A DNA stretch of 41,443 nucleotides from Gemmatimonadaceae bacterium (GTDB lineage: Bacteria > Gemmatimonadota > Gemmatimonadetes > Gemmatimonadales > Gemmatimonadaceae): NCBI GenBank assembly GCA_050733695.1, contig JBOHTO010000026.1:1-41443 (forward strand), in the 5' to 3' direction. The translations under genes were made by a program, and so were the position numbers. The notes under the pieces are model-generated. The model was not told the DNA's origin. It did not search any database and saw only the letters and a list, made by a program, of their open reading frames with translations. Numbering within the stretch: position 1 is the first letter of the stretch; each line of letters starts with the position of its first letter. Shown in pieces: positions 1 through 41,443 of the stretch.

Positions 1-1
1 G

Positions 2-499
2 GCTCGTGTCGAGGCGGTCGTCGCCCGCGCGGCCGAACTCCAGCACCGGCCGCGCGTCGCCTTGCTGGAGTGGCTCGACCCGCCGTTTTCCTGCGGCCAT
101 TGGAGTCCCGAGCTGGTCCGGTTGGCAGGGGGCGTCGAGGGCCTCGGCCGAGAAGGGCTGCCATCGCGGACGCTCCGCTGGGACGAAGTGATGGCTTGGC
201 TGCCGGAGGTCGTGGTCATCGCCTGTTGTGGCTTCAGCGCCGAGCGAACCATGGACGAGGTGCAGCCGTTGCAGTCCGTCCCCGGCTGGCAGGACTTGCC
301 CGCGGTTCGCTCGGGACGGGTGTATGTCACGGATGGCTCTCATTATTTCAGCCGCCCAGGTCCGCGGCTGGTCGATAGCCTGGAGATCCTGGCACACACG
401 CTGCACCCCGAGGCGCAGCCGCTGCCTGCCGGGCTGCCGCCGCCCGTTCGCGTGATCGGTTCCGGGGTGGTCAAGCGGGCTTCCTGGGTGTCCGCCTGA
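2..499 (+). CDS. Periplasmic substrate-binding protein (BtuF/FecB-like, cobalamin or Fe3+-siderophore type), C-terminal part; 5' end lies outside the window
   Basis: The frame stays open from position 2 (ARVEAVVARAAELQHRPRVALLEWLDPPF...) and runs into the listed ORF 62..499. The ...WLDPPF.CGHWSPELVRLAGG...GRVYVTDGS..F.RPGPRLVD.LEILA pattern is typical of the C-terminal lobe of class III periplasmic binding proteins. The stop overlaps the next start (TGATG). Confidence 0.55.
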   Translation, partial: ARVEAVVARAAELQHRPRVALLEWLDPPFSCGHWSPELVRLAGGVEGLGREGLPSRTLRWDEVMAWLPEVVVIACCGFSAERTMDEVQPLQSVPGWQDLPAVRSGRVYVTDGSHYFSRPGPRLVDSLEILAHTLHPEAQPLPAGLPPPVRVIGSGVVKRASWVSA

Positions 500-1236
500 T
501 GTTGCGCCGCGTGCTGCTTTCCTGGAGTTCGGGCAAAGACAGCGCCTGGACCTTGCACCTCCTCCGCCAATCGCCGGAGGTGGAAGTCGTGGGCCTGCTG
601 ACCACGTTCAACGAAGCGGCGGACCGCGTGGCCATGCATGCCGTCCGCCGCGCGCTGGTCGAAGCCCAGGCCTCCGCGACTGGACTACCTCTCTGGCCTG
701 TTTCCTTGCCGTCGCCCTGTTCCAACGCCGGCTACGAACAGCGGATGGGAGCTGTGATCGGCCGCGCCCGAGACGAAGGCATCACGGACATAGCCTTCGG
801 CGATCTGTTCCTGGAGGACGTGCGGGACTATCGCATCCGCCAATTGTCCGGGAGCGGGGTCGAGCCGCTGTTTCCTCTGTGGTGTTCGCCCGCCGACACG
901 CCGAACCTGGCCCGTCGAATGCTGGCTGCCGGCCTGCGCGCGGTGCTGACGTGCGTTGACCCCAAGCAACTCCCGGAACCGTTCGTGGGACGCCTGTACG
1001 ACGCGGCGTTCGTAGCCGAGTTGCCGGCCGGGGTCGATCCATGTGGCGAACGCGGAGAGTTCCACACCTTCTGCTTCGCTGGGCCGATGTTCGCTTCCGA
1101 AGTTGCCGTGCAGGTTGGCAAAACCGTTTCCCATGACGGGTTCTGCTTCATCGATCTGCTGCCAAAGCGCACGGACGATAGAGTAGGAAGCTTCTCTGTA
1201 ACAGGTGACTCGCTTACCAAGTCGAGAGGCGGCTAA
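499..1236 (+). CDS. PP-loop ATPase of the MJ0570/Dph6-like (ATP_bind_4) adenine-nucleotide alpha-hydrolase family
   Basis: N-terminal SWSSGKDS P-loop (SGGxDS-type). It is followed by EVVGLLTTF..., GDLFLEDVRDYR and EPLFPLW blocks characteristic of this family. Its start overlaps the upstream stop by 1 nt. Confidence 0.6.
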   Translation: MLRRVLLSWSSGKDSAWTLHLLRQSPEVEVVGLLTTFNEAADRVAMHAVRRALVEAQASATGLPLWPVSLPSPCSNAGYEQRMGAVIGRARDEGITDIAFGDLFLEDVRDYRIRQLSGSGVEPLFPLWCSPADTPNLARRMLAAGLRAVLTCVDPKQLPEPFVGRLYDAAFVAELPAGVDPCGERGEFHTFCFAGPMFASEVAVQVGKTVSHDGFCFIDLLPKRTDDRVGSFSVTGDSLTKSRGG

Positions 1237-1357
1237 CAACAGCATGCACCGGACGGCGCTGCGCGCCGCCGCTGATGCTGAGAGTTAGCCAGCGCTGTAT
1301 CAATGGTTCCGAGTCGACGCTGTGGTTCCTCTGCGACCGGCCGCTTAGCTTTCCGGC

Positions 1358-1831
1358 ATGGGCAGCACGGTATACCTCGAAACCACGATCCCGAGCTACC
1401 TCGCCGCCAGGCCAAGCCGAGATTTGATTACGGTCGCTCACCAGCAACTCACTGTTGATTGGTGGCAGAGCCGGCGCGCTGGATTTCAACTGTACGTTTC
1501 TGAATTGGTGCTCCAGGAAGCTGCGTTCGGCGACTCCGAGCTGGCGCAACGGCGGCTCGCTCACCTCGCCGGGATCCCTTCACTCGCGATTACAGCTCGC
1601 GCGCAAGCGCTTGCCGGATCGCTCTTGAGTTCCGGTCTCTTGCCCGTTAAGGCTGCGGCCGATGCCTTACACATTGGTATCGCGGCGGCCAACGGCGTTG
1701 ACTACCTTCTGACGTGGAATATTCGGCATCTCGCGAACGCCACGATACGTCGCCAGATCGAGGATGCCTGCCGAGCCGCTGGCTTTGTAGCGCCAGTCCT
1801 GTGCACGTCAGAAGAGTTGATGGAGGGTTAG
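1358..1831 (+). CDS. PIN-like nuclease domain protein (VapC-type toxin-like)
   Basis: N-terminal VYLETTIPSYL (acidic residue in the position of the first PIN Asp). C-terminal DALHIGIAAANGVDYLLTWNIRHL resembles the conserved D...LIAA.A...G..LvT.N..hF PIN motif. Size is 157 aa. Confidence 0.45.
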   Translation: MGSTVYLETTIPSYLAARPSRDLITVAHQQLTVDWWQSRRAGFQLYVSELVLQEAAFGDSELAQRRLAHLAGIPSLAITARAQALAGSLLSSGLLPVKAAADALHIGIAAANGVDYLLTWNIRHLANATIRRQIEDACRAAGFVAPVLCTSEELMEG

Positions 1832-1834
1832 GTC

Positions 1835-2011
1835 ATGCCAGATGAATCGATCGTCGCCGAAGTGCGGCAGTGCCGGGCAAAGCTGCTCGCGACGGCGGGT
1901 GGAACACTCGATACTCTCGTTCAGTATCTGCAAGAGCGCGAAAGGCAGGCCGGTCGCACGCCCGTGCAGCTACCACCACAGGCGCCCACAACGCAGTCAC
2001 GCGCTGGCTAA
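1835..2011 (+). CDS. Small hypothetical protein (58 aa) immediately downstream of the PIN-like gene; possible antitoxin-type partner
   Basis: ATG at 1835, 3 nt after the PIN gene stop. It translates to MPDESIVAEVRQCRAKLLATAGGTLDTLVQYLQERERQAGRTPVQLPPQAPTTQSRAG with stop at 2009-2011. It is not in the ORF track because it is under 60 aa. The overlapping listed ORF 1842..2069 is Cys/Arg-rich junk. Confidence 0.3.
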   Translation: MPDESIVAEVRQCRAKLLATAGGTLDTLVQYLQERERQAGRTPVQLPPQAPTTQSRAG

Positions 2012-2409
2012 CAAGCCGATGAAGCTGACGGCCGTCTGCGGCGCCCGCAGCTTATCGGCGAGGCGTTGATATGACTGGGCTGGTGTCAAGTGGTGCGCAG
2101 CGGACGTGAGCAGCAATCGGCATCGGTGCGAGGGTCGATGTCGGTGAGGGTGTGAGACGACGGCAGTGAAGTAGCTCGCTGAGATGGAGACCGGAGGCGC
2201 CTGCGGCGGCATCGACGATGAATCCTGCTGATATGCGCCGGTTACGAGATCGCTCTCGCAGAGCGGCATGAATTGGATTCGTCCGGAGCAGGCTCATTCC
2301 AGGCACGGGGATTGGGTCGCGAACGACCGCACCGCATAACGCGCTCGAGCATCCTCCCAATCGTGCCGCAGGCTGACCCTCCGGGTCCTCCACGTCAGAG
2401 ACCAGGCAT

Positions 2410-3545
2410 CTATGGAGTGTGTGTTAGCCGTTCGAAGTCGGGACCGCATGGGGCGGGAGCTCCCGCATGACGGCCCAGAGAAATCCAACGAGTTCCCGAG
2501 CCACGGCCACGGCCGCGATCTGGGACTGTTTCCGGTACGCGAGGGTGGTGATAGAGTTTGTGCAGGCGGTGCTGCGCTTTCCAGGCATGCGTGATCACCG
2601 CCGCGGGCTGTCCCTGTTGCCGCGCCCGGAGATGGGCCCCCACCAGGGGCCGATGGCGATAGCTCCACGCGGCTTGCACCAGGACGTGGCGACAGTGACT
2701 GTTGCCCGCTTTCGTGAGGGAGCCCTTGCGCTCACGGTTCCCCGTCGAGTCCTCACGCGAGACGAGCCCCACGTAGGCCATGAGCTGCGTCGGGCGCGCG
2801 AAGCGCCGCCAATCCACGATCTCGGTGGCGAGCACCATCGCCGCATGGAGCTGGAAGCCGCGGAAGCACTGCAACCAGCCGACCGCGGTTGCGTACGCCG
2901 GCTGCATCGCCAGGCTGGCGATCTCCCGATCGAGCGCGTCCCGTCGTCCGACGCGTCCCGTCGTCCGACCTTGTACTCGAGCAGCGCGAGATATTCGCGG
3001 AACACCAGGGCGTCTTCGCTCGCCAACGGGGACCTCGGTGCCGCCAGCGCCCCAAGCCACGCCAGATGCTTGTGAGTCCAGTTTTCCCCCTCCCGGTACA
3101 GGAACCCGCGTCGGGCAAGGAACTTGAGGATGTAATGCCGCGACTTGAGACTCTCGCGCCGAAACGTCTCCCGGCAGCGCACGACGTCGCGCACGCGTTC
3201 CTCCGCTTCGGACGGAATCCGCACCGACGTCAGTTCCCCCGCGCGGTGGAGGCGCGCCAGCTGGGCGGCGTCGTACTTGTCATGCTTCCGTTGGACCCCA
3301 GGCTTGATCGGGATCAGCGACGGCGCGATGACATCGCAGCTATAGCCCCACTCGCGCAGCGCGCGGTGGATCCCGTACCCGGCGCCACTCGCTTCGTAGC
3401 ACGCGTGCAGTTCGCCCTGCTCGGCGAGTCGCTCGCAGTACCGGCGAAGCCTCGCGCGATCGTTCGGCAGCCGATCGATGTGGGTTGGGGTCGACGCGTG
3501 GTCGGGCAGCACCGCGAGCGTGATCGACTCCTTGTGCACATCCAT
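2410..3545 (-). pseudogene. IS110-family transposase, frameshifted by a 17-bp tandem duplication
   Basis: The N-terminal two-thirds lies in the frame of ORF 2595..3719, with the true start at MDVHKE (ATG at 3545-3543). The C-terminal third lies in the frame of ORF 2410..3060. The frames switch exactly at the duplicated GCGTCCCGTCGTCCGAC (2935-2951 and 2952-2968), giving a duplicated peptide VGRRDASD/GRRDALD. Removing one copy restores a single ~372-aa reading frame. Confidence 0.75.
2935..2968. repeat. Perfect 17-bp tandem duplication (GCGTCCCGTCGTCCGAC x2) inside the IS110 transposase gene
   Basis: Read directly from the sequence. The unit length is not a multiple of 3, so it frameshifts the transposase. 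Confidence 0.9.
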
Positions 3546-3548
3546 TCC

Positions 3549-3582
3549 CAGCGTGATGATACAGCGTGATGATACAGCGTGA
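3549..3582. repeat. 13-bp tandem repeat (CAGCGTGATGATA x2.6) immediately 5' of the IS110 transposase start codon
   Basis: Read directly from the sequence. It lies in the IS 5' leader adjacent to the ATG at 3545-3543 (minus strand). Confidence 0.9.
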
Positions 3583-3717
3583 CATGGGTGGTCCTCCACG
3601 GATACCTGCGACAGTCCGGTGAGTCGCATGTGGCTCTGGCGACTTCGGTGAACACGAGGAGCTAATCCACGTGAACGTCGGAGGGCCAGCCCAGTCATAA
3701 CTTCTAGGCAGCCGAAC

Positions 3718-4491
3718 ATGGTTCATCCACGGAGGTGCGCCGCGTTCACTCAAGGCAGACCTTGCCCGCACCCTCTCGAGCCATTGTGTTCCGGCACGTA
3801 TCGCATGACGGAGGAACAGCGGCCGCGCGAGTACTGGGTTGAGCCGATTCCGGATGCCGCAGCGTTGCCGGCAGAGGGTGACTGCAATCCCGAGGAGATC
3901 GCTATCCTGCGCGAGAGCATCCGCCTCGCCTTCGTGGCGGCGCTGCAATACCTGCCGCCCCGCCAGCGTGCAGTGCTGCTGCTGACCCAGGTCCTGAACT
4001 GGTCCGCGGCCGAGACGGCCGAAAGTCTCGCCATGACCGTGGCGGCGGTGAACGGCGCGCTGCAGCGCGCCCGCGCGACGCTCCAGTCCCGCAATCCTGC
4101 CGTAGTGCCGCGTGTGCTCTCGGAGGAACAGGCGCGGCTCGTCGCGGGCTATGTGGAGGCGTTCGAACGGTATCACGTGGCGGCTCTCACGAAACTCCTG
4201 CACGAAGAGGCAACGCTCTCGATGCCGCCGTACGAGCTCTGGCTCCAGGGCCACGAGTCGATCGCGAAATGGCTGCTCTCCATCGGCATCGGCTGCAGGG
4301 GTTCGCGGCTGATACCCGTGCAGGCCTGTGGCGGCACGCCCGCCTTCGCGCAGTACCGCGAGGGGGGTGCGCAGCCATGGGCGCTCCTCATGCTGGAGCT
4401 CGACGGCGATCGGATCATGAGCATGACCTCCTACCTCGATGTCGAGACGCTCTTTCCGCGGTTCGGCCAACCGATGCGGCTGGCCGGCTGA
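3718..4491 (+). pseudogene. ECF sigma factor of the ECF41/SigJ type (sigma-4 domain plus C-terminal SnoaL/NTF2-like extension), 5'-truncated; sigma-2 domain absent
   Basis: Clear sigma-70 region 4 (IRLAFVAALQYLPPRQRAVLLLTQVLNWSAAETAESLAMTVAAVNGALQRARATL). Preceded by a linker EYWVEPIPD resembling the ECF41 YVGPWLPEP motif. Followed by a ~130-aa SnoaL-like C-terminal domain (…ELDGDRI…). Only ~35 non-homologous residues precede the linker, and the frame hits a stop at 3649-3651, so region 2 is missing. The IS110 5' end abuts it. Confidence 0.6.
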
Positions 4492-4672
4492 ACCACGCCG
4501 AGGCTGCTGTTCGCGGCAAGGCGGAGAACTTTCCGGGGACCGATGAGTTTTGGCGGGTGCGGCAGTCTATGCGTGTGAACCCACCCGGAGGCTACATGTC
4601 TGGCGACGCCCGTGTTCCCGCCCTGCTTCGTCCCGCCCGCTGACATTTTCACCCTTCAAGGAGAATCGCATC

Positions 4673-5134
4673 ATGTCCACGACCCAGGCTCCCGCACCCA
4701 CGATCAGGAACGCCGGAACAACGCCGGCGACGCCGCACAAGCTCTTCGTCAACATCCCGGTGAACGACCTGCAGCGCTCGATCGTGTTCTTCGAGGCGCT
4801 CGGCTTCAGCTTCAACCCGCAGTTCACCGACGCCACGGCGACCTGCATGCTCGTTGGCGAGGATGCGTACTTCATGCTTCTCGACAAGGAGCGCTTCACG
4901 GGCTTCAGCAAGCGGCCGACGGGTGACCCGCGCAGGGAGACGAACGCGCTTTTCGCGCTGAGTGTGAACAGCCGCCAGGAAGTCGACGAGATGGTGAAGA
5001 AAGCCGTCGCCGCAGGCGGCTCGCACGCCGTCGATCCGCAGGACCATGGCTTCATGTACGGGTCGAGCTTCTACGATATCGATGGGCACCACTGGGAGGT
5101 GTTCTGGATGGATCCGAGCGCTGTTTCCGGCTGA
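4673..5134 (+). CDS. VOC (glyoxalase/bleomycin-resistance/dioxygenase fold) family protein
   Basis: Listed ORF 4550..5134. The likely true start is ATG 4673 (MSTTQAP…), preceded by AAGGAGA with a 7-nt spacer. Vicinal-oxygen-chelate-like blocks NIPVNDLQRSIVFFEALGF…YFML…FALSV….GFMYG.SFYDIDGHHWEVFW are present. Confidence 0.65.
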   Translation: MSTTQAPAPTIRNAGTTPATPHKLFVNIPVNDLQRSIVFFEALGFSFNPQFTDATATCMLVGEDAYFMLLDKERFTGFSKRPTGDPRRETNALFALSVNSRQEVDEMVKKAVAAGGSHAVDPQDHGFMYGSSFYDIDGHHWEVFWMDPSAVSG

Positions 5135-5238
5135 CGTGGCGATCGCACCGCCGCCCCGGACCTGATTGCGGGCTCGATGCTGGGATCGGGTGCAGTATCG
5201 GGATGTTGCAAAACAAGACCTGACCCCGAGGAACAACA

Positions 5239-5742
5239 ATGGCCACGACCCAGCGGATCAGCCCGTGCCTGTGGTTTGACGATCAGGCCGAGGAGGCCGC
5301 CCGATTCTATACGGGCATCTTCAAGAACTCGCGGATCACCACTATCACACGGTACGGCAAGGCCGGCTTTGAAGTGCATCACCGGCCGGCCGGGTCCGTG
5401 ATGACGGTCGCCTTCGAGCTCGATGGGCAATCGTTCACGGCGCTGAATGGCGGGCCCGTGTTCACGTTCAACGAGGCAGTTTCGCTTCAGGTCAATTGCG
5501 AAACACAGGACGAGATCGACTACTACTGGGAGAAGCTGGGCGCGGGCGGTGATCCGAAGGTTCAGCAGTGTGGCTGGCTCAAGGACCGGTACGGCCTCTC
5601 GTGGCAGGTCGTCCCCAACACGATGGACGAGCTAGTGAAGGACGAACAGTCGCCGGGCGCACAGCGCGTCATGGAAGCGATGCTCAAGATGAAGAAAATC
5701 GACATCGGCGAACTTCGGCGAGCGCACGCCCTGACGAAATGA
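5239..5742 (+). CDS. VOC-fold protein of the PhnB/3-demethylubiquinone-9 3-methyltransferase-like (3-dmu-9_3-mt) family
   Basis: MATTQRISPCLWFDDQAEEAARFYTGIFKNS…VMTVAFELDGQSFTALNGGP…LSWQVVP matches the PhnB-like family layout. RBS GAGGAA lies upstream. Confidence 0.7.
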   Translation: MATTQRISPCLWFDDQAEEAARFYTGIFKNSRITTITRYGKAGFEVHHRPAGSVMTVAFELDGQSFTALNGGPVFTFNEAVSLQVNCETQDEIDYYWEKLGAGGDPKVQQCGWLKDRYGLSWQVVPNTMDELVKDEQSPGAQRVMEAMLKMKKIDIGELRRAHALTK

Positions 5743-5795
5743 TCGCGTTGGCTCCGGCACGGCGGCCAGACGCCGACGCTTCACCTACGCTCCAC

Positions 5796-6857
5796 CTACG
5801 CACCCGCAGTCACTCTCGTCTCGATTTCGAGCAGTCGCTGCTTGCGCCACACCCCGCCGCCGTACCCGACGAGCCGCCCGTCCGCGCCTATGACGCGATG
5901 ACACGGAATCAGGATCGCGATGCGGTTGTCTCCATTCGCGTTCGCCACAGCTCGTACCGCGGTGGGCCGGCCGACCGCCCTCGCGATCTCGATATAGCTG
6001 CGCGTCGATCCCGCGGGAATGTTGCGTAGCGCATTCCACACCTGCATCTGGAACTCCGTACCCGGTGCATGAATCGGCACGTCGAACCCGGCCCGCTCGC
6101 CGCGAAAGAACTCATCGAGCTGGTTCCTCAGTTCGGTCAGAACCGGCGTTTCACCGGGGGCGAACACGCAGCCAAGCCTGCGCGCGAGCCGGTCGACCTG
6201 GGTCGGCAGCATCCGTCGATCGGCGAACTCCAGCAGCATCAGGTGCTCGTGCGTCGCGCCCGCGATCATCTGTCCGAGCGGTGTCTCCATGCGTGTGACG
6301 TGCACTATCGCCACATCCTGGAGCCGGGTCGGCGACCGGCCGGCGAATCTCTGGAACGCTTCATTGAATCCGCTGAGGGATTCGTATCCGGCTTCGTATG
6401 CCGTCGTTGTCACGCGTCCTCCATGTTGAATGCGACCCAGCGCCTGGCTCAGCCGCCGGGCCCTGCTGTAGGCGTGAAAGGTCATGCCGTGATGTGCCTT
6501 GAACCAGCGCGACAATCGCGACGGCTGGATACCTAATTCGCGCAGATCCGCGTCGCGCCATGCGCGCGTTGGCTCCCGTTCGACGGTCGCCAGCAGCGGT
6601 GCGAGCCATCGCGGAGCCCGACCCAGCGGGGAGAGCGGGTTGCAGCGCTTGCAGGGACGGTAGCCGGCTACGACCGCGGCCTGACTGGTGCTGAAGAACT
6701 CGACGTTCTCCGGCCTGGGCTTTCGCGCCGGACAGGTGGGTCGGCAGAATATGCCGGTTGTCCGTACGGCAGTGACGAAGACGCCCTCGTAGCTGCTGTC
6801 CCCACGCAGGAATGCGTCGACAAGTTCCGGCCGGGGGGGAAGTTCACTCGTTATCAT
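5796..6857 (-). CDS. ada: Bifunctional Ada: methylphosphotriester-DNA methyltransferase/AraC-type regulator fused to O6-methylguanine-DNA methyltransferase
   Basis: N-terminal Ada Zn-binding signature (FVTAVRTTGIFCRPTCPARKP…GYRPCKRCNP). An AraC-type HTH follows in the middle. The C-terminal MGMT domain has the PCHRV active-site motif (IPCHRVIGADGRLVGYGGG). Confidence 0.85.
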   Translation of the reverse strand: MITSELPPRPELVDAFLRGDSSYEGVFVTAVRTTGIFCRPTCPARKPRPENVEFFSTSQAAVVAGYRPCKRCNPLSPLGRAPRWLAPLLATVEREPTRAWRDADLRELGIQPSRLSRWFKAHHGMTFHAYSRARRLSQALGRIQHGGRVTTTAYEAGYESLSGFNEAFQRFAGRSPTRLQDVAIVHVTRMETPLGQMIAGATHEHLMLLEFADRRMLPTQVDRLARRLGCVFAPGETPVLTELRNQLDEFFRGERAGFDVPIHAPGTEFQMQVWNALRNIPAGSTRSYIEIARAVGRPTAVRAVANANGDNRIAILIPCHRVIGADGRLVGYGGGVWRKQRLLEIETRVTAGA

Positions 6858-7027
6858 GCATCATAATTTCGCCGGACCCGGGGCGCGCCGCCACCGGAAA
6901 ATCGACACCGAACTCGGCGCCGCCGCGAGATGGCTCCAGATGAGCACCGGGGCTCGGCGTGCGTCCCCGGCTATCTCGGCAATACCGGCCGCGAATTCGC
7001 GCCGCTCCCGGCAGTTGGCGAAGACCG

Positions 7028-9535
7028 CTACTCGTATCGCAGCGCCTGCATGGGGTCAACCCGTGATGCCCTGAGTGCAGGGATGTATCCGGCGCCCAGC
7101 GCGACAAGGGCGATGACGACCGTCGCGATCGCGATCGCCAGCGGGTCGTGGCCCTCCAGTTCGAAAAGCAGCGAACTCGCCGCACGTCCCAGCGCCAGCG
7201 CCGCGGCGACGCCGATCACGCCCCCGATGAGCGTCATCCAGCCAACCTGCCGGAGCACCATTCCGCGCACGCGCTGGCCGTCGGCACCGAGCGCCATGCG
7301 GACACCGATCTCCCGGGTGCGCTGTGCCACCGTGTACGACAGCACGCCGTAAAGACCGACGGCCGCAAGCAGGGTCGCCAGCACGGCGAACGCCGCCGAG
7401 AGGGTGCTGATCATCCGGTCGAGGAACACGTTCTCGCGCACCTGCTGAGGGAGCGTCTTCAGATCCTCGACCGGCAGGTTCGGGTCGAGCCGCTCGATCA
7501 CGCCAGGTACGGCTCGCAGCAGTGATGCCGGTGAGAGCGCTGTCCGCACATAGAAGTTGATCGATCCGATCGATTCATCCTGACGGTATGGTGTGAAGAA
7601 GAGTGGCGGTACCTCTTCCTTCACTTCGCTGTAACTGGCATCCTGCACCAGACCGACGATCTCCGTGTCCAGCTCCTCGCCACGGCCCGCGCCCATGCGC
7701 TTGCCCACCGCGTGCCGTCCGAGGTTGAACTTCTTGGCAAAGGTTTCGTTGACGATGGCGACGTTCGGCGCGCCGGCGTTGTCTGCGAGCGTGAACTCGC
7801 GCCCCGCGAGCATCGGCACACCGAGCGTCCGGAAATAGGCAGGCGCGATCTGGTTGAACCGCGAGCCGGCGTCGGTGTCCGGAGTGCGGCGAAATCCCTC
7901 GACCACGACACTGCTCCCCCAGTTGTCCCCGGAGAGAAGCGGCACCCGCGATGCGGTGACGCCCGTAACACCGGGAAGTGCCGCGAGCTCCTCCTCAACG
8001 CGCGTGAAGAGCGTGCTCGTGCGCGTCGAGTCGTAGCCATTGAGCTCCGGCGATATGCCGAAGGTGACAACGTTGTCCACCTCGATTCCCAGATCCACCC
8101 GGCTGATGTTCGCGAGACTCCTGATGAACAGTCCGGCGGAGATGAGGAGTGTCATCGAGAGCGCGATCTGTGCAGTGACGAGCGATATGCGGAATCGCGC
8201 GGCAGTCCGGTGACCCGAAGGCTGCCCCGTGCTGGCCCTGATCATCGAGATGAGATCGGGTCGCGTGCTGTGGAGCGCGGGAAACATTCCGAAGAGAAGT
8301 CCCGTGCCGATCGACAGGGCAGCCGCGAATAGCAGCACCGGCGGTTCGATCTCCAGTCGCAGCATGGTCGCCCTCTCGGCCGGCAATATCGAGCCGATGC
8401 CCATCAGCGTCCAGTGCGCTATGAGAAGGCTGGCGATGCCGCCCATCGTGGCGAGCAGGACCGACTCGATGAGCAACTGCCGCACGATCTGCCAGCGGCT
8501 CGCTCCGAGCGAGAGACGCACTGCCATCTCCATGGATCGGTTGGCACCGCGCGCCAGCAGCAGATTCGCGACGTTGGCGCACGCGATCAGGAGCACGATC
8601 CCCGTAATCGAGAACAGGAAGATCAGCGGCATTCGCGCCTCGCGATGGATCGAACTCTGTCCGCGTCGACCATCCTCCAGAGTGATCTCCTTCGCCCTGA
8701 ACCGCTCCAGCGTCTGATCGCTCATTCCCTCCTGCAGCGGCGCTTCGACGTCAATGATGATGGGCCGATACAGTGCGTTGATCGCGGTCGTCGCCTGCTG
8801 CATCGACACGCCGGGCTTGAGGCGCGCAAAGAGATACGCCCAGTAACTGCGCCGGTTCTCGAATCCGTCGAAGCCGGGCGACATGAGTCCGCGCATGGAG
8901 ATCGGCACGAAGACCTGCGGCGTGGCGCCGAGCGTCGTACCATCGAAGCCGTTCGGCGCGACGCCGACGATTGTCATGGATTGGCCGTTGACAACGATGT
9001 TCTCGCCGATCACGTCCGGGTTGGCGCCGAGGCGCGTAGCCCAGTAGCTGTGGTCCAGCACCGCAACGAAGTTGGCTCCGATCGCCTCGTCATCGGCCGG
9101 AGTGAGCAGACGTCCGAGCGCCGGTTGAACGCCAAGCAGTGGGAAATAGGAGCCCGAAACGAGCATACCCTCGCCGTTCAGTGTCTGACGCTCGTAGGAA
9201 AGGTTCGCCCCGAATGCGACGTGAGCCGCGATGCCAGTGAACGCGGTCTGCCCGCGCTCGAGATCCCGGAACATGGGATAGCTGAAGACCGCTTCGCAGT
9301 CACCGGCCTCATTGCACGACTGCGAACCGGGTTTTGGTCCTGGAGCAGTCAGGTTGACCAGTTGCTCCGGCTGCGCGACGGGCAGGTCGCGGAGGAGCAT
9401 CTGGTTGAAGAGCGAGAAGATCGCCGCATTCGCTCCGATGCCAAGCGCCAGTGAAATGACGGCGACGGTCGTGACGAAAGGCGTCTTGAAGAGTGTGCGG
9501 AGTGCGAGCTTCAGGTTGACCACGGATGCCCCCAT
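7028..9535 (-). CDS. FtsX/MacB-like duplicated ABC permease (ADOP family) with large periplasmic domains
   Basis: Listed ORF 7028..9943. The likely start is ATG 9535 ([42 protein letters not shown]), the typical ADOP/MacB N-terminus. Two FtsX-like 4-TM modules are present, and it ends with the characteristic …DPMQALRYE. Confidence 0.8.
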
Positions 9536-9822
9536 GAAGATTCCGGACGTAACGCGCCGGTAACCATCTGTCGATGCTGCGCTGAAATGCGGACCGTCGC
9601 ATGATCGTGCGGAGGCCGCACATGGTGCCGTACGGAGTTCGGGGGGTGGACGTGTCAGGACAAGGGGAGCTGATACGTCCCCGCCCGCGCGTGCCCACCC
9701 CGGAACGGCGCGGTTGCTGCCCCGGATCGTTAGCTTCATGAGTGGCGCCGTGCACCGCGCCCGAAGAAGACCGCCGTCCTTCGCGAACCGGGTGATGACT
9801 GTCCCAATGACATGAGGCCGAC

Positions 9823-10101
9823 ATGGCAGATGTGACCTGCACTCGCTGCGGCGAGACCCGGGTGGGGTTCGACCGCCCTCCCTTTCCTGGCGCGATTGGC
9901 GCGAAGATTCAGGCCGAGGCGTGCCAGGAATGCTGGGCGGCATGGCTCAAGCAGCAGACGATGCTGATCAATCACTACGGCCTGAACGTTATGGATCCCC
10001 AGGCGCGCGCCTTTCTCACCCGCAACATGGAAGCGTTCTTCTTCAAGAGCGGGAAGGAAGAAGACGTGGACACGAGCCGGAAGGGCTCGATCAACTGGTG
10101 A
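9823..10101 (+). CDS. yggX: Fe(II)-trafficking / oxidative-damage protection protein YggX family
   Basis: 92 aa. [27 protein letters not shown]……W..W...[18 protein letters not shown] matches the YggX family almost end to end. Confidence 0.75.
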
Positions 10102-10143
10102 ACGAGTCGAGTGCGGCGTTCAGACACAGGTGGAAGGGTGGGT

Positions 10144-10155
10144 GGGGGGGGGGGG
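10144..10155. repeat. Homopolymeric G12 tract within a G-rich stretch (GGTG12AGGGC), 14 nt upstream of the GH3 start
   Basis: Read directly from the sequence, in the intergenic region between yggX and the GH3 gene. Confidence 0.9.
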
Positions 10156-10168
10156 AGGGCTATAGTCG

Positions 10169-12022
10169 ATGAGTGACGCAGGCATGATGAGGATCGAGCG
10201 CCGGGCAGTCGCGCCTCTGGCAGCAGTACTGATTCTGCTGGCCGCGGCATGGACGGCACGCGCGGCGACGAGGGCAGCCGCACCCGAGATGGCCTTTGTG
10301 CAGAGCGATCCGGACTCCGCCGCATGGGTCGATTCCGTACTCGCGACGCTCACGCTGCGCGAGAAGGCAGCCCAGATGGTCTGGCCGACGGTGCTCGGCG
10401 ACTACGTATCCAGCGACTCGCCGCAGTGGGAGCGAGTTCGCCAACAGATCGTGGAGGAGAAGGTCGGAGGCTTCACGATTTCGGTCGGATCGCCGCTCGA
10501 GATCGCGGTCAAGCTCAACGCCATGCAGCGAATGAGCGAGACGCCGCTGCTGATCGGCGCGGATGTCGAGTTCGGGGCCGGGTACCGCGCACGCGGTGGG
10601 TACCTTCTTCCGAACGCCATCTACCTCGGCGGGGCCGTGGTTTTTCCGCCGCAGATGGCCGTGGGCGCCACGGGCGATACGTCGCTCGCGTACGCGCAGG
10701 GACGCGTGACCGCACTCGAGGCGCGCGCGATCGGGATCCACATTGCGTACTCGCCGATCCTGGACGTCAACAACAATCCGGCAAACCCGGTCATCAACAC
10801 GCGCTCCTACGGCGCCGATCCGGAGCTCGCTGCCCGGCTTGGCGCGGCATTCGTACGCGGCGTTCAGGACAACGGCATGATCGCGACGGGGAAGCACTTC
10901 CCCGGCCATGGCGACACCGGGGTGAACTCCCACCTCGCGCTTCCCGTGGTCACGGTCTCCCGCGCCCGGTTGGACAGCGTGGAGCTGGTTCCATTTCGCG
11001 CTGCCGAACGCGCGGGTGTGGGCGCGATCATGACGTTTCACGGGTCCATGCCGGCGCTGGATTCTTCGGGCGTACCGGGTACCCTCTCACGCGCCGTGCT
11101 CACGGACCTGCTGCGCGAGGAAATGGGATTCGACGGGCTCATCATATCGGACGCGATGGACATGCGCGGAGTGCTCGACGAGTACGGAGCAACGGAAGCG
11201 GCCAAGCGTGCGGTAGCAGCCGGCGCGGACATCCTGATCCAGCCGCTGGATGTCGCTGAAACAATCGATGCAGTCGTGGCCGGCGTGAGCGAAGGACGGT
11301 ACACCGAAGCACGCCTGGACACCGCCGTGCGGCGGATTCTGGGAGCAAAGGTGCGGGTCGGGCTCGATCGTGGCGCCATGGTGGATGTCGGCGAAGCGCG
11401 AAACGTGGTCGATGCCGCCGAGCATCAGGATGTGGCGAATACTGTCGCGGAGCGGTCGATAACGCTCGTCAGGGACACGGGAGAACGGATTCCCCTGACG
11501 TCTCTCGACCGCGCCGCGCGGATACTGTCCGTGACACTGGCGCGGCGGACTGATCTCGCGGCCGGCCAAACCTTCAACGCGGAGCTGCGCCGGCGATTTC
11601 CGCGTCTCGTCGCCCACTACGTGAATGCCGACGAGCCGGGCAACGACTTCGAACGGCTCCTGCCGGCGTCGGACTCGGCTGATGCGGTGATCGTCAGCTC
11701 CTATGTGTCGCACGCATGGAACGCGACATCCGCCGCCGCACCCACTGCATTCGTCGAATTCGTGCGTGGCCTCCTGGCGCGCGGCAACGATCCGATCGTC
11801 GTTGCCATGGGCAATCCCTATCTGCTGCAGCAGATCCCTGAAGTCTCCACCTACGTAGTGGCATGGGGCGGCTTTCCCGTATCGCAGCGTGCGGCAGCTC
11901 GCGCGCTATCGGGAGTGATTCCGATCACTGGCCGCCTGCCGATCGCGATTCCGCCGGAAGCCGAACTGTGGGCGGGCGAGAGTCGCAGTGCAGGAGCGAC
12001 AATGCCGTCCGGTTCGCAGTGA
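10169..12022 (+). CDS. Glycoside hydrolase family 3 protein (NagZ-like beta-N-acetylhexosaminidase / beta-glucosidase-related), secreted
   Basis: N-terminal signal peptide (AVAPLAAVLILLAAAWTARA). The GH3 N-terminal domain carries KHFPGHGDT and ISDAMDM motifs. A long C-terminal alpha/beta domain follows. Confidence 0.8.
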   Translation: MSDAGMMRIERRAVAPLAAVLILLAAAWTARAATRAAAPEMAFVQSDPDSAAWVDSVLATLTLREKAAQMVWPTVLGDYVSSDSPQWERVRQQIVEEKVGGFTISVGSPLEIAVKLNAMQRMSETPLLIGADVEFGAGYRARGGYLLPNAIYLGGAVVFPPQMAVGATGDTSLAYAQGRVTALEARAIGIHIAYSPILDVNNNPANPVINTRSYGADPELAARLGAAFVRGVQDNGMIATGKHFPGHGDTGVNSHLALPVVTVSRARLDSVELVPFRAAERAGVGAIMTFHGSMPALDSSGVPGTLSRAVLTDLLREEMGFDGLIISDAMDMRGVLDEYGATEAAKRAVAAGADILIQPLDVAETIDAVVAGVSEGRYTEARLDTAVRRILGAKVRVGLDRGAMVDVGEARNVVDAAEHQDVANTVAERSITLVRDTGERIPLTSLDRAARILSVTLARRTDLAAGQTFNAELRRRFPRLVAHYVNADEPGNDFERLLPASDSADAVIVSSYVSHAWNATSAAAPTAFVEFVRGLLARGNDPIVVAMGNPYLLQQIPEVSTYVVAWGGFPVSQRAAARALSGVIPITGRLPIAIPPEAELWAGESRSAGATMPSGSQ

Positions 12023-12075
12023 CGTAGGCGTACAGGGCCCGTACGCGTGATCGCGGACGTTGTGATCGGATAACT

Positions 12076-12106
12076 GTTGACTGTCGTCTCCGAAGCGCGT
12101 ATATAC
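12076..12106 (+). promoter_or_regulatory. Near-consensus sigma-70-type promoter (TTGACT - 17 bp - TATATA) upstream of the NrtR-like gene
   Basis: TTGACT at 12076-12081, a 17-nt spacer, then TATATACT. It sits in an AT-rich island that contrasts with the GC-rich genome. Confidence 0.45.
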
Positions 12107-12173
12107 TCGCCGCGCGACGAAGTCATGGTTTAGTATCGCGACAGCACCAAATCCGCAGGTCCGCCATTGACTT

Positions 12174-12192
12174 TAGTGACACATTGTTACTA
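12174..12192. promoter_or_regulatory. Imperfect 19-bp palindrome TAGTgACAcatTGTtACTA; candidate operator abutting the NrtR-like gene start
   Basis: 14 of 19 positions are self-complementary (half-sites TAGTNACA / TGTNACTA). It is located directly 5' of the regulator's ORF. Confidence 0.35.
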
Positions 12193-12193
12193 A

Positions 12194-12910
12194 TTGTCGC
12201 GTGATGCGCGACCGCCCCCACGCCGCTTCGTGAAGAGCACAACTCGCCGCGCGACGATCTCCATCGAGGTCGTCCTGTTCACTCCGCATGGCAAGGGTCT
12301 CGCCGCGCTTCTGCGCCGCAACCCGGATGCCCGATCGCGCGAGCGGTGGTCGCTCCCCTGGGATGCACCACGCGCCGATGAATCGCTGGGCGAAGCGGCG
12401 CTGAGAATCGCGCGCGCGCCGCTGGGCGTCGACCCGAGCTGGCTGGAACAGTCAGGAGCATTCGGCCAGGAGCGCAGACATCCAGGTGATGCGAACGTCT
12501 CGATTGCATTCGTGGGCCTCATACCGGCCGGCGCTCCTGCGGTTGTCGGTGGCGACGACGCCTGGTTTCAGCTCACCGAACTCCCCACTCTCGCGCCCCG
12601 GCACAAGGCGATCGTGGAGGGGGCGCTGGAAGCGGTGCAGGCGAGAATGGACCATGCCCCCATCGCCTTTCGCCTGCTCCCGGCCACCTTCACCCTGAGC
12701 GACCTGCAGCAGGTTTACGAATTGCTGCTCGGGCGACGGCTGCACAAGGCGAGCTTCCGCCGAGCGTTGCAGGCGGCATGGCTGGTGGAGCCTACCGATG
12801 AATGGCGGAGCGAGGGGCGTGGCCGGCCGGCGCAGCTCTTTCGGTATGCGCCCAGGAAGCGTCGCGCCAGCCGGCGCGGAGTTCGCTTCGAGCTGCTCGC
12901 AGGCGGTTAG
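12194..12910 (+). CDS. Nudix hydrolase-like domain fused to a C-terminal winged-helix, NrtR-type (Nudix-related transcriptional regulator)
   Basis: Nudix-fold N-terminus (ISIEVVLFT…GLAALL). A C-terminal block FTLSDLQQVYELLLGRRLHKASFRRAL…GRGRPAQLFRY matches the NrtR wHTH. The listed start is TTG 12194, but GTG 12227 is an alternative. Confidence 0.6.
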   Translation: MSRDARPPPRRFVKSTTRRATISIEVVLFTPHGKGLAALLRRNPDARSRERWSLPWDAPRADESLGEAALRIARAPLGVDPSWLEQSGAFGQERRHPGDANVSIAFVGLIPAGAPAVVGGDDAWFQLTELPTLAPRHKAIVEGALEAVQARMDHAPIAFRLLPATFTLSDLQQVYELLLGRRLHKASFRRALQAAWLVEPTDEWRSEGRGRPAQLFRYAPRKRRASRRGVRFELLAGG

Positions 12911-13000
12911 TGGCCGGCGGCTGGCGCCATGCTGGTCCCCCCCCTTGCGCGACTCCGCGATTAGTACCAATATGTGTTTAAGAACGAAAGGAGCAACCCG

Positions 13001-13294
13001 GTGCTGGCATACCTCGACAGTCTGTGCGCCGCCCTGCTCGCGCGGAAACAGGAGGAGGTTCATCGCCTTCTGAAGCATCCGCTCGCCCGCGCCCTGCCGC
13101 GCCGGGTCCGGGATGAAGCCCTCGCGATCGCGCGCATCGGACCGCACGGCATGCGCGCACCCATCAACACTCTTCGCTTCTACCATCAGACCACGCATCT
13201 GCTTGGCAGGCGGAGCGCACCGGGCGTGCACCGCGACAGCGCGGACGCCGAGGCGTCGCAGATGGAGCTCCCGCTGCGCGCAGCGGTCGGGTAG
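13001..13294 (+). CDS. Hypothetical small protein (~97 aa)
   Basis: GTG at 13001 preceded by AAAGGAG with a 6-7-nt spacer. It is in frame with listed ORF 12974..13294. No recognisable domain. Confidence 0.35.
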   Translation: MLAYLDSLCAALLARKQEEVHRLLKHPLARALPRRVRDEALAIARIGPHGMRAPINTLRFYHQTTHLLGRRSAPGVHRDSADAEASQMELPLRAAVG

Positions 13295-13388
13295 CAGACG
13301 GCGGGCCACTCCAACAAGGATTCCCGCCTTCGCGGACATGGCGGCCGTTGAGAAAGCGCTGCCGCCTTCGCGATAGAACGACGATCGG

Positions 13389-13724
13389 CTAGCGCCGAGA
13401 CGACTGCCAGCGAAGGATCGCGCTGGCCAGCGCCACATTGTCGGATGCGATTCGGTACAGCTCGTTGAAAACCGCAGCCCGAGTCGCACCCTCGCTCTCG
13501 GCGATCACCGGCGGGGGATGTCCGGACCGGCGCAGAGGATCGGCGCGCCGCTCCACCGAAACGCGCGCCCTGAAAACCGCGTCGGTCGCCGCTTCGCCCT
13601 CGATGGCGACATAACCGCCGCCCGGTAGTTCACGCGTGTATAGCACAGCCGAACCGTCCATTGGATCGAGGGGAGAAGGGCCGGGAGCGATGCTGAAGCC
13701 GCCCGGATCTGCTCGGCCGGGCAC
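13389..13724 (-). CDS. Hypothetical protein (weakly supported)
   Basis: 111-aa ORF convergent with 13001..13294. GTG start with no obvious RBS. It would sit in an operon position downstream of the NlpC/P60 gene. Confidence 0.2.
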   Translation of the reverse strand: MPGRADPGGFSIAPGPSPLDPMDGSAVLYTRELPGGGYVAIEGEAATDAVFRARVSVERRADPLRRSGHPPPVIAESEGATRAAVFNELYRIASDNVALASAILRWQSSRR

Positions 13725-13772
13725 CCAAGATAGGAAACGAAGAATCCGGCCGCCATACGAAAGTGATCAGCA

Positions 13773-14492
13773 TCACCAATCTGTCGCGAGGTTGGGGTCG
13801 TTCGTTTGAATCAGTCTACGGACGGCGATCAGCCGCTGCCGGAACCAGGATCGGCCGGTCACGGATCGAGTGAGCACGTCCAGCTTCACCCGCCTTCCAC
13901 CGCTCGAGGCATGGATGATCGTGTCAGCACCGATGTAGATCGCGATGTGCTGAGCGCCGCGCTGAGCACCGCGCCCGCCGTAGAAGAAGAGCAGGTCCCC
14001 CGGGCGGAGGTCTCCGGGATAGGGGGCATCGCCGACTCCCGCCTGCTCCGCAGCCGTCCTCGGGAGTCCAATTCCATGGTGCGCAAAGACATAACGGACA
14101 AACCCGGAGCAATCGAACCCATCCGTCGTCGTCCCGCCCCACTCGTACGGTGTGCCGAGGAGCATCCGCGCGGTCTGGACGATGTCCTCGCCGGTTGCCG
14201 GCCGAGCCACGGCTTCGCTGTCCGCGTCGCTCGGGGCCAGGCTTCCTCCTCCCGGCCCCCCACCCGCCGGCGCGGATGGCCCACCACCGATGTCGACGCC
14301 TATGTCGACGCCTATGTCGGCGGCGGCCGAGGCGACGGCACCCGGCATCTGGCCGTGGGAGGCCCGGGGAAGAGCCGCACTCAGCAGGGCCACAACGCCC
14401 AGTGCACCGGCGCTCGCGGGCGAAAAGCTCAGGAAAGCAGGCATCATGATGTCTGACGAAGGCGACCGCCGGCATGTCACACGCCGGATCAC
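13773..14492 (-). CDS. NlpC/P60 (C40) family cell-wall peptidase, secreted
   Basis: C-terminal domain with YEWGG…GFDCSGFV…H.AIYIG…IHAS (Cys-His catalytic core). The signal peptide most likely starts at MMPAFLSFSPASAGALGVVALL (ATG ~14447). Confidence 0.8.
   Translation of the reverse strand: MIRRVTCRRSPSSDIMMPAFLSFSPASAGALGVVALLSAALPRASHGQMPGAVASAAADIGVDIGVDIGGGPSAPAGGGPGGGSLAPSDADSEAVARPATGEDIVQTARMLLGTPYEWGGTTTDGFDCSGFVRYVFAHHGIGLPRTAAEQAGVGDAPYPGDLRPGDLLFFYGGRGAQRGAQHIAIYIGADTIIHASSGGRRVKLDVLTRSVTGRSWFRQRLIAVRRLIQTNDPNLATDW
14291..14320. repeat. 12-bp tandem repeat (TGTCGACGCCTA x2.5) encoding IGVDIGVDIG in the NlpC/P60 linker
   Basis: Read directly from the sequence. Confidence 0.85.
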
Positions 14493-14568
14493 GCTCGCCG
14501 TGTGCGCTCCGTCTCACCTCGGACGGCGGCCGGCCTGGAGCTGTGAGGTGCGTGACATTGGACCGGTC

Positions 14569-15912
14569 TCAGGGCTTCGAGAGGAGCCGTTTCAGGCGAT
14601 TCGGGCGGTGCATGATGGCAGTCCACGCGCGCGCCGCCGCGGGCGCCAGGCTGGGAACGGATCGAATGGTGTAGCGCGCGGGGTCTGCAGTGCGGCGGAG
14701 ACTGCTCCACGAGATGGGCATTGAGACCGTCGCGCCATCGCGCGCCCGAATGGCGAAGACCGCTGCGACCGACTTGCCGCGCACGTTCTGCTGATAATCG
14801 ACGTAGACGCTACCGCGCGGTCGCGCCGATACCTTGCGCGTCACGGTTGTGCGGTTCGCATCCTTCGCGACTACGCGGCGGGCGATGAGCTCCGCGACTG
14901 CGATGGCCGCATCGTAGCCGGTTCCGGGCGGCAGAGGCAGGTAGACGTGCAGGCCGCGTGAGCCCGACGTCTTCAGTGCGCCGTGCAGCCCCGCTTCGTC
15001 GAGCTCGCGTTTCACCATCCTGGCGACGTGCACGACATCGGCGAACTCCGCGCCGTCCACGGGATCAAGATCGAGTATGGAGTAATCAGCTTCGTCCAGC
15101 GAATCGACGCGAGAATGCCATGGGTCCACGGAGATGACGCCGAGCTGCACCGTGTGGAGCAGCGTCGGAAGATCACCGCCTACGAAGCGCGGCTGCCTGC
15201 CCGCTTTCTCGACGGAGACCAGCGCGGTTCGAACACCGGGCGGTGTCGAGTCCCCGGCGCTGTGCTGGAAGAAGGACACGCCCGCGATTCCGTCGGGGAA
15301 TCGTCGCAGTACGAGCGGCCGGCCGTCGATCTCGGGAAGGATCGCGGTGCTGACGGCGGCGTAATACCGCATGAGGTCGCCTTTCGTGCAGCCGTCGTTC
15401 GGAAAGAAGACCTTGTCGAGGCTCGTCACATCGAGCGAACGCCCATCGTGAAACTCCAATGAACCATTGCCGCCCATGCGTTCGATCCGATCGAGGTGCC
15501 GGATGACATCTGCGTTGCCGGACGCGGACTTCCGGCGCTCTGTCGCGCGCTTTCCTGACTTGTCCTTCTTCGAGGCTGCACGCCTGTGCTTCATCGCATC
15601 CTCCTGAAGGCTCTCCCGCTCCCTGCGAATCTGGCCCGCCGGTTTGTCGTCGCGAACTCCGAGGAAGATGGGCTGCCGCAGGCGTCCGTTCGCGGTCCAC
15701 TCGTTGAACCTGACCTCCACGACGACCGATGGTCTCACCCAGTGGGCGGACTCGTTGGTTCTCGGCACTGTTGCGAAGGGCGATCTCCTGCGCTCGAGCG
15801 GACGCAGTCGCTCATACGTGACTGCAGCTCCTGGAATCGCGCCGGCGCTCCCCTTGACAGCGCGACGATCTCGCCGTCGATCACGAATCGGGATTTCGTC
15901 CGCTCGCGCCAC
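14569..15912 (-). CDS. ligD: NHEJ LigD polymerase/primase module (PolDom) carrying an N-terminal remnant of the ligase-domain OB fold; a stand-alone PolDom may instead start at ATG 15594
   Basis: PolDom blocks: DKVFFPNDGCTKGDLMRYYAAVSTAILPEIDGRPLVLRRFPDGI…, GSRGLHVYLPL… and SVYVDYQQNVRGKSVAAVFAIRAR. The first ~100 aa (…SAHWVRPSVVVEVRFNEWTANGRLRQPIFLGVRDDKPA) match only the extreme C-terminus of LigD ligase domains. Confidence 0.75.
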   Translation of the reverse strand: MARADEIPIRDRRRDRRAVKGSAGAIPGAAVTYERLRPLERRRSPFATVPRTNESAHWVRPSVVVEVRFNEWTANGRLRQPIFLGVRDDKPAGQIRRERESLQEDAMKHRRAASKKDKSGKRATERRKSASGNADVIRHLDRIERMGGNGSLEFHDGRSLDVTSLDKVFFPNDGCTKGDLMRYYAAVSTAILPEIDGRPLVLRRFPDGIAGVSFFQHSAGDSTPPGVRTALVSVEKAGRQPRFVGGDLPTLLHTVQLGVISVDPWHSRVDSLDEADYSILDLDPVDGAEFADVVHVARMVKRELDEAGLHGALKTSGSRGLHVYLPLPPGTGYDAAIAVAELIARRVVAKDANRTTVTRKVSARPRGSVYVDYQQNVRGKSVAAVFAIRARDGATVSMPISWSSLRRTADPARYTIRSVPSLAPAAARAWTAIMHRPNRLKRLLSKP

Positions 15913-16127
15913 CGTCGTCCGACAAGTCCGACGAGATCGGAGACTATCTCCGGGAACTGATTCGTCTTGTCCTTGCCGTTGCGGGTGACGAACGCGACCG
16001 AATCAGCATCGATGTACGCGAGTATGCGGATACCGTCGTACCTGGGTTCGAACATCCAGTCCGTCGAGTCGGGAACATGGGTCCCTGTCGTCGTGTACAT
16101 GGGCGCGAGCAAAGGCAATCTGCTCAC
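15735..16127 (-). pseudogene. Decayed LigD ATP-dependent ligase domain: motif I Lys replaced by Arg, motif III present, then frameshift and loss of motifs IIIa-V
   Basis: DWMFEPRYDGIRILAY where canonical ligases have E.KxDGxR. The codon is AGG (revcomp of 16041-16043), one transition from AAG. NGKDKTNQFPEI and FVIDGEIVALSRGAPARFQELQSRM (motif III plus the DFQALQ block) follow. The frame then diverges. The next recognisable ligase sequence, in the Pol-gene frame, is the OB-fold end, so ~150-170 aa are missing. Confidence 0.6.
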
Positions 16128-16879
16128 TCGTCGTCCACCTTCCTCCGTCTGGCTGCCGTCTTTCGTCGCGCTGTTGTTCCGCTCTTCATCGTCACCTTTC
16201 GTTTCCGGCCGTCTCCGGTTGGCGTAGCCGGTTCACTTGTGCCCGCTTTCCTGCGTTGCGCCGTCGTTTCTCCCGGCATTTCCCCGGCGATCTGTTGCAT
16301 GGTGCGCCCTGTCACCACGGATGTCATCTCCTCGGCCACGACGTCGTAACCGGGCTGGGCGAAGTCATCGAAGTGCTTGATGAGAAGCCACTGGGGCTTC
16401 ACATCGGGCCGGCGCATCCGGACGAGTGCAAAGGATCCGCGCAGTCGTTCACCGTGGAGTGTGATGTCGACCTTGCCTGACGCAAAGCCGTCGCGGAGCG
16501 TGGCAATGTCCGACGTCTCGCTCCCCGGCGTTGGCAGATACGTGCCGCGGTCCCAGATCATCACGGTGCCTCCCCCGTACTCACCCTGCGGTATCGTCCC
16601 CTCGAAGTTGTTGTATTCCATGGGGTGGTCCTCGACCTCCATCGCGAGTCGCTTCACCGATGGATCGAGACTCGCCCCCTTTGGAACGGCCCAGCTTTTC
16701 ATGACAGCATCCAGCTCGAGGCGGAGGTCGAAGTGCAGTCGGCTGGCGTCGTGCTTCTGCACGACGAACTGTAGCGAGCCGCGCCGGCTCCCGCTCTGTA
16801 CGCTGCCGGACGGCTCGGCTGTGACCGTGAAGTCGCGTCTGCGCCGGTAGCTTTTGAGCGCACCGCGTCGCTTTGCCAT
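16124..16879 (-). CDS. NHEJ LigD 3'-phosphoesterase (PE) module as a stand-alone protein with a Lys/Arg-rich C-terminal tail
   Basis: The true start MAKRRGALKSYRRRRDFTVTAEPSG (ATG 16879) is preceded by AAGGAGAA. PE-domain signature FVVQKHDASRLHFDLRLE…SWAVPKG.SLDP..KRLAMEVEDHP.EY..FEG.IP.GEYGGG. The tail is …RKAGTSEPATPTGDGRKRKVTMKSGTTARRKTAARRRKVDDE. The listed ORF extends artificially to 17137 across cspA. Confidence 0.8.
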   Translation of the reverse strand: MAKRRGALKSYRRRRDFTVTAEPSGSVQSGSRRGSLQFVVQKHDASRLHFDLRLELDAVMKSWAVPKGASLDPSVKRLAMEVEDHPMEYNNFEGTIPQGEYGGGTVMIWDRGTYLPTPGSETSDIATLRDGFASGKVDITLHGERLRGSFALVRMRRPDVKPQWLLIKHFDDFAQPGYDVVAEEMTSVVTGRTMQQIAGEMPGETTAQRRKAGTSEPATPTGDGRKRKVTMKSGTTARRKTAARRRKVDDE

Positions 16880-17009
16880 GGCCGTTTCTCCTTCACTACT
16901 CAGTCGGTGCAGTTGTGTGTGGGACAGGAACACGGCGGCAAGGAGAATGCCCCGATCCTCGTGGGACCGGGGCATCTCGACTGCTGGAGTTGCGCGGCTG
17001 GGTTCCTGG

Positions 17010-17216
17010 TCAGACCTTCGTGACGTCGGCGGCCTGGGGCCCTTTCTGCCCTTCCACGATTTCGAACTCGACTCGATCACCCTCGACGAGCGATTTGAAG
17101 CCGGAGCCCTGGATCGCGCTGTAATGGACGAAGACATCGGGACCGCCTTCGCGGGAGATGAAGCCGAAGCCCTTTGCGTCGTTGAACCACTTGACCGTGC
17201 CGGTGATGCGCGCCAT
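17010..17216 (-). CDS. cspA: Cold-shock protein, CspA family
   Basis: 68 aa. [20 protein letters not shown]…[21 protein letters not shown]…GQKGPQA. Canonical RNP1/RNP2 motifs. Confidence 0.9.
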
Positions 17217-17371
17217 GGAATGTTACCTCACCCCGCCTGGGGACAAACTGTTCGAGGTCGAGCGTCCCCCGTCCGGATACCCGGCGCAGGCCGGGGCCTT
17301 GCCGCAGCGACGAACGCTTGTGTAGCCGCATCATAAACGGATGAGCGCAATGGGGGTACTGCCTCAGGGGC

Positions 17372-17581
17372 TCAGGCGGCGCCCGCGATGTAGCGGGCGA
17401 AGCGCCCGCAGCTCCTGCAGCGGAGAGTCACATGACTCCGGGGGGGAGGAGGCGCTTCATCCGGGCTGCGCTCGATCTTGCCCGAGCACGAAGGGCAACT
17501 CAGAGGATTGCCGTTCCTGTCGCTGGAGATGAGGTGAAGAACCTGAGCCGGGTTGTACGTTGCCGGACGAGGCTTTCGCAT
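17372..17581 (-). CDS. Small zinc-ribbon protein (CxxC…CxxC), hypothetical
   Basis: The likely start ATG 17581 (MRKPRPATYNP…) is preceded by AGGAGG. CPSCSGK…LRCRSCGRF form two CxxC pairs. Listed ORF 17372..17656. Confidence 0.5.
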   Translation of the reverse strand: MRKPRPATYNPAQVLHLISSDRNGNPLSCPSCSGKIERSPDEAPPPPRSHVTLRCRSCGRFARYIAGAA

Positions 17582-17692
17582 GGGCCCTCCTGTTGTATGG
17601 CCGTTGCCCGCAGCAGCTCGGCGCTGTGCCGCGCCTGGATGAAAATTAACCTGCAAGGTCTATAAATCACAGTAGACAAACGATTTGGCATC

Positions 17693-18400
17693 ATGCGAAT
17701 CGGCCTGACCTGCGCCCTCGCCGCCATCGGTTGTGGCCCCACGGCGCGAATTCCGCATGCACCGGTCGGGCTCCCTCGTGCGGTCCTGGCGGATTCGGCC
17801 GGGCGGAATCTGGCGATGGTGCTTGCGCCCGTTCTATACATCCAGCCTGATGAAGAGTTCCGGCTGGAACGCGTTGTTGCCGTCATTCACCCGGATCGGG
17901 CGGTCATCGCCTACCATCTCCTCTGGCGTGACGACGCGCACGGCGCCTGGATTCCGTTCACATCTCCTACCGATCAGGAAATAGTCTGGGTAGGGCATGA
18001 TTCCGCAGGCCGCCCGACAGAGATGTGGACGTACTGGCACGGCAGCATACTGCACACGGACTGGCGCGGAAAAGGCGAGCCGGCCGTTGACGTCCAGTGG
18101 GGCAAGCACGGTTCCCTTCCGCACAATGTCGTGCTGGGCGATCTGCCTTGGATTCGTCAGCTCGATGTCTATTACCTGTTGAGCTGGGTGCTTCTTCCGG
18201 ACCTCTGGCTCGGGAACCTGAGTCGTGATGGTCCGTGGTGCTTCTGCGCGAGCTTCGCCAGATACAACAGCTTCACAAGGGTGGTACCGGTAGCAATGCG
18301 GCTCGATGCAATCGTCGAGACTGCGGCTCCGGAATCCATTCTGCGCCGTGTTTTCGGGGAGGGGTTTTCCGGCAAGCCTGCCTGGCCCTGGCGGCATTAA
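17693..18400 (+). CDS. Hypothetical secreted/lipoprotein, Trp-rich, unknown family
   Basis: N-terminal signal-like MRIGLTCALAAIGCG with a Cys in a lipobox-like position. Coherent 235-aa ORF. TATAAAT-like element upstream. Confidence 0.45.
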   Translation: MRIGLTCALAAIGCGPTARIPHAPVGLPRAVLADSAGRNLAMVLAPVLYIQPDEEFRLERVVAVIHPDRAVIAYHLLWRDDAHGAWIPFTSPTDQEIVWVGHDSAGRPTEMWTYWHGSILHTDWRGKGEPAVDVQWGKHGSLPHNVVLGDLPWIRQLDVYYLLSWVLLPDLWLGNLSRDGPWCFCASFARYNSFTRVVPVAMRLDAIVETAAPESILRRVFGEGFSGKPAWPWRH

Positions 18401-18408
18401 CCGCCGAC

Positions 18409-18508
18409 TCTGCGCCTGTATTCGGACTCGAGGCACGACCGGTGAGAGCCACTGCTTGAACCCGGGCACGCTGAGGCCGACCCTGCCCCTGTATTCGGAC
18501 TCGAGGCG
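18409..18508. repeat. Two copies of a 25-bp direct repeat CTGC(G/C)CCTGTATTCGGACTCGAGGC separated by ~50 bp
   Basis: Copies at ~18409-18433 and ~18484-18508 differ at one position. They lie in the intergenic region between two lipoprotein-like genes. Confidence 0.85.
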
Positions 18509-18751
18509 CGAGGCAAATTCGACGGACAGAAAGTCTGCCTGCCCCGTCGTTTTGTCCCTTCGGTTCTATCGGACCGCCGTGTTCATCGAGTTAGTCCCGG
18601 ACTGAGCGGCATAACGAGCTCTACTGTAAGAGCACACGACTTGCCTTGTAGTCGGCGCCAGCAGTGGTCTGCGGCGCGGTGCGGGGGAGGCGGCTGGGCC
18701 CCCGAGGACGGCGCCCGACCCGAATTGCCATCACCCGCTCGGAGCCTCATC

Positions 18752-19366
18752 ATGCTTCAGCCACGCAGACTCACAATACCGTTCGCGTTTCTATTCCTCG
18801 TCGCAGGCCCGGCGTGTTCCGACGACAGTGGAACGCTATTCGAGCCAGAGCCGCTCCCGGCACCGGAGTCGCTTGCGGTTCCGACAACGGCCGACCCGCT
18901 ACTCGGCGGGCTCATCTCCGGAGTCGGCGGCCTTGTTGGGGGTACGGTCGGTGGCCTGACCGGCCTTGTGGGCGGCCTTGTTGAGGGTCTCCTGGGGTGT
19001 CCGGTGGAGCGCACCTATACAGCCAGCGAGAGCATCGGGTACTGGGGTGGGACGCTCCAAGTGGGCCCGCACGAGCTGTATGTCCCGCGCGGCGCTCTCT
19101 CGCAGAGAGTGACGATCACGGCCGTGGCGCCGGCCGGGAACTATGCGCAGGTGGACTTCGAGCCTGAGGGGCTCACTTTCGACAGGCCGGTGGCGCTCAA
19201 GCTGAGTTACGAGGAGTGCGGATCGGTTGACGCGGAGCTGCTGCGTGTCGTCTACGTGGATGACGCTGGCGAAATCGCCGAGGTCCTGCCGTCGATGATC
19301 AACCGGTGGGATGAGAGCGTCACGGGTCTGCTGGATCACTTCTCGGTCTACGCACTCGCCGATTGA
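18752..19366 (+). CDS. Hypothetical secreted/lipoprotein with Gly-rich GGL(V/T)GG linker
   Basis: The probable start is MLQPRRLTIPFAFLFLVAGPACSDD (ATG 18752) within listed ORF 18641..19366. Its stop overlaps the start of the TPR-HD-GYP gene. Confidence 0.45.
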   Translation: MLQPRRLTIPFAFLFLVAGPACSDDSGTLFEPEPLPAPESLAVPTTADPLLGGLISGVGGLVGGTVGGLTGLVGGLVEGLLGCPVERTYTASESIGYWGGTLQVGPHELYVPRGALSQRVTITAVAPAGNYAQVDFEPEGLTFDRPVALKLSYEECGSVDAELLRVVYVDDAGEIAEVLPSMINRWDESVTGLLDHFSVYALAD

Positions 19367-20994
19367 GCGTGCCGACTCTACCGTGGCAGCGGGATAGCGC
19401 AGCACTCACGGCGTTCACGAAGCCTGCCATCTCGCGCGCCCGGCCCCTCCTCCTGGAGGCGCGTGAGCTCGAGCGGGCAGGCCGGGTGAGCGAGGCGGCC
19501 GAAGCATACAGTGCGGCCGCCGATGCAGCGGGGAGAAGCACCGAGGCGGGAATACTCGCCGAGGCGCTTCGGCGGCTGGGCAACATCAGGCGGCGCCGGC
19601 ACGAGACCGCGGAAGCCATCGGATTGTACCAGCAGAGTCAGGAGGTGGCGACGGAGGCCGGTGACAACGTCATGGCAGCCGAAGCGCTGAACGGGCTCGC
19701 GCTCGTCGAGATCGAGCGTGGCGAATGGGGTGCCGCTCGCGCGCACCTGCACCGCGCTCTCTATCTGGGCTCGGACAGCGGTGAGCTGTGTGGTCGCATC
19801 CAGCAGAACCTGGGCATAATGGCGAACATCCATGGGGATTTCGTAAAGGCCCTCTCGCACTATCAGAGGTCGCTGGAGGCGTTTCGCGCCGCTCATGATG
19901 AGCGCGGCTGTGCGATCGCCTATCACAATCTTGCGATGATAAGCGCGGACCGGCAGCTCTGGGACGATGCCGACAGCTACTACCAGGCGAGCCTGGAGAT
20001 CGCCGAATCGACGAGTGACGTGCAGATGCGCGGGCTCGTGCTGCTGAACCGGACCGAGGTGTACCTTGCGCGGCAGCGGTACGAGGACGCGCGTCGAAGC
20101 GCGGAGGAAGCTCTGCGCGTGTTCGATGGTGTGGAATCCAGACTGTACAAGGCCGAGGCGTACAAGTTTCTCGGGATGCTGTACCGTGAGACAGGCCAGC
20201 CCGCATTGGCGGAGGCGCGCTTTCGAGGTGCGATCGAGCTGGCGGAGATGGCCGGCTCTCCGCTGAGTGAAGCGGAGACATCACGCGAGATGGCGCTTCT
20301 CTTCCAGAACCTGGGCCGCAGCCAGGACGCGCTCAAACTGCTGAACACGTCGCACCGACTGTTCCGTCGTCTGGATGCACGGGCGGACCTGGTCGATGTA
20401 AACGCCAAGGTCAGCCACCTCGAGGGCGTGTATCTCAGCATCGTGCGGGACTGGGGTCGCTCGATCGAGTCGAGCGACTGCTACACGTTCGGCCACTCGG
20501 AGCGCGTGGCCACCTATGGAGAGGCACTCGCGAGTGCGTACGGTCTGGACGCCGCGGACGTGACCACCGTGCGCATCGGCGCATATCTGCACGACCTGGG
20601 CAAGGTGCGTATTCCGCACGAGATCCTCAACAAGCCGGGGCGATTAACGCCCGAAGAGTTCGAGATGATGAAGATGCATCCCGAGTACGGTCTTGAGATG
20701 CTGGCCTCGGTGGAGTTCCCCTGGGAAATCAAGCCGGTGATCCGTTCGCACCACGAGAAGATGGACGGCTCGGGCTATCCGGACCGGCTCCGCGGCGATG
20801 AGATCCCGCTGTCGGCGCAGATCATCTGCATGGTCGATGTGTTCGATGCGCTGACCACGAACCGGAGTTATCGCACCGCGATGCCGCTCGACCGCGCGCT
20901 TGGCGAGATCGAGGCCTGTCGGCGCTGGTGGCGCTCCGACGTATTCGACGCGTTCTGGTCGTCGCCAGTGGTGAGCTCGTCGCTGGCCGCGTAG
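19363..20994 (+). CDS. TPR-repeat protein with C-terminal HD-GYP domain (c-di-GMP phosphodiesterase family)
   Basis: The N-terminal ~330 aa are TPR-like helical repeats. The C-terminus carries HD-GYP hallmarks: HSERVA…LHDLGKVRIP, HHEKMDGSGYP and DVFDALT..R.YR. Start TTG 19363 or GTG 19369. Confidence 0.8.
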   Translation: MSVPTLPWQRDSAALTAFTKPAISRARPLLLEARELERAGRVSEAAEAYSAAADAAGRSTEAGILAEALRRLGNIRRRRHETAEAIGLYQQSQEVATEAGDNVMAAEALNGLALVEIERGEWGAARAHLHRALYLGSDSGELCGRIQQNLGIMANIHGDFVKALSHYQRSLEAFRAAHDERGCAIAYHNLAMISADRQLWDDADSYYQASLEIAESTSDVQMRGLVLLNRTEVYLARQRYEDARRSAEEALRVFDGVESRLYKAEAYKFLGMLYRETGQPALAEARFRGAIELAEMAGSPLSEAETSREMALLFQNLGRSQDALKLLNTSHRLFRRLDARADLVDVNAKVSHLEGVYLSIVRDWGRSIESSDCYTFGHSERVATYGEALASAYGLDAADVTTVRIGAYLHDLGKVRIPHEILNKPGRLTPEEFEMMKMHPEYGLEMLASVEFPWEIKPVIRSHHEKMDGSGYPDRLRGDEIPLSAQIICMVDVFDALTTNRSYRTAMPLDRALGEIEACRRWWRSDVFDAFWSSPVVSSSLAA

Positions 20995-21061
20995 CCGCTC
21001 GCACACGTTCCAGGTTTGCGGGAAGCTGTCGGGAAACACGCCTGACCCGGACTGCGGCGCT

Positions 21062-21283
21062 TCAACCGGAGTAGACGATGTCGCCTTCGTCGTCTATTCC
21101 CATCTCCTGGTGCATTCCGCAGACACCGCATACCCTGACCGCGTGCCAAACCTCGCCGAACTCCTCGCGATGCGCGTCGCTCGCGGGGCGGATGCTGAGC
21201 TTCTTGTAGCTGTACTCACCGCAATTCTCGCATGGGTGCGCACGTGCGATGCGCTCGGCGCGTTCGTGCGAAATCCGCGTCAA
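21062..21283 (-). CDS. Small zinc-ribbon protein (CxxC…CxxC), co-operonic with the SPFH gene
   Basis: 73 aa. HPCENCG…VCGVCG four-Cys arrangement. It starts 2 nt after the SPFH stop. Confidence 0.45.
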   Translation of the reverse strand: MTRISHERAERIARAHPCENCGEYSYKKLSIRPASDAHREEFGEVWHAVRVCGVCGMHQEMGIDDEGDIVYSG

Positions 21284-21285
21284 TC

Positions 21286-22395
21286 CTACCGCTCCGCGTC
21301 CTTGTCACCGGCGGCTTCGCTGAGCGCGCGCGCGGTAGCTCGTGGCGGCTTGTAGCCGGACCGGCCAGCGGGCGGCGTATCTGGAGGGCCGCCGCCGACG
21401 CCTCCCCCGCCCCCCATCCCTTCCGGTCCCAGGCGCGCGAGCATCTCGCGCAGGCCGCCGAACGCGCCGAGCATCCCGGTTGCCTCCGCGGGGAGGAAGA
21501 TGGTCGTCCCAGCCCCCCGGGTCACGGCCGGCAGCGCCTCGAGATACTTGAGGCCCAGCAGGTACATCGCTGCCTGGCCTTCGGGAAGCGAGGCGGTAAT
21601 CCGCTCGATCGCCTCCGCTTCTGCCTGCGCCATCGCGAGCCGGGCCTCGGCGAGACCCTGGGCCCGCAGGATGGCCGCATCCTTCTCGCCCTCGGCGCGA
21701 CGCACCTGGGCTTCACGCACGCCTTCGGACTCGAGAATCGCGGCTCGCTTTCCGGCTTCGGCGTTGGTCACGGCGGCGCGGCGCTCGCGCTCGGCGCGCA
21801 TCTGCAGCTCCATCGACTGCTGGATGTCGTGTGGTGGTTCGATGGATTGAAGCTCGACACGAGTGACATCCACTCCCCATCCGATCGACGCTTCCTCGAT
21901 CACCTCGCGCATGCGCTTGTTGATGACGTCGCGGCTGGCAAGAGTCGAATCGAGCTCCATCTCGCCGACGATGTTGCGGAGTGTCGTGCGCGTCAACGTC
22001 TCGAGCGCGTAGGGGAGGTTCTGAACGGCGTAGGTTGCCTTTTGCGGATCGGCCACCCGGTAGTAGAGAACTGCGTCGATGTCGATCGTGACATTGTCCT
22101 TGGTGATTACCGGCTGGCTGGGGAAGTTCAGCACCTGTTCCCGCAGGTCGATCCGGGATGTGGACCCGGATGTGATCCGCTTCACACCGCCGATATCTGC
22201 TTCGAAATAGCGGACATCTATCGACTTCGGTCGCTCGACAAACGGTATGAGGATGTTGAGCCCGGAGCGAGCGAGGCGGTGGAAGCGGCCGAGCCGCTCG
22301 ATGACCATCACCTCGGCCTGTCCGACGATCTTGAGGGAACTTGTGCCGATGAACAGCACGAAGAGCGCGATGATGCCGATTATGATGGCGGTCAT
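21286..22395 (-). CDS. SPFH/band-7 (stomatin/prohibitin-like) membrane protein with Gly-rich C-terminal tail
   Basis: N-terminal TM helix (IIIGIIALFVLFIG). SPFH core: IVGQAEVMVIERLGRFHR.A.SGLNILIPFVE…DNVTIDIDAVLYYRV.DP. A coiled-coil Ala/Glu-rich region follows. Confidence 0.85.
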   Translation of the reverse strand: MTAIIIGIIALFVLFIGTSSLKIVGQAEVMVIERLGRFHRLARSGLNILIPFVERPKSIDVRYFEADIGGVKRITSGSTSRIDLREQVLNFPSQPVITKDNVTIDIDAVLYYRVADPQKATYAVQNLPYALETLTRTTLRNIVGEMELDSTLASRDVINKRMREVIEEASIGWGVDVTRVELQSIEPPHDIQQSMELQMRAERERRAAVTNAEAGKRAAILESEGVREAQVRRAEGEKDAAILRAQGLAEARLAMAQAEAEAIERITASLPEGQAAMYLLGLKYLEALPAVTRGAGTTIFLPAEATGMLGAFGGLREMLARLGPEGMGGGGGVGGGPPDTPPAGRSGYKPPRATARALSEAAGDKDAER

Positions 22396-22555
22396 GGGTA
22401 CTCCCGTGAGGAAAGCGACGCCACGCGCCCGCGGGTGCGGCGCGCGAGACTACATACTATCGGCGGAATCGCGCGGGAGCAAAGAGGGACGGACGCATTC
22501 CCGCAGGGAGGACGACGCGCGGGCCGGACCGGGGCAGACCCCGGCCCGGACGCGG

Positions 22556-24148
22556 TCATGGGTTTGCTGTAGCCTGCTCGCGTCGGGCGATGGCGAACAG
22601 GTCTGCCTGACTGTTCCCTCTGGCGAGCACTTCGATCGCCTTGCGCAGGGGCGCATCGTTGCCGACCTCTCGGCGAGCGACTGCCGAATCGCCGAACGCG
22701 AGCGCCGCGATCTTGCGGGCGAGTTGGCGATCGACCCAGTGGGAGCCGGCTTCATATTCCTGCCTGCTGACCTCGACGCCGGCGGCCGTCAGCCGGCGGA
22801 AGAACTCATCGCGCCAGGACTGATCCACCTCGAAGGCGCGGTTGACACCGGGCTTGAGCTCCAGTGCGTAGTCGTGGAGTGTGACATAGACGATCTGCCA
22901 ATCGCTCCGCAGGGCCTTCACCAGAGTCTGTTCGGGACTCGTAAGCGTGTCGTTGGCCACGATGATGTCGGGGGTGATGGCACCGCCGCCGTATACGACC
23001 CGGCCCGCATCGGAGCGATAGACAGGACGCGTTGCCTTGACAGCCTCCGTCTCGACCGAATCGGTCTCCTCCTCGACGAACTGGCCGTCGACGACTGTCC
23101 GTTCCTTCTGGATCGAACGGCCGCTGGGGGTGAACCACTTGGCGGTCGTCATCTTGAGACCAAAACCACCCTCGAGTGGATACAGAGTCTGGACGAGTCC
23201 CTTGCCGAACGAAGTGGTGCCGACGATCAGGGCGCGATCGTGATCCTGCAGCGCACCAGCCACGATCTCCGAAGCGGATGCCGTACGCTCATCGATCAGC
23301 ACGACGAGCGGCATTGACGGAAGCACCGGTTCAGCATCCGTGACGAATTGCTGCGGGGCCATCGCACGACCTCGCACGCTCGCGATCTCACGTCCTTCGC
23401 GCAGGAAGAGATTGCTGACTGCCAGTGCCTGATCCAGAATCCCGCCCCCATTTCCGCGCAGATCAAGGATGACTCCGCGGACCCGCTGTTTCCGGAGTGC
23501 TTCCAGTGCGTCAGCGAGCTCGCTGCTTGCCGTCTCGTTGAACTGCTGGAGCGGTACGTAGCCGACGCTGCTATCGAGCATGATGGCGTACGGTACCGCG
23601 GGGATGTGGATGATGGCTCGGGTGAGGTCGAGCTCGATCGGCTCGTCCACGCCGGGTCGGGCGAAGCGCACCGTGACGCGCGTTCCCGGCGGGCCGGTGA
23701 GGGAGTCTGAGACCTGGGTGATGTCCCAGCCCTCGGTGGAGTGTTCCTCGACGCCTGCGATCCGGTCGCCTTCCAGGATGCCGGCACGTTCGGCGGGCGT
23801 GTTGGGAAAAACACGGCTGACGGTGATGTAGCCGCGCTGATCCTCGATCTGCATCCCTATGCCACCGTAGCGTCCGCCCGTGGTGGCACTGAACCGCCGG
23901 AGCTCCTTGGGAGTGAGCAGCTCGGTGAACGGGTCATTGAGGCCTTCGACCAGACCGTTCGCCGCCTGCTCATAGAGCTCGGCCATGTCGAGGGTGTCGA
24001 CGAAGCGCTCGGACACCAGAGTGAGCACCTGATCGAACAGCTTCGCACCATCGCGTGCCTCGCGCTCCTGCAGGAGGAACCCGCCCGCGAGCACAGGCAT
24101 GACCGCGAGAGCTGCTATGATCACCTTGTGATTTCGGGGCAGGGACAT
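22556..24148 (-). CDS. S41-family C-terminal processing peptidase (Ctp/Prc-like) with PDZ domain
   Basis: Likely start MSLPRNHKVIIAALAVMPVLAGG (ATG 24148) within the listed ORF. PDZ (GGIGMQI…V.RVFPNTPAERAGILEGDRI). S41 catalytic region (GVILDLRGNGGG…LIDE.TASASEI.AGALQD…GT.SFGKG). Confidence 0.85.
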   Translation of the reverse strand: MSLPRNHKVIIAALAVMPVLAGGFLLQEREARDGAKLFDQVLTLVSERFVDTLDMAELYEQAANGLVEGLNDPFTELLTPKELRRFSATTGGRYGGIGMQIEDQRGYITVSRVFPNTPAERAGILEGDRIAGVEEHSTEGWDITQVSDSLTGPPGTRVTVRFARPGVDEPIELDLTRAIIHIPAVPYAIMLDSSVGYVPLQQFNETASSELADALEALRKQRVRGVILDLRGNGGGILDQALAVSNLFLREGREIASVRGRAMAPQQFVTDAEPVLPSMPLVVLIDERTASASEIVAGALQDHDRALIVGTTSFGKGLVQTLYPLEGGFGLKMTTAKWFTPSGRSIQKERTVVDGQFVEEETDSVETEAVKATRPVYRSDAGRVVYGGGAITPDIIVANDTLTSPEQTLVKALRSDWQIVYVTLHDYALELKPGVNRAFEVDQSWRDEFFRRLTAAGVEVSRQEYEAGSHWVDRQLARKIAALAFGDSAVARREVGNDAPLRKAIEVLARGNSQADLFAIARREQATANP

Positions 24149-24236
24149 TGTGATGCGTGCTCGGGTGTGAGGGAGACAGATTGGAATACGCCCGACCGTC
24201 CGGGGAGTTCCCGCAGAGTTTGAGAGGCTACAGAGG

Positions 24237-24449
24237 CTACCAGTTCGTGCCGGACACGGGCAGCGTGTCACCGCTCTCGGATGAACCACCTTCGGAGCCG
24301 CTGTCCCACAGCTTCTTCCACGAGATCTCACGCCCCTTCCGGTAGCCCTTCTGCGTAACCTTCACGCCTTCCGGGGAGATGGTCACCATGTAGGCCTGAC
24401 CGTCCATCTCGATCTCGCGCTTTATGGTCTTCTCGAGTTTGGTTGCCAT
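24237..24449 (-). CDS. Hypothetical small protein (70 aa)
   Basis: Start MATKLEKTIKREIEMDGQAYMVTISPEGVKVTQKG… (ATG 24449) preceded by AAGGGAGAA with a 5-nt spacer. It lies downstream of the RepA-like gene on the same strand. Confidence 0.45.
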   Translation of the reverse strand: MATKLEKTIKREIEMDGQAYMVTISPEGVKVTQKGYRKGREISWKKLWDSGSEGGSSESGDTLPVSGTNW

Positions 24450-24554
24450 CTGTTCTCCCTTGCTTGAAATGGGGTTCATGTCCCGTGCACGCCGCCGTTT
24501 CCCCGGCGCGGTCCGACCGTTCATGCAAGCTTCGCGCTTGACCCTTCCCTATCC

Positions 24555-24578
24555 CTCACGTGACGATCATCACGTGAG
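24555..24578. promoter_or_regulatory. Perfect 9-bp inverted repeat CTCACGTGA-cgatca-TCACGTGAG overlapping the stop of the RepA-like gene
   Basis: Read directly from the sequence. Each arm also contains the CACGTG palindrome. No U-tract follows on either strand. Confidence 0.8.
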
Positions 24579-25421
24579 TCGAGTTGCAAGCACGTAGTCC
24601 ACGTACCACTCCCTCTGATACTGGCGAACGATAACGTCCCGCACCAGTCCGGCGGAGAGAAGCATCTCGTGAGCGGGCTGAAGCACCCGTTGAAGGTGCG
24701 AAGGATACCTCTGAGTCAGCGGAAAACGTTCCGCTAACCGCGCCAGCGCGATCCGCCATGTGACCATTCCCTCCTCCCGCCCGACTTCCAGCAGCCGGTA
24801 GAGTCGGCGCGCGACCGGCGATGAGAGAGCGAAGTAGCGTTGCGCAGAAAGGGTCACCGTATGGCCCGCCGCAATGTTACCGCGTATCATGGGCGAGATG
24901 ACGACGCGCGCATCACCCGGCTCGCCCGAGGCGAGCGAGGGAAAGAGCGCGAACTGCACGCGATCGCCCACCCGGCGGCGATCCACCGATACTGCCGACA
25001 GGATCGAGAAGCTGCCGTCGACCGGGCTTCTGGCGGTGGCGTCGAAATAACTGCCCTTCGAATCCAGCACCGTCCGTTGCAGCCGCGTGAGGGCGGAGCG
25101 AAGCTGCTCATAGGTCCTGCCGTCCACACGCCTTCCCATCGATCGGAGAAAGGCGTGGAGGGTGAAGGATATGCCGCCATCCTCCGGCTCTTCCGCCTCG
25201 TGAAAGCGACGGAGCAGCTCGACGTAGACATCCTGATCGAACGTGCCCGGAATGCGGTCCCCGGGCGCGGGAAGTGCCCGCCATTTCCCTCCCTGCTCGG
25301 TGGTATAGCTGAGGGAGGAATCGTCCGCGGAATCGCTGAGGCGGAAGAGAGGCAGCGACTCCAGCGACCGATCGAGCACGACCGTCCGTCCGATGGAGCG
25401 TCGGCGCGCGGCGACACTCAT
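24570..25421 (-). CDS. Plasmid-type replication initiator protein A (RPA/RepA family)-like protein
   Basis: LPLFRLSD…LSYT…, …ISFTLHAFLRSMGRRVDGRTYEQLRSALTRLQRTVL…, YFALSSPVARRLYRLL and WRIALARLAERFPL follow the block structure of RPA-family initiators from alpha-proteobacterial plasmids (PFFSLSK…RTTDGRGYEALKEALERLKGT…YFRL..PLERRIYEIA…WRISLE.L). The opposite-strand N-terminal extension of ORF 24840..26882 has no domain. Confidence 0.55.
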   Translation of the reverse strand: MSVAARRRSIGRTVVLDRSLESLPLFRLSDSADDSSLSYTTEQGGKWRALPAPGDRIPGTFDQDVYVELLRRFHEAEEPEDGGISFTLHAFLRSMGRRVDGRTYEQLRSALTRLQRTVLDSKGSYFDATARSPVDGSFSILSAVSVDRRRVGDRVQFALFPSLASGEPGDARVVISPMIRGNIAAGHTVTLSAQRYFALSSPVARRLYRLLEVGREEGMVTWRIALARLAERFPLTQRYPSHLQRVLQPAHEMLLSAGLVRDVIVRQYQREWYVDYVLATRLT

Positions 25422-25515
25422 GGCGGGAAGGTGGAGAACGGCAGCGTCGCGGGCAAGAACGTGGGAGGGCCGGACAGGATTCCATCGACAGTCGGGGTGT
25501 TGGCAAATACGTTCC

Positions 25516-25545
25516 CCGTGCTACCCGTGCTACCCGTGCTCTGTC
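25516..25545. repeat. 9-bp tandem repeat (CCGTGCTAC x3) in the intergenic region upstream of the RepA-like gene; iteron-like
   Basis: TTCCCCGTGCTACCCGTGCTACCCGTGCTCTG read directly. It lies ~100 bp 5' of the repA-like start and ~40 bp 5' of the cls start. Confidence 0.8.
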
Positions 25546-25586
25546 GCCGGACAACAGCCGGCCCCCGCCACCGCTTCCTGCCGCCA

Positions 25587-26882
25587 GTGCTCAAGATCAT
25601 CGCGTTCATCGTCCTCGGGCTCATCCTCGCCGCGTTCGCGGTCATCGGCCTTCTGTACGTGACACGCGGCACTCCGCTGCAGAGCGTACGTGCCGTGGGA
25701 GATGACAGCGAGCCGCCGGCTGTGACCGACCCGCAGTTCCGGCATACCGCGGAACTGCTGTCGAAGATGTCGATCCAGCCGGGCAACTCCGCCGATATCC
25801 TGCTCAACGGAGACGAAACCTACCCGCGGCTCTGGGAGGACCTGCGAAGCGCACGAAAATCGATAACGCTGCAGCTCTACTACGTACGGCCTGGGCGCAT
25901 GGCCGACACTCTCAGGACGATCCTGCTGGAGCGCTCCCGTGCCGGCGTGCACGTGCTCTTCCTTCACGACGCATTCGGATCGTCGGACATTGGTGAGGAG
26001 TACTTGGCGAGTCTGCGGCAGGGAGGCGTACGAGTCGCCGTATTCCGGCCGATCCACTGGTACTCGATCGACAAGGCGACGAGTCGCTCGCACATCCGGG
26101 TGGTGGTCGTCGACGGTGAAATTGGCTATACGGGCGGTTTCGGAATCGATGACAAATGGTTTGGCGATGGCCACACCGTCGGAGAATGGCGGGACACCAA
26201 CGTGCGCTTCCGTGGGCCGGCCGTGATGCAGCTCCAGGCAACGTTCGCAGCCGGATGGGTGGAAGCCACGGGGGTACTCCTCGTGGGCGACCTGTTCTTC
26301 CCCGCTCACGAGTTCACCGAGGACGACGGACCATATCTGGCCGCGCTGCTGCACGCCTCACCGACGGTGGGGAGTACCGCTGCCGAACGGTTCCTTGCGC
26401 TGTCGATCGCAGGCGCGCGTCGGAGTCTCTATATCAGCAACTCGTACTTCGTGCCGGACGACGATTTTCGCCGTCTGCTCACGACTGCGGCGCAGAGCGG
26501 CGTGGATGTGCGAATTCTGACTGCGAGTGAGAAGACCGACATCAAGGCCACGTGGCGTGCCGGGCGATATCGTTACGAGGAACTGCTCTCGGCGGGCGTA
26601 CGCGTGTACGAGTACCAGCCAGCAATGATGCACGCGAAGACATTCGTCGTGGATGGAGTCTGGTCCAGCATCGGTACCATGAACATCGACAACAGGTCGC
26701 TCGCCTTCAACGACGAATCGAACCTCGTGGTCGCCGGAGCGGAGTTCGGGTCACGCCTCGAGGCGGTGTTCCTCGACGACCTTCGATACTCGCACGAGTT
26801 CACGCTGGAGGAGTGGCGAGAGCGGCCATGGACCGAGCGTGTGAAGGAGTGGATCGCGAACACAATGTCCCGGCTGCTCTGA
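25587..26882 (+). CDS. cls: Cardiolipin synthase / phospholipase D-family protein with two HKD motifs
   Basis: N-terminal TM helix (VLKIIAFIVLGLILAAFAVIGLLYV). HKD motif 1 HIRVVVVDGEIGYTGGFGIDDKW and HKD motif 2 MHAKTFVVDGVWSSIGTMNIDNRS. Start taken as GTG 25587; the listed ORF begins 24840 but is antisense to the repA-like gene there. Confidence 0.8.
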   Translation: MLKIIAFIVLGLILAAFAVIGLLYVTRGTPLQSVRAVGDDSEPPAVTDPQFRHTAELLSKMSIQPGNSADILLNGDETYPRLWEDLRSARKSITLQLYYVRPGRMADTLRTILLERSRAGVHVLFLHDAFGSSDIGEEYLASLRQGGVRVAVFRPIHWYSIDKATSRSHIRVVVVDGEIGYTGGFGIDDKWFGDGHTVGEWRDTNVRFRGPAVMQLQATFAAGWVEATGVLLVGDLFFPAHEFTEDDGPYLAALLHASPTVGSTAAERFLALSIAGARRSLYISNSYFVPDDDFRRLLTTAAQSGVDVRILTASEKTDIKATWRAGRYRYEELLSAGVRVYEYQPAMMHAKTFVVDGVWSSIGTMNIDNRSLAFNDESNLVVAGAEFGSRLEAVFLDDLRYSHEFTLEEWRERPWTERVKEWIANTMSRLL

Positions 26883-26946
26883 TGCTGGCCGGCCGTGGTC
26901 CGGGCGGCAGGTCTGACTGGCGCGGCCGATCCTGCTACCGGATGTT

Positions 26947-27492
26947 CTACCGGATGTCCTCGCGGCCTAGCGCGGCTCGAACGGCCTCGCGCATCGCGAT
27001 GAGCGCATCCTCGCGTGCGGCCGGTGAGTCATCGCGGACGTGCAGCTCGATTCCGTCAGTAACAGCGAACCGCTGCCAGCTCACGGGGCTGTCGTCGTCG
27101 TTCGCGACGGCTACGTCGGCGCCGACGCCCAGGGCGGGCGAGAGGGACTGCGCCACTCTGCGCTCAAGGGCATCACCCGTGAGGTCGTGCATCTCATTCC
27201 TGATGAGGTCGAGTGTCTGACCCTCCCGTTGCCTGATCTTGATCGCGAGTAGCTGCAGGAGATGCCGGTAGTTGTAGGTGGCAGCGGTACCCGTTCCTTC
27301 GGGTCGATCCAGCAGCCCACTTGCCACGTAGAATCGTACGGCACGCGCGCTGGGAGCTGCACGCGCCGATGCGTTGGTGGGCCGTATGCCGGCAGCGTCC
27401 ACGAGGGCCGTCACGTGGGCCGCGAGCCCGCGCGCATTCCAGGGCGCGTGCCTCGAGTGCGTTCGCAGCAGTGCGACGGGTGAGTCCTGCAT
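26947..27492 (-). CDS. Putative MerR-family-like transcriptional regulator (weak)
   Basis: The segment VRFYVASGLLDRPEGTGTAATYNYRHLLQLLAIKIRQREGQTLDLIRNEM resembles the MerR HTH plus wing (…YYE..GLL.P.R...G.R.Y....L..L..I..LR..G.SL.EI). The N-terminus is atypically long. Confidence 0.35.
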   Translation of the reverse strand: MQDSPVALLRTHSRHAPWNARGLAAHVTALVDAAGIRPTNASARAAPSARAVRFYVASGLLDRPEGTGTAATYNYRHLLQLLAIKIRQREGQTLDLIRNEMHDLTGDALERRVAQSLSPALGVGADVAVANDDDSPVSWQRFAVTDGIELHVRDDSPAAREDALIAMREAVRAALGREDIR

Positions 27493-27614
27493 GCGGGAAA
27501 CAATAACCCGACCGGGAGCGGGCGTCGACCTGAGGTGCCGGAGGCTCGATGGAGAACGGGGCGCGAATCGCTCGCGCCCCGTTCTCCGCGTGCCTGGCGT
27601 TGGCTTCGCAGCAG

Positions 27615-28598
27615 TCAGCGGCGCGATCGCCTGGATGCCTTGCCTCGACTTCCGCCCGCGCGCCTCGAGCTCTTCTTCGAGGTTCGTTTCGTCGACGCAC
27701 GCTTCTTCGAGGCAGCCTTCCTGGCGGTGCCCTTTCTCCCGGCCGTTCTGCCAGTGCGTCGTGTCGATGCGCCCCTCTTCTTCGCGCTCCTGCCTGCCGC
27801 GCTCTTCTTCCTTCCCGTGGACTTCCTGGAGGCGGACTTCCTGGAGGCGGACTTCTTCGCGGATTTCTTCGCGGCACTCTTCTTCGCGGCACTCTTCTTC
27901 GAGGCACTCTTCTTCGAAGCGGGCGTCCCGCTCGCCTTTCCTGCCGCGCGCTTTCCAGCGGAGCCCTTCTTCGTGCCGCCGGCCGTTGTGCCGGCCGGCT
28001 TCGGAGTAGCGCTGCCGCCCCCCATGGCTCCGGTGCCACCTGCAGCCGACGGTCTGATCGCTGTCCCGGAGGTCTGTGTGGTGCGCGGCGTGTCGCGTAG
28101 CGCGCCGCCGGCGGGCCCACCGCTCCCAGTCCCACCGCCCCCCACTCCCGCTGCGGCCGGCGAACCGCGGCCCGCGCCGCCCGGAGAACCACCGCCTCCC
28201 CGCGCAGAGCCAGGGGTTGCTCCGCCCGTTGCCCCCGCTCCAGCAGCCGTGCCCCGTGCCCCGCCCGCGCCCCCCGAGCCGGCTGTGCCGCTCACGCCGC
28301 CTCCCGCGGGCCGCGTGCCCCCGACCGGCCGCGACGCACCCATCCCATCGCCGCGGCTCACCGCCGGGAGCTCCGCCGTGTCCTCCTCTTCGGCGGGTTC
28401 TTCCTCCTCCTCGGCATCGGATTCCTCGGCGCTGTCCCAGAGGTCGTCGCTGTCGTTGCGAGTGATTCCCCAGCCGCCGTTTTCATCGTCGTCGTCTTCG
28501 TCGTATGAGGAGCCGCCTCCACCGTAGCCGACTTCCTCTGAATCTTCGTCGCGTTCCGAGAAATTGAGCTCGTCGTTGAACCCGTCACCGCGCGGCAT
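27615..28598 (-). CDS. Disordered polyampholyte protein: acidic N-terminus, Gly-rich centre, histone H1/AlgP-like Lys/Ala/Ser-rich C-terminus
   Basis: Start MPRGDGFNDELNFSERDEDSEE… (ATG 28598) preceded by AGGAGG. D/E-rich block (…DDDDENGGWG…EESDAEEEEEPAEEED…). A long G/A/T-rich stretch follows. Then KKSASKKSAAKKSAAKKSAKKSASRKSASRKS…RRSRR. The alternative same-strand frame (27194..28192, RRVPRRRVP…) would overrun the downstream gene and is rejected. Confidence 0.6.
   Translation of the reverse strand: MPRGDGFNDELNFSERDEDSEEVGYGGGGSSYDEDDDDENGGWGITRNDSDDLWDSAEESDAEEEEEPAEEEDTAELPAVSRGDGMGASRPVGGTRPAGGGVSGTAGSGGAGGARGTAAGAGATGGATPGSARGGGGSPGGAGRGSPAAAGVGGGGTGSGGPAGGALRDTPRTTQTSGTAIRPSAAGGTGAMGGGSATPKPAGTTAGGTKKGSAGKRAAGKASGTPASKKSASKKSAAKKSAAKKSAKKSASRKSASRKSTGRKKSAAGRSAKKRGASTRRTGRTAGRKGTARKAASKKRASTKRTSKKSSRRAGGSRGKASRRSRR
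27815..27920. repeat. Short tandem repeats (GGACTTCCTGGAGGC x2; GGCACTCTTCTTCGC x2-3) encoding the KKSA repeats
   Basis: Read directly from the sequence. Confidence 0.8.
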
Positions 28599-28863
28599 GA
28601 CCGCCTCCTGTCTAGTGAGTTGACCGAGCCGACGCATCAGCGATGCGGCGCACCGACATGGCGCCGGGTCGTTGCAGGTCGCGTGCCCTGCGTCGGAGAT
28701 ATGCGAATGAGTGTGAGCACCCCGCGTCGAGATGCACACCTGCGACACACCCCAATACACAAACGCGCCCGATCCGTCAAGATCGGGTGCGCGTCAGGGA
28801 AGACAGACCGGACTCCAGCAGAACCGGGATGGGTATCAGCGGGGGGCCGTGGTCACGGCTCGA

Positions 28864-29994
28864 TCAGCGTCGATCGTCGGACAGGAAGGTGAGTGCCTTG
28901 CGGCGGTTCACCACCTCGCGCATCGCGTCGTAGATGTGCGGGTCAAGCAGGCCCCCGCGATGGGTACCGAGCAGCTCGACCGTCTGGGTGGGGGTCATCG
29001 GCTCGCGGTAGGCGCGCTTCGAGGTGAGGGCGTCAAAGGCATCCGCTGCGGCGAGAATCCGTCCGCCGATCGAGATCGCATCGCCCTTGATGCCGCGTGG
29101 ATAACCGCTGCCGTCCCAGTGCTCGTGATGATCGAGGACGTACTGCATTGACGACCCTATGTGCTTGAGTGGTGCGAGAATGTCCATGCCGATCCGGACA
29201 TGATCCTTGACGTGGGCGAATTCCTCGGGCGTGAGGGTCGCCGGCTTGTTGAGCACCGCCTCCCTGATCCCGATCTTTCCCACGTCGTGGAGCCGTCCAG
29301 CCAGGCGGATCTGTTCCACCGTGTCCTCGTCCAGCTCGAGCTCGTGGGCAATTGACGCCGCCAGGTCGGCGACACGCGCGGAGTGACCGCGCAGGTATAC
29401 ATCCTTCGCCTCCATCGCGTTGATCAGGGTTTCCGCGACGTTGATCGTCAGACCCCTGAGCGCCAGCTTCTCGCGTTCGAGCTCGGAAGTGCGCAGCGCG
29501 ACTTCCTCGCGGATCATCTGCTCCACACGCCGCTGCTCGATCATGAGCTCGCGCCTATGGATCGTTCGGCTCACGGCCTCCAGCAGGTCCTCGAACTCGA
29601 TCGGTTTCATGAGGTAGTCGAACGCGCCGCGTGACAGGGCCTCGGTGGCGGTGGGCGCGTCGTTCACGGCAGTGAGCATCATGATTCCGAGTTCGGAATC
29701 GACACTCATCGCGCGCGGCACCACATCGATTCCGGACATGCCTGGCATCCGGATGTCGCAGAGCATCACTGCAAACCTGGACTCGGCCAGCGCCTCGAGG
29801 GCGGCAGTGCCGTTGTGAGCCGTGTGCACGTCGAAGCCGCGCGAGCGGAGGAACTTCGCCAGCGGCATGCGTATCGCTTCCTCGTCATCAACGATGAGAA
29901 TCCGCACGCTGCCGGCCCTTCCTGCCTGTGGATCTGCTCGCGAGGGACGAGCCTCGCGCCTATCGGCCGCGGTCTGATGAGTCGTCTCTATCAT
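28864..29994 (-). CDS. Two-component response regulator with receiver domain and HD-GYP output domain (RpfG-like)
   Basis: REC (RILIVDDEEAIR…MLCDIRMPGMSGID…DYLMKP). HD-GYP (HSARVA…LHDVGKIGI…HHEHWDGSGYP…DAFDALTS.RAYR). Its start overlaps the stop of the upstream kinase gene by 4 nt. Confidence 0.85.
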   Translation of the reverse strand: MIETTHQTAADRREARPSRADPQAGRAGSVRILIVDDEEAIRMPLAKFLRSRGFDVHTAHNGTAALEALAESRFAVMLCDIRMPGMSGIDVVPRAMSVDSELGIMMLTAVNDAPTATEALSRGAFDYLMKPIEFEDLLEAVSRTIHRRELMIEQRRVEQMIREEVALRTSELEREKLALRGLTINVAETLINAMEAKDVYLRGHSARVADLAASIAHELELDEDTVEQIRLAGRLHDVGKIGIREAVLNKPATLTPEEFAHVKDHVRIGMDILAPLKHIGSSMQYVLDHHEHWDGSGYPRGIKGDAISIGGRILAAADAFDALTSKRAYREPMTPTQTVELLGTHRGGLLDPHIYDAMREVVNRRKALTFLSDDRR

Positions 29995-32516
29995 TCGGGA
30001 ATGCCCGCAAGGGTCGCCGCCGGATACCGATCGACGGGGAGAGAGATGCTGAATGTGGCACCGGCACCGGGCGCACTACGGACGGTGATGCTTCCATCGT
30101 GCGCCTGAACGATGCCGTAGCTCACGCTCAGCCCCAGCCCGGTTCCGGCGCCCTCGGGTTTGGTGGTGAAGAACGGCTCGAAGATGTGCTCCTGAATCTC
30201 GGGCGTCATGCCGGCACCCGTATCGGATATCTCAAGGACGATCCGATCGCGAACCGGGCACGTCGTTATGGTGAGTCGCCGGTTCGTGACCTCCCGCATG
30301 GCATGCTCCGCGTTGGCGATGAGGTTGAGAATCACCTGTTGCAGCTTCTGTTCGTCGCCCCTGAGCATCGGGAGATCATCCGCGAGCACGGTCTCTGTCT
30401 CAATCCCTGCAGAGCCGAATGCGTACGTCCGGAGTCGCAACACCTGCTGCACGATATCGTTCATGTTTACCATGGCGTCGCGGGGCTGAGCCTTGCGCGC
30501 GAACGAGAGCAGGTCCCGGATCACTTCGGACGCTCGATCGGTTTCGCGCTTTATCATGCGGACCGATTCCTCGGAGTCCTCCGAGAGGTTCTCCTGCAGG
30601 AGAAGCTGGGCATAGGCGGAGATGCCGGTAAGGGGATTGTTGACCTCGTGTGCGACGCCGGCCACGAGTTCGCCGAGCGCAGCAAGCTTCTCCGCCTGGC
30701 GAAGCTGCTCGGCCACCCTGCGGTCGTCGGTGAGATTTCGCACCCGAACCACGAGACCAACCTGCTGGCCATGCTCGTCCGCGATGAGACTCCACGCAAC
30801 CGCGGCGGGAAACTCGCTGCCGTCCTTGCGGCGCTGTACCCTTTCGGTGGTCCAGACTCCGCCGTCGGAGAGCGCAGAATACAGTGACGCCTGATCGGCA
30901 ACGCTGGGCTGGTGAGCGACGAGCTGCGCGAGAAGAAGTCCCGTCAGCTCATCCGAGTCGTAACCGAATTCCCGGGCCGCTGCCGCATTCGCATAGATGA
31001 TCCTTGCGTCGGTGGCCACGATGAATACGGGCTGATCCATCGTCGCGAGCGCCGCGGCGAGCATCTGCTCGCGCCCGCGCTGACGACGTTCCTCGGCGCC
31101 GAGCAGGAGAACCTCGACTGCCAGGGCAATGTGGATGGCAACGCGCTCGAGTTCGGCGAGCGCGGTATCGCTGAGCGGAGTCTGCCCGGAATCCGAAACG
31201 CCGAAGGCTCCGATCAGGCCTTGCGACGTCACGAGTGGAATGATCGCACCGCTCTCTGCCGGAACGCGGTGCGCAACGGTGGGGTGCGCGATCTCCCGGG
31301 CGTTCGCGAAGCGCGTCGCCGTATGTGTCGCCAGCGCCGCGACCGCGGCGCTGGAGTTGGCCGGGACCCGGACTCCAGCCAGCTCGCTCGCGCTTCCACG
31401 GGCGGCCACGTAGTGAAGCGGGCTTCCCGCGCTCTCGATGATCCCGAGCGCCTTCCCTGTGGAAGGAACGAGCCCGTCCAGCACGGAGAGTATGGCGTCC
31501 GCACCCTCGGCGACGCTCACGGCGTCGAGTCCGAGGCGGATGATGGCGACGCTAGCCTCCGCATGCTGGCGCTCGCGATGCTCGGCCTCGAACAATTGTG
31601 CGTTCCGGATTGCCGCGGTCGCGTAGTCCGCCAGCGTTGCGAGAGTCTCCTCGTCATGGTCCGTGAATCGTCGACTGTCATTTCCGAAGATCATCACCGC
31701 GCCGATATCGCGATCGCCAGCCCGCAGGGGCGCGGCGATGGCATTGCCGCTGCCGCTGCCCAGTGCATCGGCGCTGTACGGCCAGCGTTCGGCGTTGCGC
31801 CTCAGGTCATCGGTGCGGACGATGCGCCTGAGCCGAATCGCTTCGGCGGCGAACGTGGAGGCGATGGGTACGCGGTCACCTATGCGCCCAGCCACGTCGC
31901 CATGTGTAGCTCGGAGATGGAAATTCTCGCCCTCGATCGACCCGACACGTACGCCTCGGCCCCCGAGAAGCTCGCCGGCCGCGCGGGCGATGAAAGCGAA
32001 CGTCTGCGAGAGATCCAGTGACTCGTTGATCTGCCTGCCGATGGTGGCGAGTGCTCGCGATTCACGGATCGTACGCCGCAGGATCTCGTCCAGGTCGGGC
32101 GTACCGCCGGCCGCGATGGCGATATCCGGAGGCGCTTGTCCGGGTGGAGGAATCTGGGCCAAGTCGGGTGCCGCGCTGGAGACAGGACGGGAGGTTGGGG
32201 GGGGGGCGGGAGGGGGGGCAGCGGAGCGCTGTCCAGAGGTGAGACGCTTCTGCCGATACGACTGTAACCTGGCGTGCGCGGCCTTGACGCGGCGCCGGCC
32301 ACGGCTCAGCGGGTGCCGTCCGGCTTCAGGTGGTACTTGGAGACCGCGGCGCGTCTTCCACGAAGCGGACATCGACCTGCCGCGGGATAACGCCTGCCTC
32401 GAAGCCGCGGTGGAGCAGGAGCCGCACCGCTTCGCGTCCGCGCTCGCCGTAGTCGAGCGTCCATGCGTTGACGTACATCCCCACGAACGTGTCTGCCGCG
32501 CTTCGGTCGAGGCCAC
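29991..32516 (-). CDS. Sensor histidine kinase with tandem GAF domains, a PAS domain, HisKA and HATPase_c; start codon uncertain
   Basis: GAF-like regions (…LDEILRRTIRESRALATIG…; …AIIRLGLDAVSVAEG…). PAS (…PVFIVATDARIIYANAAAAREFGY…RRKDGSEFPAAVAW). H-box HEVNNPLTGISAYAQLL. G-boxes (EISDTGAGM…GTGLGLS). The listed ATG at 32516 would overlap the upstream MqnD gene by ~190 bp, and there is no in-frame ATG after 32326, so the real start is probably an alternative codon downstream of the poly-C/G tract. Confidence 0.75.
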   Translation of the reverse strand: MASTEARQTRSWGCTSTHGRSTTASADAKRCGSCSTAASRQALSRGRSMSASWKTRRGLQVPPEAGRHPLSRGRRRVKAAHARLQSYRQKRLTSGQRSAAPPPAPPPTSRPVSSAAPDLAQIPPPGQAPPDIAIAAGGTPDLDEILRRTIRESRALATIGRQINESLDLSQTFAFIARAAGELLGGRGVRVGSIEGENFHLRATHGDVAGRIGDRVPIASTFAAEAIRLRRIVRTDDLRRNAERWPYSADALGSGSGNAIAAPLRAGDRDIGAVMIFGNDSRRFTDHDEETLATLADYATAAIRNAQLFEAEHRERQHAEASVAIIRLGLDAVSVAEGADAILSVLDGLVPSTGKALGIIESAGSPLHYVAARGSASELAGVRVPANSSAAVAALATHTATRFANAREIAHPTVAHRVPAESGAIIPLVTSQGLIGAFGVSDSGQTPLSDTALAELERVAIHIALAVEVLLLGAEERRQRGREQMLAAALATMDQPVFIVATDARIIYANAAAAREFGYDSDELTGLLLAQLVAHQPSVADQASLYSALSDGGVWTTERVQRRKDGSEFPAAVAWSLIADEHGQQVGLVVRVRNLTDDRRVAEQLRQAEKLAALGELVAGVAHEVNNPLTGISAYAQLLLQENLSEDSEESVRMIKRETDRASEVIRDLLSFARKAQPRDAMVNMNDIVQQVLRLRTYAFGSAGIETETVLADDLPMLRGDEQKLQQVILNLIANAEHAMREVTNRRLTITTCPVRDRIVLEISDTGAGMTPEIQEHIFEPFFTTKPEGAGTGLGLSVSYGIVQAHDGSITVRSAPGAGATFSISLPVDRYPAATLAGIPE
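32186..32220. repeat. G-rich homopolymeric region (G10 at 32197-32206 and G7 at 32212-32218, with flanking GGG runs) in the 5' region of the histidine kinase gene
   Basis: Read directly from the sequence. On the coding (minus) strand it encodes the PPPAPPP stretch. Confidence 0.9.
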
Positions 32517-33195
32517 GCGCGAAGCTCATGGCGTGGTCCAGAGCCGCGTCACGGTGTTCCAAAGCATAGGCAATACTGGCGCGTAAGTGGCGTGAAACTG
32601 CTGCCGTGAGCTCCTCTCCAAGGTCCCGCCGGACAACGTTGCCCCCCAGCGGTAGCGGCAGACCCGTCTCGCCAAACCACCACTCTCCCATGTCGGCCAC
32701 GAGGTGGAGTCCACGATCCGCGTAAGTGAGCTGCCCCTCGTGGATGAGAAGGCCGAGCGGCACATCGCCGCGCGCGACGGCGTTCTCGATCTCGTCGAAC
32801 GGTGTCGGCACGGGCGTGAAATCCGACTCGAACAGGCGCAGTGCAAGGTAGGCAGTCGTCATCTCGCCGGGGATCGCCACACGTGTACCTCGGAGATCCT
32901 TCCGGGTGAGCGGCTCCCGCGCGACGAGGCGGGGTCCGTAGCTGTCACCCATGGAGGAGCCGTGTGGCAGCAGGGCATAGTTGTCAGCCACGTAGCTGTA
33001 TGCGTGGATCGAGATGGCGGAGACCTCGAGATCAGCGCGTAGTGCCCGCTGGTTCAGCGTCTGGATGTCCTGGAGTTCATGGACGTAGTGCAGTCCTTCC
33101 GTGTCGATCTTCCCTTCCGCGAGCGCGTAGAACATGAAGGCGTCGTCGGAGTCAGGACTATGGGCTACATGGATGGTTCGCGGCGAAAGAGCCAT
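32326..33195 (-). CDS. mqnD: 1,4-dihydroxy-6-naphthoate synthase (MqnD; futalosine pathway of menaquinone biosynthesis), MqnA/MqnD family
   Basis: Start MALSPRTIHVAHSPDSDDAFMFYALAEGKIDTEG (ATG 33195) matches the MqnD N-terminal SPCPNDTF.FYAL..GKIDTEG signature. Length ~289 aa. The listed ORF extends artificially to 33399. Confidence 0.65.
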   Translation of the reverse strand: MALSPRTIHVAHSPDSDDAFMFYALAEGKIDTEGLHYVHELQDIQTLNQRALRADLEVSAISIHAYSYVADNYALLPHGSSMGDSYGPRLVAREPLTRKDLRGTRVAIPGEMTTAYLALRLFESDFTPVPTPFDEIENAVARGDVPLGLLIHEGQLTYADRGLHLVADMGEWWFGETGLPLPLGGNVVRRDLGEELTAAVSRHLRASIAYALEHRDAALDHAMSFARGLDRSAADTFVGMYVNAWTLDYGERGREAVRLLLHRGFEAGVIPRQVDVRFVEDAPRSPSTT

Positions 33196-33238
33196 GTCAG
33201 TTTGGAGTGCGTGGCAGAAGGAGTTGATTCGGTGCCCG

Positions 33239-34072
33239 CTATCGGTTCGCCTGTGCGAGCGCGCGGTCGATGTCGTTCCGGTGGCGCTGGTATTCGGGAA
33301 GGTTCCGTTCCAGCTCTGCCGGTGCGGCGGCGATGAGTCGCTGTTCGAAGCGGCGGGCAGAAGTCTCATCGCCGGCGAGCCGTGCAGCGTCGGCCGCAAG
33401 TGCGAGTCCGAGCAGATGGTTCGGCTGTGCGTTGAGGATGCTATCCGCCTGCGCGCGCGCGAGTTCGCGCACGCCGATCACGGCGCCGATTCGGCCGAGG
33501 TCGTAGTGCTGGTCGGGCTCCAGGGGCCCGAGCATCTGGTATGCCGATACGGCCATGGGGGCGAAGAACTGAACGCTGTCGGTCTTCCCCTGTTCGTGCA
33601 GGGTCATGATGCGGTTGAACAGGCGGTCCGCGCGCTCCTGCGGCGACATCGCGGAGATGCCCGGGGCGGCAGCGGGGACAGGAGCGATCGCACCGAAACC
33701 CGGCGCGGGGGTAGCGGACTGGGCACTCGTTCCGCCTCGGGCCACAGCCGACCCCCAACGCTGGCCGGCGACCAGGGCGATGAGTGCCAGCAGGGCGATG
33801 CCGGCCACCGCCCAGGGAAGCGCCGAGGCGAAGCCGCGCGGCTGCGTCGCAGCATGTGTGGGTGCGTCAATGCGAGCGGCTCCGCTGCTGCCGGCGCGGG
33901 TACCGCAGACGTGGCAGAATCGGGAACCAGGCGAGAGGGCCGTCCCGCATTCCGCGCATGCGGCACCTGCCAGCGGGGCACCGCAGCTCGCGCAGAACCT
34001 CCCCCCGCCGGGAACGGCAGGCGCCGAACAGCGGGGGCAGTTCTGCGGTTGTGTGACAACGGAGCCGGTCAT
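33239..34072 (-). CDS. Double zinc-ribbon (DZR) domain membrane protein with C-terminal helical (TPR-like) region
   Basis: CPRCSAP…CASCGAP…CAECGTAL…CHVCG form four CxxC pairs. A TM helix (WAVAGIALLALIALVAG) follows, then an alpha-helical C-terminus. Confidence 0.55.
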   Translation of the reverse strand: MTGSVVTQPQNCPRCSAPAVPGGGRFCASCGAPLAGAACAECGTALSPGSRFCHVCGTRAGSSGAARIDAPTHAATQPRGFASALPWAVAGIALLALIALVAGQRWGSAVARGGTSAQSATPAPGFGAIAPVPAAAPGISAMSPQERADRLFNRIMTLHEQGKTDSVQFFAPMAVSAYQMLGPLEPDQHYDLGRIGAVIGVRELARAQADSILNAQPNHLLGLALAADAARLAGDETSARRFEQRLIAAAPAELERNLPEYQRHRNDIDRALAQANR

Positions 34073-34198
34073 CGGACGGGGAAGTTAACCGATGCGGGCG
34101 TGCGGGTGCAGCAGAAATGGAGAGCGAGCGGGGGAGAGGGCGAGCGGGGAGAGTCACCCGCTCGCTACGGCGCGGCGCACCTGTAATGCTGCCCGTCT

Positions 34199-34624
34199 TC
34201 AATGCGCGTGCTTCCCTCCCGGCGCCGAGATCTTCTCGACCATCTCCTCCGAACGGCTGTCGCTGTCGGCCTTCCGGACGACGTCCGCCTGCGCGATGAT
34301 CCCCACCAGCGCGCCGCGCTCGTCGACGACCGGGATGCGGCGGATCTGCTCGGAGCCCATGACCTTCATCACGTCCCTGACGTCATCGTCCGGCTTGCAC
34401 GTGTGAATGCCGGCGCTCATCGCTTCACTCACGGGACAGTCGGCTGATGTGTGACCCTCGGCGACGTGGCGGATGGCGATGTCGCGGTCCGTTATGACGC
34501 CGACGAGTTTCGTCGAGCCCTCGCGCTCGACAACCGGCAGAACGCCGACATCCTCGCTCTTCATGAGCCGAGCTGCGGCAGTGATCCCTGTCTCGGGCGT
34601 GACAACGCCCGGGTTCCTTACCAT
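34199..34624 (-). CDS. CBS-domain pair protein
   Basis: Start MVRNPGVVTPETG (ATG 34624) preceded by AGGAGA. Two CBS motifs (…VGVLPVVE….LVGVITDRDIA… and …IRRIPVVDERGALVGIIAQADVV). Confidence 0.7.
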   Translation of the reverse strand: MVRNPGVVTPETGITAAARLMKSEDVGVLPVVEREGSTKLVGVITDRDIAIRHVAEGHTSADCPVSEAMSAGIHTCKPDDDVRDVMKVMGSEQIRRIPVVDERGALVGIIAQADVVRKADSDSRSEEMVEKISAPGGKHAH

Positions 34625-34810
34625 GATCTCCTGGGCTTTCACGGGCTTCCTCGCTGGTATGGGGGAGGTCAAGTGAGGCAAGGAGAGTGCCCGGCGAGCC
34701 TTCACTCTCGGAGCGCACGACTCCAGTGCTCTCGGACTCGGACTCGTGGCCGTCACCTCCGCTGTGCCGCTTCACTGGCGAGCCGCTCCGGCTCCCGGTA
34801 CGATTCAGGC

Positions 34811-35083
34811 GTGACTCCAGACAATCTGCCGGGCGGTGATCTCGTCATCGCGGGAATCGCCGATCTGGATCGCGGTGAAGAGACCGCCGCGGCTCTGCTC
34901 GTCTCCATTGGCGCCCCGCGACTCCGCCGACTGGGCTTCGTCATCAAGCGTCCCTTTCCGGACCCGGAGCAGCGCCTCTACCGCATTCTCGCTGGATTCG
35001 ATGGCGCGAGCGCGCACGGTCGCTTCAACGCGCTCATCCGTCGCCTCGTGAGCTTCGAGCGCGCCGCCGAGTGCGCGAGCTAG
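34811..35083 (+). CDS. Candidate small ORF (90 aa, GTG start) overlapping the start of the nucleotidyltransferase-fold gene; speculative partner
   Basis: High GC3 codon bias in frame (…LVIAGIADLDRGEETAAALLVSIGAPRLRRLGFVIKRPFPDPEQRLYRIL…). It overlaps the downstream gene by 13 nt. No RBS and no recognisable domain. Confidence 0.15.
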   Translation: MTPDNLPGGDLVIAGIADLDRGEETAAALLVSIGAPRLRRLGFVIKRPFPDPEQRLYRILAGFDGASAHGRFNALIRRLVSFERAAECAS

Positions 35084-35592
35084 CCAATCGCGCGCTGATC
35101 GAGCGTTTCATGGACGCGCTCGGGAACACCGCGACATCGGGTGTGCGCATTTACCTGGTGGGCGGCACCACAGCCGTGCTTATGGGATGGCGTGCTTCCA
35201 CGATCGACGTCGACATGGTGATGCAGCCGGAGGACGAAACACTCCTCCGCGCGATTCCGGGACTCAAGAACTCCCTCCGGATCAATGTCGAGCTGGTATC
35301 TCCCGCCCACTTCATTCCCGTTCCGCCAGGCTGGGAGGGGCGCAGCACATTCATCCGGGACGTTCGCCGCGTCGCATTCTATCACTTCGACCTGTACGCT
35401 CAGGCGCTAGCCAAGGTAGAGCGCGGTCACCGGCAGGATCTCGAGGATGTGCGCGCGATGCTCGAACGCTCCCTCATCGATCCACGACACGCGTTGGAGT
35501 ACTTCCAGTGGATCGAGCCTGCGCTCTATCGCTTTCCGGCGATCGACCCGGCCAGTTTCAGACGGGGCGCCGAGGAAATTTTCGCGGAGTGA
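35071..35592 (+). CDS. Minimal nucleotidyltransferase-fold protein (AbiEii/DUF1814-like or MNT-like)
   Basis: VRIYLVGGTTAVLMGWRASTIDVDMVM fits the Pol-beta-superfamily hG[GS]x9-13DhD signature. It resembles the LKGGTAL…R.S.DIDL motif of AbiEii-type toxins. 173 aa with an ~80-aa helical C-terminal extension. Confidence 0.45.
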   Translation: MRELANRALIERFMDALGNTATSGVRIYLVGGTTAVLMGWRASTIDVDMVMQPEDETLLRAIPGLKNSLRINVELVSPAHFIPVPPGWEGRSTFIRDVRRVAFYHFDLYAQALAKVERGHRQDLEDVRAMLERSLIDPRHALEYFQWIEPALYRFPAIDPASFRRGAEEIFAE

Positions 35593-35846
35593 ATACGTCT
35601 GCGCACTGTCGCTCATCGATGCGCGGCGAGACTCCCGCTTTGCCCAGGCCCGGCCCGGGTGGATGACGGCAGCGGGGGCCATCCGGGTCCAAATCCCCCT
35701 CAACCCCGGCCCTGAAAGCAACCCCAGCCCTTTGTACGCTGACCGGTCGAGCGTGCTCGTAGAGCACAGTTGTTTGTGCAGAGTGGCAATATGTCCGGTC
35801 AGCGGCGCCACAATGGACAGTACATTTGCACGCACTGCACATTGTG

Positions 35847-35876
35847 ATTGACAGGCCAGGTCATGCGAGCTAGCTT
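35847..35876 (+). promoter_or_regulatory. Candidate sigma-70 promoter (TTGACA - 17 bp - TAGCTT) upstream of glnA
   Basis: TTGACA at 35847-35852, then TAGCTT after a 17-nt spacer. It lies ~55 bp upstream of the GTG start, whose RBS is GAGAGGAG. Confidence 0.35.
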
Positions 35877-35930
35877 CCGGCTTCCCCTTCTCCCAGTCGT
35901 CCACCGTGAAGCCAGAGAGGAGTTCCCCTC

Positions 35931-37295
35931 GTGTTACCGCACTCCCGTTCCATCACACCTGACGTTCAGGGGGCGTCCCGGAAGGACATCCTCGACCTCA
36001 CGAAGAAGCTCAAGATCCGCTTTCTCCGCCTCCAGTTCACCGACATACTCGGCGTCAACAAGAACGTGGAGATACCGGCCTCGCAGTTCGAGAAGGCGCT
36101 GGAGGGCGACATGATGTTCGACGGCTCCTCGATCGAGGGGTTCGTGCGCATCGAGGAATCGGACATGCTGCTCGCGCCGGATATCGAGACGTTTCGCGTT
36201 TTCCCGTTCAGCGATCCGGACCAGCCGGTGGCGCGGCTCATCTGTGACATCAACAAGCCGGACAACACCCCTTTCGCCGGCGATCCGCGCGCGGTGCTCA
36301 AGCGTCAGATCGAACGTGCTGCCAAGCTCGGCTTCACCATGAATGCGGGGATGGAAGCCGAGTTCTTCATGTTCAAGCGCGGAGAGAACGGTGCGCCCAC
36401 GACGGAAACGCACGATGTGGGTGCGTACTTCGATCTCACTCCCGTGGACCTGGGCGAAGACGCGCGGCGTGGCATAATTGACGTGCTGGAGCGGATGGGC
36501 TTCGAGGTGGAAGCGGGCCATCACGAGGTCGCGCACGGCCAGCACGAGATCGACTTCCGTTATGCCGGCGCGCTGACGACGGCTGACAACATCGCGACCT
36601 TTCGCTTTGTAGTCCGCCACGTGGCGCGGAGCTATGGTCTGCACGCGTCGTTCATGCCCAAGCCGATCTTCGGACAGAACGGAAGCGGTATGCACACGCA
36701 TCAGTCGCTCTTCAAGGGGAACCTGAACGCGTTCTGGGACAAGAAGGCGGAGTGGGAGCTGTCGAAGACTGCGCTGCACTACATCGGTGGGCTGCTCAAG
36801 CACGCGCGCGGGTTCTGTGCGGTGACAAACCCGCTGGTCAATTCCTACAAGCGGCTGGTGCCGGGATATGAAGCGCCTGTGAATGTCGCCTGGTCCATGC
36901 GCAACCGGTCACCGATGATCCGGATTCCCGACCGCAGGGGCACCGGTACGCGTGTGGAACTGCGTATGCCCGATCCCTCGGCGAATCCGTATCTGGCGCT
37001 TGCCGTGCAGCTCGCCGCCGGGATCGACGGTGTGGAGACGAAGGCCGACTCGCGCGAGCCGGTGAACACGAACATCTGGGCGATGTCACACCGCGAGAAG
37101 CGGCGGCTCAGGATCGACGATCTCCCACACAATCTCACGGAGGCGTGTGACGAGCTCGAGAAGGACAAGGTGATGACCGATGCACTGGGCGATCACATCG
37201 CCACGCACTTCCTCGCGGCCAAGCGTCAGGAGTGGGAGGAATACATCATCCAGGTCACGCCCTGGGAGCTGGAGCAGTATCTGGCGAAGTATTGA
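35931..37295 (+). CDS. glnA: Glutamine synthetase, type I-like
   Basis: N-terminal beta-grasp (…IRFLRLQFTDILGVNKNVEIPASQFEKALEG..MFDGSSIEGFVRIEESDM.L.PD). Catalytic-domain blocks (…GFEVEAGHHEVAHGQHEIDFRY…; NGSGMHTHQSL; …VNSYKRLVPGYEAP…W..RNRS.MIR.P). Confidence 0.9.
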   Translation: MLPHSRSITPDVQGASRKDILDLTKKLKIRFLRLQFTDILGVNKNVEIPASQFEKALEGDMMFDGSSIEGFVRIEESDMLLAPDIETFRVFPFSDPDQPVARLICDINKPDNTPFAGDPRAVLKRQIERAAKLGFTMNAGMEAEFFMFKRGENGAPTTETHDVGAYFDLTPVDLGEDARRGIIDVLERMGFEVEAGHHEVAHGQHEIDFRYAGALTTADNIATFRFVVRHVARSYGLHASFMPKPIFGQNGSGMHTHQSLFKGNLNAFWDKKAEWELSKTALHYIGGLLKHARGFCAVTNPLVNSYKRLVPGYEAPVNVAWSMRNRSPMIRIPDRRGTGTRVELRMPDPSANPYLALAVQLAAGIDGVETKADSREPVNTNIWAMSHREKRRLRIDDLPHNLTEACDELEKDKVMTDALGDHIATHFLAAKRQEWEEYIIQVTPWELEQYLAKY

Positions 37296-38631
37296 TGGTA
37301 ACGGTCGGAGGGGCGTCCTTCGTACCCTCCGATGTACCTTCCGATCGAGGTCCGCTCACGATCTCCCCGCTGTTGGCAAGCGCGTTGCGGAAGAGAATCG
37401 GGCCAGCCGTTTGGTTCACCGCCAGAACGGCGAGGAAGAGTGAGGCGATCTGCGGCCCCCGATCGGGGTACGCCTGTGCGACAACCGCGGCGAGACCGAT
37501 GGCAACACCGGCCTGCGAGATGAGACCGGGCCACACGTAGCGTCGCTCCATGGGTGAAGAGTTGGCCCAGCGAGCGCCCAGCTTCGTCCCACCCCATATG
37601 CCCACCGCGCGAACGATCACGATGGGCAGCACGAGCACCCAGAAGGTCGCGATGTCGTCGATGCGCATCGCCGCTCCGGCGAGCGCAAAGAACACGACGA
37701 ACACCGGTGCAGACGCGCGTTCCATCGCATGTCGGAGAGTCTCCCCGTCGTCACCTCTGGAAAAGTTTTCGGTCACGAAGCCGGCTACGAGCAGCGTGAG
37801 TAGTGTCTCTACGTGCGCCAGATCGGCTATCTCGGCCCCGAGGAAGGTGACCACGACGCCGAACATGAGCAGCTCACGCTGAACAAACCGGAGGTACAGT
37901 GCTATCACTCCTCCGAGTAGAGCGCCGACGACGAAGGAACCGCCGATTTCCCACGTGAGCATGCCGAGCGATGGGCCGCCACCACCGCCGGTCACAGGAG
38001 CGAGGGCACGCGCGAGGGCGAGGGCACCGCTGAAGAGCAGCACCACAGCCACGTCCGATAGGAGCACGATCCCGAGCGTCGTCCTTGCCACCGGTCCCTT
38101 CGCGTGCGTCTCGGTGAGAAGCGCCATGGTTACGGCGGGCGAGTGGACGATCGTTATGGATGCGAAGACAACAATGAGCGCGATCGCCTCGACGATCGGC
38201 ATATCGCTCAGAAATGGCACCCATTGCCTTACTGCCAGAAGGAACGCCGCCACAAGCACGAACGTCATGAGCAGCTCCGTGCTCATGATCTTGATGATCG
38301 CAGTGCCACGCTCGCGAACCTCGGCCCAGCGCAGCTCGGCACCTGCAAGAAAGGCAATGAGTGCTATGGCGACGCCGCTTACGGGCGCGAGCTCGCGTAT
38401 ATCGCCAACTGAAACCGTACCGAACACGTCGGGTCCGAAAAGCACACCGGCCAGCATGTAGCCCACGATCTTCGGGAGCCGGATCGATTCCGCCACTTCG
38501 CCGACCGTGTAGGCGGCGAGGATGAGGAAACCGAATTTGAGGAGTGTCTGCGCACTCTCCGGCTCTATGCTGAGCGGAAGAATCAACTGCATGCCGAGGA
38601 AGAGCAGCACGAGGATGATCCCGCGTCGCAT
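37255..38631 (-). CDS. Cation:proton antiporter (CPA family Na+/H+ exchanger-type membrane protein)
   Basis: ~12 hydrophobic segments. N-terminal FGFLILAAYTVGEVAESIRLPKIVGYMLAGVLFGP matches the CPA/Na_H_exchanger start. It overlaps the glnA 3' end convergently by ~40 bp, so the 3' end may be slightly shorter. Confidence 0.75.
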   Translation of the reverse strand: MRRGIILVLLFLGMQLILPLSIEPESAQTLLKFGFLILAAYTVGEVAESIRLPKIVGYMLAGVLFGPDVFGTVSVGDIRELAPVSGVAIALIAFLAGAELRWAEVRERGTAIIKIMSTELLMTFVLVAAFLLAVRQWVPFLSDMPIVEAIALIVVFASITIVHSPAVTMALLTETHAKGPVARTTLGIVLLSDVAVVLLFSGALALARALAPVTGGGGGPSLGMLTWEIGGSFVVGALLGGVIALYLRFVQRELLMFGVVVTFLGAEIADLAHVETLLTLLVAGFVTENFSRGDDGETLRHAMERASAPVFVVFFALAGAAMRIDDIATFWVLVLPIVIVRAVGIWGGTKLGARWANSSPMERRYVWPGLISQAGVAIGLAAVVAQAYPDRGPQIASLFLAVLAVNQTAGPILFRNALANSGEIVSGPRSEGTSEGTKDAPPTVTINTSPDTAPAPRA

Positions 38632-40034
38632 CAGCTCGTGCCCTCTCCTGACGACGATCGACCTGCATGTCGCTTCGCGCCTGGCTCTGAATCCGGTGGT
38701 GCGATCGCGTCGCTCAGCTCCGCTGCGGCAACGATGGCACGACGCTCGCCGGAGGTTTCATCCGTTCCTGATTGTTCGCGTTGCGCTGCAGCCGGGGGCG
38801 AAGGAGCTCTGTCAGGCCGTGCGGGCTCGGGATGATGATCGCCGACACGACGCGTCATGAAAGGCGCGACGACCGAACGCACGAGATGAGCGGCTGACAG
38901 ATCGGTGAGCAGGACCGATGCGATGGCCGCGGTGAACACCACGTTCGACAGGATCAATCGGTCATGTTGCAGATAGTCGAGTCCAAGTGCGACCGCCAGA
39001 CCGCCCTGACCGAGCAGTGCACGTCCCCAGTCGCGGCCGAAGACCGGTAGCGCGTCGTTCATGCGGGTGGCGAGTCGCGCCCCGCCGATCTTGCCTGCGG
39101 CGCGTGCCGCCAGGAAAAGCAGCACTGGTGCGATCCACTGCCTGAGGCTCGGTGCCCAGGTCGCGCCAGCGAAGATGAGCAGCACGAAATAGAACGGGCG
39201 CTCAGCGGCGATGAGGGTGTTCTCGATCTCCTGCCGGTTGGTCGACGTGTTGACGAGCGTGGCTCCCACGATCATCGCGGGCAGTAACGGCGACAGACCG
39301 AGATACGCCGCCGCGCCGGCGGTGAGAATGATGGCTCCGGCGAGCGCGACCCAGAGTCTGTCGGTCTCCTTCTCGGGGCCGAGAAAGAGATGGAAGAGCG
39401 CTCCGCCCACCAGGCCGATACCGATCGTAACGGCAACCCACTCGGTCGTCGTGAGGGCGCGTGCGAGTCCCTCCGGACTCGGATGCTGGATGCACATCAG
39501 GATGCCGAACGTCGTGATCGCGACGAGTGCATCCACGGCGGTCGTGACCTCCAGCTGTCGCACGACGGGCCCGCGCTGACCCAGCCGTCGCGCCACGACC
39601 TCGATACCCGATGGTGCGGCGACGGTGGCGATCGCGCCGAGGGCGAACGCCGGGATAGCCGACTCGGAGAAGGGGATGTCGAAGAGCCACGCGACGGCGA
39701 CCATCTCGAGCAGCGACACCACGAGTAGCGTGATGATCGCCTCCGCGAACGCGAGCCGGTAAGTCAACCCCTTGATGCGTACGAGCTCGGGGATGTAGAA
39801 CTGGGTTCCCACGATCGCGCCTATCCAACCGAGCGCGAGCGTTGTGAACGGCGCGAACGCGTCGATCGTCGTTCCGCTGAGCACTCCCGCGACCTGCGGG
39901 CCCAGCAGAATCCCGAGCAGCAGATACTCCGCGCCCGAGACGATGAGAAATCGCCTCGCGATCCAGTCGAACGCGACGTGTGTCGCCAGGTAGGCGAGGG
40001 CGACCACGAGGATGAGGATGAGGCCGGCGCTCAT
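38631..40034 (-). CDS. Cation:proton antiporter paralog (CPA family), translationally coupled to the downstream paralog
   Basis: Polytopic membrane protein with a CPA-like N-terminus (…FLIVSGAEYLLLGILLGPQVAGVL…). It has a soluble Pro/Arg-rich C-terminus. Its stop overlaps the next start (ATGA at 38631). Confidence 0.75.
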   Translation of the reverse strand: MSAGLILILVVALAYLATHVAFDWIARRFLIVSGAEYLLLGILLGPQVAGVLSGTTIDAFAPFTTLALGWIGAIVGTQFYIPELVRIKGLTYRLAFAEAIITLLVVSLLEMVAVAWLFDIPFSESAIPAFALGAIATVAAPSGIEVVARRLGQRGPVVRQLEVTTAVDALVAITTFGILMCIQHPSPEGLARALTTTEWVAVTIGIGLVGGALFHLFLGPEKETDRLWVALAGAIILTAGAAAYLGLSPLLPAMIVGATLVNTSTNRQEIENTLIAAERPFYFVLLIFAGATWAPSLRQWIAPVLLFLAARAAGKIGGARLATRMNDALPVFGRDWGRALLGQGGLAVALGLDYLQHDRLILSNVVFTAAIASVLLTDLSAAHLVRSVVAPFMTRRVGDHHPEPARPDRAPSPPAAAQREQSGTDETSGERRAIVAAAELSDAIAPPDSEPGAKRHAGRSSSGEGTS

Positions 40035-40199
40035 CGCGGGAAATTGGCGTGCCGGAGCCCGGTTGCAAAGAGCGGCAGCTCGATCAGTGCGATGACGGCT
40101 CCGCGGCTCACACTGTACCGGCTAGGCATGGACGCTCGACGGGACGATGCTGCGGGTTGCTCTGGCTAGTACTACTAGGTTAAGTTAGGTTGTGTCGAT

Positions 40200-41443
40200 C
40201 CATGCACGGGAACATGTCGGGCACCAGTCACCAAGCCGGATCAGCACCGCTTGCAGGCTGCGGCGGATCGCCGGCAGCGTCAGGCCGGGAGTTTTTTTTT
40301 CCGCGCAGCGTTTCCAGGACGAGGAACGCGTAGGCCATTGAGGCAAGCGTGACGTGATGATGCCACCCTGGCCACGAACGCCCTTCGAAATGATCGAGGC
40401 CGAGTTCATCCTTGAGTTCGCGATAATCCTGCTCGATACGCCAGCGCCCTTTCGCGAGGCGGACGGCACGCCGGAGCCCGAGCACTTCACCGGGGAGGTG
40501 CGCCAGCCAGTAGTGCGTCGGCGCGTCGGCGCCGCGCGGCCATTCGATCAGCAGCGCGAGGGGGGCCGTCGGCAGGTTGCGCGTAGTGGTCCAGCGGTGC
40601 GACGGCCACAGGGACGTCTGCGCGAAGCGCGAGCGCAGGGCCCCTTTGGTGCCCTGGCGCCACGTCACCGAGCGCCACGCGTCGGTGGGCAGCGTCGCGG
40701 CGATCGCATCCAACGCGAGCGGCTCGGACAGCGCGGCCCGGGGCACGCGACGCCGCGGGCGTCCTCGCCCCGTATACGGCGGGGGCCCGGCGGGGGCGGG
40801 CTGCTCGGACCACCCTTTCACGCTGGGCGCAACCTGGACACAGTACGGGAGCCCGCGCGCGGTGAGCGCGGCGCGGAAGTCGTGGCTCGTTCCGTACCCC
40901 GCATCCGCGAGCACCACCCGCGATCCCACGCCCCACGCGCGCACCCGATCGAGCGCGGCGAGGGCGAGATCGGCCTTGGTGTGATATGTCACGCTGTCCG
41001 GAACACGCGCGGCGGCCCGGCGGTCCGCATCCGCGATCCACGCCTCGGGCAGGAACAGGCCCCAGGTGAGGGGCAGACAGGCGCGGTCGGTGCCCAGATG
41101 GACACTCACCGCGACCTGGCAGTTCGCCGTCTTCCCGAGCGCCCCGCAGTACTGGCGGCCGACGCCGACCGACTGGTCGCCCTGCTTGGGGAAACTCGTC
41201 TCATCAATGATGAGCACCGCCTCCGGCAGCAGGCGATCGAGCAGCAGTCCGGTCAGGGCCGCCTGCACCGGCACCCACTCCCACGGGCTCTGATTCACGA
41301 ACTGCCGCAGCGCCTGCACGTCGGCGCCCGGGAGCCGCGCCACCATGGGCTCGATCGACTTGCGTTCCCCGTCCAGCAGCAAGCCGCGCACATACAGTCC
41401 GGCCTGCGTCCGACGCTCCACACGGCCGAGCAACGGGACGAGC
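40200..41443 (-). mobile_element. IS701-family insertion sequence, partial (one end at ~40200-40230)
   Basis: Transposase as above. The AT-rich segment with CTAGTA-C-TACTAG palindrome (40166-40178) just outside the transposase stop may mark the element boundary or target. Confidence 0.55.
40228..41443 (-). CDS. IS701-family DDE transposase, partial (N-terminus beyond window end)
   Basis: …LIIDETSFPKQGDQSVGVGRQYCGALGKTANCQVAVSVHL…, …VVLADAGYGTS.DFR..L…, …W.RGTKG.L.SRFA… and …RWRIEQDYRELKDELGLDHFEGRSW.GWHHHVTLA.MAYAFLVL match the IS701/ISAzo-type DDE transposase block order. The frame stays open to the window edge. Confidence 0.75.
   Translation of the reverse strand, partial: LVPLLGRVERRTQAGLYVRGLLLDGERKSIEPMVARLPGADVQALRQFVNQSPWEWVPVQAALTGLLLDRLLPEAVLIIDETSFPKQGDQSVGVGRQYCGALGKTANCQVAVSVHLGTDRACLPLTWGLFLPEAWIADADRRAAARVPDSVTYHTKADLALAALDRVRAWGVGSRVVLADAGYGTSHDFRAALTARGLPYCVQVAPSVKGWSEQPAPAGPPPYTGRGRPRRRVPRAALSEPLALDAIAATLPTDAWRSVTWRQGTKGALRSRFAQTSLWPSHRWTTTRNLPTAPLALLIEWPRGADAPTHYWLAHLPGEVLGLRRAVRLAKGRWRIEQDYRELKDELGLDHFEGRSWPGWHHHVTLASMAYAFLVLETLRGKKNSRPDAAGDPPQPASGADPAW

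Follow-up and report, generated by a model that had tools for sequence, protein, structure and literature searches.

Probable remains of a csp–ku–PE–ligD end-joining operon with a predicted dead ligase in a Gemmatimonadaceae genome

Whether a bacterial locus with readable LigD-type modules on either side of a decayed ligase domain is the relic of an end-joining operon or a functional split is the question raised by a stretch of DNA from an uncultured soil-type Gemmatimonadaceae bacterium, known from a metagenome-assembled genome (GCA_050733695.1). We analyzed positions 1 to 41,443 of its contig JBOHTO010000026.1 (hereafter the window, the whole 41,443-nt stretch in which all features are numbered; Table 1). 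An earlier note on this DNA had described 3 ORFs on the minus strand, and all of them are present at the positions given there: the 3′-phosphoesterase (PE) at 16124-16879, a ligase fragment at 15735-16127, and an OB-linker-Pol ORF at 14569-15912. Family profiles and alignments likewise upheld its reading that PE and the primase-polymerase (Pol) domain are readable and flank a decayed ligase domain. Scans of 14300-17400 for sigma-70 promoters and intrinsic terminators found none, and neither did scans of the window for tRNAs and Rfam families.

Table 1. Positions, strand, and supporting evidence of the features at the LigD-type locus and of its synteny anchors.
Feature	Position in window	Strand	Basis
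CSD cold-shock gene (csp); 5′ synteny anchor	17010..17216	-	PF00313 on identical locus L001
Spacer, 130 nt, at the expected ku slot	16880..17009	-	Synteny; no Ku by tblastn
Stand-alone LigD-type 3′-phosphoesterase (PE), 251 aa, intact	16124..16879	-	PF13298, TIGR02777
Nucleotidyltransferase-domain remnant, 105 codons, only motifs I and III	15813..16127	-	Profiles, alignments
Motif I codon AGG (Arg29)	16041..16043	-	EPRYDG versus EPKYDG in relatives (AAG)
Putative deletion junction GTATG, meeting point of two frames	15813..15817	-	Sequence
Out-of-frame read-through of ligase fragment, 25 codons and TGA	15735..15812	-	No ligase homology
Ligase OB-fold C-terminal ~66 residues (YERLRPLE…GVRDDK), Pol frame	15619..15816	-	PF04679, 1VS0
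GTGA: ligase-fragment stop overlapping Pol-frame GTG	15735..15738	-	Sequence; gene calls L001, L002
Lys/Arg-rich OB-Pol linker	15448..15618	-	Alignment to relatives
LigD-type primase-polymerase (Pol) domain, full length	14569..15447	-	PF21686, 5DMU, 2IRU
NlpC/P60 gene, conserved downstream neighbour of ligD in the clade; 3′ synteny anchor	13773..14447	-	

The ligase was compared with P0002 (690 aa), its closest intact relative, and with the structure of the M. tuberculosis LigD ligase domain (1VS0). The 130-aa ORF matches PF01068 only over positions 14-102 of 204 and TIGR02779 only over positions 3-91 of 302, and the 2 ligase pieces score 70 and 51.9 bits with the latter profile, both below its curated cutoff of 227.75. 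Residues 15-108 of P0002 align to 16109-15813, and both the intact relatives and 1VS0 place the end of ligase homology at …FQELQSRM (15813) and its restart at YERLRPLE (15816) in the other frame, in agreement with the earlier note, which had put the 2 pieces in different frames. The gap between them corresponds to P0002 residues 109-263 (155 residues, equivalent to 1VS0 residues ~103-242) and holds motifs IIIa (IVFDLL, P0002 128), IV (EGVIAK, 186), and V (WRKLK, 206). The earlier note had reported these motifs absent and proposed an alignment to characterised LigD proteins; the alignment to 1VS0 maps all of them to the gap and to no existing frame, and tblastn with the missing span against the whole window in every frame found no trace of it.

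The nucleotidyltransferase remnant aligns to 1VS0 residues 9-102, with homology ending at residue ~105-107, keeps motif III (DGE in FVIDGEIVAL, 15864-15878) aligned with the relatives and 1VS0, and retains 26 of 29 conserved columns without internal stops. The 130-aa fragment is thus an N-terminal remnant, as first described, except that only 105 of its codons are ligase and the last 25 are read-through. Conversely, the OB piece comprises ~66 aa rather than the ~45 aa originally assigned to it: It covers PF04679 positions 36-94 of 94 and 1VS0 residues 243-310 (27/28 conserved columns kept), which puts the loss at about 40% of the OB fold rather than most of it. This incomplete fold is not in frame with the nucleotidyltransferase piece. 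A further change lies in motif I, whose KxDG lysine is the AMP acceptor of ATP-dependent DNA ligases. The window has arginine at this position, which is lysine in all 72 homologues with readable motif I; the arginine aligns with the lysine of FEGKWDG in 1VS0, K37R is scored at a conserved column, and a single AAG-to-AGG change is needed. Judging from these alignments, the substitution is a second, independent ligase lesion. It had been overlooked in the earlier reading. Having lost the motif I lysine and, by deletion, motifs IIIa to V, the ligase of this locus is predicted to be dead, that is, unable to adenylate itself or to seal nicks.

These findings make it barely conceivable that the locus is a natural split LigD in which the N-terminal ligase piece and OB-Pol reassemble or are joined by programmed frameshifting. 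The 2 ORFs do overlap, and many database proteins start at the conserved Met263, exactly where the OB remnant of the window begins, but frameshifting cannot restore a ligase because the sequence for motifs IIIa to V is absent in every frame together with the rest of the 155 residues, and the catalytic lysine is an arginine. As to the database proteins themselves, a conserved LigD split at Met263 (8 database starts) was considered and rejected; the 2 that were checked, P0046 and P0077, are contig-edge gene calls. Loci L007 and L008 were rejected as examples of such a split as well, having single in-frame stops at different codons.

The deletion junction is not an assembly artefact because 3 assemblies with distinct SNP patterns have it: Over 14569-17137 there is neither a gap nor a difference among the window, GCA_975103745.1 (L001), and the Logan assembly of SRR27067779 (L002), whereas SNPs outside this region set them apart from each other. 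A misassembly or consensus error that concealed an intact Lig-Pol gene behind an artefactual deletion and frameshift is accordingly very improbable. Metagenome-assembled genomes such as this one can acquire deletions when short repeats collapse, and L007 and L008, which come from one ENA assembly, carry suspicious single-base in-frame stops. However, the 3 assemblies were made with different pipelines and share the junction as well as the Lys-to-Arg codon, assembly collapse would require a repeat far longer than 5 nt, and 2 independent ligase lesions and a missing ku gene agree in direction. The ancestral sequence can be modeled from the relatives, whose 5′ site reads CGN-ATG-CAC and whose 3′ site reads ATG-TAC. 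Most likely, the deletion occurred between GTATG microhomologies (…CGT ATG CAC… and …ATG TAT GAG…), a model that fits the relatives’ codons at both sites and the shift of 3n+1 nt; the length would have been ~469 nt. Since the deletion is 3n+1 nt long, the ligase pieces lie in different frames.

As an NHEJ system we regarded a ku gene, usually no more than 10 kb from ligD, together with a competent ligase. The earlier note had found no Ku gene adjacent to the locus, and there is none in the 41-kb window either (best tblastn E = 1.4; no Ku domain in domain searches). In relatives, a ku gene of ~285-290 aa lies between csp and PE, where the window has a 130-nt spacer. This spacer keeps a 15-21-nt match (16934-16954) to a block conserved upstream of the relatives’ ku, and tblastn and spacer alignments found no Ku coding remnant in it beyond that match. 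L015 and L017, whose flanking genes are those of the window, have the order csp–ku–PE–LigPol–NlpC/P60, L007 has csp–ku–PE-Lig-Pol with csp likewise upstream of ku, and in L003, the closest relative (64% identity), a Ku C-terminus lies immediately upstream of PE. Because syntenic relatives carry ku exactly between csp and PE, the gene has been deleted from its slot in the window, and with Ku gone it is probably the whole pathway that is going and not the ligase alone. By contrast, it is usual in this clade for PE to be a stand-alone gene whose stop overlaps by 4 nt the start of the two-domain Lig-Pol gene behind it, so that the separation of PE from the ligase is no part of the decay.

Taken together, we consider it quite likely that a csp–ku–PE–ligD(Lig-Pol) NHEJ operon once stood here and is decaying as a whole, and that the locus is not a functional split. 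It departs from its syntenic relatives in three ways: ku has been deleted, with the 130-nt spacer in its place; the AMP-accepting lysine of motif I has become arginine via AAG-to-AGG; and the 3n+1 deletion has taken motifs IIIa, IV, and V along with the initial ~40% of the OB fold and has changed the reading frame. Without Ku, the locus would no longer support end joining, which the organism has presumably lost, although a second ku/ligD or a LigC-type ligase may be encoded elsewhere in its genome. Translation of Pol may continue, by re-initiation at 15738 or from an internal start at 15594. Against operon decay speaks that neither PE nor Pol has a disabling lesion and that a strong Shine-Dalgarno–ATG pair, not found in the relatives, marks the very start of the Pol linker, which fits continued use of Pol.

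The PE gene reads intact. It matches PF13298 from end to end (147 bits, positions 1-107 of 107) and TIGR02777 as a full-length domain with 210.4 bits, above the curated cutoff of 144, and it aligns to the PE of P. aeruginosa LigD (2LJ6) with E = 4e-49 and identical active-site positions. Retained residues (P. aeruginosa numbering) are His42, His48, and Asp50, which we take to form the metal site, as well as Arg14, Asp15, Glu21, Gln40, Arg52, Lys66, Arg76, Glu82, His84, and Tyr88, which presumably complete the active site. Of 87 columns with conservation of at least 95%, it keeps 84. A GGAG Shine-Dalgarno sequence lies 9 nt upstream of the ATG, and the stop codon overlaps the GTG start of the ligase fragment by 4 nt (GTGA). 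PE thus has lost none of its active-site residues and retains what looks like a ribosome-binding site of its own.

Pol is similarly complete within its 447-aa ORF, which matches PF21686 over positions 1-247 of 254 with 247 bits (cutoff 27.4) and TIGR02778 with 213.3 bits, slightly under its cutoff of 214.7. It aligns to the Methanocella NHEJ polymerase 5DMU (E = 9e-50) and to M. tuberculosis PolDom 2IRU (3e-30), its motifs ILDLDP (DxD), VYVDY (third Asp), and LKTSGSRGLHV (KTSG…G.H) align with those of 5DMU and 6SA0, and it retains 59 of 63 conserved columns. Two starts could serve its translation. The GTG of the GTGA overlap begins a 389-aa product in the gene calls of L001 and L002 and is a possible re-initiation site, and an AGGAGG-N5-ATG at 15592-15605 within the OB-Pol linker, whose Met is not found in relatives, is a possible start of a 342-aa stand-alone Pol. 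Of the Lys/Arg-rich tails ascribed to both modules in the earlier note, the C-terminal one of PE stands; the stretch at Pol is the OB-Pol linker, which relatives have as well.

The closest known systems are two-gene LigD loci of other Gemmatimonadaceae (P0002/L003, P0005/L015, and P0006/L017), which share with the window the order csp…PE, Lig-Pol, NlpC/P60, NrtR-type Nudix regulator, GH3, and iron-trafficking protein, the 4-nt PE/Lig overlap, and 64-69% identity in Pol and PE. Unlike them, the window lacks ku and ligase residues 109-263 and has the motif I arginine and the frameshift. P. aeruginosa LigD has the same domain order in a single polypeptide (PE-Lig-Pol; 2LJ6/3N9B, 2FAO), the window Pol matches 2FAO with E = 3e-31, and matches to the NF004628 profile come in that order as well, but the window has PE in a gene of its own and a destroyed ligase core. 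M. tuberculosis LigD differs in domain order (Pol-PE-Lig), yet the ligase remnants and Pol of the window align to it (1VS0, 2IRU), with 1VS0 residues ~103-242 lacking a counterpart and its adenylated lysine opposite the window arginine. PE and Pol are separate polypeptides, as here, in Methanocella paludicola (Pol 5DMU, PE 5DMP) and among archaeal PEs (PMC3082917), and 5DMU and 5DMP (5.5e-48 for the latter) are the best or near-best solved-structure matches of the window Pol and PE. These systems nevertheless have an intact separate ligase and Ku, of which the window has neither, and its separate Pol would be a by-product of the deletion. The window Pol also matches the Prim-PolC-like 6SA0 (3e-41), a relationship that goes no further than a shared Pol fold family. 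In the mycobacterial LigC/Prim-PolC excision-repair complex (6SA0, 5OP0), a LigD-like Pol reportedly works without Ku; unlike there, no LigC-type ligase gene lies near the window Pol.

This precedent bears on a different reading, which we consider unlikely, namely that selection has kept PE and Pol as a Ku-independent pair for end healing and gap filling, with sealing left to an ATP-dependent ligase encoded at some other place in the genome. The integrity of both ORFs down to their catalytic residues would fit such repurposing, as would the ribosome-binding site of PE, the internal Shine-Dalgarno–ATG of Pol (a post hoc argument, though), and the fact that the closest structural relatives of Pol, 5DMU and 6SA0, are stand-alone enzymes; no trans ligase is encoded in the 41-kb window, however. 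Repurposing would also be favored if the ligase fragment had diverged faster than Pol. It shares 54.5% identity with P0002 compared to 66% for Pol, while 5 intact relatives have 65-73% for the ligase segment, and lineage-specific changes number 20 in the ligase fragment and 6 in Pol when judged against a consensus outgroup that is not a strict one, which hints at differential constraint and counts against whole-operon decay as well. In a regression over all pairs, however, the window is no outlier in ligase-fragment versus Pol divergence (residual -0.046), and 5 intact sequences lie lower. Changes at highly conserved columns (Pol 4/63, PE 3/87) place both modules at the top of the family distribution and may reflect relaxed constraint as well as a long branch.

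The constraint tests (column retention, segment identity, relative rate, and regression) therefore gave signals that are weak, mixed, and not decisive. Because the ligase remnant still keeps nearly all of its conserved columns and is free of internal stops, the decay seems recent, and after a recent event intact neighbours are expected under neutrality, without selection. Returning to whole-operon decay, we take the intactness of PE and Pol as a sign of its recency and not as demonstrated selection. The earlier proposal that the NHEJ ligase is being lost while end-processing modules are retained thus holds for the ligase, whereas selective retention of PE and Pol finds no convincing evidence.

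Two other lineages have eroded the same syntenic locus independently. In L004, L005, and L006, Ku is missing along with residues 1-184 of PE and 1-122 of Lig, and L016 lacks Ku and PE. The Pol domain is intact in the eroded L004 lineage, which would again suit repurposing. A dN/dS comparison of L004 with L005 is uninformative because their eroded P0040 gene differs at only 2 synonymous sites; 5% divergence begins just downstream. It is a rather doubtful extension of these observations that Ku and the catalytic core of the ligase are lost again and again from the csp-linked operon of Gemmatimonadaceae while Pol is kept (and in the window lineage PE too), with selection maintaining a Pol role independent of Ku and the LigD ligase that would be served here by a new Pol of 342-389 aa from an internal start.

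Bacteria have acquired and lost end joining on many occasions, and layouts with split domains are common (PMC7719229). Erosion in the window and in the 2 independent cases at the same site fits this published frequency of loss, and with gain and loss of the pathway already well documented, the case offers an ordinary view of a pathway on its way out. It is nonetheless a clean and datable one, in which an operon seems to be dismantled by deletion of ku, substitution in an active site, and a deletion at short microhomologies. The case would carry more weight only if it emerged that PE and Pol are maintained and expressed in the absence of Ku and the ligase. For annotation, ligD should be marked as a pseudogene next to a stand-alone PE gene, and LigD domain matches alone should not score the organism as proficient in end joining. 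A search of the Pol protein against the genome-contig collection returned only 4 distant loci, at 32-37% identity.

The LigD locus of the window consists of three ORFs in succession on the minus strand (see table), all of whose parts fall into well-characterised families. The first ORF encodes a complete 3'-phosphoesterase (PE), matching PF13298 over positions 1-107 of 107 (Pfam) and TIGR02777 with 210 bits at a cutoff of 144 (NCBIfam). The second covers only the first ~90 positions of the ATP-dependent ligase nucleotidyltransferase domain (PF01068 14-102 of 204; TIGR02779 positions 3-91 of 302, NCBIfam), and in the third the ligase OB domain is represented by its last 59 positions (of 94), followed by a complete primase-polymerase domain (Pol; PF21686 1-247 of 254). 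The earlier note had described a split LigD with separately readable PE and Pol modules around a decayed ligase, and these matches confirm that observation, although the sizes that it gave needed correction.

Features of the ligD locus and of the conserved block between csp and ku
Feature	Position	Strand	Remarks
PE gene	16124-16879	-	251 aa; ATG at 16879, preceded by GAAGGAG, is the real start of ORF 16124-17137
Ligase N-terminal fragment	15735-16127	-	130 aa
OB remnant and Pol	14569-15912	-	447 aa
Conserved csp-ku block	L017:3150-3215; L015:~600-660; L007:~470-530; L004:~5900-5960; window 16934-16954		

Counting the separate PE as part of the split did not hold up, since relatives carry a stand-alone PE next to a ligase-polymerase (Lig-Pol) gene with the same 4-nt overlap that joins PE and the ligase fragment in the window (GTGA at 16124-16127). 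Almost all homologues of the PE ORF are stand-alone proteins of 200-270 aa, and almost all homologues of the Pol ORF are two-domain Lig-Pol proteins of ~670-700 aa without PE. The syntenic order in relatives is a cold-shock gene (csp), ku, PE, Lig-Pol, NlpC/P60, two small ORFs, an NrtR-type Nudix regulator, a GH3 glycosidase and an iron-trafficking protein, present in full on contigs L015 and L017. On L003, the contig of the closest relative (64% identity), translation of a partial ORF directly 5' of PE gives a typical Ku C-terminus, and the overlap between PE and Lig-Pol recurs on L003 and L017. Stand-alone homologues, synteny and overlap together establish a separate PE as this clade's normal arrangement and not a sign of decay. 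P. aeruginosa LigD has its domains in the same PE-Lig-Pol order, in which the locus also matches the NF004628 profile.

The ligase fragments were aligned with P0002 (the 690-aa Lig-Pol protein of L003 and closest intact relative), with the homologues P0003 and P0014, and with 71 full-length homologues. Homology extends through …ARFQELQSRM (P0002 residue 108; window 15813) and restarts at YERLRPLE (P0002 residue 264; window 15816) with a frame offset of 3n+1. P0002 residues 109-263 are missing, including motifs IIIa (IVFDLL), IV (EGVIAK) and V (WRKLK) together with the beginning of the OB fold; the gap spans 41 family-conserved columns, and a tblastn search of the window with P0002 recovered nothing of this segment in any frame. 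The absence of motifs IIIa, IV and V and the different frames of the two pieces, both claimed previously, are thus borne out, and compared to the characterised M. tuberculosis LigD ligase domain (structure 1VS0) the pieces cover only residues 9-102 and 243-310. A second lesion, absent from the earlier note, affects motif I, which reads EPRYDG with codon AGG at 16041-16043: The arginine aligns with the adenylated lysine of 1VS0, a residue that is lysine in all homologues with a readable motif I (72/72). Because the remnant shows one of five defining ligase features and lacks the other four, annotation as a pseudogene is appropriate, and the pseudogenisation is genuine and recent.

The ligase junction might instead be an assembly artefact, but this is extremely improbable. 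Gene calls of 251, 130 and 389 aa recur on GCA_975103745.1 and on the Logan assembly of SRR27067779, which align gap-free to the window and are identical to it over 14569-17137. Outside this interval, the former has 9 differences from the window and the latter 1, with some alleles of the former common to the latter and others not. Three assemblies with three SNP patterns therefore agree on one junction and one Lys-to-Arg codon, and a 5-nt repeat is too short for collapse in assembly. Six of the 9 SNPs relative to GCA_975103745.1 lie within a single MacB/FtsX-type ABC permease gene (window 7028-9946), and none (0/9) in the ligD locus.

The junction reads …CAG TCA CGT ATG AGC GAC TGC…; the corresponding codons of relatives are CGN-ATG-CAC (5' site, after LQxRM) and ATG-TAC/TAT (3' site, Met-Tyr). 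With an inferred ancestor of …C GTATG CAC… and …AT GTATG AGC…, deletion between both GTATG copies would yield the exact junction observed and a 3n+1 loss (~469 nt in P0002 coordinates), as the frame offset shows. The deletion probably arose between two GTATG copies in this way, a mechanism put forward as consistent with the data.

The reported lack of an adjacent Ku gene also stands, with a best tblastn hit of E = 1.4 for Ku of contig L007 in the window and no PF02735 among its annotated genes. The window has 130 nt between csp (17010-17216) and PE; L007, L015 and L017 carry a 285-290-aa ku in exactly this slot. The window spacer contains no coding remnant of ku, and 15-21 nt of it, at window positions 16934-16954, match a conserved block that relatives have 5' of ku, in its 3' half. 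The presence of ku in the slot in relatives and its absence from the window show that it was deleted at this locus. The ~45-nt block, …TATCACAAAnnTTGnTnTCCACAcGCGGCAyTCnnCTTGC… among relatives, may serve the ku-ligD operon as promoter or operator; it is kept on L004 despite ku deletion, and the window retains only the 3' half. The whole csp-linked ku/ligD operon is decaying, with ku gone and the catalytic lysine mutated. The earlier interpretation is upheld in part: the ligase is pseudogenised, as one element of this operon decay, and the locus is not a functional split.

PE aligns with P. aeruginosa LigD PE (2LJ6; 4e-49) with identity at all of what we take to be the active-site positions, retains 84 of the 87 columns with at least 95% conservation, and is recognised as a member of its family. 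Pol aligns with the stand-alone Methanocella polymerase 5DMU (9e-50), has intact DxD, third Asp and KTSG…G.H motifs and keeps 59 of 63 conserved columns; it is recognised by Pfam and motif tests and falls 1.4 bits short of the TIGR02778 cutoff. Judging from sequence, translation of Pol could re-initiate at a GTGA overlap (15735-15738) or start from AGGAGG-N5-ATG (15592-15605). The Met of the latter is missing in relatives, and the window has four such sites, a count reached by 9% of shuffled sequences, with the SD-ATG argument being post hoc.

Tests of differential constraint gave mixed results. Identity to P0002 is 54.5% for the ligase fragment (five intact relatives: 65-73%) and 66% for Pol (comparison range 55-74%); lineage-specific changes number 20 vs 6 in the ligase fragment and 33 vs 16 in Pol, counted with a non-strict outgroup. 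Regression across all 2,485 pairs gives the window a residual of -0.046, with five intact sequences more extreme, and the changes at conserved columns (3 in PE, 4 in Pol) are both at the top of the family distribution. The ligase remnant itself keeps 26 of 29 conserved columns without an internal stop, which points to recent decay, and intact neighbours are what neutrality predicts. Of the proposal that the ligase was lost while the end-processing modules were kept, the loss is supported by the missing motifs, but with mixed constraint tests it is doubtful that selection retained PE and Pol.

The same locus has eroded independently in a lineage represented by three assemblies (L004/L005/L006; L004:5851-7851), where csp is directly followed by the gene for P0040, a 616-aa protein in which the last ~60 PE residues continue in frame into Lig (from residue ~123 on) and Pol. 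This lineage lacks Ku, the NlpC/P60 neighbour, PE residues 1-184 and motifs I and III of the ligase. Over 7.8 kb, as far as the final codons of ligD, L004 and L005 are near-identical, with four single-base differences; from ~7845 onward they show ~5% divergence with indels, a switch that may mark either a recombination breakpoint or chimeric assembly. A third state is found in the Gemmatimonadaceae MAG GCA_035689265.1 (L016, 4583-7034), with csp followed by an intact Lig-Pol starting at the conserved Met19 and neither Ku nor PE at the locus. Two contigs of the ENA assembly ERZ1758394 encode fused PE-Lig-Pol genes, each with a single in-frame stop (TAG at the Tyr264 codon, L007:2955-2957; TGA ~20 codons upstream, L008:1874-1876), which may reflect true nonsense mutations or errors in the consensus.

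Comparative work has found bacterial end joining in about 22% of genomes, with repeated gain and loss and with many "non-conventional" split layouts (PMC7719229). Archaea have stand-alone PE and Pol (5DMP, 5DMU; PMC3082917), and mycobacteria have Prim-PolC with LigC (PMC5663958). The window locus adds a further example to a known phenomenon, and we consider it unlikely that Gemmatimonadaceae repeatedly keep LigD Pol for an independent repair role after loss of Ku and the ligase core.

At the right edge of the window, a DDE_5 / IS701-like transposase ORF (40228-41442) runs past the contig end, and a repeated insertion sequence plausibly explains why the assembly stops there. At a distance of 8 kb from the ligD relic there is another, apparently intact DNA-repair gene, of Ada type (5796-6860; Ada zinc-binding domain, AraC-type HTH and methylguanine methyltransferase DNA-binding domain).
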